From a virus (Duplodnaviria; Caudoviricetes): DNA of 58,921 bases. The notes beneath the pieces were generated by a model. It worked only from the letters and a program-made list of their open reading frames with translations. It ran no database searches and was not told where the DNA came from. The translations under genes and the position numbers were made by a program. Numbering within the stretch: the first letter of the stretch is position 1; each line of letters begins with the position of its first letter. Positions 1 through 58,921 of this stretch are shown here, piece by piece. The stretch lies in IMG/VR virus record IMGVR_UViG_3300049793_000053, positions 1 to 58,921 of that record; one strand, 5' to 3'.

Positions 1-37
1 TAGAGAGTCTAGCAGTAGTTGAAATGATTAAGGAATT

Positions 38-99
38 TGGAGCCTGTACGTCGCTATACGTGGATATGGTCTAGCGACCTACATGCTCCATTTTGGAGC
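38..99. repeat. Imperfect inverted repeat (19-bp arms) in an AT-richer segment upstream of terS
   Basis: TGGAGCcTGTAcGTCGCTA (38-56) pairs with TAGCGACcTACAtGCTCCA (72-90), 17/19 matches, 15-nt spacer; alternative hairpin GCTCCA-TTT-TGGAGC at 85-99. Confidence 0.7.
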
Positions 100-253
100 G
101 GTTCTGACGTTCACTGGTAAGACCACTTCGGCGTCGTTCGAGTACTCGAGTCGCTGTGTCCAGGCCGTCGCGGCTTGACGGTGGGCAACCGGGCGCGCGA
201 TGCTGGTCGCGAGAATTCCGCGCCATTGGCGGGATGGCACGAGAACCGCGATC

Positions 254-1057
254 ATGGGCGAACCAGACAAGCAGAGCTCGGACGAGCCTAAGCGTCGATC
301 AGGCTTGACAACGGGCGCGCTTGTGATCTCGGACGGGCTACGTGACATCGAGGCGCGACGCGACGTCGGTGTCGATCCACCGATCGACGGCACGATCGCG
401 ATCGGGTTCAACGCCGTCACCGGCGAGGAGATCCACGGAACGCTCGTCCCGTGGAAGCTGCCGCGGCCGCCGGATGCACCACCTCCGCGCGCGGCGATCG
501 GTCCGACGCCGAACCACGAGCGACGCGCGTACGTCGAGCAGCTGTGGCGCGCGATGTACTCGCGCGGCGAGATCGTTGCCATCGTCTGCAAGCGGTTTCC
601 AGGGACGACGCCGCCGACGGTCGACAAGGACATCGCGCGCGTCAAAAAGATCTACCTCGAGACGGCGCGCGATCCTGATCGCGTCGAGCTCGCGCGCGAG
701 CAAATGGTCGGCATGCTGGTCGATCTGCAACGCGAGGCGCGAGCGTCGGGCGATCGCTCGACGGCGCGGTTTGCACTCGACAAGATCGCCAAGATCCAAG
801 GGCTGTACGCGCCGATCAAGATCGAAACGACCGAGAACCACGTGCACACGGTCGCGTTGTCGCTCGAAGAAATGGTTGGAGCACTCGACGAGGAAGGCCG
901 CAAAGCGCTCGAGCTTGTGCTCGCGCAGGTCGAGCGCGCTGGGATCAAGCCGCCCGAGCTGCCGGCCGCGGGCAACCTGTTGCGCCTACCGGGCGGCCGG
1001 GTGATCGATGCGGCGTCGGATGAGGTTGACGACGACGACGACTGCGGCGAGGATTAA
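254..1057 (+). CDS. terS: Probable terminase small subunit
   Basis: HTH-like segment (VEQLWRAMYSRGEIVAIVCKRF..TVDKDIARV), 'ALDKIAKIQGLYAPIKIE' motif typical of TerS, first gene of the packaging operon; start chosen at ATG 254. Confidence 0.65.
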   Translation: MGEPDKQSSDEPKRRSGLTTGALVISDGLRDIEARRDVGVDPPIDGTIAIGFNAVTGEEIHGTLVPWKLPRPPDAPPPRAAIGPTPNHERRAYVEQLWRAMYSRGEIVAIVCKRFPGTTPPTVDKDIARVKKIYLETARDPDRVELAREQMVGMLVDLQREARASGDRSTARFALDKIAKIQGLYAPIKIETTENHVHTVALSLEEMVGALDEEGRKALELVLAQVERAGIKPPELPAAGNLLRLPGGRVIDAASDEVDDDDDCGED

Positions 1058-1064
1058 CGGCTAT

Positions 1065-1081
1065 GGCTGACAACGTCAACA
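1065..1081 (+). promoter_or_regulatory. Copy of the TGTTGAC-N3-GTCAACA operator-like palindrome
   Basis: GGCTGACAACGTCAACA, 15/17 match to the copies at 54092 and 58552 read on the - strand. Confidence 0.6.
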
Positions 1082-1094
1082 CTGAGAGCGCGCG

Positions 1095-1262
1095 ATGATT
1101 AAGCGGATCAAGATCACGCACTTTTCGCTCGTCCCGCTCACGTCACTCGACAATCCGCAGTGTCGGTGCGTGATCGCGCAACGCTTCATCGCACCGACGC
1201 CTGTCGGCACGTTGACGGCGCGACTGATGGCGACGCTGCCGGCGGCCGGAGTCGCGCGATGA
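1095..1262 (+). CDS. Small hypothetical protein (55 aa, MIKRIKITH...LPAAGVAR)
   Basis: Translated by hand; ATGA overlap with the next gene. Confidence 0.5.
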   Translation: MIKRIKITHFSLVPLTSLDNPQCRCVIAQRFIAPTPVGTLTARLMATLPAAGVAR

Positions 1263-1543
1263 GCGCGCGCATGCTCAAGATGCCCTGTGAGCTCTCGTTC
1301 GAGCTCTATGCTGAGGTCGTGATCACGTCCGATGCTGCTGTCGCTTCGGTGCGCGAGGGTGCCGCCGAGCTCGCCGCATTCGTGGAGGAGCTTCGGCTGA
1401 TCGTCGACGATCCGCACGCACCGCGTGAGGTGATCACCGATCGAGCTCGAGCCGCGGTCGAATCGTGGTTCAGGATCGCCGGATCGATCCCATGGCGTGC
1501 ACCGGATGCGATGCCACTACCGGCGGCCGGAGTCGCACGGTGA
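1259..1543 (+). CDS. Hypothetical protein
   Basis: GGAG SD before ATG 1259; stop/start overlaps at both ends. Confidence 0.6.
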   Translation: MSARMLKMPCELSFELYAEVVITSDAAVASVREGAAELAAFVEELRLIVDDPHAPREVITDRARAAVESWFRIAGSIPWRAPDAMPLPAAGVAR

Positions 1544-2046
1544 TCGCGTTCTACGTCAATCCGTTCCACCGACGGTGGATCATCGCGCGGCTACGTGCAC
1601 CGTCGAAGCTGATCGCGTTCGCCTGTCGGCTCGGCCGCGACGTCGGTGTCGAGATCGAGCGCGGCTTGCGCGCGTGGTCCCCCGAGCTCGTCGAACAGGT
1701 TCGCGGGTGGCTTGCGCAAGTGCAGTACGTCCCCGACGAGTTTCGCGCGCGACTCGTCGGCGAGGCGCGTGAGATCTTCTACGAGCGTCAAGAGCGCTTC
1801 GTGATCACGCACGAGAACAGCGCACCGCCGTCGACGATCGAGCCGGCGAAGTGCGAGCGCTGCTACGGCCGCGGCTACCGCAACGACTCCGACGGCAGCG
1901 AGGTCGATGGAACGTTCGACTTCGTCGAGGTGTACTGCGATTGCACTGCCGGCGATCGCTTGCGCGCTGCCGACGAGCGGCCGCGGTGCACGGACTGCGG
2001 CGGCGGCACTTGCTTGTGCGAGCAGCTCGCCACGGGGCACGCATGA
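1540..2046 (+). CDS. Hypothetical protein with C-terminal Cys-rich Zn-finger-like motifs
   Basis: CERCYGRG, YCDC, CTDCGGGTCLC; GTGA coupling. Confidence 0.6.
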   Translation: MIAFYVNPFHRRWIIARLRAPSKLIAFACRLGRDVGVEIERGLRAWSPELVEQVRGWLAQVQYVPDEFRARLVGEAREIFYERQERFVITHENSAPPSTIEPAKCERCYGRGYRNDSDGSEVDGTFDFVEVYCDCTAGDRLRAADERPRCTDCGGGTCLCEQLATGHA

Positions 2047-2195
2047 TCGTCGTGATCCGGATCAGGAAACCGCGCACGTTCGAGGTCGTGCTCGAAGCCG
2101 AATACAAGAGCGCGGCCGCCGTGGCGCAGCGTCTCCGCAACGACGGGCACAACGCTCGCGTTGCGGCCGGCGAGGTGATCGTGAGCGCGGAATGA
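2043..2195 (+). CDS. Small hypothetical protein
   Basis: ATGA overlaps at both ends (MIVVIRIRKPRTFEV...). Confidence 0.5.
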   Translation: MIVVIRIRKPRTFEVVLEAEYKSAAAVAQRLRNDGHNARVAAGEVIVSAE

Positions 2196-2551
2196 CGGAC
2201 TGGAAACCGCTCACGCTGCCGACCGCACCGCCGAAGAAAACCGGACCGTCGCGCGTGACGTGCTGGTACATCCCGGTTCTACGTCGCGATCAGGAGCGTC
2301 GTCGCGCGCGCAAGCGTCGGCTCAAGCGTGACGAGATGCTGTGCGGTCGGCCGGTCGTCGCGATCTACACGCACGTGTTGGATCTCGCGGCCGACCGCGA
2401 CGCGCTGCCGATCATGTGCGCGTGCCGCAAGCACGACAACGTGATGCAGCTGCGGATCCGCACGCGCGACCCTGCGGATCGTGCGCTCGCTGGTCTGATC
2501 CGTCGTGAGGTCGCAACGTCGATCGTCGTCGAGAAAGTCGTCGATCGGTGA
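2192..2551 (+). CDS. Hypothetical basic protein
   Basis: Coupled ORF chain; MTDWKPLTLP... Confidence 0.55.
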   Translation: MTDWKPLTLPTAPPKKTGPSRVTCWYIPVLRRDQERRRARKRRLKRDEMLCGRPVVAIYTHVLDLAADRDALPIMCACRKHDNVMQLRIRTRDPADRALAGLIRREVATSIVVEKVVDR

Positions 2552-2826
2552 ACGCACGCGACGTCAAGATCGAAGCGATCCGATCGATCCACGCACTGAT
2601 CGCCGGCGGCGGTGTGCGTCTGCCGATCGCACGTATCGCGCGTGCGCCGTGGCGAGCTCGAGCTCGAGCGTGGTTCCGTTACAGCTTCGTGTTCGGCGTG
2701 CGCTGCCGGACGTGTGGCGTGCGCTGCAACGCGTTCGACGTGCCGTTCGAGCAGTGCCTCGAGTGCTGGTTCTGGTACGAGCGATCGGATGCTCCGTGGG
2801 TCGTCGCGAACCGGCGGCCGGGCTGA
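2548..2826 (+). CDS. Hypothetical Cys-containing protein
   Basis: CRTC..C..CLEC; coupled to neighbouring genes. Confidence 0.5.
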   Translation: MNARDVKIEAIRSIHALIAGGGVRLPIARIARAPWRARARAWFRYSFVFGVRCRTCGVRCNAFDVPFEQCLECWFWYERSDAPWVVANRRPG

Positions 2827-2829
2827 TCG

Positions 2830-4653
2830 ATGTTGCCTGCCAAGCTCGGCGCAGCGCCCGTCACGCTCGTCGGCCTCGCGGCCGCGAACATCCGACGTGC
2901 GTACGATGAGATCGCCAAGGCGCGCGCGATCGCGTCGCTGATCTCGTTCGTCGAGCTGTTTTGGCCGATCATCGAACCGCGCCAACCGTTCGTGCGTGGC
3001 TGGGTTCAGGAAGCGATCGCGCGGCATCTCGAGGCGGTCTCGCGCGGCGAGATCGACAAGCTGTTGATCAACGTGCCGCCCGGGTTCAGCAAGAGCACGC
3101 TCGTCAACGTGTTCTTTGCGGCGTGGGAGTGGGGGCCTGGTCGTCGTCCCGATCTGCGTTACATCAGCTGGTCATACGCGATCCGGTTGACGAAGCGTGA
3201 TAACGGCCTGTGTCGGAAGATCATCGAAAGCGAGCTCTACCAACGGTTGTGGGGGCAGTGCGAACCGTGCAAGGCGCGGATCTCGAGTGCGCCGCGCTGC
3301 GCGAAGTGCGAAAAAGAAAAGCGGTTCCGCCTCGACGACGATCAGAATTCGATCGTCTTGTACCGGAACGATTGGGGCGGATTTCGGTTCGCGAGCTCGA
3401 TCGGCGGCGGCGGTACCGGGTACCGCGCCGATCGTCTGATCTTCGACGATCCGCACAGCGTACAAACGGCCGAGTCGGATGCGCAGCGACAGGAAACGAT
3501 CGATTGGTTCGCCGGCACGTTGCCGTCACGCGTGCGCAACACCGACGGATCCGTCGGCGCGAAGATCAAGTTGCCCGACTGGGTTCGGCGCGCGCACAAC
3601 GTCGACGAGGATGCCGAGGACGAGCAGCCCGTCAAGTCGGCCACGATCGGGATCATGCAACGCGTTCACCTCCGCGACGTGTCGGGCGTGATCCTCGAGA
3701 CGCCGGCGCTCGGCTATCAGCATCTCTTGATCGAGATGGAATACGCCGGCAACGAGCATCCGGCGCGCGTTGCCAATGACAACGGACGCGCGGCATCGCC
3801 GGGCACAGCGATCGGGTACATCGATCCGCGGCGTGCGCTGCTTGCATCGGTGCCGGAGGATCTGCCGGGTGACGACGCGCTATCGCAGATCGGAAACGTG
3901 TTCGCGCGCATCGGGATCGATCGCGCGACGCTCGCCGATCCGGTTCGCTACCCTCGGCACGAGTACGAAAAGCTCAAGCATCAGCTGTTGCTCAAGAGCG
4001 GATCGAACGCCGACGCCGCGCAGTACAAGCAGTGGCCGCAAGAGGACGGCGGCGACTACTTCCCGATCGAGATCGGTCGCAAGAACATCATTTCCGTCGC
4101 TGATCTGCTGCCGGCGAAGTGCGGGTTTCAGACGCGCGGCTGGGATCTCGCGGCGACGGACAGCAACAAAGCGGCCGCGACGTGCGGCACGAAGGGATGG
4201 ATCGACACGAAGGATCGCGTGATCATCCGGCACGTCGCGAAGTTGCGCGGCGGGCCCGACGCCGTCGAGGCATTTCTCAAGACGACCGCCAAGAATGACG
4301 GCGCGAACGTCCGGCAGGATCTACCGAAGGATCCCGGCGCGGCCGGCAAGGTCGTCGCGCACAGCTACACGAAGCTGTTGATCGGCCACGACGTCGCGAC
4401 GTCCCCCGAGCTCGGCTCGAAAGTGATCCGCGCGAACCCGCTGTCGGCGCAGTGGAAGATCGGAAACGTCTATCTCGTCGACGATGGCACGTGGGACGTC
4501 AAAGAGTACCTGCGGATCATGTCCGAGTTTCCGGTCGGCACGTTCAAAGACGAAGTTGACGCGACGGTGCGCATGCTCGACTCTCAGGTGCGAGCGCCCG
4601 TCGTTCAACGACCGCACGGCGGCCGGCGCGTGGCACTCGACGAGGACGCATGA
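2830..4653 (+). CDS. terL: Terminase large subunit
   Basis: LLINVPPGFSKST (Walker A), GTGYRADRLIFDDPH (Walker B), IMQRVH, RGWDLAA nuclease motif, FPVGTFKDEVDA. Confidence 0.93.
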   Translation: MLPAKLGAAPVTLVGLAAANIRRAYDEIAKARAIASLISFVELFWPIIEPRQPFVRGWVQEAIARHLEAVSRGEIDKLLINVPPGFSKSTLVNVFFAAWEWGPGRRPDLRYISWSYAIRLTKRDNGLCRKIIESELYQRLWGQCEPCKARISSAPRCAKCEKEKRFRLDDDQNSIVLYRNDWGGFRFASSIGGGGTGYRADRLIFDDPHSVQTAESDAQRQETIDWFAGTLPSRVRNTDGSVGAKIKLPDWVRRAHNVDEDAEDEQPVKSATIGIMQRVHLRDVSGVILETPALGYQHLLIEMEYAGNEHPARVANDNGRAASPGTAIGYIDPRRALLASVPEDLPGDDALSQIGNVFARIGIDRATLADPVRYPRHEYEKLKHQLLLKSGSNADAAQYKQWPQEDGGDYFPIEIGRKNIISVADLLPAKCGFQTRGWDLAATDSNKAAATCGTKGWIDTKDRVIIRHVAKLRGGPDAVEAFLKTTAKNDGANVRQDLPKDPGAAGKVVAHSYTKLLIGHDVATSPELGSKVIRANPLSAQWKIGNVYLVDDGTWDVKEYLRIMSEFPVGTFKDEVDATVRMLDSQVRAPVVQRPHGGRRVALDEDA

Positions 4654-6356
4654 CCCGAACCCGACAGACGAAGAAAACGAAAGCCGCTCGACTCGCGTAC
4701 ATCAACGCGAAAGCCGAGCGCTCGGGTGCGCTCGTCAAGGCCGGAGGTTCGCTCGCGTCGATGGCTTCGAGCGTCGAGAACCGTCCGACGTCGCCGTCGA
4801 TCAAGCCGCCCGGCACGCCGCCCGGCGATGAGAAACCGCAAGGGTCCGACGGCGTCTCGAGTTACGGCGGCTACATTTCCGTCGGTGAGACGCATCCCGA
4901 TCTGATCGGCGAGAACCTGTGGCGCACGTACGCGAAGATCCTCGGCGGTACGATCATCGTCGCGGCCGCGGTGCGCTACGCGTTGAACCTGATCGGCGGT
5001 GTGACGTGGACGGCCGAGCCGAACCCGCACGCCAAGGATCAGCGGATGGCGAAAAAGTGCGCCGAGCTCGTCGGCTTCGGCTTGCTCGATGCCGACATGC
5101 CGTTGCCGTGGCAGATGCACGCGAAAAAGGCCGCGCTCTATCGGTGGTATGGGTTCTCGCTGCACAACTGGATCATGCGCACGCGATCCGATGGTGTTCG
5201 CGTGTTCGCCGATCTGCAACACCGGCCGCAGCAGACGATCAAGCAGTGGGACATCCCAGCCGAGGGGATGCCATGGGTCGGCGTGATCCAGCAGACGCGC
5301 ACCGGCGGGCTCTACTACGTCGAGCGATCGCGATCGTTCTACTGCGTCGATCTGTCGATCACCGATCAGCCTGCCGGCGTCGGGCTCTTGCGCCATGTCG
5401 CCGAGCACGCGCGCCGGCTCGAGCGCGCCGAACAGATCGAGGCGTACGGCTACGATGCGAACCTCCGCGGCGTTCCACTGTGCCGCGCACCGCTCGCCGA
5501 GCTCTACAACTACGCAGTCGCGCACCCCGAGCTCGGCGATCCCGATGCGTACGTCGACGATCAGGTGCACACGATGGACGTGTTTCTCAAGAACCACGTG
5601 AAGTCGTCGAACCAGGGATACATGATGGACAGCGCGGTCTATCTGTCCAACGACACCGCCGGTGCGACGCCGAGCGGCACGCCGAAATGGGCGATCGAGC
5701 TCCTCAAGGGCGACGACATGTCGCTCGCCGAGGCCGCGCAGTGGATCGAGCGGATCAACCGCGAGATCGCACGCGTGTTGTCGGCCGAGTACATGCTCCT
5801 CGGTGACGGCGATGCCGGATCGAACGCGATGCACACGGACAAGACGGCGCAGCAAGGCGCGATGCTCAACGCCACGCTCGGCGAGATCGCCGCGTTCGCA
5901 CGCAACGATCTCGCGCGGCCGCTCGTCGCGCGCAACTTCGGCGCGAAAGTCGCCGAGGACTGCACGCCGATCATCACGCCGTCACCGATCTGCGTCGACG
6001 ATCTGCGCGTCGCGACGGGCGCGATGCTCGACATGGTCAACGCCGGCGCCTACGTGCCGCCCGATGATCCGGCATGGGCCGTGCTGCGCGATCGCGGCGC
6101 GCTGCCGCCGCCGATGCGCATCCCGCCGGCGATGCTCGGCGCGTTGCAGCGCGTGCCCCGGCAGAACATCGCCGACAACGGCGGTTCGACGGTCGTCGAT
6201 CCGAACAAGCCGCCGCCGCCGACTGATCCGAACAAGCCGCAACCGCCGTCGACGGACGACGGCGGGAAGCCAAAGCCGGGTACCGACGCGAGCAACGCGC
6301 CGGCCGATCAACTACGCGCCGGCGGCGAAGGCGCGCCGGGAAAGCAGGCCGCGTGA
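4650..6356 (+). CDS. Portal protein
   Basis: Directly follows terL; 568 aa; 'YGFSLHNW', 'PAGVGLLRHV', 'IERINREIARVL' resemble Mu gp29/DUF935-type portals; Pro-rich C-terminal tail. Confidence 0.8.
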   Translation: MTRTRQTKKTKAARLAYINAKAERSGALVKAGGSLASMASSVENRPTSPSIKPPGTPPGDEKPQGSDGVSSYGGYISVGETHPDLIGENLWRTYAKILGGTIIVAAAVRYALNLIGGVTWTAEPNPHAKDQRMAKKCAELVGFGLLDADMPLPWQMHAKKAALYRWYGFSLHNWIMRTRSDGVRVFADLQHRPQQTIKQWDIPAEGMPWVGVIQQTRTGGLYYVERSRSFYCVDLSITDQPAGVGLLRHVAEHARRLERAEQIEAYGYDANLRGVPLCRAPLAELYNYAVAHPELGDPDAYVDDQVHTMDVFLKNHVKSSNQGYMMDSAVYLSNDTAGATPSGTPKWAIELLKGDDMSLAEAAQWIERINREIARVLSAEYMLLGDGDAGSNAMHTDKTAQQGAMLNATLGEIAAFARNDLARPLVARNFGAKVAEDCTPIITPSPICVDDLRVATGAMLDMVNAGAYVPPDDPAWAVLRDRGALPPPMRIPPAMLGALQRVPRQNIADNGGSTVVDPNKPPPPTDPNKPQPPSTDDGGKPKPGTDASNAPADQLRAGGEGAPGKQAA

Positions 6357-6958
6357 CGTTCAACGTAACCGTCGGACCCAACACCGCCGAAGTCTACGGC
6401 GGGATCACCGCATGCATCGCGTACCTGTCGTGGAATAGCGACGCAGCTGCGCAAGCGTTCGCAAACCTGTCGACCGACGATCAGAGCAAGCGACTCGTCG
6501 ACGCGACGCGATGGATCGATCGCAAGGTATGGGCCGGCGCACCGACGACGCCGGCCGTCGGCGGTACCACGTTGCAGTGGCCGCGTACCGGCGTGACGGT
6601 GCGCGTGAACAACGCGATCGTCGTGGTCGATCCCAACACGGTGCCGGTTGACGTCGTCAACGGATGCTTCGAGCTCGCCGCGCTCGCCGCGGCGGATCCG
6701 TCCGTGCTCACGGCGGCATCGACGGCGAGCAACGTGCAGTCGTTGCAGGCCGGCTCGGCCGGGATCGGATTCTTTCAACCGACGTCGCTCGCGAACGGTA
6801 CCGCGACGTTGTTTCCGACGATCATCGAGCAGCTACTCGCGAAGTATCGCCCCGGCGGTACGTCGACAGGGAGCTCGCGAGCGGGCACGTTCGCCGGTGC
6901 CGACGGCTGCTCGCGCTTCGACGACTGCGCCGTGATTTCGCGAAAGATCCCGTTCTAG
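6353..6958 (+). CDS. Head-tail connector (DnaT-like-annotated family)
   Basis: LVDATRWID...LQWPRTGV...VPVDVVNGCFELA motif typical of these adaptors. Confidence 0.7.
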   Translation: MTFNVTVGPNTAEVYGGITACIAYLSWNSDAAAQAFANLSTDDQSKRLVDATRWIDRKVWAGAPTTPAVGGTTLQWPRTGVTVRVNNAIVVVDPNTVPVDVVNGCFELAALAAADPSVLTAASTASNVQSLQAGSAGIGFFQPTSLANGTATLFPTIIEQLLAKYRPGGTSTGSSRAGTFAGADGCSRFDDCAVISRKIPF

Positions 6959-7210
6959 CGACGGCCGCGGCGAGCGCGCAACGACATCGCGCGCCGGCGA
7001 GCGGCTTTCCGATCGTCGCGCCGCATCGTCGCGCTACGCACGTCCGATGGATGACGAGCTCGAGCTCCATCGGCGCGCGTGTCGCCGGTGTGCAGGAGTC
7101 GCAGCGGCTTCGATCGCGACATGCGGCCGCGGCCGCCGATGGAGAGTCCGAGCGTAGTAACAGCTGCCAGCGTTTGATTGATCATCGCGCCATCGTAGTA
7201 GTCTGTTGCC

Positions 7211-7621
7211 ATGGGTAACAACCTCTTTGGTGCGAATATCTCGGGGCAGCTCAAAGCCGCGTTTGCCGGCAAGCTGTTGACAGCACAACTCCGTCGCGCG
7301 ACACCGACGACGCGCGATCCGGCGCATCCGGCGCAGGGCACCGCGCCGGCGCACACCGTGTGGACCGGGCTAAACGGATTCGTCGAGGCGTATCAGACGA
7401 ACATGATCGGCAAGCAGGTCGCGAGCGCGGCCGCTGGGATCGACACGACGATCCGCGCCGGCGACACGAAGGTGTCGATCCTCGGCGACACGATCCCTGC
7501 GGCCGCCGGCGATCCGCAGGGCAACGACGAGATTTTCATCGAGAGTCGGTGGCGCAAGGTCGTCGGGATCGACGGCCGCGATCCGGATCGCGCGATGTTC
7601 ACTTTGCATTGCCGCGGCTGA
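7211..7621 (+). CDS. Probable head-closure/neck protein
   Basis: Position; C-terminal 'IRAGDTKVSIL..PQGNDEI..DPDRAMFTLHCR' pattern. Confidence 0.55.
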   Translation: MGNNLFGANISGQLKAAFAGKLLTAQLRRATPTTRDPAHPAQGTAPAHTVWTGLNGFVEAYQTNMIGKQVASAAAGIDTTIRAGDTKVSILGDTIPAAAGDPQGNDEIFIESRWRKVVGIDGRDPDRAMFTLHCRG

Positions 7622-7639
7622 TCGGTGAGAGTGGCAACC

Positions 7640-8047
7640 ATGCCCGAGAACACCGCCACCAATCCCGACACCGTCAACACCGCACTCGATGCCGCGACGA
7701 CTCCGATGCCGAAGCCGACGAGCTCGCCGCAGCGGCCGTCGATCGGTCGCGTCGTCCTCTACGCGCACGCGTGCGCGACCTATCCCAAGGTGCCGCGCTT
7801 CGACGAGGCCGGAACGCAGCTCGCCGATCCCGAGACGGGCGAGCTCCTCTACGACGTCGGTGCGCCGCAGGAAACGGTCGTCGTGCTCGGCGGATCGATC
7901 TCGTGGGTGAACGAGGACGGCACCGTCAACATCGACATGTACAACGACGGAACGCACAACATCGGGTTGCGCACCGGCGTCGCGTACGGTGGTGACGTGT
8001 CCGATCGCGACGCGGTCGGCACGTGGGCGTTCCCCCCGCGCGTCTGA
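7640..8047 (+). CDS. Hypothetical phage protein
   Basis: PSIGRVVLY...DGTVNI...WAFPPRV, a pattern recurring in small phage proteins. Confidence 0.6.
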   Translation: MPENTATNPDTVNTALDAATTPMPKPTSSPQRPSIGRVVLYAHACATYPKVPRFDEAGTQLADPETGELLYDVGAPQETVVVLGGSISWVNEDGTVNIDMYNDGTHNIGLRTGVAYGGDVSDRDAVGTWAFPPRV

Positions 8048-8085
8048 TCTGGCGTGTGGTGCGCGGCCTCTGATACGGTGGCCGC

Positions 8086-8352
8086 ATGTCCAAGTTTGAT
8101 CCCGCGCGCGCCATGTTCACCGCCGAATCGCTCGAGCCGGCAACCGATCCCGTCGGCACCGTCGTCGGCTACTACTTGAAGCTCGCGAACGACAAGGGAG
8201 AGATCTTCGTCTCCGAGCAGTTCGTGCGCGACCACTTCACCGCCGCACCGTCGGTGATCAAGCCGACCGCACCGGCGGCCGACACGCTCGCCGGCGCCGC
8301 GGCCGCGTCCGAAGCGAAAGCGGACGCCGGGATCCCATTCAAGAAAGCGTGA
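8086..8352 (+). CDS. Hypothetical protein
   Basis: Coding-like ORF; TACGGT-N6-ATG upstream. Confidence 0.6.
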   Translation: MSKFDPARAMFTAESLEPATDPVGTVVGYYLKLANDKGEIFVSEQFVRDHFTAAPSVIKPTAPAADTLAGAAAASEAKADAGIPFKKA

Positions 8353-8358
8353 TCGCGG

Positions 8359-9312
8359 GTGACCGCCGACGACATGGATCGGCTGATCGCCGGACTCGAG
8401 GAGCAACTCGGGGTCGGCTGGGTCGAAGTCGTCGAGTTTCTGCGATCGCAGAACAGCGTTGACGACATCGCGGCGGCGATCGCGCGCGGCGACATCGACG
8501 GTGCGGTGCAGGGGATCACTGACGCCGCGACGCGATGGGCGTCGCACGCGAACAACGCGACCGATGTCGCCGGTCGCGCCGCGGCCGAGTGGCTCGACAG
8601 CAAGGTCGATGGCTCGCTGATCTCGTACGACACCGCGAACCCGCGCGCGATCCAGCACGCGCAGCTCAACCGCTACCACTTGATCCGCGAGGTCACCGAC
8701 GATCAGCGCGAGATGGTTCGGCAGGTTGTCACGCGCGGGATCGCGAACGGCACGAACCCGCTCGACACCGCCGAGGAAGTGCGCACCGGAATCGGGTTGA
8801 CCGCGTCGCAAGAGGCGATCGTCGCGAACTACCGGCGCGAGCTCCGCACCGGCGACTACCAGGGTGCGCTCGATCGCGAGCTGTCGAGCGGGCACAGCGA
8901 TCGCGTCGTGCGAAACGCGATGCGCGACGGTCGCGCGCTCACCGAGCAGCAGATCAACACCGCCGTCGATCGCTACCGTGACAACTGGACGGTGTACCGC
9001 GCGCAGACGATCTCACGCACCGAGACGTTGCGTGCGGTGCACGAGGGATCCCACGAGCTCTACGAACAGGCGCTCGACAAGGGGCAGATCTCGCGCGATG
9101 AGATCTCGCGCGAGTGGGTCGTCGGTCCGCGCACCGGCAAGGACTCGCCGCGGCCGTGGCACGCGTCGATGGACGGACAGCGGCGCGGACTCGGCGAGTC
9201 GTTCGTCGACGGGCACGGCAATCACCTCGCGTACCCGGGCGACCCCCACGCGCCAGCCGACACCACGATCAACTGTCGGTGCGTCGTGTCGACGCGCTAC
9301 AACCCGGCGTGA
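8359..9312 (+). CDS. Minor head/morphogenesis protein (Mu gpF / SPP1 gp7-like)
   Basis: RAQTISRTETLRA, RPWHASMDGQ, YPGDP..INCRC. Confidence 0.88.
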   Translation: MTADDMDRLIAGLEEQLGVGWVEVVEFLRSQNSVDDIAAAIARGDIDGAVQGITDAATRWASHANNATDVAGRAAAEWLDSKVDGSLISYDTANPRAIQHAQLNRYHLIREVTDDQREMVRQVVTRGIANGTNPLDTAEEVRTGIGLTASQEAIVANYRRELRTGDYQGALDRELSSGHSDRVVRNAMRDGRALTEQQINTAVDRYRDNWTVYRAQTISRTETLRAVHEGSHELYEQALDKGQISRDEISREWVVGPRTGKDSPRPWHASMDGQRRGLGESFVDGHGNHLAYPGDPHAPADTTINCRCVVSTRYNPA

Positions 9313-9328
9313 TCGGCGTCGCTCGCTC

Positions 9329-9405
9329 CTCGAGGTCGTCGTGATCACCGTCGTCGTTACCGTCTCGAGGTCGTCGTGCGTTACCGTCTCGAGGTCGTCG
9401 TGATC
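9329..9405. repeat. 24-bp perfect tandem duplication plus an upstream partial copy
   Basis: CGTTACCGTCTCGAGGTCGTCGTG at 9355-9378 and 9379-9402; CTCGAGGTCGTCGTGATC at 9329-9346. Confidence 0.9.
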
Positions 9406-9681
9406 GGAGAGCACCATCGCGCGCTCGCGCGCGTCGTTCAGGATCGAGCTCGAGCTCGCGGCGATCGCCGGATCGCGCGGTTCGGGTGGCACGTGCGCGC
9501 GCCGCGTCGGATCCCGCGATGGTGGCAGTGGTCGGCGTCGCTCGCCGCGGCGATTGCCGGCGACGTCGTTGCCGCCGGCGTCGTGCGACGCGGCAAGCTC
9601 GCGGCATGGCCGCCGAACGCGGACCACTACGCCGCTCGCGTGAAACTCGACGCCGCGGCGTAGTTCGCGGATCCTGCCGCG

Positions 9682-11412
9682 ATGGCAGCGATCGCGCGGT
9701 TTGAAAAGCACGGCACGTTCCACAAGGTGTCCGGATCGATGGCGTACGGATGGGCGTTCGCCTCGACGTACAAGGGAAAGCCGTATTTCGACACCGGCGA
9801 CGGCGAGCACAGCGATCACATTCCCGAGGATGGTGTCGCCGACGTCGCACAGCTTTTCATGGAGCAAAGCCGCGTCGGGCTCGACATGCACAGCGGCGAG
9901 CAAGCGGCCGACGTCGTGTTCGCGTACCCGATGATCTCGGACATCGCGAAGGGCGTCGGGCTCAACGGCGATACGACCGGGCTGCTGATCGGCTGGTCGC
10001 CTCACGACAAGGCGCTGCTCGAGAAAGTCGCGAGCGGCGAGCGGATCGGGTTCTCGATCGGCGGCCTCGTCAACAGCTACGACATCGTCGACGTCGACGG
10101 CAACGTGATCGAGTCGATCAACCTGAAGTCGAACGCCGGTGCGCGGTTCGCGATGTTCGGCAAGGAGTCGGCCTACTACGACGGCGGCCCGAACATGAAG
10201 CGTCGGGTGTTTCGCTCGTGGAAGCTCTCGGAGATCTCGCTCGTCGATCGGCCGATGCAAGCACCGGCGCTCGTTGGCATCGTCAAGGGCCTGTCGGGCG
10301 CCAAGGTCGGATCGATGCGGAAGATCCGCACGCTCGCGCGCGCGGCCGCTATCGCGAAGTCGTCGATGTTGACCACGGCCGACGAGGGCCATCAGCATCT
10401 GATCGATCCGACGTGCTGTGACGAAAGCGGCGCGGGCAACACGGAGGGCGCGCTCAAGCCGGGCGACGACTGGGATCACTCGCACGCGTGGGTGCGTGAT
10501 CCGTCGACGGGCGCGATCACGATCGCGACGAACGACGGCCACTCGCACACGATCGAAGCGACGGCAAACCCGGCGCCGAGCGATGGAACGGTCGTGATCG
10601 CGATGCGGGAAAATTTGCCGCCGGCGCAAGAGATCGCTAGCGTCGACACCATGGCCGACGTCAAGAACGATCAGAACGCGAACGAGCTCGCCGATCTCCG
10701 CAAGTCGCGGGACGGTTGGCGCACGATGACGGACGCGCATCGCGCGCATGTCGCGAAGCTCTCGACCGAGGATCGTGACGCGTTCGTGCTGTCGACGCCG
10801 GCGCAGCGCAACGAGACGATCAAGGCGGCACTCGAGGCCGACCCCGTGGTCTACACCTCCGAGCGCACGAAAAAGGCGTACCGCGCGAGCGAGCAGTCGC
10901 TCGCCGACATGGCGAAGGAGAATGACGCGAACGCCATCGAGCTCGCCAAGGCGCGCACCGAGCGCGACGAAGCGCGCTACGCGAAGATCGCCGCGGACTC
11001 GTTCGGCGGCATCGCGCTCGTCGTCGAGAAGGGCAAGCACGACGATCGCCTCGCGCTCGCCAAGGCGATCCACACGATCACCGACGAGGCGCAGCGCGAT
11101 CGGATCTTCCTCGCGATCAAGGGCGCCGCGTCGGCGCTCGACGACGAAGGCAACCCGCACGGCGTCGGCGCCGACAACACCCCGCCCGGCGAGGACGAGG
11201 ACGACAAGCCGGCCGAGCCGACCACGCGCAAGAGCGGCGGCAAGAACCCGCACCGCGTCGAGTTGCAGAAGCGCGTTGCGGCGCACATGACCGCGAACAA
11301 GGTCGGCCGCGAGATCGCGACGGCCGCGCTGCTGAAGGAGGACGACGACTGCAAGGTCCTCTATCAGAAGGTCAAGGACTGGGATCGCGCGCACGCGCCG
11401 CGGCAGAACTAG
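9682..11412 (+). CDS. Prohead protease fused to scaffold (XkdF-like N-terminus)
   Basis: LDMH, GFSIGG and EISLVDRP protease motifs; helical C-terminal half; lies upstream of the capsid genes. Confidence 0.82.
   Translation: MAAIARFEKHGTFHKVSGSMAYGWAFASTYKGKPYFDTGDGEHSDHIPEDGVADVAQLFMEQSRVGLDMHSGEQAADVVFAYPMISDIAKGVGLNGDTTGLLIGWSPHDKALLEKVASGERIGFSIGGLVNSYDIVDVDGNVIESINLKSNAGARFAMFGKESAYYDGGPNMKRRVFRSWKLSEISLVDRPMQAPALVGIVKGLSGAKVGSMRKIRTLARAAAIAKSSMLTTADEGHQHLIDPTCCDESGAGNTEGALKPGDDWDHSHAWVRDPSTGAITIATNDGHSHTIEATANPAPSDGTVVIAMRENLPPAQEIASVDTMADVKNDQNANELADLRKSRDGWRTMTDAHRAHVAKLSTEDRDAFVLSTPAQRNETIKAALEADPVVYTSERTKKAYRASEQSLADMAKENDANAIELAKARTERDEARYAKIAADSFGGIALVVEKGKHDDRLALAKAIHTITDEAQRDRIFLAIKGAASALDDEGNPHGVGADNTPPGEDEDDKPAEPTTRKSGGKNPHRVELQKRVAAHMTANKVGREIATAALLKEDDDCKVLYQKVKDWDRAHAPRQN
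10651..11412 (+). CDS. Putative nested in-frame scaffold protein
   Basis: In-frame ATG (MADVKNDQ) preceded by TTGCCG-N17-TAGCGT-N7-ATG. Confidence 0.55.
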   Translation: MADVKNDQNANELADLRKSRDGWRTMTDAHRAHVAKLSTEDRDAFVLSTPAQRNETIKAALEADPVVYTSERTKKAYRASEQSLADMAKENDANAIELAKARTERDEARYAKIAADSFGGIALVVEKGKHDDRLALAKAIHTITDEAQRDRIFLAIKGAASALDDEGNPHGVGADNTPPGEDEDDKPAEPTTRKSGGKNPHRVELQKRVAAHMTANKVGREIATAALLKEDDDCKVLYQKVKDWDRAHAPRQN

Positions 11413-11480
11413 CCGCAACCTCGACGACGATCACGACCTAACCCCGACGACGAATCACTCGAGCTACCAGGAGAATCCCA

Positions 11481-12470
11481 ATGAGCGCCAACGGACGTGC
11501 ACCACTTTCCATTCCGGCATCGGCCGATCTCTCGGCCTCGGAATTCTGCGGGGTGATCTCCGGCGTCAACGGGCTCGCACTGCCGGCCGCCGGCGGTTCG
11601 ATCATCGGGGTTCTCTACTCGAAGCCGAACGCGATCGGCAAGCCGGGGCTCGTTCGCAGCACGCCCGGTGATCGCCTCGAGATCAAGGCCGGCGGCACCA
11701 TCGCGCGCGGCGACGATCTCAAGGTCCAGGCCGACGGCACGTTCATCACGTGCGTCGCCGGCGACGTCGCGGCCGGCAAGCGCGTCGGCATCTGTTGGGA
11801 TGCCGCGACCGTCGGCAACCGCGGGTCGATGATCTTCCTCGGCGCGGCCGGTGCGACCGTGTCGACGAGCGGACAGGAGATCGTCGCGACCGGCGCGCTC
11901 GGTGCGGCGTTCGCGACGTCGTACCTCAACATCGTCGGCACGAAGGCGTACGTGTTGCCCGACGGACTGTTCGTCGGACAGCAGCACATCGTCGAGGTGC
12001 AGACCGCGACGACCACGCCGATCGGCACGCTCACCGTCACCACGCCGTACACCGGCGAGGCCGCGACGCACATCCTCAAGGCCGTCAAGCAGCGGCTCAC
12101 GTTCGTGTGGATGTTCGACGGTGCGGTCACCGGATGGCACTTGCTCGCCAAGCAGCGCGGCGGAAAGTCGACGTACATCGTCGCGACCGACTCGTTTGTC
12201 GGCAACAGCGACAAGTCGATCGACCTGTCGATCGCCGGTACCAAGACCGGCGCGCTCCCCAACGGCGGCGCGGTCGGCGAGGTCATCGTGATCTCGATCT
12301 CGTCGGCGACCGCGACCCCGGTCGGCAACCTGACCGGCCTCTACCGCACCAAGTTCGGCGTCGCGGCGACGAACCTCACCGGCCTCGACGCAACGACCGA
12401 CTTCGCGGTGCTCGAGTGGGACGGTGCCGCGTGGTGCGAGCTCAACTCGACCGGCGTGACCTTCGCCTGA
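11481..12470 (+). CDS. Capsid decoration/cement protein with C-terminal extension
   Basis: AGGAG SD; N-terminus with 'KAGGTIARGDDL' resembles DUF2190-like decoration proteins; precedes the major capsid gene. Confidence 0.65.
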   Translation: MSANGRAPLSIPASADLSASEFCGVISGVNGLALPAAGGSIIGVLYSKPNAIGKPGLVRSTPGDRLEIKAGGTIARGDDLKVQADGTFITCVAGDVAAGKRVGICWDAATVGNRGSMIFLGAAGATVSTSGQEIVATGALGAAFATSYLNIVGTKAYVLPDGLFVGQQHIVEVQTATTTPIGTLTVTTPYTGEAATHILKAVKQRLTFVWMFDGAVTGWHLLAKQRGGKSTYIVATDSFVGNSDKSIDLSIAGTKTGALPNGGAVGEVIVISISSATATPVGNLTGLYRTKFGVAATNLTGLDATTDFAVLEWDGAAWCELNSTGVTFA

Positions 12471-12478
12471 TCTATCGT

Positions 12479-12505
12479 CGGCGGCTTGACCGGCCGCCGT
12501 TTGTT
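12479..12505 (+). terminator. Hairpin with weak U-tract between decoration and capsid genes
   Basis: CGGCGGC-TTGACCG-GCCGCCG-TTTGTT. Confidence 0.45.
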
Positions 12506-12546
12506 CCTGCTTTCTCGACGACGAATTCTCACAAGGACCATTGAAA

Positions 12547-13596
12547 ATGTCTCAGCGTAATCGCGGCAGCTACATCGAGGCGGTTCAGAAGGGCGGCCTT
12601 CCGGATCAGATCGATGTCTACCTACAGCCCGAGCTGACCGACATCTCCGTCGCGTACACGATCCAGAATCAGCAGGATTTCGTGCACGACGTGTTCGGTC
12701 CGGTGCCCGTCGCCAAGCAGGCCGGCAAGTACCGCCGCTACAAGCCGGGTTCCTTCATGCGGAACAAGATGGAAAAGCGCGCCGATGGCGCGGAGTCCGT
12801 CGGTTCCGGCTTCGAGACGGATCTGCTGTCCTATGACACGGACGTGTGGGCGTGGCACATCGACATCGGTCCGCAGATGCGCGCGAACGCCATCGGCAAT
12901 ACCGACGTCGAGACGGCCGCGGCCGAGCTCTGCGCGAACGCGGCGATGATCAACGCCGAGGTCGAGTGGCTCAACGCGTACTTCAAGACCGGCATCTGGT
13001 CGACCGAGTACACGTTCGCGGCCGCGCCCATCGGTGCGCAGAAGTTGTCGTTGAAGGACGACGCTTCTGATCCGATCGCGATCATGCGCGCGGCGCTCGC
13101 CGAGCAGAAGCCGCGCGCGGCCGGCTACCGCTGCAACGTGTGCGTGATGTCGAACGACGTGTGGGAGCGGCTGCTCGTCCACCCGAAGCTCCGCACGCTG
13201 TGGGGCACCGGACAGACCCCGGGCGGTCCCGCGATGGGCAATCCGCAGGTCGTGCGCCGGCAGCTCGCCGAGTACCTCGAGATCGACGAGATCCGCGTCG
13301 CGGCCGCGGTCTACACGACGAGCGCGGATGGTGCCGGCGCCGAGACGTTCGGCTACATGGCGCCGACCGGCGTCGGGTTCTTCTACCGTCCGGCGCGGCC
13401 GTCGACGCTCACGCCGGCCGCCGGCTACACGTTCAACTGGACTGGCTACCTCGGTGCCGGCAGCAACGGCAGCGTGATCACGCGCGAGGTGATTCCGTTG
13501 ACGAAGGGCGCACAGCGCTACGAGATCGAGCGCGCCTACGGCTACGGGCTCGTCGCGCCGGACTGCGGCATCTGGTTCCAGAATCCGCTGGCCTGA
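12547..13596 (+). CDS. Major capsid protein
   Basis: About 350 aa; 'LTDISVAY..Q..FV..VFGPVPVAKQAGKY', 'SDPI', 'AAGYTFNW' are typical of this HK97-fold capsid family; AAGGA SD. Confidence 0.85.
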   Translation: MSQRNRGSYIEAVQKGGLPDQIDVYLQPELTDISVAYTIQNQQDFVHDVFGPVPVAKQAGKYRRYKPGSFMRNKMEKRADGAESVGSGFETDLLSYDTDVWAWHIDIGPQMRANAIGNTDVETAAAELCANAAMINAEVEWLNAYFKTGIWSTEYTFAAAPIGAQKLSLKDDASDPIAIMRAALAEQKPRAAGYRCNVCVMSNDVWERLLVHPKLRTLWGTGQTPGGPAMGNPQVVRRQLAEYLEIDEIRVAAAVYTTSADGAGAETFGYMAPTGVGFFYRPARPSTLTPAAGYTFNWTGYLGAGSNGSVITREVIPLTKGAQRYEIERAYGYGLVAPDCGIWFQNPLA

Positions 13597-13622
13597 TCGA
13601 CAACCATCCTCGAGGAGCGACG

Positions 13623-13650
13623 CGGCCCCACTTGGGGCCGTTGCCGTTTT
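13623..13650 (+). terminator. Probable intrinsic terminator after the capsid gene
   Basis: CGGCCCC-ACTT-GGGGCCG followed by TTGCCGTTTT. Confidence 0.55.
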
Positions 13651-13667
13651 CGGGTACCGTGGTCGAC

Positions 13668-14039
13668 ATGGCAACCAACAAGGCACAGAACTACTCTCCC
13701 GAGACGGGCGCGCACGCACTCGTCGATCTCCGTCTCAACAGCCTCGACTATCTCGCCGGCGAGGAGATCGACGCGACGACGATTCCCGACGCCGACCTCC
13801 GGCAAATGTGGGCGGCGAACCGTGTCGGCTTCGGCAAGCCGTCGCAGAACCTCGTTGCGCGGCTCAAGCTCCGCAGCAAGGAGCTCGCCGAGGTGCACCG
13901 CACGAACAAGCAGCGACTCGCCGACGCGGCGCAGGCGCAGAAGGAAGCCGACGATCTCGAGCTCGCCGAGATGGAGCGCTACGCGCGCGCGAACGGCCAG
14001 CTCGGCGAGAGCGGCGAGGCCGGAGCACCCCAGGCGTGA
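13668..14039 (+). CDS. Hypothetical virion-associated protein
   Basis: MATNKAQNYSPE...; follows the capsid gene. Confidence 0.6.
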   Translation: MATNKAQNYSPETGAHALVDLRLNSLDYLAGEEIDATTIPDADLRQMWAANRVGFGKPSQNLVARLKLRSKELAEVHRTNKQRLADAAQAQKEADDLELAEMERYARANGQLGESGEAGAPQA

Positions 14040-14500
14040 GCGACGCGGTCGCCATCGTCGCGGGTATCGCTGCGTTCGTGCAGCGACAGCGCGACGCGTT
14101 GGCGATCGAGATCGTCGCCGAGCTCCAACGACGGCCGCCGAGCGGCACGCCCGTCAGAACGGGCTACGCGCGCGCCATGTGGGTACCCATCCTCGGACAG
14201 CCGCAGCTCGCTACCGTGCGACTGCCGACAAGCGGGACGGCACAGCAGCGACGCGCGGTGCAGCAGTCGGCGGCCGTGAGCGCGGCCGCGCGACAGCAAG
14301 CGGCGATCGCGCGGCTGCTCGCGACCGGACCGAGCAACCCGACGGTGAGCGCGCACGTGTACAACCCGGCGCCGTACGTGAACCGGCTCAACGACCCCGG
14401 GCACTCGCCGCAGTCACCGGCCGGCTGGGTCGAGCGATCGGTCGCGCGCGCCGTGGTCGCTCGCCGCACGGCAATGGCGCGCATCCTCACCGTGTTGTAG
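14036..14500 (+). CDS. Neck/tail-completion protein (HK97 gp10-like)
   Basis: TPVRTGYARAMW; VYNPAPYVNRLN..GHSPQSPAGWVE. Confidence 0.78.
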   Translation: MSDAVAIVAGIAAFVQRQRDALAIEIVAELQRRPPSGTPVRTGYARAMWVPILGQPQLATVRLPTSGTAQQRRAVQQSAAVSAAARQQAAIARLLATGPSNPTVSAHVYNPAPYVNRLNDPGHSPQSPAGWVERSVARAVVARRTAMARILTVL

Positions 14501-14509
14501 CGTCGTCGG

Positions 14510-14983
14510 GTGACCCCCGACGGTGCGAACGATGCGATCGTGATCGAGCTGCTTGCCAACTGGCCAGCGGCCGCGGCCGCGGCGCTCGGCGCGGTCTATC
14601 CCGTCGCCGGCGTGCCGGTGTTTCTCGAGGACGAAAACCAGGCCGAGCCGAATCCCGGCACGCCCTACGTCTACGTTTCGATCGAGCACGGCATCGCGAT
14701 CCGTTGGACGATGGGGCGCAACGCCAAGTTTGGCACCGACGGAACGATCTACATCAAACTCGCGTGGCCGATGGCGGGGGGCAACGGGTTCCCCGACGGT
14801 AGCGCGTGGCTGTTGAAGCTCGCGGCCGCGATCAAGAACGCGATCAGCGTCCGGCAGCTCGCCGCGGGCGCCGGCGAGGACGGTGTGACGGTGCAGGCCG
14901 CATCGATCTCGGCGGCCGCGCAGGACGGCGCGTACTGGATTTTGGCGGTCACGCTGCCGTTCCAATACACTGAGATCCGCTAG
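14510..14983 (+). CDS. Probable tail terminator protein
   Basis: Lies between neck and tail tube genes; C-terminal 'YWILAVTLPFQY'. Confidence 0.65.
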   Translation: MTPDGANDAIVIELLANWPAAAAAALGAVYPVAGVPVFLEDENQAEPNPGTPYVYVSIEHGIAIRWTMGRNAKFGTDGTIYIKLAWPMAGGNGFPDGSAWLLKLAAAIKNAISVRQLAAGAGEDGVTVQAASISAAAQDGAYWILAVTLPFQYTEIR

Positions 14984-15014
14984 TCACCCTACGCCCTCGC
15001 CGGAGATCTGAACC

Positions 15015-16499
15015 ATGCGCACGCTTAGCGAAGCAACCGTTTTCCAGTCCGTGATCGAGTCGGCGTTCATGACGCCCGGCACGACGCTGTGGCGACAGCA
15101 TCAGCCGAACGATCTACAGAAATTCGGCGCGGCGTTCAAAAAGATCAGCCGCAACCCCATCGGCGGAAACCGGCAGCTGCAAAAGGGTGACGTCGTCGAT
15201 CTCGAGGCCGCGACCGAGTGGACATGCGATCTCACGAAGGATCTCGTTGATCACTTCGTCGAGGGGATCATGCTCGCGTCGAGCAAGCAGAACGGCGGAT
15301 CCGGCACGTGGCAGTTTCGGCCGACCGCGTACACCGCGACGACGATCACCGTTCCCGCCGGCGGCGCGCTGCCGCAGTACACGTTGATCTACGGCCGCGG
15401 CGCGTTGCAGGCCGCGAACAACGGGCTTCGGCAGGTCGGCGCAGCCTCGACGGGCGTCTCGATCATCACGACCGGCGGCGCGGTCGAAGCGGTGTCGGGC
15501 TACCTCGCGACCGTCGAAGTTGCCGGCTATCGCGCGAGCGTTGCGGCTGACATCCAGATGGACGCGTCGGGCAACATCATCGGCACCGTCGCCAACTTCA
15601 CGACGATGGGCCTGTTCGTCGGCCAATGGATCTGGGTCGGCGGCATCCTCGGCGGCTCGAACGCATTCGCGAACGCGTCCTATCGCGGCTTCGCACAGAT
15701 CGCCGCGATCGCGACCGGCAAGATCACGCTCGCGCGGCGGTCGTGGACCGTCGGCGCGGCCGACACCGCGACCGGCAAGTCGATCGATCTCTACTTCGGT
15801 CGATGGTGCCGCAACACCTCGGCGCAGTCGGGTGACTACAAGGAGACGAGCTACACGTTCGAGACGACCTACGCGACGCTCACCGCAGGCGGCGCGGCCG
15901 AGTACGAATACAGCGAGGGGAACTATCTCTCGCAGATCGTGCTCAATCTCCCCGTCACCGACAAGGTGACGTGCGACATGACGTTCATCGGCGCGACGAC
16001 GATCGATCCGTCGACGACGCGACTGACCGGCGCGAGCACGGCCGACGCTCCGCTCGCGACTGCGATGGTGAACACGTCGACGAACATCGGGCGCGTGCGG
16101 ATCTCGAACACCGACGAGTCCGGGCTGTCGACGGATATCAAGTCGCTCAAGGTGACGCTCGCGAACAACGTCTCGCGCGAGCTCGTGATCGCGACGCTCG
16201 GCGCGCGCTTCATGAACGTCGGCGACTTCGTGGCGACCGTCGAGGGTGAGCTCCTGTTCACCTCCGATCTCGTGGTCACCGCGGTGCGTGACAACCGCAC
16301 GATCATGTTCGAGTGCTCGCTGCGCAACGGCGACGGCGGGTTCTTGATCGACATCCCGTCACTCACGCTCGACATGACCGACCGCAAGTTCACCGCGAAC
16401 ATGTCGGTGACGGTGCAGGCGAAGGCGACCGGGTTTCAGGACGCGCTCTACGGCTACACGTGCGGCATCACGGAGTTTCCGTTCCTGCCACCCGTCTGA
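15015..16499 (+). CDS. Major tail (tube) protein
   Basis: ISRNPI..RQ..KG..VDLEA, SYTFETTY, LANNVSR...LG; GGAG SD; lies before chaperones and tape measure. Confidence 0.8.
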   Translation: MRTLSEATVFQSVIESAFMTPGTTLWRQHQPNDLQKFGAAFKKISRNPIGGNRQLQKGDVVDLEAATEWTCDLTKDLVDHFVEGIMLASSKQNGGSGTWQFRPTAYTATTITVPAGGALPQYTLIYGRGALQAANNGLRQVGAASTGVSIITTGGAVEAVSGYLATVEVAGYRASVAADIQMDASGNIIGTVANFTTMGLFVGQWIWVGGILGGSNAFANASYRGFAQIAAIATGKITLARRSWTVGAADTATGKSIDLYFGRWCRNTSAQSGDYKETSYTFETTYATLTAGGAAEYEYSEGNYLSQIVLNLPVTDKVTCDMTFIGATTIDPSTTRLTGASTADAPLATAMVNTSTNIGRVRISNTDESGLSTDIKSLKVTLANNVSRELVIATLGARFMNVGDFVATVEGELLFTSDLVVTAVRDNRTIMFECSLRNGDGGFLIDIPSLTLDMTDRKFTANMSVTVQAKATGFQDALYGYTCGITEFPFLPPV

Positions 16500-16539
16500 T
16501 AGGCTGCGCGCTGGCCTAGCCAACGAGATCACCGTATGG

Positions 16540-16670
16540 TGGTCGAACGCCCCGAGGACAGCAATCCTCGGGGCGTCGTCCGTCGACCAGCGACGCCCGC
16601 GTCGCTTCGAGCAGCTCGTCGCCGTCGTTGCTGCAGCCGAGTCGGCGGCCGCCGGCAGTCAGCGACGCCG
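16540..16670 (+). ncRNA. Candidate structured small RNA or leader
   Basis: 12-bp stem ACGCCCCGAGGA/TCCTCGGGGCGT, further hairpins, upstream TGGCCT-N17-TATGGT. Confidence 0.35.
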
Positions 16671-16708
16671 CTTGTCAACACCCCGCGCGCGGGCGTAGCT
16701 TGGGCCTC

Positions 16709-17176
16709 ATGTCCTTTACCAGCTACAGCGCGCAAGACGTGCAGACCGAAGCCGTACCACTCGTCCTCGCATCGCTGCGCAACGTCGGGCGCGCGAAGCC
16801 TAACCCGATCGTGCATCTGCTGCACACCGGCACGACGAATCCGAAGTACATCGAGGCTGAGATCGCAGACGCCGACGACGCCCCGAGCGTCGGTGCGTCG
16901 TCCGGCGGCGACTTCGACATCGCGCGCGAGGAGGCCGCGACGGTGCGGCTGCGCAAGCGACTCGCGCTGCACGCGGTGCGCGGGCTCGAAGGCGTCTACC
17001 ACGACGACGGGCGCGAGGTCACCGGAACGCCGGCAGAGATCATGGAATTCTTGCTCGCGATCCCGAAGTTTGTCGTGTTGCAGATCCGCGGATGGTCCAA
17101 GGACCCCGTTAACTTCCAAGGCGACGCGCCGGCGCCGGCTACGCCGACGAACGTCGAGGGCGTCGCAAAAAAATAA
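16709..17176 (+). CDS. Tail assembly chaperone (gpG-like)
   Basis: Between tail tube and tape measure genes; ends GCA AAA AAA TAA. Confidence 0.75.
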   Translation: MSFTSYSAQDVQTEAVPLVLASLRNVGRAKPNPIVHLLHTGTTNPKYIEAEIADADDAPSVGASSGGDFDIAREEAATVRLRKRLALHAVRGLEGVYHDDGREVTGTPAEIMEFLLAIPKFVVLQIRGWSKDPVNFQGDAPAPATPTNVEGVAKK

Positions 17177-17535
17177 TCGCCCGGCTCGACTGGGAAGATC
17201 GCTACGCGAAACAGAAGTGGTCGATCGAAGCCGGGAAAGAAAAGCGCGCGCTCTACGGCGACGCCGCCCGGCCGTGGACGGCCGTCGAGCTCGAGCTCGA
17301 GCGCGGGAAAGTGATCCATCGTCTCGACGAGGGGACAACTATCCTGCGTCGAGCCTACGTGCAGTTGTCGACCGAGCGCTCCATCGGCTTCGGGTGCGTC
17401 GGTCCCATTCCTTGGACAGCGATCAACACGTGGTGTCAAACTAGCGGCTACACCGCCGCAACCCGCCGGCGTATCGAGGCCGTCGTCGAGCTCGTCGACG
17501 CCGACTACCTAGCTCGCGTGAACAAGACGAAGTGA
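17167..17535 (+). CDS. -1 frameshift extension of the tail chaperone (gpGT-like)
   Basis: Slippery A AAA AAA at 17167-17173; the -1 frame is open to 17535 and contains 'LSTERSIGFGCVGPIPWTAI'. Confidence 0.8.
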   Translation, partial: KKIIARLDWEDRYAKQKWSIEAGKEKRALYGDAARPWTAVELELERGKVIHRLDEGTTILRRAYVQLSTERSIGFGCVGPIPWTAINTWCQTSGYTAATRRRIEAVVELVDADYLARVNKTK

Positions 17536-17536
17536 C

Positions 17537-20500
17537 ATGGCGCTAGTTATTGACGTCGAAGTCAACCCGAACAAGGCGACCCCGGGCATCACTCGGATCG
17601 CGACGGGGATCCGCGGACTGACCGACGACGCCAAGGCGGCCGGAGCCGCGATGGGTGCGGCGTTCGACGACCGCGGTCGCGCCAAGGACTCGGCCGGCCG
17701 CTTCACGACGACGGCGACGGCGGCCGACAAGGCGACGACCGCAGTGCGTGGGCTCGACGAGGTGCTCGCCGAGCTCGCTGGATCGTCGGCCGTCGACGCG
17801 GCTACCAAGCGGTTCAACGACTCGCTCACGCGACAGGCTGCGATCCTCGAACAAGTGCGCGGGCCGGCGCAGCGCTACCGCGACGACATGGCGGCGGTCA
17901 CCGCGCTGTTCTACAAGGGCAAGATCAACGCGGACGAGTACACGCAGCAGCTTTCGCGGCTCAACACGCAATTGCAGTCGTCGACGAAGTCGAACGCGAC
18001 GTCGAACCTGCAAACGCCGACGGCCGCGGTCGCGGCACCGACGGGACTGTCGGCAATGCTTGCGTCGCTCACCGACGCCAAGACGCAAGCGACGACGTTC
18101 CAGGGGGCGATCAAGGGGCTGCTCGTCGACTCGACGGGCGAGGCCGGCAAGATCTTTTCCGCGTTCGCCGAGGGTGGCGAGGCCGCGGCCGGCGCTGTCG
18201 CCGCGTTGGCGCACGCATTCATCTCGCTCGCCGACGAGTACGCGAACCTCGAGAACCAGGCGCGCAAATTCGTCGTGTCCGGGCACGACGTCAACGACGT
18301 GATCAACGATCAGCTCGAGCTGTCACGCACGCTCGACTCGTCGCTCGCCGACACGATGGAGACGTACGACGCGATCCGCGACGGCACCGACGATCTAAAT
18401 CTGTCGTACGAGAAACAGATCGAGTTGACAAAGGACATCGGCGAGGCGATCCGGCTGTCGGGTGCTGGACTCAAGGAGGGCAGTGGGTTGATGACCACGC
18501 TGTCGTACGCGTTCGCGAGCGGTGCGATCGGCGGCCGCGAGCTCAAGGGGATCATGAAATCGATGCCCGACATCGCGCAGCTACTCACCGAGCAGCTCGG
18601 CAAGAACCGCAAGGAGCTTGTCGCGATGGCCAACGAGGGCAAGATCACCGGCGACATGCTCAAGAACGCGTTTCTTTCTGCCGGCGGAACGCTCGATGAA
18701 AAGATGGAATCGCACATCGTCACCGTCGGTTCGGCGTGGTCACACCTCAAGGAGCAAGTTTCCGTTTCGCTCGGCAAGCTCGCCGAGAGTACGGGAATCA
18801 CAGAGGCGTTGTCGACGGTGATCCAGGGACTGACCGGCGCGGTTCAGGCGCTCGTGTCTGCATTTGAAACGCTCGACGAGTGGACGGCCAAGCTCGGACG
18901 CAATGCGGTTCTGACCGCGCTGTCGTACCTGTCCGGCAAGAAAGGAATGGACGAGCAGCAGGCGGCGATCAAGGCCAACATCAAGGAATTCACCGAGTAC
19001 AGCGCGAAAATGGAGGAAGCGCGCACGTACGATCAGCGCTTCGCAGCCGGCGTCAAGGCGTCCAACGATCTGCTCGCGATGGCCAACACGCTGCTCGCGC
19101 TGCACAACGATCTGACGAATCAGAAGGCGAACGACTCAGCCGCCTATCAGAAGTCGATCTACGAGGAGAAACTCAAGATCAAGGCGCTCGACGAGACGTA
19201 TCGCGACCTCATGAAAACCCAACAGGGGTTCGAGGCCGGACACTTCAAGACGCGCGTTCCGGGGGCGTCGTTCGACACGCGACGTGACAAGGACCCCGAT
19301 CAGATCCTCGCCGAGATCAACGAGCACAAGCGACAGCTCGCGCTGCTCGAGACGCCACAGCTCGCCGGCGCGATGGCCATGGATCAGACCGTCGCGAAAG
19401 CGAAGGAGCAACTCGCTGTGCTCGCCGACGGGCGCGCGCGCGACATCATTTCCAAAAAGGCGTACGCCGCGGAAACCAAAAAGCTCAACGACGAGATCCG
19501 CAGCGCGTACGGCGACGCCGGAACCGACTACGTCAAGCAGCAGCTCGACGCGATCAAGGGACCGTTGCGCGACTTCGAGGGCGGCGTCGCAGCGGTCAAC
19601 TACTTGCTCAAGGTCCATGCGATCAACGCTGAGCAAGCCGCGGCGCAGATCAGCAAGCTCTATACGGCGTACGCCGGACCCGAGCTCGCCGCGATCGGAA
19701 CCAAGATCGGCGAGGCGATCGGCGGCGGGCCGCAGGGCGTCGCGATGGGCATCGTGTCCGTGTTCGAGGCCGGCGGCCGCGAGCTCCGCAAGATTTTCGC
19801 AGCGGGCAAGGCCGAGCTCGAAGCCGCGAAAAAGGCCGACGAATTCAATCCGTTCGCGTCGACGAAAGACACGAAGCAAGGCGAAGGAACGTGGAAGGAC
19901 ACCCACGGTACTGCACTGCTCGACGTGCTCACGAAGGTCAACGCACCGCTCGTCGAGTACGAAAAGCAGCTCACGCTGGTTTCGATGCTCGAGAACAACC
20001 ACGCGCTGTCAGCCGAGCAAGCCGCGACGCAGGTCGAAGCGTTGACGAAGGCGTACGAGGAAGCGAGCGGCAAGATCGTCGCGACGTCGACGTGGTCTGA
20101 ATTCGCCGATGGCGCCGTGGCCGCGAGCAAGCAGATCTCGAAGTCGTTGATCCACACCGCCGACGCCGTGAAAGACGCATTCACCGGATCGCTTGACGAT
20201 GTCAACAAGCAGCTAAAGGATCTGATCCTCACGGGAAAAGCGGATTGGGGAAAGTTTCTCGACTCACTCGCGAACCGCTGGACGGATCTCGCGCTCAAGC
20301 AAGTCGAGGGATCGATCCTCAAAATGGCGGGGCACGGCGTGGGCTCGGACGGAGCCGACGTTGTCGCGAGCGCGAAGTCGAGCGCGGCGCAGTCGGCGAT
20401 CGCAGCCGCGGCCGATCACGGAACGGCGTCGATCGCCGCGCTCGGCGGATCGGCCGACCTCGCGGTCTACTCGCTCGAAGCGTTCACGGCCGCCGTCAAC

Positions 20501-20908
20501 GCCGCTTCGGCCGCGGCCGCGGCACAGGCTACCGCCGACGCGGCTGCGGCTGCGGCTGCGGCGTCGAGCGGCGCGGCCGACCTCGTCGGTGGCGTCGGCG
20601 CGATCGCCAGCACGGCACGCTACGGCGGGGCGCCCCCGGCCGGCGGCGCCCCGACGATGGCGGCCGGTGCGTGGCGGCCGTCGCGGATGGACGTCGGCGG
20701 ATCCGGCGACGGCGCTCGCTACGGCACGCCCCCGGCCGGCGGCGCGCCGAGCTCGGACACGATGATCCCGGGGATCAAGATCGTCAACCAAGTGCTCGAC
20801 GGACGGAAGGTCGCGATCGACGCAGTCAAGTCGCGCGAGGGCGACCGCGTGATCATGAACAAGATCGATCGGCTCGACCGTCGTCGTCGGCCGCGCGGCG
20901 CTGTCTAG
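17537..20908 (+). CDS. Tape measure protein
   Basis: 1123 aa, Ala-rich and helical; tape-measure domain (SGAG...LSYAFASGAIGGRELKGIM). Confidence 0.92.
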   Translation: MALVIDVEVNPNKATPGITRIATGIRGLTDDAKAAGAAMGAAFDDRGRAKDSAGRFTTTATAADKATTAVRGLDEVLAELAGSSAVDAATKRFNDSLTRQAAILEQVRGPAQRYRDDMAAVTALFYKGKINADEYTQQLSRLNTQLQSSTKSNATSNLQTPTAAVAAPTGLSAMLASLTDAKTQATTFQGAIKGLLVDSTGEAGKIFSAFAEGGEAAAGAVAALAHAFISLADEYANLENQARKFVVSGHDVNDVINDQLELSRTLDSSLADTMETYDAIRDGTDDLNLSYEKQIELTKDIGEAIRLSGAGLKEGSGLMTTLSYAFASGAIGGRELKGIMKSMPDIAQLLTEQLGKNRKELVAMANEGKITGDMLKNAFLSAGGTLDEKMESHIVTVGSAWSHLKEQVSVSLGKLAESTGITEALSTVIQGLTGAVQALVSAFETLDEWTAKLGRNAVLTALSYLSGKKGMDEQQAAIKANIKEFTEYSAKMEEARTYDQRFAAGVKASNDLLAMANTLLALHNDLTNQKANDSAAYQKSIYEEKLKIKALDETYRDLMKTQQGFEAGHFKTRVPGASFDTRRDKDPDQILAEINEHKRQLALLETPQLAGAMAMDQTVAKAKEQLAVLADGRARDIISKKAYAAETKKLNDEIRSAYGDAGTDYVKQQLDAIKGPLRDFEGGVAAVNYLLKVHAINAEQAAAQISKLYTAYAGPELAAIGTKIGEAIGGGPQGVAMGIVSVFEAGGRELRKIFAAGKAELEAAKKADEFNPFASTKDTKQGEGTWKDTHGTALLDVLTKVNAPLVEYEKQLTLVSMLENNHALSAEQAATQVEALTKAYEEASGKIVATSTWSEFADGAVAASKQISKSLIHTADAVKDAFTGSLDDVNKQLKDLILTGKADWGKFLDSLANRWTDLALKQVEGSILKMAGHGVGSDGADVVASAKSSAAQSAIAAAADHGTASIAALGGSADLAVYSLEAFTAAVNAASAAAAAQATADAAAAAAAASSGAADLVGGVGAIASTARYGGAPPAGGAPTMAAGAWRPSRMDVGGSGDGARYGTPPAGGAPSSDTMIPGIKIVNQVLDGRKVAIDAVKSREGDRVIMNKIDRLDRRRRPRGAV

Positions 20909-20949
20909 CTACTTGCCGCCGACGTCGCCGGCGTGGCACCCTCGGGGCT

Positions 20950-21399
20950 ATGGGCAATTACGGTGTCAAGATGCAACGCACCGCGGGCACCGCGGTGTCT
21001 GTCGGCAACATCACGGCGCCGGCGAGCTCGATGCGGCGCGTGCGGCTCTACGAGGCAAATTTCGGATCCGAGGACGCACCGGCCGACAACGCGTTTCTCT
21101 GGCAACTGCAACGCTGCACGACCGTCGGCACGCGCACGAGCTTTACCCCGGTGATCCTCGATCCGGCCGACGCCGCGTGCGCGTTCACCGCCGGCGAAAA
21201 TCACACCGTCGAGCCGACCTACACCGCGGGTGCGATCCTCCTTCATTGGCCGATGAATCAGCGCGCGTCGTTGCGCTGGATCGCGGTCGACCGCGACTCG
21301 GAGCTCGTGATCCCGGCCGTCGCGAACAACGGGATCGGCTACCTCACGCCGACGGCGCCGGCGCTCAAGGCCACGGTTTACACGTTCGCGAGGGAGTAG
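20950..21399 (+). CDS. Probable minor virion protein
   Basis: MGNYGVKMQRT...; beta-rich, Thr/Ala-rich; follows the tape measure gene. Confidence 0.6.
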   Translation: MGNYGVKMQRTAGTAVSVGNITAPASSMRRVRLYEANFGSEDAPADNAFLWQLQRCTTVGTRTSFTPVILDPADAACAFTAGENHTVEPTYTAGAILLHWPMNQRASLRWIAVDRDSELVIPAVANNGIGYLTPTAPALKATVYTFARE

Positions 21400-21401
21400 C
21401 G

Positions 21402-21710
21402 ATGTCGTCGAGCGGACGACGGACCGGCGGCGTGGTGCAGACGTTCGCGCCGGGTGCCGCGCGCGCGATCGAGCAAGGCACGCACACGTGCGCCCATTGT
21501 CAGCACGTCGTGGCGGTGCACGACGCGAACGGGATGCGGCTGTCGGCCGAGCAGCAGCCGCCGTTTTGTTTGCAGTGCTACCGCGTGATCTGCAACGCGT
21601 GCGGCGAGCTCGGCAAGTGCACGCCGTTCGAGGCGAAGATCGAGGCGTACGAGAAAGAGGCCGCGGACGCTGCGCGGTTCGGACGGCAACTCGAGGCGGT
21701 GCTCCGATGA
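21402..21710 (+). CDS. Cys-rich Zn-binding hypothetical protein
   Basis: CAHC...CLQC...CNAC...C; GGAG SD. Confidence 0.65.
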   Translation: MSSSGRRTGGVVQTFAPGAARAIEQGTHTCAHCQHVVAVHDANGMRLSAEQQPPFCLQCYRVICNACGELGKCTPFEAKIEAYEKEAADAARFGRQLEAVLR

Positions 21711-22102
21711 AAGCGGACATGATCGCGACGCAGTGCGATGGGTGCGGCCACCTCGAAGTGGTGCCGCGCGCGACGCACGATGCGCGCGATCGCGTCCCCG
21801 ACGAGCAGGCGCACGGCCACCACGTGATGCCCGGCGACCAGGACAACGACTGGATCTGCTATGGGCAGCCGATCGAGGTCGACCACCCCGAAGCGATCGC
21901 CGCGCACGCCGAGCGCAGCATCTACGGCGTCGCGGAGCTTCAGATCTCCGATGCCGATCGCGTCGCGATGCGTGAGCTGTCGTACGACGAGCGCAAGCTC
22001 GCGCTCGCGAGCGGAGACTTCGTTCGCGAGGCCGCGGAGATCGAGGCCAAGATCGCGAGTGCTTCGATCGCAGCGGACATCAACAAGGTTGTGACGCCAT
22101 GA
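21707..22102 (+). CDS. Hypothetical protein (CxxC, His-rich)
   Basis: QCDGCGH, HGHH; ATGA coupling. Confidence 0.6.
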   Translation: MKADMIATQCDGCGHLEVVPRATHDARDRVPDEQAHGHHVMPGDQDNDWICYGQPIEVDHPEAIAAHAERSIYGVAELQISDADRVAMRELSYDERKLALASGDFVREAAEIEAKIASASIAADINKVVTP

Positions 22103-22935
22103 GCGCGATCGCGGATCTTCACGAGCTCGTTAACCGCTTGAGCGGCGGCAACAGTGGCAATCCCGAATTGCTCATGATGCACAAGGAGTCGCGCGTCGCC
22201 GGTGCGGCCGCAGCGGCTCCGATCGTCGGGTTCGCGACATCGTTGTGGGAGTACGAGGGCACGCCGTCGCACGGGGCGGTCCCTCCGACGACGGTCGCCT
22301 ATCCCGACAACACGACGCAAGGATCGTGGAAGCAAACCAATCCGTCGGGCGGCCGCCAAAAGTGGGCCTCGTCGATCGGAGGCACTGTCACGTCACCCGG
22401 AACGCTCGTCGTGTTCGACCGACTCGCGCACATCAGCGGTTTGTCCGGCACGACGATCACTGCGCAAAACGTCCTCGCGACCGCGATCACGCGCAACACG
22501 AACGGCGTCGGTAACTTCATTTTCGGAGAGATCTATACGCAGGTTGGCGGCACGGCCACGACGATCACCGCGAACTACACGAACCAGGCCGGTGTCGCGG
22601 GTCAGACCTCACAGGCTGTGGTCTTCGGAAACACTGGTCGTCGCGAGGCCCAAAGGTTTTTTGAGATCAGCCTCGCCGCGGGCGACACCGGCGTGCAGGC
22701 GGTCAACACGGTGACCGTTCTCGCCTCCACGCTGGTCGCCGGCAACTTCGGCATCGGCATTGGCCATAAGGTTGCTTCGCTCATGGTTGGAACGAACAGC
22801 ATGGCGGATATTCGATCGTTCCTCGATGGTCCGCTTACTGAGATCCTGACAGGAGCGTGCCTGTCCTGGTACTGGCTCCCGGCCGTCGCTACTGCCATGG
22901 TCTGTGACATGTGGTCGACCACGTTGGAGCGATAA
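22099..22935 (+). CDS. Virion structural protein, paralog A
   Basis: Thr/Gly-rich; shares long motifs with the next gene. Confidence 0.7.
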   Translation: MSAIADLHELVNRLSGGNSGNPELLMMHKESRVAGAAAAAPIVGFATSLWEYEGTPSHGAVPPTTVAYPDNTTQGSWKQTNPSGGRQKWASSIGGTVTSPGTLVVFDRLAHISGLSGTTITAQNVLATAITRNTNGVGNFIFGEIYTQVGGTATTITANYTNQAGVAGQTSQAVVFGNTGRREAQRFFEISLAAGDTGVQAVNTVTVLASTLVAGNFGIGIGHKVASLMVGTNSMADIRSFLDGPLTEILTGACLSWYWLPAVATAMVCDMWSTTLER

Positions 22936-22936
22936 C

Positions 22937-23776
22937 GTGGCGCTTGCCGACTACACCGCGCTGAAGGCCAAGATGGATGCGCCGTCTCAGCACTACGATC
23001 ACCTCCGGGCGTTGACGATCCCGAACAATACGCCGACGCGTTGCAGCTTCGTGTCCAGTTGGAAAGCCAACGGTGCGCCGCTGGCTGGCGCGACCCCAAC
23101 TGCTGCGGCCGTGTGTGATCGCACCACGGCCGGCGCAGTACCAATCGTCAACGCGAGTGCTGGCGAGCTCCGTATGTGGATTCGTCGTTGCATCGCCGGA
23201 CGCGCCTCCGGTTCCACCCCGGCCACCGGCAGTTTCATGTTCGCCGATCGACTCATCCATCAGGGCGGGCTCGACGGCACTGTCACGACGGCGCAGACTG
23301 TGTCCACGCCAGCGCTCACACGCGCGACGAGCGGTGCAGGTGTGATCGCAGCGCTGGAATGCTACACCGCCGTCGGCTCGACGGTCGCAAGCGCAACGGT
23401 CTCGTACACGAACCAGGCGGGTGTCGCGGGACAGGTATCGCAGCCGATCGACTTCATCTCGACCCTCAGTAACCAGGGAGGCCGCATCCTGCCGATCTCC
23501 CTCGCCGCGGGGGACACCGGAGTGCAGGCGGTCAGTACCGTGACACTCTCCGCATCGACGTTGGTTGCCGGTAACTTCGGCGTGACTCTCTATCGCCCGA
23601 TCACTGGCTGGATTCCGATCGACATCAACTATGCATCGGCAGGCCATCCGCTCCTCGACACGGGGGGGTACGCCGGGCTCGTTCCGACGGATGCGTGCAT
23701 CTGGATGCTCATCAACTCCAACGGCGGGCCGATCACCTCGTACGCGTCGATCGACATGAACTTTTTTGAAGATTGA
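22937..23776 (+). CDS. Virion structural protein, paralog B
   Basis: YTNQAGVAGQ and ISLAAGDTGVQAV..VT..ASTLVAGNFG shared with paralog A. Confidence 0.7.
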   Translation: MALADYTALKAKMDAPSQHYDHLRALTIPNNTPTRCSFVSSWKANGAPLAGATPTAAAVCDRTTAGAVPIVNASAGELRMWIRRCIAGRASGSTPATGSFMFADRLIHQGGLDGTVTTAQTVSTPALTRATSGAGVIAALECYTAVGSTVASATVSYTNQAGVAGQVSQPIDFISTLSNQGGRILPISLAAGDTGVQAVSTVTLSASTLVAGNFGVTLYRPITGWIPIDINYASAGHPLLDTGGYAGLVPTDACIWMLINSNGGPITSYASIDMNFFED

Positions 23777-23782
23777 TCCGCG

Positions 23783-25315
23783 ATGGCGAATCGACACCTA
23801 ACGATCGGACACCGCCTACTGTTCGACGGTGCGGCGCAGTTGTTCGACTCGATCCCGGTCGAAGTAACCGGAGCGCCGACAGACGTCGCGATGTTCGGAT
23901 CGATGCCGATCGCGCGCGCACGTGTCGACGGCAAGCAGCGCGTCGCACCCTACTTGTTCCGGCCGCTGTTGCCACCCGTCGTCGTGCCGGCGCCACTCGC
24001 GACGCCGTTCCTCGGGTGGCAGCCGAGCCGCGGCGCGAAGATCGATGCGAAGGGGCGTCGAGCTCCGTACTACTTCGCACCGCACAAGCCGCCGACGTTC
24101 TTGCCGCCGTATGGGCCCGCGCTGTCGTCGGTGCTCGTGCTCGATGTCGAGGCCGGCGGGGCGGTCACGTTCGCGTGGGCGACGAACGTGATCGAGAACA
24201 ACGGCGGGCAGGAGTACCGCCGGTGCGTGCGAGCTCGAGCTCGATCGACGTGGTCGTTTCCGATCATCCTGAACGATCAGCGATCGCGCGACGTGCGGTC
24301 GCGGCTGATCCGCGGCGTCGCACTCGGCCGCGTGTTCGGGCTCGCGCTGCCCTACGAAGCGATCTACGCGAGCGACGACGCGAGCGGATCGACGTTCAAC
24401 GCGCCGACGGCGTTCGCCGATTGGGCGATCGCTCGGCAGCCTGTCGCCGTCGTCGGCTTCGACGGATCGATCATCCCGGCGACGATCCAATCAGTGACCG
24501 GAACGACGGTCGTGATCGACCAGTCGATCGCCGGCGTGTGTGCTCGCGCCGGCGCGCGCATGATGCCGATCGTCCCCGTGTTCCTCGAAGCTGCGCAGCC
24601 GTTCGGGCGCTACGCTGTCAACGCCGAGCAGTGGACGATCGAGGCGATCCCCGCGTCGACGCCGGGCTTTGTCAACTCGATCGCCGTCGTCGGCGCGTCG
24701 GTCACGTACGCGCCGGGCGGCGATCCGTTGTTCGATCGCGGGCTCAACGTCACCGACGGCACGAACGCAACGGGGTGGGTCGGCAAGACGGATCTCGTCG
24801 ATCTCGGATCGCTGCTCGAGATCAAGAGCAATCAGAGCGTCGCGGACGGCACGCGGCAGATCAAGTATCGGTCGGCGAGTCGTGCCGAGTGGCAGTGGCT
24901 CAAGCTGTTTCTCGCGACGGTACGCGGTCGCAACAAGCGTTTCGTGTTGCCCACGGGGCGGCCGGATCTCGTCGGGCTCGCGATCGGCGGCGGCGGTACG
25001 ACGCTCGACGTCGAGGCACCGCCGGCGGCGTACGCGGCCGACTACCTCAACGAGTGGTATCCGTCGATCGCGCATCGGCTGTTGCAGCTCGTGTGGAAGG
25101 ACGGCACCTACGATCTGATCTTCGCCGACGGCGTCACAGACCTCGGCACGGGCGTGCAGCGGATCGCGCTCGACACGACGGCATCGCAGGCGTTCGCGAA
25201 CCTCGCGCGGATCTCGTTCGCCGAGACGGTGCGGCTTGACACCGACGAACCGCCGATCACGTGGAACGCGACGACGTTCGCGATCGACGTGACGGCAAAG
25301 GTCGTGCAACAGTGA
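23783..25315 (+). CDS. Minor tail / distal tail protein
   Basis: WATNVIE..GGQEYRR..R; 'FLATVRGRNKRFVLPT'; lies before the hub gene. Confidence 0.65.
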   Translation: MANRHLTIGHRLLFDGAAQLFDSIPVEVTGAPTDVAMFGSMPIARARVDGKQRVAPYLFRPLLPPVVVPAPLATPFLGWQPSRGAKIDAKGRRAPYYFAPHKPPTFLPPYGPALSSVLVLDVEAGGAVTFAWATNVIENNGGQEYRRCVRARARSTWSFPIILNDQRSRDVRSRLIRGVALGRVFGLALPYEAIYASDDASGSTFNAPTAFADWAIARQPVAVVGFDGSIIPATIQSVTGTTVVIDQSIAGVCARAGARMMPIVPVFLEAAQPFGRYAVNAEQWTIEAIPASTPGFVNSIAVVGASVTYAPGGDPLFDRGLNVTDGTNATGWVGKTDLVDLGSLLEIKSNQSVADGTRQIKYRSASRAEWQWLKLFLATVRGRNKRFVLPTGRPDLVGLAIGGGGTTLDVEAPPAAYAADYLNEWYPSIAHRLLQLVWKDGTYDLIFADGVTDLGTGVQRIALDTTASQAFANLARISFAETVRLDTDEPPITWNATTFAIDVTAKVVQQ

Positions 25316-25322
25316 GCGCGCC

Positions 25323-26198
25323 GTGACTTTCGACGCCGACGACAGAAGCATTCAGGACTCGGAGATCACCGAGCTGTTTGCGTTCACCTATCCGGGTGGC
25401 GTGATCCGCTACGCGAGCGGCGACATCGACATCGCCGTCGACGCAGACGGCGACACGATCGTCGAGACGTACGTCGCGAACCCGAGCTCGACGGGCCGCA
25501 TCGCGATCGCGCAAATCACCGACAGCGGCGAGCTCGACATCGAGCTCGCGTCCGACGACCCCGTCGCGGTGCTCTACTCGGCGGGGCCGCTCGCCGGCTA
25601 CGGGCCGCCGCTGCGCGCACTCGAGGCGCGCGTGTGGCACTACCAGAAAGTCAGCGGTACGACGCAGCAGCAGTGGCGCGGCTTCGTCGGCGGCCAGTCG
25701 TACAACGAGGGCGTGTGCACGCTGCGCGTGACGTCGGGCACCGACGACGCATTCGCGACCGAGATCCCGTCGGTCGTGTTGCAGCGATCGTGCAACGTGT
25801 TTCTCGGGTCGTCGCGCTGCACCGTCAACCTCACATCGTTTTCGACGCTCACGAGCGTCGCGATCGGCGGCATCGATCCGACCGGGCGCTATATCACCGT
25901 AGCGGCCGGCGGCATCGCGGGACCGTCGCCGTACTACGTACAGGGCACGATCAAGAACATGCTCGACGGCGAGATCCGCGGCGTGTCTCAGCAGAGCGGA
26001 TCCGTGCTGCGGATCAACCTGCCGTTTCGCAACCTGCCCGCACTCGGTGCGATCACGATCGTCGCCGGCTGTAACAAGCTCGTCAACACGTGCCGCGATC
26101 TGTTCGGCAACGTCGCCAACTTCCGCGGGCACCCTCACGCGCAGCTCGCAAATCCTTTCATCGTCGGCGTGCGCAACGTCGGCCGTCGGAGCTCGTAG
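25323..26198 (+). CDS. Baseplate hub protein (DUF2163/BR0599, lambda gpL-like with 4 Cys)
   Basis: RSCNVFLGSSRC...AGCNKLVNTC..FGNVANFRGHP. Confidence 0.85.
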   Translation: MTFDADDRSIQDSEITELFAFTYPGGVIRYASGDIDIAVDADGDTIVETYVANPSSTGRIAIAQITDSGELDIELASDDPVAVLYSAGPLAGYGPPLRALEARVWHYQKVSGTTQQQWRGFVGGQSYNEGVCTLRVTSGTDDAFATEIPSVVLQRSCNVFLGSSRCTVNLTSFSTLTSVAIGGIDPTGRYITVAAGGIAGPSPYYVQGTIKNMLDGEIRGVSQQSGSVLRINLPFRNLPALGAITIVAGCNKLVNTCRDLFGNVANFRGHPHAQLANPFIVGVRNVGRRSS

Positions 26199-26201
26199 CA
26201 C

Positions 26202-29200
26202 ATGTGGATCACGCTCGGCATTTGGCTCGTGGTGTGGGGTGCGTCGAAGATCTACAACAAGATCAGTCGGCCGCCGCCGAAGCGACCCGACTCGCAACTC
26301 ACGGAGATCGCCGCGAACATTCCGCGCACCGACGAGGGCACGCCGATCCCGATGATCTTCGGGCGCGTGCGCGTCAACCGCCCGCTGCTCGTGTGGTACT
26401 CGCCTCCGCAAAACATCTACTTCGACAACCCGCCGCGCTACCGGTACGGCGTCGACATGGCGTTCGTCGTCGGCATTCCGATGGAGTTTCCGCCGCCGGC
26501 GTTCGATGGCCTCGGGTTTCCGACCTACAACCAAGAGCCGCGGCTGTGGGATGTCTTCGTCGGCGATGACAACTCGGTCGCGACCGGCGGCACCGGCGGC
26601 GGCTCGTGGCTGCCGGCGAGTCACGCCGGCGTGGTTCCGCTCGCGCTCGACCAGGGCGGCGACGGCCTCGGTGGTTGGCTGCGGGGAACGCTCACGTTCT
26701 ACAACGGCCGCGAGCAGCAAGTGATCTCGAATCAGCTCGGCAACTTCACGCTCGATGCGGCGTCGGGCGGCACGTACCTGCACAACGGCAGCGCCGGCGG
26801 CGTCAATGACGTCACGATGATCGCGAGCTCGATGCAGCTCAACGGCGAGGACGGCACCACGATCCCGAACTACCGTGGTCAGATGCTCGTTGCGATCACG
26901 GCCGCGGGGCAGCTCTACAGCGGACTCGATCAGGCGTTCGAGGTCGGCGAGTCGCCGCAGATCTCCGCGCTCGGCTTCGAGGTCGAAAGCTACGGGCCGC
27001 ACCACTACTCGATCCCGGGCTTCAACGGCCTCGGCTTCGAGGCTGATCCCGTCGAGGTCATCCACGACATCATCGTGAGCGATTGGGGAAAGACCGCGTA
27101 TCCGTCGGCGAAGATCGACACCGTATCGTTCCAGGCCGCGAGCGATACGCTGTGCGCCGAGGGCCTCGGCTACTCGCGCGTGCACTACGACACCGAGGAT
27201 GCAAAGCAGGTCATCCAAGGGATCCTGAAACAGATCAATGGCGCGATGTACGAGGAGCCCAAGACGGGCTTGCTCGTGATGAAACTGATCCGTGCCGACT
27301 ACAACCCGCTCGCGATTCTCGCGCTGTCGGGCAACGGCGGCGGAATCGTCGACGTGAAAGACTACGCGTGCGGCGGTTGGCCGGACACCTACAACACGGT
27401 GCACCTCACGTACACGTCGCGCGGCGTCGGCTACCTCACGCGCACGGCCGTCGCCGAGGATCCCGGCAACGGCGATCAAGCGGGCGTCCCGCGGCGCACC
27501 GTGACCGTCGACTACCCGGGCATCTGCACCGAAGCGGCCGCGTCGCTCGTTGCCGGCCGCGAGCTCGGCGTCGTCTCGCGGCCGCTCGCGAAGTGCACGC
27601 TCGTTTGCGATCGCCGCGCGTCGGATGTTCGACCGGGCGACGTCGTCTCGGTGACGTGGGCGAAGGAGCGGATCGTCGCGATGGACATGCGCGTGATGAA
27701 CGTCGATCGCGGCACGGTGTTCGATGGTGCGATCGAGCTCGACGTGATGCAGGATGTTTTCGACGGCCAGATCATCGGACAGGATCCCGCGGACGTCGAG
27801 CCGATCTTTCCGTCGCCGGGGCCGATCACGACGCGACTCGTGACCGAGTCACCGTTCGGGCTCACGATCCTCGCGCTCGCGAGTGGTGTCGTCGGCGGCA
27901 CCGGCACGACGCAACGGATCCTTGCGATGACGTCGGACGAAAACAGTTTCGGCGAGGTCGGGCTCACGCCGCTTTGGTGGTTCGAGCAAACCGTGTGGCG
28001 CGACGCTCCGGCGATCTTTCAATTCTACGCCACCGACGTCAAGCAGCAGTCGTATCAGCCGGGACCGAAGGGCACGTTGACGATCGCCTACCCGCGCACG
28101 TTGATGCCGTACGACACGCTCACCGGAGTCACGATCCGTCTCGACGCCGGCACGATGCCGGGGCCGTTGCCGTGGGCGACGATCAGCACGACCGCACAGA
28201 ACCTCATCATGATCGACGGCGAGATCATGGGGTTCGAGTCGGCGACGCCGCTCGGCGGCGGCCTCTACAACCTCGTCAACGTCTCGCGCGGTTTGCTCGA
28301 CACCGCCGAGGACGATCACGCTGTCGGCGCGACGGTGTGGTTTCCGGTGACGACTGACGTCGGCGGCCGCTCGTGGTCGTTCCCGAATGCGAGCGCGGTC
28401 GTCGCCAACTGCCAGGCGATCCCGCACGCGCATTGGCGGATCGGATCTGGCGAGGAGCCTGTCGACGTTCTCACGATCCGCAACCGGCACTTTCTGCCGC
28501 TGCGGCCGCAGGGCATGTGGTGCCAGGTCAAGGAGGCGAACGTCGACGGCACCGGCACGATCAAGAGCGGATCTGCGGCGCCGAACTACGTCGAGCTCTC
28601 CGTGCTCGATGGCGGCGTCGACGCGCTCGCGTTCCGTCGCGATCGGTTGCAGTGGTCGATCGCGCGCGGCGACACGGCCGACCAACCGAACAGCGAGAGC
28701 GGCGCGACGTACGTCGCTCGCGCGACGAAGGTCGGCGGCTCGTCGGGCGCGCACGACGTCACGCTCGCCACGCTCGCCGACGCCGCGATCGTTGGCGGTC
28801 ACGCGTTCGGACTCGGCGGCGGCGGCCACGGCCTGATCGATCTCAATCTCCAAACGCAGCGCACGATCGTCGCCGGCGATCAGTCCGTCGGCGCCGGAAC
28901 GTTCAACGTCGGCACGGTCATGACGTCGTGGCAGCGCGCGCGCGTGCGCGTCGTCGCGCCGCGTTGGCGGAACCTCCTCACCGATCCGCGGTTCGTGTAC
29001 GGTTTCCCCGGACCGCTCACGAACGGATGGCAAGACTTCGGCGCCGGCGGCGGCGTGCCGACGCTCGCGTCGGGGGCGTTCTCGATCCGACGCACCGCCG
29101 GCGGCAAGTACATGACGTCCGTGGGGGCGGGCAAGCCGGGCGCGTACAAGTCGACGTCGGACGTCTCCGGCTACTTGCCGCGCGGCATGCGTGCGCTCGC

Positions 29201-31889
29201 GATCTGGTACGCGCGAAACAACGTGTCGACGCTCGACAACTGTCGGATCGATGTCGACGCGCTCGACATCGCCGGCGCGTCTGTTAACAACGTCAACGGA
29301 ACAATCGTTCCGGGCGCGACGACGTGGGGTCGCAACTCGATCGACACGCCGGTGTTGCCGGCGAGCACCGCGAGCATGCGCGTCGCGTTCACGGTCAACG
29401 ACGTCGGCGGCGGCGGCTCGGCGAACCCGGACGCCGCGGTGTCCGACGTCGAGCTCATCGTCGGACAGTTCAACTACGACGTGCTCACCAATGGCAGCTT
29501 CGAGACGGGCGGCGGATCCACGACCGGCTGGACCGTCGACGCCGGCGGCTTCACGATCGCGACGGCGATCGCCGCACCGAGCTCGCACTACATCCAGGGT
29601 GCCGCGAACGCGTCGAACGTGATCCACGAAGATCGCGCTATCCCCGCCGGCTACGGCTTCGGCGGCTACGTGCTGCGCGCGTGGCGGGCACAGACGCTCG
29701 CGAACGACACCGGAAATCTCGAGCTGCTGATCCTCGACGCCGGCGGCGCAACGATCGCGTCGACGTCGACGGGCCTCGTCGCACAAACCACGCTGAACGA
29801 GTGGCTGCCGGTGCGGCTCGCGATCGAGCTGCCGGACGACGGCACCGCCGTCACCGCGCGCATTCGTTGGACGGCAAACCGCGCGCTCGGCGCCGGTATC
29901 GCGTCGGCATGCCTCGACGAGTGCGTGCTGTCCGAGCACAACCAACTCGACTCGACGTTCGTACAAGACGCGCTATTCAGCTCGCCGCGGTTGCAGTCGA
30001 TGCCGACGACGTGGCAACAAGCGCACCTTGCGTGGCCGACGCTGCCGCGGTGCGACGTGTTCGACGGCAACGCGTTGACGCCGGGCGCCGGGATCCTCGG
30101 CTACGGCTTCGAGTGGTCGGACGGTTCGAGCTCGCGACCGAGCGCAAAGCAAACGGGGCAGTTCGGTGGCGGCGTGTCGAGCGTCAACGCGTACGGCTTC
30201 ACGCGGCAGACCGGACCGACGGCGCTGCACATCCGATCGACGAACAGCGCGTCACGCTACGCACGGTTCGGGCGCGCGCGCGGATTGCGGCAAGGCTTCA
30301 CGATCGCCGTGATCTACTCCGTCGACGAGGCGGGATTCGCGGCGGCGTGCGGGCTCGTCGGGCGCATGTCGGCCACGCGTGGATGGGGACTATCACTCAA
30401 CGCCGCCGGACAGCCGACGGCGAAACTGCGCGGCGATCTCGGCTCGGTGTTCGTCACGAACGCCACGCCGGCGCAGGGCGGGGGTAATCACTACGCTGCA
30501 ATCACGTGGGATCCCGTGACGGATCTGCTGCGCGTTGACAGCGAGAACGGCAGCAACTCGATCAGCACTGCGGCGATCGGCGAATTCTACACCGAGGATC
30601 TCGACGCCGTGTTCCGCATCGCCCGCGACGAGTCGGCGTCGGCCACGCTGCCGGGCATGATCTCTCGCGTGTTCCGATTCCGGTACCCGCTCACGACGTC
30701 GCAGTCGTTCACGCTGTTCGCGAACAACTACGCCGGCGATCCGACCGGGTTGATCGATACGCAAACGCGCACCGCGCCGGTGTGGTGCCCGCAACCGCCG
30801 GACGCCGCCGGCGAGACGCTCGCGCTGCTCGAGCCGGCGGCGATCGCGCTCGGGTGGTCGGCCGCGAATGCGGCGAACGTCGACGCGGATACTGGCTACG
30901 GCCACGGCCTCACGACGAGCGCGCGCGCGATCAACCTCGCGCCGAGCTTCGTGTGCACGAACGCGACGTACTGGGATCGCGTGAGCGCGGCGAGCGCGCT
31001 GCAACAGGCGATCGTCGACGCGACCGGACAGGCGAAGGGCATCGGGATCACGGCCGCCGGCGTGGCGACCGGGATCAAGATGCAGGCGATCCCGTTGACG
31101 GCGACGGCGACCGTCAAGATCATCCTGTACGTCAAGGGTTCGGCCGGAACCGCGTTGAACGCGACGCTGCGCAACTCGGCCGGCGTACTCAAGCAAACGA
31201 TCGCGATGGCCGCGTTGACGACCGGCTGGCAACGCCGCGTCGTCGACTTCACGACGTGGGACGGCTCGACGGCTAACGGGATCATTTCGATGGAGATCGG
31301 AACCGTCGGATCGGTCTACGTCACGCATGCGTTTTACGTGCAGCAAGGACCGACCAGCGCGCCGGCGCTGTGGCATCGCGATGCCGCCGGTGACACGGGC
31401 GTCGCGTCGTCCTACCAGATGGTTCCGACGGTGCCGGCGCAGTTCAACACCGAGGGCGAGATCATCGTCGAGGGCTGCGGCCTCGCGACGACGCCGGGGA
31501 CGCTCGGCGTGCTTGCGTCGGTCGACAACTCGGCCGACAACAAGAACCGTCGCGAGCTCGTGATCGACGGCGCGGGGCAGACCGTCGCGCACCACTGGGA
31601 TGCGGTCACGCCGACGGACGTGACGTCGACGGCCGGCGCCCACAATAACGCGGCGTACTTCCAAGTGCGATCGCGATGGCGCCGCGCGAAGTTGCTCGAC
31701 AGCGCGGTCAACCCCTACGCCGGCGTGATCTCGCCGACGGCTGCGGTGTACGGGCGCACGGCGGCGTGGACGCCGAGCAATGTCGCCGCGAACCGACTGA
31801 ACATCGGAACCGGACAGGCAAGCTCGCTGCCCTACAATGGGCATCTCCGTCGGATCAAGATCGCTACCTGTGAGGCAAAGTTGCCGTAA
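26202..31889 (+). CDS. Tail tip / host-specificity protein with multiple C-terminal lectin-like domains
   Basis: PRTDEGTPIPMIFGRVRV, DPVEVIHDI, VRPGDVV, VSRGLLDT; later 'NLL.DPRF' and 'LTNGSFE' CBM-like starts and a LamG-like segment (HYAAITWD). Confidence 0.85.
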   Translation: MWITLGIWLVVWGASKIYNKISRPPPKRPDSQLTEIAANIPRTDEGTPIPMIFGRVRVNRPLLVWYSPPQNIYFDNPPRYRYGVDMAFVVGIPMEFPPPAFDGLGFPTYNQEPRLWDVFVGDDNSVATGGTGGGSWLPASHAGVVPLALDQGGDGLGGWLRGTLTFYNGREQQVISNQLGNFTLDAASGGTYLHNGSAGGVNDVTMIASSMQLNGEDGTTIPNYRGQMLVAITAAGQLYSGLDQAFEVGESPQISALGFEVESYGPHHYSIPGFNGLGFEADPVEVIHDIIVSDWGKTAYPSAKIDTVSFQAASDTLCAEGLGYSRVHYDTEDAKQVIQGILKQINGAMYEEPKTGLLVMKLIRADYNPLAILALSGNGGGIVDVKDYACGGWPDTYNTVHLTYTSRGVGYLTRTAVAEDPGNGDQAGVPRRTVTVDYPGICTEAAASLVAGRELGVVSRPLAKCTLVCDRRASDVRPGDVVSVTWAKERIVAMDMRVMNVDRGTVFDGAIELDVMQDVFDGQIIGQDPADVEPIFPSPGPITTRLVTESPFGLTILALASGVVGGTGTTQRILAMTSDENSFGEVGLTPLWWFEQTVWRDAPAIFQFYATDVKQQSYQPGPKGTLTIAYPRTLMPYDTLTGVTIRLDAGTMPGPLPWATISTTAQNLIMIDGEIMGFESATPLGGGLYNLVNVSRGLLDTAEDDHAVGATVWFPVTTDVGGRSWSFPNASAVVANCQAIPHAHWRIGSGEEPVDVLTIRNRHFLPLRPQGMWCQVKEANVDGTGTIKSGSAAPNYVELSVLDGGVDALAFRRDRLQWSIARGDTADQPNSESGATYVARATKVGGSSGAHDVTLATLADAAIVGGHAFGLGGGGHGLIDLNLQTQRTIVAGDQSVGAGTFNVGTVMTSWQRARVRVVAPRWRNLLTDPRFVYGFPGPLTNGWQDFGAGGGVPTLASGAFSIRRTAGGKYMTSVGAGKPGAYKSTSDVSGYLPRGMRALAIWYARNNVSTLDNCRIDVDALDIAGASVNNVNGTIVPGATTWGRNSIDTPVLPASTASMRVAFTVNDVGGGGSANPDAAVSDVELIVGQFNYDVLTNGSFETGGGSTTGWTVDAGGFTIATAIAAPSSHYIQGAANASNVIHEDRAIPAGYGFGGYVLRAWRAQTLANDTGNLELLILDAGGATIASTSTGLVAQTTLNEWLPVRLAIELPDDGTAVTARIRWTANRALGAGIASACLDECVLSEHNQLDSTFVQDALFSSPRLQSMPTTWQQAHLAWPTLPRCDVFDGNALTPGAGILGYGFEWSDGSSSRPSAKQTGQFGGGVSSVNAYGFTRQTGPTALHIRSTNSASRYARFGRARGLRQGFTIAVIYSVDEAGFAAACGLVGRMSATRGWGLSLNAAGQPTAKLRGDLGSVFVTNATPAQGGGNHYAAITWDPVTDLLRVDSENGSNSISTAAIGEFYTEDLDAVFRIARDESASATLPGMISRVFRFRYPLTTSQSFTLFANNYAGDPTGLIDTQTRTAPVWCPQPPDAAGETLALLEPAAIALGWSAANAANVDADTGYGHGLTTSARAINLAPSFVCTNATYWDRVSAASALQQAIVDATGQAKGIGITAAGVATGIKMQAIPLTATATVKIILYVKGSAGTALNATLRNSAGVLKQTIAMAALTTGWQRRVVDFTTWDGSTANGIISMEIGTVGSVYVTHAFYVQQGPTSAPALWHRDAAGDTGVASSYQMVPTVPAQFNTEGEIIVEGCGLATTPGTLGVLASVDNSADNKNRRELVIDGAGQTVAHHWDAVTPTDVTSTAGAHNNAAYFQVRSRWRRAKLLDSAVNPYAGVISPTAAVYGRTAAWTPSNVAANRLNIGTGQASSLPYNGHLRRIKIATCEAKLP

Positions 31890-31920
31890 TCGTAGCGGCC
31901 GGGCTAGCCTGGCAAAAGCC

Positions 31921-32496
31921 GTGGCTGATGATCCCGATGACAACCCGCCGCCGCGCCGGCGTCTCCAAACGTCGACGGATCGCGACGCCGCCGGGCTCGC
32001 GCGGATTCGTCGTGATCGCGAGCTCGAGCGGCTCGCGAAGTCGCGCGATCGGAAGTCGACCGACCTCCGCGGCGTGCCGGCTGTGCCGCGTGCGATCCAC
32101 GATCCCGACACCGGCCGCACCACGCGGATCGAACAAGATCCGGATCTGAACATCCTCTATGTGCGCAGCGAGCACAATCGCGCGCTGATCGCGCAGCAGA
32201 ACCGCGAGACGAAGGATGCGATCCTCGAAGTCGCCGGCGAGCGGCCGCCCGAGGAGCGTTTCGCCAAGGTCGAAAAGGGCGTCAAAATTGCACACTGGAT
32301 CATCACGGCGATCGCGGTGCCGGCGATCTCGGCGACGCTGCTCGTCGGCAAGTACATCGTCACGAAGGCACGCGAGGACGAGCGCGCGCTGATCCAGCGC
32401 GAGGCCGACCGTGCGCAGATCGCAGCGAACACGCGACGGATCAACGAGCTCGAGGCCGAGCTCGCGAAACTCACTGCACCGAAAGTCACCCCATGA
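31921..32496 (+). CDS. Single-TM protein with coiled coil (possible holin or i-spanin)
   Basis: Hydrophobic IAHWIITAIAVPAISATLLVG followed by a coiled coil; lies after the tail genes. Confidence 0.5.
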   Translation: MADDPDDNPPPRRRLQTSTDRDAAGLARIRRDRELERLAKSRDRKSTDLRGVPAVPRAIHDPDTGRTTRIEQDPDLNILYVRSEHNRALIAQQNRETKDAILEVAGERPPEERFAKVEKGVKIAHWIITAIAVPAISATLLVGKYIVTKAREDERALIQREADRAQIAANTRRINELEAELAKLTAPKVTP

Positions 32497-33485
32497 ACAA
32501 GCATCTGCGATCGATCCTCCTCGTTCTGTCCGTCGTCCTCGCCGGCACCGCCGGTGCTTTCGCAATCGAGCGCGTCGCGCTCGCGCAGGCCGCGGGCTCC
32601 GGCGTCGTCGACGCCGGCGGCAACGACGTCGCTCCTCGAGGTGCGTCGCCGGCGGGATCGGGTTCGGCCGCCGTCGTTCCTGCAGCTGCGTCGCCGATCG
32701 ATCCGCAGGCACCGGGCGCGCCGCACGTGACCTCGACGGATCCCGCGATCGATCCGGTGTCCGAGCTCGGGCTCCTCGTGCAGTTTGCCCGCACCGGCGA
32801 GGGTCGGCTCGCGCTCGGGGCCGGCCTCGTCCTGTTCGTGTGGGCGCTGCGCGCGTTGCTCAAGCCGCGGATCGCATGGTTCGGTACACCGGCCGGCGGC
32901 TACTTGCTCGGCTTCGGATCGGCCGCGATCTTCTACGTCGGTGGCGCGATGCTCGGCGGCGTGGCTGTGACATTCAACCTCGCGTGCGACGCCGTCGTCG
33001 CAGCGTTCGCGGCATCCGGCAAGTGGGAAGCGCTGCGCGACGTGCTCGCCAAGATGGGCCGGCTGCCCCCGACGTTCAAAGCGGCCGGCGCGTCGCTCGT
33101 CGTCGCGATCACCGGAGTCGCGCTCGTGGTCACCGCGGTCGGCGGCTGCAAGACGGCGAGCGGCGTCGCCGGCGCCGGCGGCCACGCCCTGATCGACTGC
33201 GGCAAGGCCGACCCCGCGATCCTCGCCGACGCGTTGTCAGACCTTGCATCGCTGCTCGCCGGGCAGTCGCCGGACTGGAACGCGATCGAGCAGCAAGCCG
33301 AGCTCCATGGTGAGAAGATCGGCGGCTGTGCGATCGCCGAGCTCGTGCAACGGTACCTTGCCCCAGAGCCCGGCCGGTCCGCGCCGGCGCCGGAGTCCGG
33401 TCGCGCGGCTAGCGCTGCGCTGGAACGCTTCCGCGCCTCTGTGGCGCACGGAGCGACCTTCCGCGTCGGCGGCTCGGACCTGTGA
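32493..33485 (+). CDS. Multi-TM membrane protein with signal peptide and internal lipobox-like VGGC
   Basis: N-terminal signal sequence, 3-4 hydrophobic helices, ALVVTAVGGC. Confidence 0.6.
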   Translation: MNKHLRSILLVLSVVLAGTAGAFAIERVALAQAAGSGVVDAGGNDVAPRGASPAGSGSAAVVPAAASPIDPQAPGAPHVTSTDPAIDPVSELGLLVQFARTGEGRLALGAGLVLFVWALRALLKPRIAWFGTPAGGYLLGFGSAAIFYVGGAMLGGVAVTFNLACDAVVAAFAASGKWEALRDVLAKMGRLPPTFKAAGASLVVAITGVALVVTAVGGCKTASGVAGAGGHALIDCGKADPAILADALSDLASLLAGQSPDWNAIEQQAELHGEKIGGCAIAELVQRYLAPEPGRSAPAPESGRAASAALERFRASVAHGATFRVGGSDL

Positions 33486-34246
33486 CCGCTCGTTGCCTAG
33501 GGCGCACGCCATCGCGTAGGGACAGCCGTACCCTACGCCTCGCGTCCTACCTCGCGGCCGAGCTGCCGACGCCCCCGCCGGCGCGCAATTGGGGGGCCGG
33601 GGTCGCGTTCGGGATGTACCGCAACGACCGGATCGGATGCTGCGCAGTCGCGGCACCGGCGAACATGATGCGGGCGTGGGCGCATGCACACGCCGCGATG
33701 GCCGATCGCCCGGTGCCCACCGACAACGCGATCGAAGCCGCCTACCGCGCGGTGTCGGGCTACACGCCGGCCGATCCGTCGACGGACGTCGGATGCCAAA
33801 TGATCGACGTGCTCAAGCTGTGGCGAGGGCAGGGTATCGCCGGCGATCAGATCGGCGCCTACGCGGCCGTCGAGCCGGCGAACCGGAACCACGTCGCGAT
33901 CGCCGTGAACCTGTTCGGCTCGTGCTACGTCGGTGCGGATCTGCCGCTCGCGTCGCGCGACGTGCCGGACGCGGGCGTGTGGGACGTCGCGCCGATCGGC
34001 CGCGGACATCAGTCCGAGTGGCTCGGCGGGTCGTGGGGCGGGCACGCGATGGCGGTCGTCGGCTACGACCGCACGCACGTTCATCTCGCGACGTGGGGCC
34101 GCGTGCAGCTCGCGACGTGGGAGTGGTTCCGCGCCTACGTCTCCGAGGCATGGGCCGTGATCGATCCGCTGTGGATCGCCGACGACCGTTACACGCCGAG
34201 CGGCTTCGACCTCGTCACGCTCGCGGCCGACCTCGCGCGGCTCTAG
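33482..34246 (+). CDS. Papain-like (C1-type) cysteine peptidase
   Basis: NDRIGCCAVAA (catalytic Cys), GGHAMAVVGYD (His), ATWG. Confidence 0.8.
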   Translation: MTARCLGRTPSRRDSRTLRLASYLAAELPTPPPARNWGAGVAFGMYRNDRIGCCAVAAPANMMRAWAHAHAAMADRPVPTDNAIEAAYRAVSGYTPADPSTDVGCQMIDVLKLWRGQGIAGDQIGAYAAVEPANRNHVAIAVNLFGSCYVGADLPLASRDVPDAGVWDVAPIGRGHQSEWLGGSWGGHAMAVVGYDRTHVHLATWGRVQLATWEWFRAYVSEAWAVIDPLWIADDRYTPSGFDLVTLAADLARL

Positions 34247-34851
34247 TCGTCGTATCCGTCGCCGCGCGATCGAGCTCGCAGTCGCGCGATCAGGTCGAGG
34301 TTGACACCGTCGACGAGCGCCTTGTACCCCTCGTCCTGTTCGTCAACTTCGCCGTTCTCGACGTCGCGCGGGATGCCGAATTTTAGTTTGAGCAAGCCGC
34401 GCGTTTCGATCTGCCGAATCCGCTCGCGCGTTAGGTTCATCACTTCGCCGACGTCCTCGAGTGTGATGCCGCCGCGCTCGGCGATGTCGAGCGCGCAGCT
34501 GTTGCGCATGTCGTAGACCTCGACGTCGGGAAAGTTGATCTTGATCGATCCCGTCGACGGGTTCACGTCGAGGTACAAGTGATGCTTGCAGGACACGAAC
34601 GGGCACGGCCGCATCGTCGGATCGCGGCAGTCGTCGCGCGTCACCGGGCGCTCGACATCGTGCGGGTAGTCGCGGGATCCGTCTCCGATCAGGCGTTGAC
34701 GCGTCGCGACCGGCGTGCCGCGCAGATGGATGGTTTGTCCGCGCGGCCGTGTCCGACGCTTGCGCCATCGCTTGCGCGACGGTGCGGTCGTGCTCGACGA
34801 CTTACCAGGGGTCGGCGACGCGGCGCTGAACACGTCGCTTGTTCGATCCAT
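34243..34851 (-). CDS. Sigma70 region-4 HTH protein with Cys-rich N-terminal domain
   Basis: ITLEDVGEVMNLTRERIRQIETRGLLKL; CRD..RPCPFVSCKHHLYLDVNP. Confidence 0.85.
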   Translation of the reverse strand: MDRTSDVFSAASPTPGKSSSTTAPSRKRWRKRRTRPRGQTIHLRGTPVATRQRLIGDGSRDYPHDVERPVTRDDCRDPTMRPCPFVSCKHHLYLDVNPSTGSIKINFPDVEVYDMRNSCALDIAERGGITLEDVGEVMNLTRERIRQIETRGLLKLKFGIPRDVENGEVDEQDEGYKALVDGVNLDLIARLRARSRGDGYDD

Positions 34852-34947
34852 TATCGAACACGGTAGCGCAGCACACTCCCGACTACAACGGGCGTCGTCA
34901 ACCGCCGGCGGTCGGCGACGCCGTCGCGCGGCCGCTGGCGACGCCGA

Positions 34948-35247
34948 TCACTTCGGCTTGGGATGATCGCGGCGCGTCTCGCCCGACGGCTCGAGCGGAA
35001 CATCGTACTCGGCGACGGACACGATCACGGTGCGGCCGTCCGACCCCGGGTTCGGGTCGATGCGTGCCGTCACGCCGCAGTAGGGTGCGCCCGACGCCGT
35101 GAGCTCGGCGAGTGCGAACGCCTTCGCGCGATCGAACACGCCGAGTTGCTCGGGGTTTTGGATGCCGCGCGCCGGCTCGGTGCCGGCGTCGTCGGCGAGG
35201 TGGGCGATCACTTCGGGGGTGCTACCGCTCAAGTCGATCAGGATCAT
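34948..35247 (-). CDS. Hypothetical protein
   Basis: MILIDLSGSTPE...; coupled to the methyltransferase gene. Confidence 0.55.
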   Translation of the reverse strand: MILIDLSGSTPEVIAHLADDAGTEPARGIQNPEQLGVFDRAKAFALAELTASGAPYCGVTARIDPNPGSDGRTVIVSVAEYDVPLEPSGETRRDHPKPK

Positions 35248-35936
35248 GGGCTCGAAGCTATCACGGCCGTCGAGCTCCTCGAAACTTCGTCCCATGCCTT
35301 GCCGACGTCGCCGCTGCCGGGATAGGCGTCCTCGAGAACATCGCCCGGTAGCATCCCGAGCGCGCGAAACAGGAACGCCGAGAACGCGAGCGGCTTGCGC
35401 CCAACGAGGTCGCAGTCGTCGCCGCGCGCCGTCGCGGCGACGAGGTAGTCGGGCACGCCGCCACGCCCGGAGACGCGGCCGCCGACGACGATCACGGGCT
35501 CCCAGCTGTTGGACAGCCCGAACGCCGTCGCGGACATGTTCGACGGCTTCACCCACGGGCAGACGTGTGCGCACGGCGGGCAACACCCGAGCACGAACCG
35601 CAACGCCGCGGCGCTCGTCGAGATCGCGTATCCAGCGAGCTCTCCGGCGACGCGCCGGCGTTCGGCCTCGCCGATCATCGCAACGTGATCGACCTCGCCA
35701 CCGTAGCTGTCTTGATCCTTGTAGCGCCACGCATGGCCGGGGTACGGCGGATCGTGGTAGCGAAAACGCAACGGCGTGCCGACGGTGCGCGGACCGAGCG
35801 CGCCGGTGCGCTTGCGGATCCGGTAGGCCGTCTGTCGGTGCCGCTTGCCGCAGAACCTCGACGGGATCCCGCGGGCGTCGAGCGCGGTCGTCGGCGCGCC
35901 GCACCACTCGCACGGCCATGGATCCAGTGTGGTCAC
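35244..35936 (-). CDS. Amino-DNA methyltransferase (m6A/m4C, beta-type motif order) with N-terminal Zn finger
   Basis: YHDPPY catalytic motif, WVKP, WEPVI, KP, DAYPGSG SAM-binding motif; CEWC...FCGKRHRQ. Confidence 0.78.
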   Translation of the reverse strand: MTTLDPWPCEWCGAPTTALDARGIPSRFCGKRHRQTAYRIRKRTGALGPRTVGTPLRFRYHDPPYPGHAWRYKDQDSYGGEVDHVAMIGEAERRRVAGELAGYAISTSAAALRFVLGCCPPCAHVCPWVKPSNMSATAFGLSNSWEPVIVVGGRVSGRGGVPDYLVAATARGDDCDLVGRKPLAFSAFLFRALGMLPGDVLEDAYPGSGDVGKAWDEVSRSSTAVIASSP

Positions 35937-36478
35937 AGCTCGTCGGGCTCCGGCTTGTTGCCGAGCGGAACCTCGACGCGCGCCTTGCCGGCGGCGAGGT
36001 AGATCGACGCGAACCGCAACGCCACGCACGGCAGCGTCGAGATCTGCAACGGCTTGCGGCGCGCGATCGATCCACACGAAATGTGCGGCTGAAAACCGAA
36101 CGTCCGATCGTGCGAGACGCCAGAATGCGCGAGCTCGCGCGTCACGTCGGTTCGGAGGTCACCGATCGCCGCAGCGTTCAACAGCAACACGACAACGTCG
36201 AAGTCGGTCGATCCTTCGCGGCAGAACCGCGCCGCGCCGTCGGCCTTGCCAACGAACGGAGGAGTAGCCTTCGCGACGCGCTGTAACGCGTTGGCGATGC
36301 CGCGGATCTGCGCCGGCAATCGGCGGCCCGGTCCGATGAACGCGAGGGTGACGTGTGGATCCTTCGCATCCATCGCGCCGAGCAAGAGGCGCGGAGGATC
36401 GACGGGCGACGTTCCGATCCACAGCGCGTGACCGTTCGCCGTGTGCGCGGCGACGGAGTCGACATCGTATTGCCTCAT
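35933..36478 (-). CDS. 2H phosphoesterase (LigT/Acb1-like fold)
   Basis: Two Hx(T/S) motifs: DPHVTLAFIG and FQPHISCG. Confidence 0.8.
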   Translation of the reverse strand: MRQYDVDSVAAHTANGHALWIGTSPVDPPRLLLGAMDAKDPHVTLAFIGPGRRLPAQIRGIANALQRVAKATPPFVGKADGAARFCREGSTDFDVVVLLLNAAAIGDLRTDVTRELAHSGVSHDRTFGFQPHISCGSIARRKPLQISTLPCVALRFASIYLAAGKARVEVPLGNKPEPDEL

Positions 36479-37092
36479 AGAGCATTCCCCACACGAAAGC
36501 CGGCCGTCGCGCGTGCGGCGATGCCGGCGGCCATTTGATTTTTCTTGTCGTCGTAGATCTTGCTTCGGATCCCCGGGTGCGGGATCGAGCGGTAGCAGTG
36601 ACCGTCGATCTCGACGGCTTGCATCGGCAGCTCGATCCCGAACGCCGCGGACACGCGCATGCCGAGTAAGAGGAGTTTGAGCGGGCCGGCGTCGCTCGTC
36701 GACGCGCGACGCGCCTCGAGATCGTCGGCGAGCATCTTGCGGATCGCCGCGGCGCGCTCCTTCGCACCTTCGAGCGGCCATGGATCGATCGCGCGATCGT
36801 ACAGGTTGATCCGACGCAGCCGCCCGATCCACTGACCGACGGGCATGCCCGACCACGCCATCAACAGCGCGCCGGCCGACGAGTCGGCGCCCGGATGGAG
36901 CGGCATCACGGTCGGGTTCGCGCCGGGCATCGCGCCGATCACGATGCCGAAGATCGGACCCTCGACATCGGCCGGACGGAGGCCGCGCTTTCGCGCGAGG
37001 ATCGTGAGCTCCTCCGGGTGAACGTGCGCGCACTCCGGCCGCCGCCACGCCGTCGGCAATCGATCCGTGTAGCACGGCCACGGCGACGTCAT
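36475..37092 (-). CDS. Uracil-DNA glycosylase superfamily-like protein
   Basis: IVIGAMPG, SSAGALL, RINL, LLLLG..V..AFG, IPHPG.RSK.Y. Confidence 0.65.
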   Translation of the reverse strand: MTSPWPCYTDRLPTAWRRPECAHVHPEELTILARKRGLRPADVEGPIFGIVIGAMPGANPTVMPLHPGADSSAGALLMAWSGMPVGQWIGRLRRINLYDRAIDPWPLEGAKERAAAIRKMLADDLEARRASTSDAGPLKLLLLGMRVSAAFGIELPMQAVEIDGHCYRSIPHPGIRSKIYDDKKNQMAAGIAARATAGFRVGNAL

Positions 37093-37466
37093 GCCTGATC
37101 TTCGACGGCGTAGATCACGACGGCCGCGCCGGTGATCGGGTGACCAAGGCATCCGATGCGGCGCATCCGCTTGCCGTTGGCGGCGAGCGGATACGAGAAC
37201 GCACCGCCGCCGTCCGGCCGCGCGGCGACGATCGCGAGGATGCGGATCATCAACTCTTCGGGATCGTCGCCGTGCTCGTACGTCACGCGCGCGTAGGTTT
37301 TCCCGCGGCCGATCTTGCTGCCGGACAACGCCGTGAGCTTCGACTCGATGGAGATCGAATGCACGCCGACGACTTCACCATCGGCCGGGATCGTGACGTC
37401 GAACATGACGTGGCTCGAATCGGCGAGCTCGTCGATCGCGAGATCGATCGAGGTTACGCGGGTCAT
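37089..37466 (-). CDS. Hypothetical protein
   Basis: MTRVTSIDLAIDE...; coupled at both ends. Confidence 0.55.
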   Translation of the reverse strand: MTRVTSIDLAIDELADSSHVMFDVTIPADGEVVGVHSISIESKLTALSGSKIGRGKTYARVTYEHGDDPEELMIRILAIVAARPDGGGAFSYPLAANGKRMRRIGCLGHPITGAAVVIYAVEDQA

Positions 37467-38083
37467 GGCACCACTCGCAGGATCCGCGAGCGATGCTCGG
37501 GCTTGGGCCACTGCGAAGAATGCACGCGCCACGCGACACCATCGGACAGCACGACGCCCGGGTGGTGATCGTTCGGGCCGCAGCACTGCACGACGTCGAG
37601 CGTCGCGAAGTCGGGGGCGCGTGGGTTCCACTTCGCGAGCGCACGCGTCACGTCGACGACGATCCCGTTGTGCCCCGTCCCATCGAAATACTTCGTGCCG
37701 TCGGCGTGGCGCAGGGTGATCGACGGCCACGCAAGGATGTCGCCGGGCGCCGGCAACTCGTGGTCGTCGAGCTCGCGCATCAGATCCTGTGCGTAGTTCG
37801 CATCCTCGATCTGGCTGTTGCAGTTGATGTCGTCGACGATCGACGGCGCGTTGCCGTCGGGCCCCATCAGGGTGCGCCGGCGGCCTGGGATGTTCCGGTT
37901 GAAGCCGGGGCGGTGCCGCTTGATCCCGTAGCAGTGAACCAGCGCGAACACGCAATCGGTTTTTCCTTCGATCGGCGTATCGAGATCGCCGGTGCCGAGC
38001 TGATAGGTGAAGTGACCGACGGCGGCACGCGCGTGCATGACGGCTTGCGCGGCGGTGTAGAGCGGGCGTGGATTCGTGATCAT
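37463..38083 (-). CDS. NlpC/P60-CHAP-type peptidoglycan hydrolase (candidate endolysin)
   Basis: YQLGTG..KTDCVFA, PAPGDILAW, GHNGIVV. Confidence 0.68.
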   Translation of the reverse strand: MITNPRPLYTAAQAVMHARAAVGHFTYQLGTGDLDTPIEGKTDCVFALVHCYGIKRHRPGFNRNIPGRRRTLMGPDGNAPSIVDDINCNSQIEDANYAQDLMRELDDHELPAPGDILAWPSITLRHADGTKYFDGTGHNGIVVDVTRALAKWNPRAPDFATLDVVQCCGPNDHHPGVVLSDGVAWRVHSSQWPKPEHRSRILRVVP

Positions 38084-38096
38084 GATCGGTGTCCTT

Positions 38097-38552
38097 TCAG
38101 AACGGGAGATCGAGCAGTCGCTGCGGGATCGCCGGCGACTCAGCTGCAGCAACGACGGCGACGGGCACGCGTGCGACGCCGTCGAAATGACGGTGAGGGA
38201 GATCGCAGTGTTCGCACACGAGGATGACGCCGCCGCGTCGCGCGAGCTCGCGGCGAGCGCGAGCGACGCGACAGTCGGGGCAGAGGATCGACGAGCAGCC
38301 GGCGCCGGCCGTCGATGCGTAGAACACGTGCGGCTGAATGCGGCCGCGCTCGTCGCGGAAATCCTCGGCGAGTCCGTTCGCCGGCGCCGGCGTCCAACAC
38401 GGCCGCCACACGTCGACGGTTGCGCCGCTCGCGCCGGGGCAGATCGCGCGCGACTTGCGCAACCGTCCGAGCGTGGTTCCGCTGTGCCGCGATCCGGGCT
38501 TCGTCTCGACGAAGCGATCGCCGTACCACTTGAGGCCGAGCTCGTTCGTCAC
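38097..38552 (-). CDS. Hypothetical Cys-containing protein
   Basis: LCPDC, VCEHC; GTGA coupling. Confidence 0.5.
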   Translation of the reverse strand: MTNELGLKWYGDRFVETKPGSRHSGTTLGRLRKSRAICPGASGATVDVWRPCWTPAPANGLAEDFRDERGRIQPHVFYASTAGAGCSSILCPDCRVARARRELARRGGVILVCEHCDLPHRHFDGVARVPVAVVAAAESPAIPQRLLDLPF

Positions 38553-38791
38553 CGAAGCTCTCCACCGTCGGCGATCACGGCGTCGAGATCGAGCCGACGC
38601 AGCGCGATCCGGATCAGCTGTGACTTCGACATGCGCGTGAGGCCACCGGCGCGGCACAGCGCGACCCGCTCGTCGAGCGCGGCGATATCGGCGTGGTACA
38701 TCGAGATGCACACGACCTTGTACGGCAGCGCGGCGACGGGCGCCGGCTGCTCGAGCTCGGCTGGCGTGGGCTGCGGATCGAGCTCGCTCAC
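38549..38791 (-). CDS. Ribbon-helix-helix DNA-binding protein
   Basis: YKVVCISMY..DIAALD..V......SKSQLIRIAL. Confidence 0.7.
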   Translation of the reverse strand: MSELDPQPTPAELEQPAPVAALPYKVVCISMYHADIAALDERVALCRAGGLTRMSKSQLIRIALRRLDLDAVIADGGELR

Positions 38792-39018
38792 CGTGGACAC
38801 CCCCAATCGTGCACACGATAGCGTAGCGGTTCGCGGCACGCGCCGCAGCTCGAGCGGGCACCGAACGACAGCGGCAGCGATCCGATCAGCGGCCGCCGGA
38901 GATGCTCCTCACGCCGCGCCGCGCGACCGAGCAGCGCGATCGCGACGACGCCGGCGATCACCGATCCGATCGAGAACACGATCAGGATCAACCACTCGAG
39001 CGGTCCCGCGTTGTGCAT
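38788..39018 (-). CDS. Small membrane protein
   Basis: MHNAGPLEWLILIVFSIGSVIAGVVAIALLG hydrophobic N-terminus. Confidence 0.55.
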   Translation of the reverse strand: MHNAGPLEWLILIVFSIGSVIAGVVAIALLGRAARREEHLRRPLIGSLPLSFGARSSCGACREPLRYRVHDWGCPR

Positions 39019-39026
39019 TGTCAACC

Positions 39027-39056
39027 TTGATAGACCGTCGGTGCGGCTGTTGTCAA
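39027..39056 (-). promoter_or_regulatory. Sigma70-like promoter
   Basis: TTGACA-N18-TATCAA, 8 nt before ATG 39018. Confidence 0.55.
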
Positions 39057-39060
39057 CAGG

Positions 39061-41550
39061 CTAGAACGCGCTCGCGGCTTCGGGCACGTCGTCGCGACAC
39101 TGGATCGTCGGCCACTCGTGCGAACCGAAGCGCGAGCTCGAGAACGCGGCGCGGCACTTGTCGAGCGCGGGCAACTCCCAAAACTGGCGGCGCACGATGC
39201 GGCGGCCGCGCTCGTCGCAGATCTCTTGACGTCGTTGGTACGACTGGATCCCGGGCACGACCCTGTTGAGGAAGTGGCCGAGCGTCGTCTCGGTCGATCG
39301 CCGCGCGCCGACGCGCGAGGTGTAGCGGAGGAAGTCGTCGACGATCGCCTCCTTGCAGATCGGCGCCTGCCACTCGAGGTGATCGGAGACGATGATCCCA
39401 TCCTCGAGTTTACGGAACCACCATTCATCCATTGGATCGAGCGACAACATCCGTTGCTCGCGCAGCGCGATCGTCTGCGGCACGGTGCGCACCGTGAACC
39501 GGGATAGATCGTAACCCTGCAAGTAGTACAACAGCGACGCATAGCCGGCGTTCCCGTTCGCCTCGAGATCGGCGCGCAGCGCGGCAAAGTACGGCTCGTC
39601 CTGTCGACGATCGGACAGCACGTCGAGCACGAGAAAGCGCCGCTCGTGGTGCCCGACCGGCACGACCCACGAGCTGTTCGACGCCATGATCAAGTGGACG
39701 CAGTTCCGCGACTGCGTCGCGTCGAGTCCCTTGTTTTCGATCATGAGGGTCGGCTCGGTGATCAACGCCTTGAGCGCGCCCTCGTGTTGCTTGTCGCCGG
39801 CGAAAAAAGCCTCGTCGGCGAACACGAGCACCGAGTCGCGCAGCGCTGCATTGAAGTGCCCGACGAGATGGTGAGCGCTCGACAGGTACAGGTAGTGGCG
39901 GCCGAACAGCTTGCCGAACACGTGCGCGAACGTTCCTTTGCCGGCGCCGCGCTCGCCGCGCAACACGACGGCGACCTCGCCGGTATCGGCCGGATGTTGG
40001 ATCGCGCGCGCCATCCAACCGATCAAGTAGCTGTAGATCTCCTCGTTGCCGCCGCAGAGATTCGCCTTGACGTGCGCGAGGAATTTCTCGTGTCCGGTTC
40101 CCGGACGCGCCTCGAACGCGAACCCCTGCCACATGTTGTACGCGCCGGTGATCTCGCGACCGGGCGCGAACACGATCCGCTCGAACTGCTTGCGCGACTC
40201 GTGGTGCAGCCAAAATTTTCCCAGCGGCATCGTGATCGGCTGGTTCTTTTTGTCGACGCCGATCTGTACCGATAGGTTGTCGAACCGCTTTCCGAAGTGC
40301 TCGAACGCCTGCAACGACAGCGTGTCGCGTTGCATGACTTCGTCGTAGACCTCTTCCATGACGAGGCACTTGCCGCCGTGGTTCTCGATCACCGCAAAGC
40401 GCTCGTTGAATTCACGGAGCCGCGGATGGATCGCGTCCTCTTTCGCGCGCTCGATCTGCCGGTTCGCGTAGCGCTCGACGTTCTTGTTGTCGAGCACGCT
40501 CGAGCTGATCTTGTAATCCTTGTCGGTGATCACCGAGTAGATCACGGCGTCCGGCACGCCGGCACGCACGAGATCGCAACAGACGTTGAACAGCCACTCC
40601 GATCGCCGCGCACCGCGATCTCCGACGAGCAGCACTTGTCGATCGTCGGGGTCGACACCCTGCACGATCTTGATCAACGTGCGCTTGTTGATCCGCGGTC
40701 CCCATGGCTCGGCCGCTTCGAGCTCGTCGATCGCCCAACGCCGCACGTTGCCCACCGACGTCGCGACGGCCGTCGCCGGCCGCGGCCGCGCGGTGCGTGT
40801 CGATGCGATGCCGCCGCCGGAGCTCTGCACCGGCTCGGCCGCGACGAACGCCGACAGCGGATGCGATCCGATCGCGTCGAACCACACGACGGACGAGCGC
40901 GCGATCGATCGCCCCTTCGCGCGTTTCTTCGTGTCGGGATAGTTCAGTGTGCCGGGTAGCCGGAGGATGCGATCGGCGTTGTGGCAGTGGTCGCCACCGA
41001 ACGCCCACTCGAGCGCGCGGTTGTACCGCTCGACGTCCTCGCACGACTTCTCTCGCGCCTTGACGTTGTCGCCGGTGATCTTCGACGGCACGTCGAGACG
41101 CCACAGCGCCTGGTAGCCGCCGCCGGAATCGATGAGGCCGGACGGCCGCGGTACCGGCGACGGCGTCGGGGAAAACTTACCGCGGATCCGCGTGCGCTCC
41201 TCGACGACGTAGGCGACGAGCTCCTCGCGCGTCGGCTCTGGCTTCGCGAGCTCGCGCGGATCAACGTCGACGTGCAGGTACGCGACGGCGTCGACTTCCG
41301 ACTTGTCGGCTTTCTCGGCGAGCGATCCAACATGCGGGTTGAGCATGTAGTAGACGTTGCGATCGCCGAAGCGATCGAGGAACGACGCGATGCCGGCGTC
41401 GTCGTCGCCGGCGAACTGCCGCGTGTCGATGCCGCGTTGATCGACGGCGATCGCCGTGAGCAACCACGGACCGTCGGGACGTAGCACACGCAAGAACGCG
41501 AGCGCGGCCACAGGGTCATGGAGTTGTTTGCGCGGTTGTTCGTTCGCCAT
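39061..41550 (-). CDS. Primase-helicase (RepB-like primase plus D5/DUF5906-type ATPase)
   Basis: HVDVD, DSGGGYQALW, DRILRLPGTLN; GERGAGKGT, FADE, MASN. Confidence 0.88.
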   Translation of the reverse strand: MANEQPRKQLHDPVAALAFLRVLRPDGPWLLTAIAVDQRGIDTRQFAGDDDAGIASFLDRFGDRNVYYMLNPHVGSLAEKADKSEVDAVAYLHVDVDPRELAKPEPTREELVAYVVEERTRIRGKFSPTPSPVPRPSGLIDSGGGYQALWRLDVPSKITGDNVKAREKSCEDVERYNRALEWAFGGDHCHNADRILRLPGTLNYPDTKKRAKGRSIARSSVVWFDAIGSHPLSAFVAAEPVQSSGGGIASTRTARPRPATAVATSVGNVRRWAIDELEAAEPWGPRINKRTLIKIVQGVDPDDRQVLLVGDRGARRSEWLFNVCCDLVRAGVPDAVIYSVITDKDYKISSSVLDNKNVERYANRQIERAKEDAIHPRLREFNERFAVIENHGGKCLVMEEVYDEVMQRDTLSLQAFEHFGKRFDNLSVQIGVDKKNQPITMPLGKFWLHHESRKQFERIVFAPGREITGAYNMWQGFAFEARPGTGHEKFLAHVKANLCGGNEEIYSYLIGWMARAIQHPADTGEVAVVLRGERGAGKGTFAHVFGKLFGRHYLYLSSAHHLVGHFNAALRDSVLVFADEAFFAGDKQHEGALKALITEPTLMIENKGLDATQSRNCVHLIMASNSSWVVPVGHHERRFLVLDVLSDRRQDEPYFAALRADLEANGNAGYASLLYYLQGYDLSRFTVRTVPQTIALREQRMLSLDPMDEWWFRKLEDGIIVSDHLEWQAPICKEAIVDDFLRYTSRVGARRSTETTLGHFLNRVVPGIQSYQRRQEICDERGRRIVRRQFWELPALDKCRAAFSSSRFGSHEWPTIQCRDDVPEAASAF

Positions 41551-41575
41551 AGGGACAGCTAGACGATCGCCGAGC

Positions 41576-41980
41576 CTACGGCTTTACCAAGTCGATTAGC
41601 TCTTTGTCAACAAGCCGAGGCGACCAACACCATCGCGCGACGCGTTCGAGATCTGCGCGTGTTGCGTGACCGACGACCGCGGCCGCGGTGTGCCCGTCGA
41701 ACAGCAACCACTGTTGCTCGACGAGCAGCAACAGATCCGCGCGGCCGCCGGCGCGAACGCGTCGCGTCAACCACGTGCGCTGCTGTCCCGTGAAGTGCGG
41801 GATCCGCAACGGCGTCGCGGCGCGCTTCGGCCACGCGGCGACGTACTTGAGCTCCATCCAACCGCCGACGTGGTTGACGTCGGCCGTGCCAGGGTGCACG
41901 AAGTTTTCCACGCTGATCGCGTCGAGCGGCCGCAACGCCTCGACGACGCGCTGTCGCATCCGACTCTCGCGGCCGCTCAC
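41576..41980 (-). CDS. PD-(D/E)XK nuclease / Holliday-junction resolvase-like protein
   Basis: VEN..HPGTADV....WMELK...Q..W...R..AGG. Confidence 0.7.
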   Translation of the reverse strand: MSGRESRMRQRVVEALRPLDAISVENFVHPGTADVNHVGGWMELKYVAAWPKRAATPLRIPHFTGQQRTWLTRRVRAGGRADLLLLVEQQWLLFDGHTAAAVVGHATRADLERVARWCWSPRLVDKELIDLVKP

Positions 41981-42225
41981 GTGTAGCGCCGGCGCGGCCG
42001 TGCGATCGGCGGTTGGAGATCTGCGATCGCCGCCGGATAGCTGCACGTCGCGCACACGTCGAACGCGACCGCGAACCTGTTCGGTGGGCTCTGGATCGTG
42101 CCGCTACGCCAACCCGCTTTCGCGGCGAACGCGCGTGCGTGATGGATCAGCGCGTTGCACGTGTGGATCGTGTTCGAGCAACCGATCCGATCGCACCGAA
42201 GCATGTAGACCGCGCGGCCGCTCAC
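41977..42225 (-). CDS. Small Zn-binding hypothetical protein
   Basis: CDRIGC...AAKAGW...DVCATC. Confidence 0.55.
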   Translation of the reverse strand: MSGRAVYMLRCDRIGCSNTIHTCNALIHHARAFAAKAGWRSGTIQSPPNRFAVAFDVCATCSYPAAIADLQPPIARPRRRYT

Positions 42226-43013
42226 TTCCCCTCGAGTACGTTCGCGACCTCGCGCCGGAGTCCGAGCAAGATCGCGATCGCGGCGCACGTCTCGAACCTG
42301 TGGCTGTCGCCGGCGACGGCCGACAGAATCTCGACACAAGCCATCGCGGCTCCGGCCGGCGACAGCGGCTCGGGCGATTCGATCTCCGCGAACGACGACG
42401 AGCTCGGCAACGCCTCGATGCGAGCACGCAACACGTCGCGCTCGCGTTGCGCGCCGTGGCGGATTCCGGCCTCGACGGCCTCGACAACGACACGATGCGC
42501 CATCGCGATCCGAATGGCTGCCGCGTGGTCGGACTCGGCGCGAACCGGACGATCGAAGCCGAGGCCCTCGAGTTTCTCCGCGAGTTTCCCGTCGGGAAGG
42601 ATCGCCGGTTCGATCGTGTGGCCGAGCGCGCGGATCTCCCCCTCCTTGATTCCATTGACGACCGCCGTGATCACCCACGGGTGCGGCTGAAACGGATCAG
42701 TGTAGTAGCTCGGCGGGCTCTCCTTCGCGGCCGCGACTGCGATCGTGTGCGCGCGTTGGATGTACGTGTCGAGCGCGAGCGATTCCATCTTCGCGTACTT
42801 GCCGGCCTGCCCCGGCGGCCACTCGCGCGGCCGGAGCTCGTTCGGTGTGCAGCCGATCCGCACGCCGTTGTCACGCGCGATCTGATAGCTGATCGCGTTG
42901 CCGTGCGTCGGGTCGCTGAATCGCTGCGCGACGTGTCCCTTGATCCACACGCCGTGATAGTTCACCTCGACGAGATCGCCGACGCTTAGGTTGTTCATTT
43001 TCGCCGTCGTCAT
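42222..43013 (-). CDS. Hypothetical protein with SH3/Tudor-like N-terminus
   Basis: LSVGDLVEVNYHGVWIKGHV. Confidence 0.55.
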   Translation of the reverse strand: MTTAKMNNLSVGDLVEVNYHGVWIKGHVAQRFSDPTHGNAISYQIARDNGVRIGCTPNELRPREWPPGQAGKYAKMESLALDTYIQRAHTIAVAAAKESPPSYYTDPFQPHPWVITAVVNGIKEGEIRALGHTIEPAILPDGKLAEKLEGLGFDRPVRAESDHAAAIRIAMAHRVVVEAVEAGIRHGAQRERDVLRARIEALPSSSSFAEIESPEPLSPAGAAMACVEILSAVAGDSHRFETCAAIAILLGLRREVANVLEGK

Positions 43014-43237
43014 GTTGAAAGCTCCTCGCAGTTGCCGTGGTTAAACTCGAACATCATGATCTTGAGCGCACGCCAATAGCCGAGCACGCCGTTGCGCCGC
43101 TTCGATCGCCAACCGCCCGTCACCGGATGCGGGTCGTCGTGCATCTGCTTGCGCACCGACGCGAACGTCTCGCCCGTCTTGAATTCGGAGTAGAGCGCGC
43201 CGCACACGCACGGCCGCGGCGTTCTACGCGACGGCAT
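43010..43237 (-). CDS. Small hypothetical protein
   Basis: ORF fills the gap and overlaps both neighbours. Confidence 0.5.
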   Translation of the reverse strand: MPSRRTPRPCVCGALYSEFKTGETFASVRKQMHDDPHPVTGGWRSKRRNGVLGYWRALKIMMFEFNHGNCEELST

Positions 43238-43820
43238 CCCACGCGTCTCGCATGCGCAGGTACTCGATCAACTCGTGGAAATCTTCGACGACAACACCGC
43301 TCCATCTGTCGTGCTCGTTGTGCGGCGTCCGCCACAGCACCGGCGTACCTTCGGGATGCTGCGCGTGCCACGCTTCGAGCGTCTCGACGTGATCGTCGAC
43401 GAGCATGTCGCCGCCGACGACATACTTCGCGTCGGTGTGAACGACGCGCGAGCGTGGGATCGCGAGCTTGCTCGCAAGCCACGCGGTGCGCTCGTGGCAC
43501 CACGTCGGGCCATCCTCCCACGGCTTCGTGACGATGAACACCTCGCGCAATCCGCGCAGCGTCTCGACGCCCGACTCGGCGCCGGGCAACACCGGCAGCG
43601 CGGCGCACCATCCGGGCTCGGCGATCGCGTTCCAGAGATCGCCGCGCTCGAGCTCGGTGAGCTTGAGCGCGGCCGCGAAGTTGTATTGATCGACGTCGGC
43701 GACATAGACCGTACGCAGATCTCCTTTCGCACGGCGATGTCTGTTGACAGTGGCAACGACGCCGGCAATGAAGCCGGACAACACGCCGTCGGAATCGAGG
43801 AGCAATCGTTTGGGGATCAT
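43224..43820 (-). CDS. 5'(3')-deoxyribonucleotidase (HAD, NT5C-like)
   Basis: LLLDSDGVL, FIVTKP, K..VGGDMLVDD, PHN. Confidence 0.88.
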   Translation of the reverse strand: MIPKRLLLDSDGVLSGFIAGVVATVNRHRRAKGDLRTVYVADVDQYNFAAALKLTELERGDLWNAIAEPGWCAALPVLPGAESGVETLRGLREVFIVTKPWEDGPTWCHERTAWLASKLAIPRSRVVHTDAKYVVGGDMLVDDHVETLEAWHAQHPEGTPVLWRTPHNEHDRWSGVVVEDFHELIEYLRMRDAWDAVA

Positions 43821-43823
43821 GAC

Positions 43824-45794
43824 CTAGGCCGCGAGCTCGAGCTCGGTGAGGTGTGCGTAGTCGGCGCCGGTTTCGACGTCGACGCGTGACGGAACGTTCA
43901 GCGGCAGAGCTTCGAGCATGATCTTTGCGATGCTCGCGCAAGTGCCACGTAGATTTCCACGGGAAAGAGAAAAATCGAATTCGTCGTGCACGGTGAGCCG
44001 CGGCTTGAAGCCTGCACGCCCGAGCAGCACGAGTGCAGTCTTCGTCTGGATCGCGGCCGATCCCTGGATCAAACGGTTGAGCGCCTTGTAGGTCCAATCG
44101 AAATTTCCGAAGTCGTCGGTTGGGAACCTGCAACGACGCTTGTCGATCAGCAGCAGATAGCCGCGCGCCTTCGCCTTCTCTTGGCAGAGGTACGACAGCG
44201 CACGCACGAACGGCACGCGCTCGTCAAACTGATCGAGTACGGCCTGCGCCTCGGGGCCCGCGTACAGCTTGAGCTCGCCGCGTCGGTCGCGCCGCTCGAC
44301 GGTGGGAAGCCCGAGCTTCGTCGCGAGCAAGCCGCCACCCATGCCGTAGCAGAGGCCGAGAAAGACCTCCTTGGCATCCTTGCGAGGGAGGCCGGACATT
44401 TTCGCGAACATGTCGTGGCTGTCGGTGCGCGGATCGTTGCGATAGAGATCGGCGAACGCTTTCGCGCCGTACAGGTTCGAGAGCTCGGCGTAGTGCACCG
44501 TCGTGCGCGGCTCTTGTTGCGAGTAGTCGAAGCAAGCCCAATCTTCGCCCTCCTCGGGGATGTAGATCGCGCGCCACATTTTGCCGAATTCAGGATGCCG
44601 CGCCGGCGACGCTTGCACGTTCGGGTGACGCGACGCCGTGCGGCCGAACCGCGCGCCCTCGTCCTCGGCGTCGTCGTCGTTCTCGCTCGCCGCGTGCATC
44701 TGCTTGTACGCGGGGTGCAGGCGATCGCCGATGAGATGCTCCTCCACACCGGCGACGTACGTCGTCAACACCTTGTGCGCCGCGCGCGCGTGCAAGATCG
44801 CCTGCACGACCTCGTCGCGCTTGTGCGCGAGCAACAGCTCCTTGGTAACCGACGGCTGAGTTTTCTTCGTGATCTTGTGCGGGTTCGTCCTCGGCACCGC
44901 GATGCCGCGGTGCGCGAGCGCGGGCTCGAGCTCGCGAGCGGTCATCACACGGTGCACGCCGGTCCGCTTGTCGACGGAGATCCGAACGCCGGTGAGGTGC
45001 TCGATGCGCCCGGCCTCGTCGGCGATCACGCGCTCGCAGTGGACGCGCACGCCGGCGAGTCGCTCGCGCGAGACGCGGACCCCGCGCCTCGTCATGCGGA
45101 GGAGCTCGAGCATCGCTTCGGACTCCATCGCGAACGGGCCGAGCAGCGACTGCGCGGCGAGCTCGCGCTCCTGTCGGCGCAAGAGCTCGAGCGGGCCGAC
45201 GACGTCACGCTCGGCGTACGCCCCGACGGCACCGGCGTGCAACCGCCACAGGTCGCGTTTCGCGTTGAGGCCCCACGCTTCGGCGTGCCGCCGGAGCTCG
45301 TCCTCGTCCTTGCCGGGCAACCCTCGACGTTTCAGGATCGCATCGAGGTTGTACTCGTGTTGGAGCTCGTCGAGCAGCGGCTCCGCGATCTGCACGTCGC
45401 GATGGCTCGTCGCGCCGGCGAACACGACGTCGGCATCCCAGAGGTACTCGAGATCGTAGGGCAGGCCGTTGCCGGCGATCTCGCCGCGGAAGTCGCGCGC
45501 CTGATCGCGCATGTACGCGAGCACGTTGCCGCGATCGAGGTTGCCGCCGTCCTCGTGTCCGAACGGCAGGTAGCGTGATGGGCCGTCCTCGATCGCGAAC
45601 GAGATGCCGACCATCTTGCCGCCGCGCCGCACGCCGCAGCCGAGCGCGGTCAGATCGTCGTCGCGCGTCTCGACGTCGACAGCGACGCGCTTCGCTTGGG
45701 ACCACGACGGCAGCGACGCGATCGCCGGCGCTGTCCACGTCGTCGCCGGCCGAAACATCGGCTGCTGTGACCATCCGGCATCTCGTGGCGACAT
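43824..45794 (-). CDS. polA: DNA polymerase family A with 3'-5' exonuclease
   Basis: AVDVET (Exo I), FDYSQQEPR (motif A), RKDAKEVFLGLCYGMG (motif B), TVHDE (motif C). Confidence 0.95.
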   Translation of the reverse strand: MSPRDAGWSQQPMFRPATTWTAPAIASLPSWSQAKRVAVDVETRDDDLTALGCGVRRGGKMVGISFAIEDGPSRYLPFGHEDGGNLDRGNVLAYMRDQARDFRGEIAGNGLPYDLEYLWDADVVFAGATSHRDVQIAEPLLDELQHEYNLDAILKRRGLPGKDEDELRRHAEAWGLNAKRDLWRLHAGAVGAYAERDVVGPLELLRRQERELAAQSLLGPFAMESEAMLELLRMTRRGVRVSRERLAGVRVHCERVIADEAGRIEHLTGVRISVDKRTGVHRVMTARELEPALAHRGIAVPRTNPHKITKKTQPSVTKELLLAHKRDEVVQAILHARAAHKVLTTYVAGVEEHLIGDRLHPAYKQMHAASENDDDAEDEGARFGRTASRHPNVQASPARHPEFGKMWRAIYIPEEGEDWACFDYSQQEPRTTVHYAELSNLYGAKAFADLYRNDPRTDSHDMFAKMSGLPRKDAKEVFLGLCYGMGGGLLATKLGLPTVERRDRRGELKLYAGPEAQAVLDQFDERVPFVRALSYLCQEKAKARGYLLLIDKRRCRFPTDDFGNFDWTYKALNRLIQGSAAIQTKTALVLLGRAGFKPRLTVHDEFDFSLSRGNLRGTCASIAKIMLEALPLNVPSRVDVETGADYAHLTELELAA

Positions 45795-45820
45795 GGCAGA
45801 TCAGAGCGAAAGCGAATCGA

Positions 45821-46378
45821 TCACGACATCACTTCCCAGTCCGTCGCGATGTAGTCGTCGGGCGCGAGGTTGATCGGTAGCCCGACCAGGAGGTTGACGA
45901 ACGACGGCGCGTCGGGCGCGGCGCGGTGCGCGATCGGGTAGATGAACAGGTGCCGCTCGAGCATGTCGTGGGCGACCGCGCGATCTCCGGCGGCCGGGCC
46001 GCGCGTGATCCACTTGCGCCGGCGGATCGGGCGACCGCTTTCGATCGCCTCGACGAAGCCGACGAGGTTCGCCGACATGATGTTCGTCGCGTTGAGCTGC
46101 GCGGCGTAGTCGGAAGGCAGCTCATCGTTCGCCGGCGGCGGCACCTCGCGCACGATCGGCTCGGGCTTCGCGAGCACGCGAACGTCACCGATCGGAACGC
46201 TGTAGACCTGCCCGCTGTTGCTGATCGGCGCGACGTAGTAGCCCGTCACGACGGGCGGCGACGTCTCGCCGAACGTGACGCCCTCGACGGAGCACACGCA
46301 CCACGCGTCGATGATCACCGACGGAAGTCGCGCCTCGACTCGATCGCCCTCGTAGAACCGGCTCGGGTCCCGCTCCAT
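45821..46378 (-). CDS. Hypothetical protein
   Basis: C-terminal 'FVEAIESGRPIRR..W...DDYIATDWEV' resembles DUF2829-like small phage domains. Confidence 0.55.
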   Translation of the reverse strand: MERDPSRFYEGDRVEARLPSVIIDAWCVCSVEGVTFGETSPPVVTGYYVAPISNSGQVYSVPIGDVRVLAKPEPIVREVPPPANDELPSDYAAQLNATNIMSANLVGFVEAIESGRPIRRRKWITRGPAAGDRAVAHDMLERHLFIYPIAHRAAPDAPSFVNLLVGLPINLAPDDYIATDWEVMS

Positions 46379-46842
46379 CAGGGCACCATCGGCGTCGCAC
46401 GCGCGATCGTCTCGGCGGCGTCGATCAACTTCTGTTCGGCCGGCGACGGCTTGCGGGTGTAGTGCATGCCGTCGGGCTCGAGCACGATCGGTGCACCGAC
46501 GCGCACGGACACTTGGTTAAACTTCGACATGATCGCCGCGCCGAGATTGACCCCGAGGCGATACGACAGGATGTCGAGGTAGCACGCGACGTCGGCGCAC
46601 TCCTTCGCGATCTCCTCGCGGCACGCATCGAGCGTGGTGTCGCCGCGCTCGACTTTCTTGATCAGGTTCGCGAGCTCGCCGAGCTCGCCGAGCACGGCGT
46701 TACTCCACGTCGACGGCTTCCAATCTGAGCCATCGACTTCGCTGTGCGCGGGGCCACCCTTCGCGTTTTTGAACAGCGGGATCCGCGCGATGTTGCCAGC
46801 GCGCAGCGTGTTGAAAGTCAGTCCGTCGGTTCCGTATCCCAT
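46378..46842 (-). CDS. MazG-like nucleotide pyrophosphohydrolase
   Basis: GELGELANLIKK...KECADV...KFNQVS; GAGGAGG SD. Confidence 0.85.
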   Translation of the reverse strand: MGYGTDGLTFNTLRAGNIARIPLFKNAKGGPAHSEVDGSDWKPSTWSNAVLGELGELANLIKKVERGDTTLDACREEIAKECADVACYLDILSYRLGVNLGAAIMSKFNQVSVRVGAPIVLEPDGMHYTRKPSPAEQKLIDAAETIARATPMVP

Positions 46843-46858
46843 GTGATCCTCCTCGGTG

Positions 46859-48112
46859 CTAGAGAACAAGCGTGAGCTCGCGGCGAGCTCGAGTGACTGC
46901 GGTGTACAGATGCCGGTGTGCATCGTGGCCGAACGACTTCGACTCATCGAACACGACGACGTTTCCGAATTCTGATCCTTGCGACTTGTGCACCGTGATC
47001 GCGTAGCCGTAGGCGAATTCGTGCGCCTCGTTTTTCGTGTAGCCCTTGAGATCTTTCTCGCGGCCCTCGAAGTGGTGCAGCCATGCCGTCACGCCGATCG
47101 CACCGCCCTCGCGCTCCTCGTCGCCGTCGTCGTCCGAATCCCGGACAACGAGGTGCACGAGTCCGTTCGCGTGGTCCGGCGTCGCGGCAACGCAACGGTG
47201 CATGCCGCCGTTGAGCAAGCCGAGCTCGTGATCGTTGCGCAAGCAGATCAGCCGATCGCCCGGCACCGGGCCGGGCGCCATGCCGCGCAGCCGGCGGATC
47301 TTGTTGTTCGTGCCGTGGCGCGTGGCGTTGCGACCGACGAGCAGTTGATCGGCGGCGAGCGCGCGCTCCTCGATCCTGTAGTCGCCGTATCGCATGACGT
47401 CGACGCCCTCACCGAACGATCCGAGCTCGGGCCGCTTGCCGTGTCGGATCATCGTCGCAAGCCGGAGGATCGGCGAGTCGGCGGCCTGCCGATGGATCTC
47501 GGTGAGCATGAAGTCGGGATCGCGTTGCGTGAAAAATCCGAGGCCGGCAACGGGGGGCAGCTGTGCGGGATCACCGAGCACGAGCAGCGGGATCCCGAAC
47601 GACAGGAGATCGAGGCCGGTGCGCGCGTCGATCATCGAGCACTCGTCGGCGATGATCAACGCCGCGCCGTGCGCAGGGCCGAACGGATTCAGCCTGAACC
47701 GCGGGCCCTTGCGGTTCGCATCCTCTTTCGCGCGCGTGAGCCGATCGCCGGCGACAGCGAGCACAGCTTCGTCGAGCGGCACCGCAACGCGCGCGGCTTC
47801 GAGCTGCGCGGCGAGGATCGCGATCATTTGCGGCGTCGGTGGATCACCGCCGGACGCATAGATCAGCTTGTGGATCGTCGTCGCACCGGCGCACCCTTTC
47901 GACCTCAAGACGTGCGCAGCCTTGCCGGTAAACGCGCAGTACTCGACGCGGCCGTCGACGCCGGCGGCGAACAACTTCGCGATCGTCGTCTTGCCGCTGC
48001 CGGCGTTGCCGCCGAGGTAGAAGACTTGCCCCGGTGTGTTGGCCTTGGGTCCGGATCGGAACCAACGTGCGACGCGATCGAGCGCCGCGGCTTGCGCGTT
48101 TGATGGCTTCAT
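46859..48112 (-). CDS. RecD/Dda-like SF1B helicase
   Basis: GNAGSGKTT, AFTGKAA, DECSM, GDPAQLPPV, AITVHKSQGSE, LYTAVTRA. Confidence 0.92.
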   Translation of the reverse strand: MKPSNAQAAALDRVARWFRSGPKANTPGQVFYLGGNAGSGKTTIAKLFAAGVDGRVEYCAFTGKAAHVLRSKGCAGATTIHKLIYASGGDPPTPQMIAILAAQLEAARVAVPLDEAVLAVAGDRLTRAKEDANRKGPRFRLNPFGPAHGAALIIADECSMIDARTGLDLLSFGIPLLVLGDPAQLPPVAGLGFFTQRDPDFMLTEIHRQAADSPILRLATMIRHGKRPELGSFGEGVDVMRYGDYRIEERALAADQLLVGRNATRHGTNNKIRRLRGMAPGPVPGDRLICLRNDHELGLLNGGMHRCVAATPDHANGLVHLVVRDSDDDGDEEREGGAIGVTAWLHHFEGREKDLKGYTKNEAHEFAYGYAITVHKSQGSEFGNVVVFDESKSFGHDAHRHLYTAVTRARRELTLVL

Positions 48113-48136
48113 ATGGACAGGTTCCCGACGAAGAAA

Positions 48137-48224
48137 GGCCCTACTGGATGGAGTCGAACCATCACGGTCTAGCTCGCGACCTGTCCGACGCGAGCATCAA
48201 CCGTATCACCACTGATCCGTAGGA
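48137..48224 (-). ncRNA. tRNA-like cloverleaf element (not a canonical tRNA)
   Basis: T-arm GATGG-TTCGACT-CCATC, acceptor-like TCCTACGG/CAGTAGGG, D-like ATCA-GTGG-TGAT, extended central arm; no encoded CCA. Confidence 0.65.
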
Positions 48225-48260
48225 AAAGACGCGCGCCGAAGAGGGTAGCCGGCGCGCGTC
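48224..48260 (-). terminator. Intrinsic terminator downstream of the putative SSB gene
   Basis: GACGCGCGCCG-N11-CGGCGCGCGTC-TTTT. Confidence 0.7.
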
Positions 48261-48309
48261 CCGAGGTCGTCGTATCGCGAGCGGTCGACTGCTCGCTACG
48301 CGTCGGCCT

Positions 48310-49335
48310 CTAAAACGCCGATGCGGCTTCGCTCGTCGGTGCGCCGGTCGACTGCGGATCGTCGGCCTGCGTCGTCTCGTAGGCGCCGGCCTTCGCACCC
48401 TTCATGTACTGCTCGTGCAGCACCTTGGCGGCGATGTAGCGCTCGTCGTCGAGGCCGAGCAGCGATCGATCCATGCCGCTGCGGCCGTTCTTTTCGCTGA
48501 ACACCGGCGACAGATCCGGCACGTACCACGAGAGTTTCCCCTCCTGCCGGAACACCGTCGTGAGCCGCACGCGGTGCGCGAACATCGGCACCGGGGCCTT
48601 CGTGATCTTGCCGGTCGCGGCGTCCTTGACCTTGCTCTGATAGAGCGACACGTTCGTGTTCCACTCGCGGTACGCCTTGATCTTCGTCGAGGTGAACGAG
48701 ATCAGCACGGGGCCCTCGGCGTTCTTGCCGCCGAACACCGGCACGAGCTTGTCACCCTCGCGTTTCCACGCCTGGAACACGATGCCGGGCACCTCGTACG
48801 TCTCGACGAGCTCGGTGTCGGGCACGAGCTTGTTGTCGCGATCGAGCAGCGGCTTGCCGGCGGGGTCGAGATGCTTGAGCGGGATCTTACCGATGAACTT
48901 GCCGCCGTTCGCGTTGATCGCGTCGCGCACGATCTTGGCGTTCTTGGGATGACGGCCGCGGAAACCGCCGCCCTGTCCCTTTTCGTCGAGCGGCTTCCAC
49001 TCGGTGAACACGTGATCGGTGCCGGACGGAACGAAGTCGACCGCGTCGTAGATCTCGCCGGTGACGCTGTTGATGATCTGTCCGGCCTTCGCTTCACCCT
49101 TCGTCACGATCGGCGTGCCGGGTTGCAGGATGACGAGCATGGGGATCTTGCGATCGTCCATGTCCTGATTCTCGTGCCCCTTGCCGGCGTCGGTGCCGTA
49201 GTCCTCGGCGTCGAAAGTCGCCTCGTCGTCCTCGCGCTCGGCGAGCGCCTGCGTCTGCTGCGGCGCAGTCATCGCCTTGTTGTCCTCGGGTGCTGCTTCG
49301 GCCTTCGTGTTCTTGTTCTTGCTCGGAGTCGCCAT
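48310..49335 (-). CDS. Putative ssDNA-binding / recombination protein
   Basis: Located in the replication cluster; 'IPMLVILQPGTP', 'EW....GGGFRG.H', 'SFTSTKIK..REW'; acidic C-terminus ending in Phe. Confidence 0.55.
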   Translation of the reverse strand: MATPSKNKNTKAEAAPEDNKAMTAPQQTQALAEREDDEATFDAEDYGTDAGKGHENQDMDDRKIPMLVILQPGTPIVTKGEAKAGQIINSVTGEIYDAVDFVPSGTDHVFTEWKPLDEKGQGGGFRGRHPKNAKIVRDAINANGGKFIGKIPLKHLDPAGKPLLDRDNKLVPDTELVETYEVPGIVFQAWKREGDKLVPVFGGKNAEGPVLISFTSTKIKAYREWNTNVSLYQSKVKDAATGKITKAPVPMFAHRVRLTTVFRQEGKLSWYVPDLSPVFSEKNGRSGMDRSLLGLDDERYIAAKVLHEQYMKGAKAGAYETTQADDPQSTGAPTSEAASAF

Positions 49336-49424
49336 GGTCGTTTCGTTCCTTCGCTATTCGTTGACGCTCGAGACGGGGAATCCGCCGCGAGAAAAAGCAC
49401 GGTACGCGATCGGTCTGACGTCCG

Positions 49425-50042
49425 CTAGCCGCGGCCCGTCATGTCGCGGGTGATCTTCGCGATCTTCTGATCGAACACGTTGATCTTGTCGCGCGGCACT
49501 TCGGCGCCATCCTCGAGGAGCTCGCGGACGAGCTTCGATAGCGTCGTGTGGTGCACGTCCTTGACGGCTTCGACCTCGAAGCCGCGCGCTTCGAGTTCGA
49601 CGCGCAGCTCGTCGGCGCGGGCATCCTCGCCGCGCGATAGATCGACCCCCACGTGGTTCTTGATCACACCGCCGTGACCATTGGCAGCAAGCCACTCGAT
49701 CGCCGCGGCGCGCTTCGTGGGGTCGTCCTTGAGTGCCGGCAGTGATGCGCGGATCTTGCGGTCGATCGTGATCTTCGTCTTGTCGGCGAGCTTGCACTCG
49801 GAGAGCCGCATCGTGACCATGTGATCCGGGATCTCGCGCTCAACGAGATTCTTTAGCTTCAACTTCGCGGCTTCGAGATTCGCTTCGGCAAGGATCACTG
49901 CGTCGGACGCGACGAGCTCCTGTCCAACGAGATCTTCGAGCTGTGCGAAAGCGAGCTTTGCGTCGGCGGCCGCGACGTGCGATCCGGTGCCGTAGTTCGG
50001 AGCTTCCTCGGATGCCTCATCCGTCTCGATCTGATCGGTCAT
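49425..50042 (-). CDS. Conserved replication-region protein
   Basis: EIPDHM, AIEWLAANGHGGVIK, VHHTTLSKLVRE; common next to SNF2 helicase and SSB genes. Confidence 0.65.
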   Translation of the reverse strand: MTDQIETDEASEEAPNYGTGSHVAAADAKLAFAQLEDLVGQELVASDAVILAEANLEAAKLKLKNLVEREIPDHMVTMRLSECKLADKTKITIDRKIRASLPALKDDPTKRAAAIEWLAANGHGGVIKNHVGVDLSRGEDARADELRVELEARGFEVEAVKDVHHTTLSKLVRELLEDGAEVPRDKINVFDQKIAKITRDMTGRG

Positions 50043-50051
50043 GATGATCCC

Positions 50052-50068
50052 TGTTACCATCGTCAACA
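50052..50068. promoter_or_regulatory. Degenerate operator-like palindrome
   Basis: TGTTACC-ATC-GTCAACA just upstream of the 50042 start. Confidence 0.45.
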
Positions 50069-50097
50069 GATCGAACGCAAGCGCGATCGTAGATTTC

Positions 50098-51759
50098 TTA
50101 CGACAGCCACTCGCGGAGATCGTCGCCGACAACCTCCGCGGCGATCTTGTTTTTCTCGATCAGCGACTTTTGGATCTTTTCGTCGACGGTGCGCAGCGCG
50201 ACGAGGTCGTAGTACGTCACCGGGTTGTGTTGCCCGACGCGATGGCACCGGGCCTCGCTCTGGATCCGCTCGTCGTACTTGAAGCTATTCGAGTAGTAGA
50301 TCGCTGCTTTCGCCTCGACGAGCGTAACGCCTACGCCGATCGCGGCCGGGTTCGCGACGAAGAATTGCGCCTTATCCCCGCCGCGGAACGCGTCGATCGC
50401 GGCCGCGCGCGCCTTGCTCGACGTGACCGCGCCGTCGTAGCGGACGCAGCGATCGCCGAGCATCTTGCACAACCGATCGACGTCGTGCCGGAACCGCGCC
50501 CAAATGATCGCCTTGTACGGGATCGACGCGCAGAGATCGATCGCATGCAGCATGCGCGGATCGTCGAGCTCGTTGCCGGGCAACCGCATCGGCTCGGCGT
50601 CGGGGTCGTCGGGGTTAGGCAGGTAGCCGCACGCGATCTGTTGCAGCCGGAGGATCTTGACGATCGCGAGCGTCGCTGTCACGAGCTTGCCCTCGAGCTC
50701 GAGCATGCATTCGCGCTTGAGCTTGTCGTACGCGGCGCGCTGGATCGGCGCGAGCTCGAACGGGATCCGGGTGTAGAGCTTCGGCGGTAGATGGATCCCG
50801 GCTTGCTCCTTCGTGAGCCGCGACGTGATCGGCGCGATCATGCGGTGTAGCTTGTCGAGGTCGCGGTAGTACGCGATCACCTCGACGGTGCGGCCGCGGC
50901 TCGCCGGCACCGGCGACGCGGCTGCAGCAGCGACGGGGGCCTCCTCACCGTCGTCACCGGCGACCAGGTCGCCCGACTCCATCGCGAGCTCGAACGCCGC
51001 CGCATCGCCGACCACGGGTTCGGCGACGAGCTTGCGGCTCGACGCCGGCTCGCGCGCGGCTACACCGTCCGTCGGTGCCGCGATCACGATCTTGCGCTTG
51101 ACCGCGAACGTTGCCTCGAACGCGGTGTAGCTGGCGATCCCGTGGCGTCGCCAAAAGTGCTCATCGATCATCACGATCTGAGAGTAGAGATCGAGCGGCG
51201 AGTTGCCGACCGGCGTGCCGTTGAGGATCCGCACGCACGCCGCGGCGATCGCGACAGCCTTGCAGATCTTGGTTCGCGCGGTCGTCGCGCCGGCGACGCG
51301 GGACGACTCGTCGATCACGAGCATGTAGCGGGGGAACGCGCGACGAAACGCACGCGCGACCTCGAGTCCGGCCGGCGTCTTGAGGCCGTCGTAGGTCATC
51401 GCCAGCCACAGCAGACGGCCGCGACCGCCGAGCACTTGTGCGACGTCGGCGATCTGCTGCCGAACCTTCGCGCGCTGTGCATCCCAGTCGACGCCGATCC
51501 ACGGTGCGCGGCAGTGGCGCGGCAGCTCGTCGGTGATCCAATTGCGGTGCACGCCGTCAGGCGCGAGCACGATCACGCCGTCGATATGCTTGTTCTCGTA
51601 GAGCCGCACCGCCGTCTCGATCGTCGGGCGCGACTTCGCAACGCCGGGCTCCCATAGGATCCCGAAGCCGCGCACGTGCCACGTGTCGGCAACGAGCGCG
51701 GCCTGATGATCGAAGTCGTCGGCGAATTCGCGCTCGCCCAAGCCGCCGCCGAGGGTCAC
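50098..51759 (-). CDS. SNF2-family helicase
   Basis: VIDES, ILNGTP..NSPLDLYSQ, LRLQQI, GVGVTL, QSEARCHRVGQ; Walker A reads EPGVAKS. Confidence 0.9.
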   Translation of the reverse strand: MTLGGGLGEREFADDFDHQAALVADTWHVRGFGILWEPGVAKSRPTIETAVRLYENKHIDGVIVLAPDGVHRNWITDELPRHCRAPWIGVDWDAQRAKVRQQIADVAQVLGGRGRLLWLAMTYDGLKTPAGLEVARAFRRAFPRYMLVIDESSRVAGATTARTKICKAVAIAAACVRILNGTPVGNSPLDLYSQIVMIDEHFWRRHGIASYTAFEATFAVKRKIVIAAPTDGVAAREPASSRKLVAEPVVGDAAAFELAMESGDLVAGDDGEEAPVAAAAASPVPASRGRTVEVIAYYRDLDKLHRMIAPITSRLTKEQAGIHLPPKLYTRIPFELAPIQRAAYDKLKRECMLELEGKLVTATLAIVKILRLQQIACGYLPNPDDPDAEPMRLPGNELDDPRMLHAIDLCASIPYKAIIWARFRHDVDRLCKMLGDRCVRYDGAVTSSKARAAAIDAFRGGDKAQFFVANPAAIGVGVTLVEAKAAIYYSNSFKYDERIQSEARCHRVGQHNPVTYYDLVALRTVDEKIQKSLIEKNKIAAEVVGDDLREWLS

Positions 51760-51992
51760 GGTTTCGTCTCCACAAGACGCTTGCGACCAGCGTCGGTAAT
51801 ACGCCACGTGCCGCGCTCGCGACCGACGCCGGGGCCGCCGACGTACGCGATCGCGCCGGCCTGGTTCAGCGGCATCAACACCGATCGCGCGTTGCTGATC
51901 CCGATCGCCTTGCCGATCTGTTTCGCTGTCAACGCGGACGCCGCGATCAGCTCGAGCGCGGCGCGCTGTGCTTTCGACAGCGCGAGCGTCAC
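51756..51992 (-). CDS. Winged-helix DNA-binding protein
   Basis: LTAKQIGKAIGIS..RSVL..L..AG.I...WRITDAGR. Confidence 0.65.
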   Translation of the reverse strand: MTLALSKAQRAALELIAASALTAKQIGKAIGISNARSVLMPLNQAGAIAYVGGPGVGRERGTWRITDAGRKRLVETKP

Positions 51993-52831
51993 CCGATCGC
52001 GCCGATGACTTCGTGCCGCTCGAAGATCGATTTGGGGACCGACGCTTGCGCGGCGAGAAACTTTCGCGCTGCGATCTGTTGCTTGTCGCGGATCTTTTTC
52101 CGCGCGTCCCACAAGATCGCGAGGTAGCTCGAGTGCGTAGGTGCGGGACCCTTGACCGGCGAGTCGTCCGATCGATTGAGGAGCTCGTCGCGGCGACGCT
52201 CGAGCTGCTTGCGATCGCTGCCGCCGGGCTTCGTCAACCGCTTTTCGATGATCGCGATCATCGCGTTCGGGTGGCACATGTACGAGACGCGGCGACCGGG
52301 GAACACGCACGCGACGCGCGGGTCGAGTGGCGACAACACACCGGCCTTACGCTCGGCCGCGTCGGGCAACGTGCTGCGGAGTTGCTCGAGCGAGAACCCA
52401 ACCCACAACGCCGATCCGATCTTGCCGGCGCGGTACCGCGACTCGAGGATCGACCACGCGGCCTGCACGTTCTCGCCGGTCGGATCGCCGTTCGGGTTCC
52501 AGAATGCCGAACCGATCTTCGGCGCTTTGGCTTCCCAGTGCTCGATCGAGTAGCAATCGCCCATGCCTTTGCCGTCGAAGAAAGCGGCCGGGCGCGAGCG
52601 CGGTTCCCACTGCTCGTTCCAGTAGTGGGACGTCGACGCGTCGAAGTCGATCGACGTCACGTCCGGTTCACTTGCCGCCGGCGCGAGCACGACCGAGGCG
52701 AACCTGCGGATCGCTTCGGGCGTTCCCCAATCGTCGGACGCCGACGACGTGAGCGCACCGCGCGAGCTCATCGCGGCGCGAGCTTCGGCCGCGACACCAT
52801 CAGGCATCGTGGTCGCGAGCGCGGGATCCAC
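51989..52831 (-). CDS. Divergent phage Dam-like (N6-adenine) methyltransferase
   Basis: SSASDDWGTP, IDFDAST, FWNPNG (in place of the usual NPPY), RRVSY, PTHSS. Confidence 0.55.
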   Translation of the reverse strand: MDPALATTMPDGVAAEARAAMSSRGALTSSASDDWGTPEAIRRFASVVLAPAASEPDVTSIDFDASTSHYWNEQWEPRSRPAAFFDGKGMGDCYSIEHWEAKAPKIGSAFWNPNGDPTGENVQAAWSILESRYRAGKIGSALWVGFSLEQLRSTLPDAAERKAGVLSPLDPRVACVFPGRRVSYMCHPNAMIAIIEKRLTKPGGSDRKQLERRRDELLNRSDDSPVKGPAPTHSSYLAILWDARKKIRDKQQIAARKFLAAQASVPKSIFERHEVIGAIG

Positions 52832-53052
52832 TATCCCGCCTTCGACGCGTTGGCGTTGGCGATGTCGTCGGTCGCAAGCTTGCGGAGGTACGCGCCGGCG
52901 CCGCGCTCACCGAAGCCGAGCGCCTTCGCGCGACGCTGCCAGCGGGCGAGCTCGGGATCCGTCGTACGCACCATGTAGCGCACGTCGAGCGTCGACTTCG
53001 GGTTCGGGTTCGGCCGCGGTGCGCGGGCTTTCTTCGGATTCGCTTTCGTCAT
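52831..53052 (-). CDS. Small RHH/MobC-like regulator
   Basis: RYMVRTTDPELARWQRRAKALG....GAYLRKLA. Confidence 0.6.
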   Translation of the reverse strand: MTKANPKKARAPRPNPNPKSTLDVRYMVRTTDPELARWQRRAKALGFGERGAGAYLRKLATDDIANANASKAG

Positions 53053-53061
53053 GATCTTTCC

Positions 53062-53093
53062 CTTGTACGCCGCGGCTGCGGCGATTGTCAACA
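53062..53093 (-). promoter_or_regulatory. Sigma70-like promoter with operator half-site
   Basis: TGTTGACA, then N18-TACAAG upstream of ATG 53052. Confidence 0.55.
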
Positions 53094-53096
53094 GCA

Positions 53097-54071
53097 TCAC
53101 TCGGGGAAACCGGCCGCACGATGCGCGACGGCTTCCTCGAGAGAATCGTAGAGCTCGACATCGAACCAGCCCGCGGCGTGTGCGGCGTCGAGCTCGAGCT
53201 CGCGCACGTCGTCGGAGTAGCGTGACAGCGCGTGCGCCTTGATCTCCGTTGCGCCGCGCACGCCGGCAAACCGCGCCTCGTCCTGATAGCGCGTGAGCAC
53301 GCGAGGCCCGTAGCCCGGTCCGTTCTTGCGACCGACGAGGCCGGGCACGAGCGCGGAGTCGGACGTGATCTCAGCGTTCGGACGGATCGACTTGATCGCG
53401 CGGATCGCATCCCAGTAGCGGCCGCCGCGCGCCTTCGGTCCGATACCGAGCAAGTGCAGACGCGCGCCATACCACGGCAGCGACGCACAGAAGTGGCGTA
53501 GATCATCGATCGACGTCGCGGCTTTCATCATGGGGATCCCGGCGATCGGTGCCTCGCGCAAGCCGAGGATCGCGCACTCGCGCGCGTACATTTCGGACAT
53601 CGGGATCTCGCCACCCTGAACGACAACGATGATCCGGGCGCGCGTCGAAGCGACGGCCGCGACGTTCACGGCGTACCGCTCGAGTCGCGCGAGCGTGTCG
53701 AGCTGATTGCCGACGTGGTCGGGCGCGACAACGAGCGCGCGCGTGCGGAAGTTGATCCCGGCCCACATGTAGAGCTCGAACCGCTCGAGCCAATCCGCGT
53801 GCGTGATCGGAGCAACGTCAACGAGCCGACCGAGCTCCTCATCGAAGTCGACCTCTGAGAACGCCGCCGAATCGACGAACAGCTCGGTGACGCCGCCGGC
53901 GCGCAACTCGAGCGCGTCGAGCAACGGCTTGCGCGCCTCGCCGCACGTGATCCCGATGTTGCCGCACAGGCCATCGACCTCGCCCGGATGGTTGATTCCG
54001 CTCGCGAAGTGGCGGCCGATCTGCTCGAGCTCGGTAGGGAACGCGACGTCGGGGCGGTACTTGTTCGACAT
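53097..54071 (-). CDS. TGT-fold / DpdA-like transglycosylase (7-deazaguanine DNA modification family)
   Basis: LFVDSAAFS, VVAPDHVGN..TL, VVVQGG, LHLLGIG, ITSDS in the order seen in TGT/DpdA TIM barrels. Confidence 0.68.
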   Translation of the reverse strand: MSNKYRPDVAFPTELEQIGRHFASGINHPGEVDGLCGNIGITCGEARKPLLDALELRAGGVTELFVDSAAFSEVDFDEELGRLVDVAPITHADWLERFELYMWAGINFRTRALVVAPDHVGNQLDTLARLERYAVNVAAVASTRARIIVVVQGGEIPMSEMYARECAILGLREAPIAGIPMMKAATSIDDLRHFCASLPWYGARLHLLGIGPKARGGRYWDAIRAIKSIRPNAEITSDSALVPGLVGRKNGPGYGPRVLTRYQDEARFAGVRGATEIKAHALSRYSDDVRELELDAAHAAGWFDVELYDSLEEAVAHRAAGFPE

Positions 54072-54108
54072 GAGAACATCCTAGCTACGTCTGTTGACGT
54101 TGTCAACA
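54072..54108 (-). promoter_or_regulatory. Leaderless sigma70 promoter with operator
   Basis: TTGACA-N17-TAGGAT-N6-ATG; TGTTGACAACGTCAACA overlaps the -35. Confidence 0.85.
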
Positions 54109-54113
54109 GCTAG

Positions 54114-54374
54114 TTACCCGATCGGTACCCGAGGGTCGAGAGTCGCGAGGAGCTGTGCCGTGATCGTGCGTTCCTGATCGGCAGCGTCGACTTTGTCGGC
54201 GAGCTCGACGGCACCATAGATCAGCGACGTCAAGCAACGCCGCGTGTCCTTGGAGCACGCGCACGCCGTGATCAACGTAGCGAGCTGATCGAGGTTGATG
54301 ATCGAGGTGCCGGTCGCGCTCGCGATCGCGTTGATGTCGCGCACAACCTTTGTCATTCGTGGATCGATGGGCAT
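54114..54374 (-). CDS. Hypothetical early protein
   Basis: Has its own promoter. Confidence 0.6.
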   Translation of the reverse strand: MPIDPRMTKVVRDINAIASATGTSIINLDQLATLITACACSKDTRRCLTSLIYGAVELADKVDAADQERTITAQLLATLDPRVPIG

Positions 54375-54411
54375 GCGACTACTCTAGCCACGTCGGTTGA
54401 CGTTGTCAACA
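54375..54411 (-). promoter_or_regulatory. Leaderless sigma70 promoter with operator
   Basis: TTGACA-N17-TAGAGT-N6-ATG. Confidence 0.85.
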
Positions 54412-54854
54412 GACTTGAGCTCGAGCGTGCGAGGCCACGTGGCAAGCGGCCGCCGGCGTGGTAGCCATTCGTCGTGCAGGAACATCCCGAGGCCGGGCGG
54501 TGCGATCATCCTTGACGAGAAACGCATCTCGGGGCGTCCGAAACGATCGCTTGCCGAGCTCTGCACGAACCGTGGCGGCCGCAGCCATTCGGATTGCATG
54601 CGCGCTAGCCCGAGTGACATCGAATGCCGCGGCTCGATCGACAGCAGCATCGGTGACAGTCCGCTCGACAGCAGACGCTCGGCGAGCGCGATGCGGTAGC
54701 GAACCATCGCGGCGATCTTCGGATCGTTGTCGGCGAGGAACAACGCGAAGTCGATCCCGTGCGTCCCCTCGCTGCGCGGCGCGACGTACGGCGGCCGCGA
54801 CTTGAAGCGATCGGCGTCGTCGCGCCACCATCGCACCGGCGTCGTCTTGCTCAT
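54384..54854 (-). CDS. Hypothetical protein
   Basis: MSKTTPVRWW...; AAGGA SD. Confidence 0.55.
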   Translation of the reverse strand: MSKTTPVRWWRDDADRFKSRPPYVAPRSEGTHGIDFALFLADNDPKIAAMVRYRIALAERLLSSGLSPMLLSIEPRHSMSLGLARMQSEWLRPPRFVQSSASDRFGRPEMRFSSRMIAPPGLGMFLHDEWLPRRRPLATWPRTLELKSVDNVNRRG

Positions 54855-55504
54855 GGTGTCAGATCCTTTCGCCACGCTTCGTTCCGTCGCCGCACACGCT
54901 CGAGCTCGAGCTCCTTCGCGTAGCAATTCCACGCTTCCATCTGCCGCTCGGCGAACAAGAACGCCACATCGATGTCGTCGGTGCGGACGTTCGCGACCGG
55001 AGGCCGGAGCACGCTCGTCGCGCAGCGCGGGCACGTCTGCGATACACGACTGCAATAGTGGTGGTCGTACGCGAGCTGCATCGCAAGCAGCTCGATCACT
55101 TTCGACGGCACACCCCAATCCGGCTCGTGCAAGCCGAGGCGTTTCCTCGGCGAGCCGCACTCGGGCATCCGGCACACGTACGTGACGACGACCGCGAGCG
55201 TGTCGTAGTCGCGCTCGAGCTCGTAGGCGAACGTCCCCGGATAGATCGGCTGCCGGATCTCAGTCGCTCGCTTGAGCACGCGGTGCCAATCGATCTCCGG
55301 CGGCTGCGTCACACCGAACATCGTGTCGCGGATCTCGCGATCCTCCGGTGTTGACGCACCCATCGGGCGCATCCGCGCTTGCATTTTCGCGTTGTAGCTC
55401 GGCGTGCGCGCGTGGTGAACCGCTCGATCGATCTCGTGCGTGCCGTGCTCCTCGCACAGCTGCTGAACCTGTGCGGCGATCCGCTGCTGCCGTGTGCGGC
55501 TCAT
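54851..55504 (-). CDS. Hypothetical protein with Cys motifs
   Basis: CRMPEC, HYC, CPRC. Confidence 0.55.
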   Translation of the reverse strand: MSRTRQQRIAAQVQQLCEEHGTHEIDRAVHHARTPSYNAKMQARMRPMGASTPEDREIRDTMFGVTQPPEIDWHRVLKRATEIRQPIYPGTFAYELERDYDTLAVVVTYVCRMPECGSPRKRLGLHEPDWGVPSKVIELLAMQLAYDHHYCSRVSQTCPRCATSVLRPPVANVRTDDIDVAFLFAERQMEAWNCYAKELELERVRRRNEAWRKDLTP

Positions 55505-56364
55505 GACACCGTCGGGCGCAGATGGAGCTCGTGCATCGCGATCGCGAACCGAGCGAGCGCCTCGACGGGGATCGACGTCGACGCTTTCGTATTGGCGATC
55601 AGCTCGCCCATCGCGTTCGCGAGCGACGCGGCGCGCGTGTGGATGTCACCGATCGAGCACTCGGTGTGCTGGTCGTCGGTGCGGCCGTCGCAGGCCGGAT
55701 GCCCGAGCTCGTGCGCGACATCGGCCGCGCACTGGTCGAGCGTGAACAGCACGCGCCACTGACACCGGCCGCCGAGCGACAGACCGTCGGGCATCGCGTG
55801 CCAGTCGGTCGACTCGATCAGATGCTCGAGCTCACCGACACCGGCGCCGATGCGCGCGAGCTCGAGCCGCAGATCGCCGAGTCCCGATCCGAGGTCGAGC
55901 AGCGCGGCGATCCGATCCGACAGCTTCGTCGGTGCCGGCGGCGGCGACGCATCGATCATGTACGCGTGCCGCAGGATCAGCCGCTTCGCTTCGGCGCGCG
56001 GGATGCGGAGGATGTTCGCGACGACAAGGTAGACGTCGAACGTGAACGTGCTCGAGCTCGGCGCGGTCGGCGGCGGCCCCATGTTCGGTTCGTCGTCGCC
56101 GGACCTGCCGTGCCAATCGTCCTGCGATCGGGGGAAACCGTGATCGCACTTGCTGCACTGCTCGTACTCACCGTGGCGGCCGCCGTACGGACACCGCTCG
56201 AGCTCGGCCTTGCGGCGCGACTCGAGCTCGCGCACGGCGCGGATCGCGAGCGTCTGCAACACGCGGCATTCTTCGACGGTGGCATCAGCGTCGAACGCGA
56301 CGTCGAATTTTCGCAGCGCTGTCATTTCCTCGTCGGTCAGTGGAACGTCGTTCGGATGGCTCAT
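55501..56364 (-). CDS. Hypothetical multi-domain protein
   Basis: MSHPNDVPLT...; ATGA coupling. Confidence 0.55.
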   Translation of the reverse strand: MSHPNDVPLTDEEMTALRKFDVAFDADATVEECRVLQTLAIRAVRELESRRKAELERCPYGGRHGEYEQCSKCDHGFPRSQDDWHGRSGDDEPNMGPPPTAPSSSTFTFDVYLVVANILRIPRAEAKRLILRHAYMIDASPPPAPTKLSDRIAALLDLGSGLGDLRLELARIGAGVGELEHLIESTDWHAMPDGLSLGGRCQWRVLFTLDQCAADVAHELGHPACDGRTDDQHTECSIGDIHTRAASLANAMGELIANTKASTSIPVEALARFAIAMHELHLRPTVS

Positions 56365-56699
56365 GGTGCCCTCGCAATGAAGTAGTGGATCTCTTGCAGA
56401 CCGCAGCGGCAAACGCCGGTGCTCGTCGTCGCGCCGTTGTAGGTCGCCCACTCGAAATCGTGCTCGACGTTCGCGAGCGAGCACGCCGAGTGATCGTTCG
56501 AGAACGTCGGCGGTGCGAAGCCGTACCACGGACACTCGTCGCTGTGGCCGAGCTTCGCGACGCTGTGGCCTTCGTCGCACTCGCACTCGCCGCGCGATCG
56601 TCCGAGCGTCGGACGTCCCACGAGATCGATCGCGGCAACGCTCGAGCTCGCACGCCGCTCGGCGCCAACCATGCGGCGAAGGAAGTCGAGCGCGCTCAC
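56361..56699 (-). CDS. Cys/His-rich small protein
   Basis: CEC..H..H..C; CRCG. Confidence 0.5.
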   Translation of the reverse strand: MSALDFLRRMVGAERRASSSVAAIDLVGRPTLGRSRGECECDEGHSVAKLGHSDECPWYGFAPPTFSNDHSACSLANVEHDFEWATYNGATTSTGVCRCGLQEIHYFIARAP

Positions 56700-57268
56700 G
56701 GAGCTATCCGCTCGCACAAGCGACACACGAGCGCACCGCCGACGTCGCGATACACCGCATTCGTGCCGCACGCACAGCGCGCGCGCTCACCACCGAGCGG
56801 GCGCCCGCACTGGCGACAGATCACCTCACCGTTGCCACCGATCACGGTGGCGAATCCGCCGCAGATGCACGTTGGCAGATTGCCGGTCGGCAACGGCGGT
56901 ACGCGCTCACGCTCGATGCGTAGCGTCGAGCGGGTGTCGTTGCGCTTCGCATCCTCCGTCTTCGTCGCGACGAGCTTGATCAACTCCTCGATCAACTGTT
57001 GTGCAGCGCCGGTGCCGCACAGGTTGATCACACGCTCGATCGCTTCGAGATCGGTGATACGTCGCGCCGCGATCGCGTCGGTGTACACGTTGACGGCGCC
57101 GTCAACGATCAGCTCGTCGAGGTAGACGTCGAGTTTGATCTTCGCGATCGGGAGCTCGCCGGCGACGATGTCGACGTTGACGGCTTGGACGTTGTTAAGT
57201 TGCACGCCGTCGAGCACGACGTACGTGCCTTCCGGTGTGCCGTCGCTCTTGATCGATACGCGGTTCAC
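56696..57268 (-). CDS. Hypothetical protein with C-terminal Zn-ribbon repeats
   Basis: CICGG..CRQC; CACG..CRLC. Confidence 0.55.
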   Translation of the reverse strand: MNRVSIKSDGTPEGTYVVLDGVQLNNVQAVNVDIVAGELPIAKIKLDVYLDELIVDGAVNVYTDAIAARRITDLEAIERVINLCGTGAAQQLIEELIKLVATKTEDAKRNDTRSTLRIERERVPPLPTGNLPTCICGGFATVIGGNGEVICRQCGRPLGGERARCACGTNAVYRDVGGALVCRLCERIAP

Positions 57269-57624
57269 GCGACACCATCGGGGCGGTAGCATGCGGCGAT
57301 GTTGCGCGCGGCGCGGCCGCCGGCCGGCGAGAACAGCGCGAGGCGCTCGACGGTCGTGACCACGCCGAACAGCGACAGCCGCACGTAGCCGGCGCGGATC
57401 ATCGGCGCCACATCCGGGTGCGCGATCACGAAGTCGAACCACGGCGGGGCCGAGCACATGACGAGCTTTCCATCGTCGTTGAACAAGCGACAGTGCGGAT
57501 CTTCGAGGACACGAACCGGGTAGACGATCGGCGCGTTGCTCGTGTTGTTCGTCAGTCCGGTGAACATCGCGAGATCCTCGTCGGGGGCATAGCTGAACCC
57601 GAGGCCGAGCGCGCGATCGCTCAC
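57265..57624 (-). CDS. Hypothetical protein
   Basis: GTGA-coupled ORF. Confidence 0.5.
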   Translation of the reverse strand: MSDRALGLGFSYAPDEDLAMFTGLTNNTSNAPIVYPVRVLEDPHCRLFNDDGKLVMCSAPPWFDFVIAHPDVAPMIRAGYVRLSLFGVVTTVERLALFSPAGGRAARNIAACYRPDGVA

Positions 57625-58013
57625 GGCCAACACGCCGCCGGCGCGTAGGCTGTCCCATCGCACGCGGCATCCTCGTAGGTCGCGACGCACGACTCGAACG
57701 CCGCAAGGTCACCGGGGAACGGTGCCGACTCGTCGAGCGTCGTGCACGTCGTCTGTCCGTTGTCCGACTTCGCACACGGTTGCAGGATCGCTTTCGTCAT
57801 GTTGACGACGCAGGTCGGCTCGTAGCTGCCGGCGATCGCATCGCATGCGACGGCGCGACGACAGTCGGCTTGCGCTTCGAGGTTCGCAGCCTCGCCGATC
57901 GTCGCGGTGTCGGGCGCATCGACCGAGCAGCCGAACAACTGCATTCCGGCGAACACGGCGATCGCCGTGCAGAGAGCAAGCAGGATGCCGCGCGTGATCG
58001 TGTGGGTTCTCAT
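57621..58013 (-). CDS. Cys-rich lipoprotein
   Basis: Signal peptide ending in lipobox LFGC; multiple paired Cys. Confidence 0.7.
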   Translation of the reverse strand: MRTHTITRGILLALCTAIAVFAGMQLFGCSVDAPDTATIGEAANLEAQADCRRAVACDAIAGSYEPTCVVNMTKAILQPCAKSDNGQTTCTTLDESAPFPGDLAAFESCVATYEDAACDGTAYAPAACWP

Positions 58014-58216
58014 GACGAGGACTCTGCCACGTTGCAGACGTGCTCGTCATGGAGTTTGATCGCCGCAGCGAACCGCGGCGCGTCCGAGACGATGCCGCAC
58101 GCACACTCGATCAGGATCGACGGGGCATCCGGATCACAGAGGCCGACGACCGCGACCCATCGGCGCGCAGCGGCCGCGGTTGACGGCGGCGGTTCAGGTT
58201 CAGACATGATGCACAT
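58010..58216 (-). CDS. Small hypothetical protein
   Basis: Downstream of an operator/promoter; CACG..H..H motif; true start may be ATG 58207. Confidence 0.5.
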   Translation of the reverse strand: MCIMSEPEPPPSTAAAARRWVAVVGLCDPDAPSILIECACGIVSDAPRFAAAIKLHDEHVCNVAESSS

Positions 58217-58246
58217 GGTTACATTCTCCGGTTGACGTTGTCAACA
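58216..58246 (-). promoter_or_regulatory. Sigma70-like promoter with operator
   Basis: TGTTGACAACGTCAACC; TTGACA-N17-TAACCA. Confidence 0.7.
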
Positions 58247-58255
58247 GCTTGAGCG

Positions 58256-58531
58256 CTAGTCTTCGCCGAGCGGCTTGCCGTCGGCACCGCGCAGCACGAC
58301 GCGACGTCGGTCGTTGAGGATTTTGGCGCAGAGCTCGCGCGCTTTCAGCGTGTTGCGGATCCCCTGTTCACCCCAAACACGCACCGCGTCGCGGTCTTTG
58401 ATGTCGCGGATCGCGACACCGTAGAAGTGCTCGCGCGTCCCGAACGGACAGTGCTCCTCCGGGGTCGCCACGTGGCATGCGGTGCCAATCTGCTCGGGGC
58501 TGATCGTGTCGGCCGTGATCGCTTTCGTCAT
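58256..58531 (-). CDS. Hypothetical early protein
   Basis: Has its own leaderless promoter. Confidence 0.65.
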   Translation of the reverse strand: MTKAITADTISPEQIGTACHVATPEEHCPFGTREHFYGVAIRDIKDRDAVRVWGEQGIRNTLKARELCAKILNDRRRVVLRGADGKPLGED

Positions 58532-58568
58532 GCGTACATCCTAGCTACGTCTGTTGACGTTGTCAACA
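58532..58568 (-). promoter_or_regulatory. Leaderless sigma70 promoter with operator
   Basis: 33 bp identical to 54076-54108; TTGACA-N17-TAGGAT-N6-ATG. Confidence 0.85.
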
Positions 58569-58577
58569 CCAATCGAA

Positions 58578-58921
58578 CTACGACGCGAACGTCGCTCCGA
58601 TCTCGGACGGCTTGAGCGTCGCGACGCGCTTGCCGAACCGCACGCGCAGCATCGGCACCGCGGTGTCCGCGACGTACGACTCGATCACGCCGTGCTCGCC
58701 GGCGTGGTAGCACGCGCAGCCGACCATGGCGATCGCGTGCGCGATGGCGCGCTCGGCGAGAATCTTGACGCACGCGCGAGCATCGCAGCGGTAGCCGTTG
58801 AGTGCGCGAAACGCGATGTTGGCGGTGCGCTTGTCGCCGATCGCGCGCGAGTACTCGAGCAGACCCTTGACGGCCGCGTAGTCGAGGCCGGCGTAGGTCG
58901 TTTCATTCGTGGTCTTGTTCG
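58578..58921 (-). CDS. Hypothetical protein, 5'-truncated by the window edge
   Basis: Open frame ...NKTTNETTYAGLDYAAVKGLLEY...IGATFAS*, not listed in the ORF track. Confidence 0.6.
   Translation of the reverse strand, partial: NKTTNETTYAGLDYAAVKGLLEYSRAIGDKRTANIAFRALNGYRCDARACVKILAERAIAHAIAMVGCACYHAGEHGVIESYVADTAVPMLRVRFGKRVATLKPSEIGATFAS

What the first reader, a model, noticed from the sequence alone, without database searches (positions are those of the whole stretch)
48113..48260. tRNA-mimic cloverleaf whose 'anticodon' loop can pair with the helicase start region
Seen (- strand, 48224 to 48137): UCCUACGG / AUCA-GUGG-UGAU / ACGGU-UGAU-GCUCGCG-UCGGACAGGU-CGCGAGC-UAG-ACCGU / GAUGG-UUCGACU-CCAUC / CAGUAGGG. 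This is a four-way junction with a canonical T-arm and T-loop, an 8-bp acceptor-like stem (one G-U pair, one mismatch), a mini D-arm, an over-long central arm and no CCA. The central loop GGACAGGU is the exact complement of ACCUGUCC at 48122-48115, which ends 2 nt before the AUG of the RecD/Dda helicase. The element starts right at the U-tract of a strong terminator. Inference: a cis-regulatory tRNA mimic or pseudoknot switch gating helicase translation, an RNase P/Z processing signal, or a decoy for tRNA-targeting defences. I do not recognise it as a named family.
Basis: partly seen in the sequence, partly recalled or inferred. Interest (0 to 1): 0.88.

Follow-up and report, generated by a model that had tools for sequence, protein, structure and literature searches.

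The report
tRNA-shaped RNA before phage helicase
Between a terminator hairpin and the helicase gene of this uncultured soil phage lies a tRNA-shaped RNA with no anticodon, kept in shape in its two nearest relatives by matching changes on both sides of its stems, and most likely serving as a cutting signal for the host's tRNA-processing enzymes rather than as a working tRNA.

Summary
An 86-nt cloverleaf lies on the - strand at 48224-48139. It has a canonical T arm, an 8-bp closing stem, a mini D arm and an over-long central arm, and no CCA. It starts at the U-tract of a hairpin and ends 26 nt before the Dda-like helicase AUG.

ARAGORN and Rfam do not call it, and alone its statistics are weak. 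A single-sequence covariance model nevertheless hit the same spot, just upstream of the helicase, in the two closest relatives (helicases 58% and 54% identical). All stems differ in sequence yet still pair; the T loop and D-loop GG are kept and the central arm varies freely. A 96%-identical metagenome variant shows no listed substitution in the element, against 13% at third codon positions.

More distant relatives carry other anticodon-less tRNA bodies at the same boundary, usually 2-9 nt after a hairpin.

Best reading (about 0.45): a phage "t-element" cut by RNase P or a 3' tRNase in read-through transcripts. Its GGACAG/CUGUCC core recurs in one relative but not the other, so it is partly supported as a lineage-specific add-on. 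No RNA data exist.

The parts
48310..49335 (-). Upstream gene, Pam3 gp34-like protein (341 aa). Its stop marks the start of the intergenic region.
   Evidence: ORF. Pfam PF23977, E 1.1e-36. The same family lies upstream of the element in L206, L207, L315 and L326.
48263..48310 (-). Imperfect palindrome/hairpin directly after the stop codon.
   Evidence: Inverted repeat I1: 27-nt arms, 78% complementary. It is folded in the MFE of the whole intergenic RNA.
48224..48260 (-). Terminator-like hairpin with an 11-bp G+C stem (48260-48250 with 48238-48228) and an 11-nt loop, followed by UUUU (48227-48224). The last U is also the first position of the 8-position closing stem.
   Evidence: Sequence; I5 is 100% complementary. 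Relatives YuA, Sonora, Bhz59 and L208 have a terminator at the same place. X2 carries 2 substitutions here, one breaking a stem pair.
48217..48224 (-). Acceptor-like stem, 5' strand. It pairs with 48139-48146, with U.G first and a G.A mismatch at the 7th position. It can also be read as a 7-bp stem starting at 48223, plus a -1:73 wobble.
   Evidence: Ensemble pair probabilities are 0.996-0.999 for the five pairs after the terminal U.G (0.50); the eighth pair, next to the G.A mismatch, has 0.02. 6 of 7 counted pairs change on both sides among the three phages. ARAGORN at relaxed thresholds draws the 7-bp version.
48205..48216 (-). Mini D arm: 4 bp with loop GUGG, and no 8-9 linker.
   Evidence: L206 has a 5-6 bp stem with loop GGGU; L207 has a mostly unpaired 12 nt with GGG. 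X2 lacks 2 nt here (place 48210) and keeps a GG.
48164..48204 (-). Over-long central ("anticodon") arm. It has an outer 5 bp (48204-48200 with 48168-48164), an internal loop, a perfect 7-bp stem (48195-48189 with 48178-48172) and a 10-nt loop (48188-48179) containing GGACAGGU.
   Evidence: pair probabilities 0.97-1.0. The arm is replaced by a 5-6 bp stem with a 9-nt loop in L206 and by a 4-bp stem with loop GAUA in L207.
48147..48163 (-). T arm: 5 bp with loop UUCGACU.
   Evidence: The only exact GGTTCRANTCC in the window, and the only T arm with a fully paired 5-bp stem closed by a G-C pair and an abutting stem. The stem covaries (3 of 5 pairs change on both sides) and the loop is kept in L206 and L207.
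48139..48146 (-). Acceptor-like stem, 3' strand, followed by CCU rather than CCA.
48113..48138 (-). 26-nt leader, with a weak GGGA Shine-Dalgarno-like run (48126-48123) and ACCUGUCC (48122-48115), the complement of the central loop. A local hairpin can also sequester the GGA and the AUG.
   Evidence: I20; local hairpin in the MFE; complement statistics.
46859..48112 (-). Dda/RecD-like SF1 helicase (417 aa).
   Evidence: Pfam AAA_30, UvrD_C_2 and AAA_19. The best cultured relative is 45.1% identical.

Best explanation
The element is a conserved, tRNA-derived or tRNA-mimicking RNA without an anticodon, transcribed as part of the read-through RNA that runs from the gp34-like gene into the helicase gene.

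What is shown: a cloverleaf is kept by compensatory change. Its invariant parts are the acceptor/T coaxial stack, the T loop and a GG in the D loop. Those are the parts of a tRNA that RNase P, 3' tRNases and the CCA-adding enzyme recognise.

What I infer: host RNase P cuts at the 5' side of the closing stem, between 48224 and 48223 by the 12-bp rule. That would leave the upstream mRNA ending a few nucleotides after its G+C hairpin. The helicase mRNA would then begin either with a base-paired tRNA-like cap or, after a second cut on the 3' side, with a 26-nt leader. The element would thus punctuate the operon and uncouple the fate of the two mRNAs, as plant-mitochondrial t-elements and the MALAT1/mascRNA module do.

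In this phage and in L206 the free central loop can also pair with the helicase start region, which may tune translation.
For: (1) Family and position. The single-sequence model R1 gave 3 hits at E<=10 in 80 helicase loci (320 kb). The top two were in the two closest relatives, on the helicase strand, ending 5 nt (L206) and 105 nt (L207) before the start. The three-sequence model R2 scores 60-65 bits for these three and at most 33 bits elsewhere in 186 sources. Each phage record holds one copy.

(2) Covariation. 92.8% of cells pair, against 68% after shuffling and 33-49% with slid partners. 17 of 28 pairs change on both sides (0 of 500 shuffles reach this). L207's own MFE shows the closing stem, central hairpin and T arm; L206's shows the D hairpin and T arm, with the closing stem and central stem only partly formed.

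(3) Constraint. In run X2 (96% identical), no substitution is listed in the 88 nt of the element. At the 13.1% third-codon-position rate, 11.5 would be expected (P 1e-5). The only change is a 2-nt deletion in the D loop.

(4) What is kept is the tRNA "top half"; the central arm is 41, 19-21 or 12 nt long.

(5) The same boundary holds other anticodon-less tRNA bodies, 2-9 nt after a hairpin, in more distant relatives.
- L315 has a canonical body whose anticodon loop is replaced by a hairpin.
- L216 has a 44-nt central arm.
- L326 and L256 have acceptor+T only, followed by GCCA and CCCA.
- In L216, L256 and L326 the next ORF is not the helicase.

(6) That an acceptor/T minihelix suffices for bacterial RNase P, and that t-elements act as RNase P/Z signals for mRNA ends, is established knowledge. 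For the latter I read the abstract of Forner 2007, PMC1920247.
Against: There is no RNA evidence at all: no RNA run holds the region, so transcription, cleavage and ends are inferred.

The structure is imperfectly tRNA-like.
- There are no 8-9, 26 or variable-loop linkers, so an L shape is uncertain.
- The closing stem carries a purine-purine mismatch in all three phages.
- In the window the T arm has only 7-8% probability in the thermodynamic ensemble, and a rod-like MFE competes.

The covariation rests on three sequences aligned by the model itself, which biases the counts.

The low-divergence tract in X2 also covers the last 26 codons of the upstream gene (P 0.034), so a recombination patch is not excluded. 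In addition, 7 rows of the difference table were not shown.

Homology between the window's family and the L315, L216, L256 and L326 elements is not shown; R2 gives them 15-18 bits.

The element occurs once per genome, not at many gene boundaries.
Confidence: 0.45

Rival explanations
1. Translational switch. The main job of the element would be to hold out a loop that pairs with the helicase ribosome-binding region as an H-type pseudoknot or loop-loop kiss. Depending on the fold, this would repress or activate initiation. It is not exclusive of the processing model.
For: The 8-nt complement lies at -10..-3: P 0.002 against shuffled start regions, duplex -14.8 kcal/mol. The GGACAG core is also in the 9-nt central loop of L206, whose ORF has CUGUCC at +6..+11 (P 0.036). 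The spacing differs (56 versus 42 nt), which fits RNA pairing better than a DNA operator. RNAfold puts this pairing into the MFE of the L206 intergenic RNA. The window and L206 have weak Shine-Dalgarno runs, while L207, which lacks the pairing, has GGAGG. From -30 to +11 the window's leader is unchanged in X2. My inference from known pseudoknots is that 2 loop nucleotides can span the groove of an 8-bp second stem.
Against: L207 has a GAUA tetraloop and no significant complement (P 0.22-0.32). The motif is identical rather than covarying, so a shared protein site is as good an explanation. 8-nt perfect inverted repeats are common here (4 in 601 nt). In L216, L256 and L326 the tRNA-like element precedes another gene. 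A competing local hairpin already masks the AUG.
Confidence: 0.25
2. Released small RNA. The element would be cut out on both sides, like mascRNA, and act in trans as a stable tRNA-shaped RNA. It could work as a sponge or decoy for a host tRNA-binding protein or a defence nuclease, or as an antisense RNA through its loop.
For: The element has the features needed for excision by tRNA-processing enzymes. The L326 and L256 elements are followed by an encoded CCA, as a matured RNA would need. L207 gives a weak mascRNA match (15.4 bits, E 1.8).
Against: The window, L206 and L207 have no CCA. The anticodon loop, which is the target of known anticodon nucleases (recalled), is absent or variable. The two other ACCTGTCC/GGACAGGT sites in the genome are not at gene starts. 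There are no RNA data.
Confidence: 0.12
3. Decaying tRNA pseudogene. A former phage tRNA gene would have lost its anticodon loop and now be drifting without function.
For: It is not called by ARAGORN or Rfam. Relatives L315 and L216 look like canonical tRNA bodies with a ruined anticodon loop, so a tRNA origin is plausible. Most relatives have nothing here but a terminator.
Against: The stems are kept by double changes across phages whose helicases are only 54-58% identical. There are 0 listed substitutions in 88 nt against 11.5 expected at the third-position rate. The inner 7-bp stem is perfect.
Confidence: 0.05
4. DNA-level signal. The element would act as a replication origin or primosome-type hairpins, a recombination or attachment site carrying a tRNA fragment, or an operator made of the GGACAGGT/ACCTGTCC inverted repeat.
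For: It lies in the replication module, between two helicase genes. There is an inverted repeat, and a low-divergence tract in X2 that could be a recombination patch.
Against: The T loop is canonical on the transcribed strand only. The exact 21-mer of T arm plus 3' stem is in no bacterial tRNA: 1 hit in 185,579 species' genomes, inside a coding region with no tRNA there. The spacing of the repeat differs between the window and L206 (56 versus 42 nt). G.U pairs in the stems fit RNA, not DNA.
Confidence: 0.03

Closest known systems
t-elements of plant mitochondria (and the tRNA punctuation of mitochondrial transcripts)
   Same: Both are tRNA-like structures without decoding function that sit next to mRNA ends in polycistronic transcripts. 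t-elements are thought to be cis-signals for RNase P and RNase Z (Forner 2007, PMC1920247; abstract read).
   Different: This one is in a dsDNA phage of bacteria. It occurs as a single copy at one operon boundary, directly after a terminator-like hairpin. Its compact form lacks linker nucleotides, and cleavage has not been shown.
MALAT1/MEN-beta mascRNA module (Rfam RF01684)
   Same: In both, a small anticodon-poor cloverleaf is embedded in a longer transcript. In mascRNA, RNase P cleavage creates the 3' end of the upstream RNA, which is protected by a structure just before the cut (recalled). L207's element gives a weak match to this model (15.4 bits).
   Different: mascRNA is eukaryotic. There is no sequence relation (gathering score 42.5 not reached). 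Here the upstream protector would be a simple hairpin, and a protein gene follows.
Bacterial tRNA-Sec (Rfam RF01852)
   Same: It is the best tRNA-clan match for all three phage elements (15.5, 19.8 and 17.5 bits). Shared features are a 13-position acceptor+T stack read as 8/5 and a D arm with a 4-nt loop (6-bp stem in L206). These are the features the review PMC7609411 gives for tRNA-Sec (passages read).
   Different: There is no long variable arm, no 7-nt anticodon loop, no UCA and no 8-9 linker. Scores are far below the cut-off of 47. The 8/5 reading can equally be 7/5 plus a -1:73 wobble.
tRNA-like domain of tmRNA
   Same: Both have an acceptor stem plus T arm, a reduced D region, and a long helix in place of the anticodon arm.
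   Different: There is no G3.U70, no CCA, no mRNA-like part and no pseudoknots. The ARAGORN tmRNA search finds nothing even at a 70% threshold.
tRNA-mimicking or pseudoknotted translational operators (E. coli thrS leader, T4 gene 32 leader)
   Same: All are structured leaders next to the ribosome-binding site that borrow tRNA shape or a pseudoknot to control initiation (recalled).
   Different: Those mimic the anticodon arm and bind a known protein. Here the anticodon arm is the variable part, no protein partner is known, and the pairing is found in 2 of 3 lineages only.
Bacterial YrlA / Y RNAs (Chen 2014, PMC4201824; seen in a search listing only)
   Same: Both are non-coding RNAs, also reported from phages, that mimic the tRNA acceptor/T/D region.
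   Different: As I recall it, YrlA is circularly permuted relative to tRNA: its ends form the Ro-binding stem and the acceptor is closed. Here the ends form the acceptor-like stem. There is no Rfam match.

Membership tests
Canonical tRNA (Rfam RF00005 / ARAGORN) | Detected by standard tRNA finders at default thresholds | tested here: not met
   ARAGORN finds 0 genes in the window and none with introns allowed at the default threshold. Rfam at gathering scores finds 0.
Canonical tRNA (Rfam RF00005 / ARAGORN) | 7-nt anticodon loop with U33 on a 5-bp stem | tested here: not met
   The 5-bp stem carries a 31-nt insert with its own 7-bp stem and 10-nt loop. L206 has a 9-nt loop and L207 a GAUA tetraloop.
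Canonical tRNA (Rfam RF00005 / ARAGORN) | T arm: 5 bp, loop UUCRANY, closing G-C pair | tested here: met
   48163-48147. It is kept in L206 and L207.
Canonical tRNA (Rfam RF00005 / ARAGORN) | Linkers 8-9 and 26, and a variable loop of 4-5 nt or more | tested here: not met
The alternative ARAGORN fold that has linkers is 15 kcal/mol less stable than the MFE.
tRNA-Sec (RF01852) | Reaches the family's gathering score (47 bits) | tested here: not met
   15.5 bits (window), 19.8 (L206), 17.5 (L207).
tRNA-Sec (RF01852) | 13-bp acceptor domain (8/5) and a 6-bp D stem with a 4-nt loop | tested here: inconclusive
   The 8+5 positions are present, with one mismatch. The D stem is 4 bp in the window, 5-6 bp in L206 and mostly unpaired in L207. 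Feature list taken from PMC7609411.
tRNA-Sec (RF01852) | Long variable arm and an anticodon loop (usually UCA) | tested here: not met
   There is only one arm between the D and T arms, and no 7-nt loop.
tmRNA | tRNA-like domain with G3.U70 and CCA, plus a tag reading frame and pseudoknots | tested here: not met
   ARAGORN -m finds nothing at a 70% threshold. Position 3:70 is U-A or C-G, and there is no CCA.
t-element / mascRNA-type processing signal (a functional class) | tRNA-like fold with intact acceptor/T stack and T loop, dispensable anticodon arm, embedded beside an mRNA | tested here: met
   Relatives L315, L216, L326 and L256.
t-element / mascRNA-type processing signal (a functional class) | Cleaved by RNase P (5') and/or a 3' tRNase in vivo or in vitro | not testable with these tools
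   No RNA run holds the region. An enzyme assay or end mapping is needed.
Cis-acting translational pseudoknot | Loop-to-start-region pairing kept, ideally by covariation, across relatives | tested here: inconclusive
   It is present in the window (8 nt) and in L206 (6 nt, same letters, different position) and absent in L207. X2 is unchanged at both partners.

The most novel reading that the evidence does not exclude
The element would be a new kind of phage riboregulator built on a tRNA chassis. The tRNA-shaped body would dock to host tRNA-handling machinery: RNase P, or even the ribosome's tRNA-elbow contacts. Its re-purposed "anticodon" loop would base-pair with the start region of the helicase mRNA. 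Processing would then decide whether the loop acts in cis or in trans, and the poorly Shine-Dalgarno-led helicase mRNAs of the window and L206 would be switched on or off through a tRNA-mRNA pairing that mimics codon-anticodon contact.

More broadly, this phage group would use a whole class of anticodon-less tRNA bodies as operon punctuation. That would be the first bacterial-virus counterpart of mitochondrial t-elements.
Probability: 0.15. Interest if true: 0.82.

Novelty: new variant of a known kind. Interest (0 to 1): 0.66.

Why it matters
Phage tRNA genes are usually read as codon-usage helpers or counter-defence spares. Here a tRNA body is kept by selection while its anticodon is discarded, at a fixed place between two transcription units of the replication module.

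If RNase P cuts there, host tRNA-processing enzymes would set mRNA ends and stability in a dsDNA phage. That mechanism is documented for organelles and for a few cellular RNAs, but five full-text literature searches found no description of it for phage operons.

The finding also has two practical consequences:
- Automatic annotation will either miss such elements (window, L206, L207) or mislabel them as working tRNAs. ARAGORN calls L315 tRNA-Gly, L216 tRNA-Thr, L256 tRNA-Pro and L326 tRNA-Leu.
- It yields a compact RNA family, with two covariance models built here, that can be searched in viromes.

The GGACAG/CUGUCC pairing gives a directly testable case of a tRNA-shaped leader touching its own start codon region.

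Tried and rejected
Searches and ideas that led nowhere:
- **Close relatives by helicase (single-protein search).** Viral contigs gave 1 locus at 29% identity. Metagenome contigs gave 80 loci, the best at 45%. None carried the element (R1 on 85 sources hit only itself).
- **Single-protein searches from the L206 and L207 helicases** found nothing above 47% identity apart from the queries themselves. A second alignment-based scan added no close relative.
- **Cultured phages.** The best helicase identities are 45.1%, 45.4% and 43.1%. blastn of the element gave only 27-nt T-arm matches at E 4, and blastn of the region matched only inside the helicase gene.
- **Exact 24-mer of the element in viral contigs:** 0 hits.
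- **Two gapped patterns in viral contigs:** 88 and 32 stretches. They were almost all ordinary phage tRNA clusters, and R1's best hits among them were tRNA-Leu genes.
- **Exact 21-mer in genome contigs:** 1 hit, inside a coding region of an Aromatoleum genome with no tRNA there. I take it as chance, so no donor tRNA and no attB-like match was found.
- **A repeated GCTCGCG...CGCGAGC hairpin family.** 6 sites against 0.52 in shuffles looked interesting. It was rejected because both 7-mers are very common words (74 and 69 copies; 1.5 pairs expected; 4 in the reversed control order).
- **GGACAGGT as a genome-wide motif.** There are 4 exact sites, 2 of which are the finding itself. The other 2 are inside structural-gene ORFs, and with 1 mismatch the count is 36 against 29.6 expected.
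- **ARAGORN at 60-80% thresholds** draws an alternative cloverleaf. It also drew between 1 and 3 other tRNAs that it does not call at default in the same 401 nt, depending on the run, so this is not evidence.
- **MAFFT alignment of the three elements** was not structural and was not used. A filter-off search gave chance hits of 15-24 bits inside the window, so L206's 19 bits counts only because of where it lies.
- **Sigma-70 promoter scan:** 0 sites in 46000-50500.
- **No RNA holder listed** for the region. Two DNA runs were laid, and X1 may be the source sample.
- **Not used:** Complex prediction, structure prediction and protein-homology searches, because the question is about RNA.
- **Supplementary files of papers** were not opened.
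Full report
**Setting**

The window is a whole IMG/VR virus record of 58,921 bp, estimated 91% complete. Structural genes lie on the + strand and the replication and early genes on the - strand. Around the finding, the - strand encodes, in order:
- an SNF2-type helicase (51807-50098);
- a Pam3 gp33-like protein;
- a Pam3 gp34-like protein (49335-48310);
- a 197-nt intergenic region;
- a Dda/RecD-like helicase (48112-46859);
- further on, a family-A DNA polymerase.

The same gene order is found in YuA-, Sonora-, Bhz59- and Pam3-like siphophages. The best cultured relative's helicase is only 45.1% identical.

**The observation**

Read on the - strand, the intergenic region holds four things:
- an imperfect hairpin right after the stop codon (48310-48263);
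- an 11-bp G+C hairpin with an 11-nt loop (48260-48228), followed by UUUU;
- a 26-nt leader.

- an 8-position closing stem with a U.G first pair and one G.A mismatch;
- a 4-bp D arm with loop GUGG;
- a central arm of 5 bp, an internal loop, a perfect 7-bp stem and a 10-nt loop;
- a 5-bp T arm with loop UUCGACU;
- no linkers and no CCA.

The loop octamer (48186-48179) is the exact complement of 48122-48115, which ends 2 nt before the AUG.

**Taken alone, the case is weak**

- ARAGORN calls nothing in the window.
- Rfam has no match at gathering scores. The best tRNA-clan match in a 501-nt search is tRNA-Sec at 15.5 bits (cut-off 47, E 3).
- A canonical T arm appears somewhere in 29% of dinucleotide shuffles of the genome, and a T arm with an abutting acceptor-like stem in 15%.
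- The MFE of the element is a rod at -37.7 kcal/mol. In the ensemble the T arm has 7-8% probability, while the closing stem and central arm are near 1.
- The z-score against shuffles is -1.9.
- Perfect 8-nt inverted repeats are common here: 4 in 601 nt.

**Relatives decide it**

Single-protein searches found no close relative. The gaps of Sonora, Bhz59, YuA, L006 and L208 hold only a terminator and a ribosome-binding site.

An alignment-based scan of IMG/VR then returned two closer phages, L206 and L207. Their helicases are 58% and 54% identical to the window's.

The single-sequence covariance model R1, run over all 80 loci of that scan (320 kb), gave three hits at E<=10. The best two were in exactly these two phages, on the helicase strand and inside the gp34-like/helicase gap:
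- L206 1428-1496, which leaves 4 nt between its last base and the AUG;
- L207 1328-1384, 105 nt before a GTG start that follows a GGAGG.

The bit scores are not significant on their own: 19.1 and 13.4, and a filter-off run gives chance hits of 15-24 bits. Their positions are what is significant.

Both relatives show the same plan: an 8-position closing stem with a wobble first pair and one purine-purine mismatch, a D region with GG(G), a central hairpin, and a 5-bp T arm with loop UUCGA(C/U)U.

On the model-made alignment A5:
- 92.8% of cells pair, against 68% after shuffling and 33-49% with slid partners;
- 17 of 28 pairs change on both sides (0 of 500 shuffles);
- in the closing stem, 6 of 7 pairs change on both sides; in the D stem 4 of 4; in the outer central stem 4 of 5; in the T stem 3 of 5.

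The alignment was fitted to the structure, which inflates such counts. However, L207's own MFE shows the closing stem, central hairpin and T arm, and L206's shows the D hairpin and T arm with the closing and central stems only partly formed.

The three-sequence model R2 scores 60-65 bits on the three and finds no further member in 186 sources. The next best is 32.9 bits, for a different tRNA-like on the other strand of L338/L339. Each phage record holds one copy.

**A near-identical variant**

One other soil metagenome run (X2) has a 2.2-kb contig 96% identical over 47600-48800.
- 31 of the 38 substitutions listed in the two genes are at third codon positions, which gives 13.1% at third positions and 1.5% at first and second positions.
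- The 88 nt of the element show none (11.5 expected at the third-position rate, P 1e-5).
- The whole 197-nt gap shows two, both in the terminator hairpin.
- The only change in the element is a 2-nt deletion in the D loop that leaves a GG. That is the one place where tRNAs vary in length.

Two caveats apply. Seven rows of the difference table were not shown. The last 26 codons of the upstream gene are also unchanged (P 0.034), so a recombination patch cannot be excluded.

**What is conserved, and what that suggests**

The invariant parts are the acceptor/T coaxial stack, the T loop and the D-loop GG. The stack reads as 8/5, or as 7/5 plus a -1:73 wobble. The central arm is 41 nt in the window, 19-21 nt with a 9-nt loop in L206, and 12 nt with a GAUA tetraloop in L207.

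These RNAs therefore cannot decode. What they keep is what RNase P, 3' tRNases and the CCA-adding enzyme recognise (established knowledge).

All three elements give tRNA-Sec as their best Rfam clan match (15.5, 19.8 and 17.5 bits). The reasons are the 13-position stack and the 4-nt D loop, which the review PMC7609411 lists as tRNA-Sec features. They lack its variable arm and its anticodon loop, so they are not tRNA-Sec.

**The wider boundary**

ARAGORN and my own T-arm script picked up other odd tRNA bodies just after the gp34-like gene in more distant relatives.
- **L315** (1271-1350) folds as a textbook cloverleaf with normal linkers, D arm and variable loop. Its anticodon loop, however, is replaced by an extra 4-bp helix and a tetraloop.
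- **L216** (340-435) has a perfect acceptor, D and T arms and a 44-nt central arm.
- **L326** (1037-1083) is only acceptor, a 16-nt connector and a T arm, followed by GCCA.
- **L256** has a 40-nt acceptor+T element followed by CCCA (3467-3506) and a second candidate at 891-936.

In the window, L206, L315, L216, L326 and L256 (the element at 3467), a G+C hairpin ends 2-9 nt before the first paired base of the element.

In L216 and L326, and at both L256 elements, the next ORF is not the helicase. For L216 and L326 this is the gene boundary that follows the gp34-like gene, so there the element goes with the boundary rather than with the helicase. The L256 gene contexts were not confirmed.

Homology of these four with the window's family is not shown; R2 gives them 15-18 bits. 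They may be separate captures of tRNA genes at a favoured spot.

**Mechanism**

I commit to a processing signal, at about 0.45. RNase P would cut read-through transcripts between 48224 and 48223. The upstream mRNA would then end just after its hairpin. The helicase mRNA would start either with a paired, tRNA-shaped 5' cap or, after a 3' cut, with a short leader of 26 nt here and about 4 nt in L206.

This is the logic of plant-mitochondrial t-elements (Forner 2007, abstract) and of MALAT1/mascRNA (recalled). All of it is inference from anatomy. There is no RNA run for the region and no enzyme data.

It is exact and, for a start region, unlikely by chance (P 0.002; duplex -14.8 kcal/mol).
- *In favour:* its GGACAG core recurs in the 9-nt central loop of L206, whose ORF has CUGUCC at +6..+11 (P 0.036). 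RNAfold even uses that pairing in the MFE of the L206 leader. The window and L206 have weak Shine-Dalgarno runs.
- *Against:* L207, with a strong Shine-Dalgarno sequence, has neither the loop nor a significant complement. The letters are the same in both phages, so this is conservation rather than covariation.

I rate a translational role at 0.25 as the main function. It is compatible with the processing model as an add-on in one sub-lineage.

The remaining rivals rate lower: a released trans-acting or decoy RNA 0.12, a drifting pseudogene 0.05, a DNA-level signal 0.03.

**Novelty**

Five literature searches returned tRNA-like elements of RNA viruses, organelles, Y RNAs and RNase P model substrates. 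None described an anticodon-less tRNA-like element in a dsDNA-phage operon. Supplements were not seen, and subscription journals are not covered.

I class the element as a new variant of a known kind, namely tRNA-like processing or regulatory elements. It is unknown to Rfam release 15.

Noticed in passing
L109 7703-7631 (- strand), IMG/VR contig of 369 kb: A 70-nt tRNA-like gene that ARAGORN does not call, sitting inside a tRNA cluster between tRNA-Phe and tRNA-Met. It has a 7-bp acceptor, no 8-9 linker, a 4-bp D stem with a GG tetraloop, a 7-bp anticodon stem, a normal 7-nt loop with U33 and anticodon ACG, and an encoded CCA. It was the best non-self hit of model R1 in the first pattern-scan set (26.4 bits, E 0.042; a phage tRNA-Leu gene in the second set scored 27.0). 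It looks like a working but non-canonical tRNA-Arg.
   Followed up: partly
L315 1271-1350: ARAGORN calls this tRNA-Gly(tcc). Its MFE is a perfect cloverleaf whose anticodon loop is replaced by an extra 4-bp helix and a CAUG tetraloop, so it is probably not a decoder. It lies between the gp34-like gene and the helicase, 4 nt after a GCCGGC hairpin.
   Followed up: partly
L216 340-435: ARAGORN calls this tRNA-Thr(tgt), 99 nt. It is a perfect tRNA body with a 44-nt central arm (z -2.59). It lies 4 nt after a hairpin that follows the upstream ORF, whose C-terminus resembles the gp34-like proteins (no family search was run on it), and 12 nt before the ATG of an extra ORF.
   Followed up: partly
L326 1037-1087: A 47-nt acceptor + connector + T-arm element followed by GCCA. 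It lies 2 nt after a hairpin whose loop holds the stop codon of the gp34-like gene. ARAGORN reports a 91-nt tRNA-Leu(tag) that overlaps the coding region.
   Followed up: partly
L256 3467-3510 and 891-936: Two small acceptor+T-arm elements in intergenic regions of one phage. The first lies 2 nt after an 8-bp hairpin and is followed by CCCA. ARAGORN reports the second as a 100-nt tRNA-Pro(tgg).
   Followed up: partly
L338 / L339 3480-3403 (- strand): A 78-nt tRNA-like sequence downstream of the helicase on the opposite strand. It scores 32.9 bits (E 2e-4) with model R2, and ARAGORN does not call it.
   Followed up: no
window 48297-48230 and L206 1345-1422: The two hairpins that precede the element give the same weak Rfam match (Caulobacter sRNA CC1840; 22.7 and 20.0 bits against a cut-off of 50) in both phages. 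This probably reflects only two G+C hairpins in tandem.
   Followed up: no
L207 1386-1470: Between the tRNA-like element and the helicase start, L207 has an extra domain closed by an 11-bp long-range stem around a GCCGGA...UCCGGC hairpin. Its function is unknown.
   Followed up: no
L003 (phage Sonora) 2288-2494: The 284-nt gap before the Sonora helicase is annotated with a 68-aa ORF on the opposite strand. The gap has no tRNA-like element; R2 gives only a 20.6-bit match, to its terminator.
   Followed up: no
window 48098-48101: In run X2 the first differences from the window after the start codon begin at codon 4. One of them changes codon 5, while everything from -30 to +11 is unchanged.
   Followed up: no
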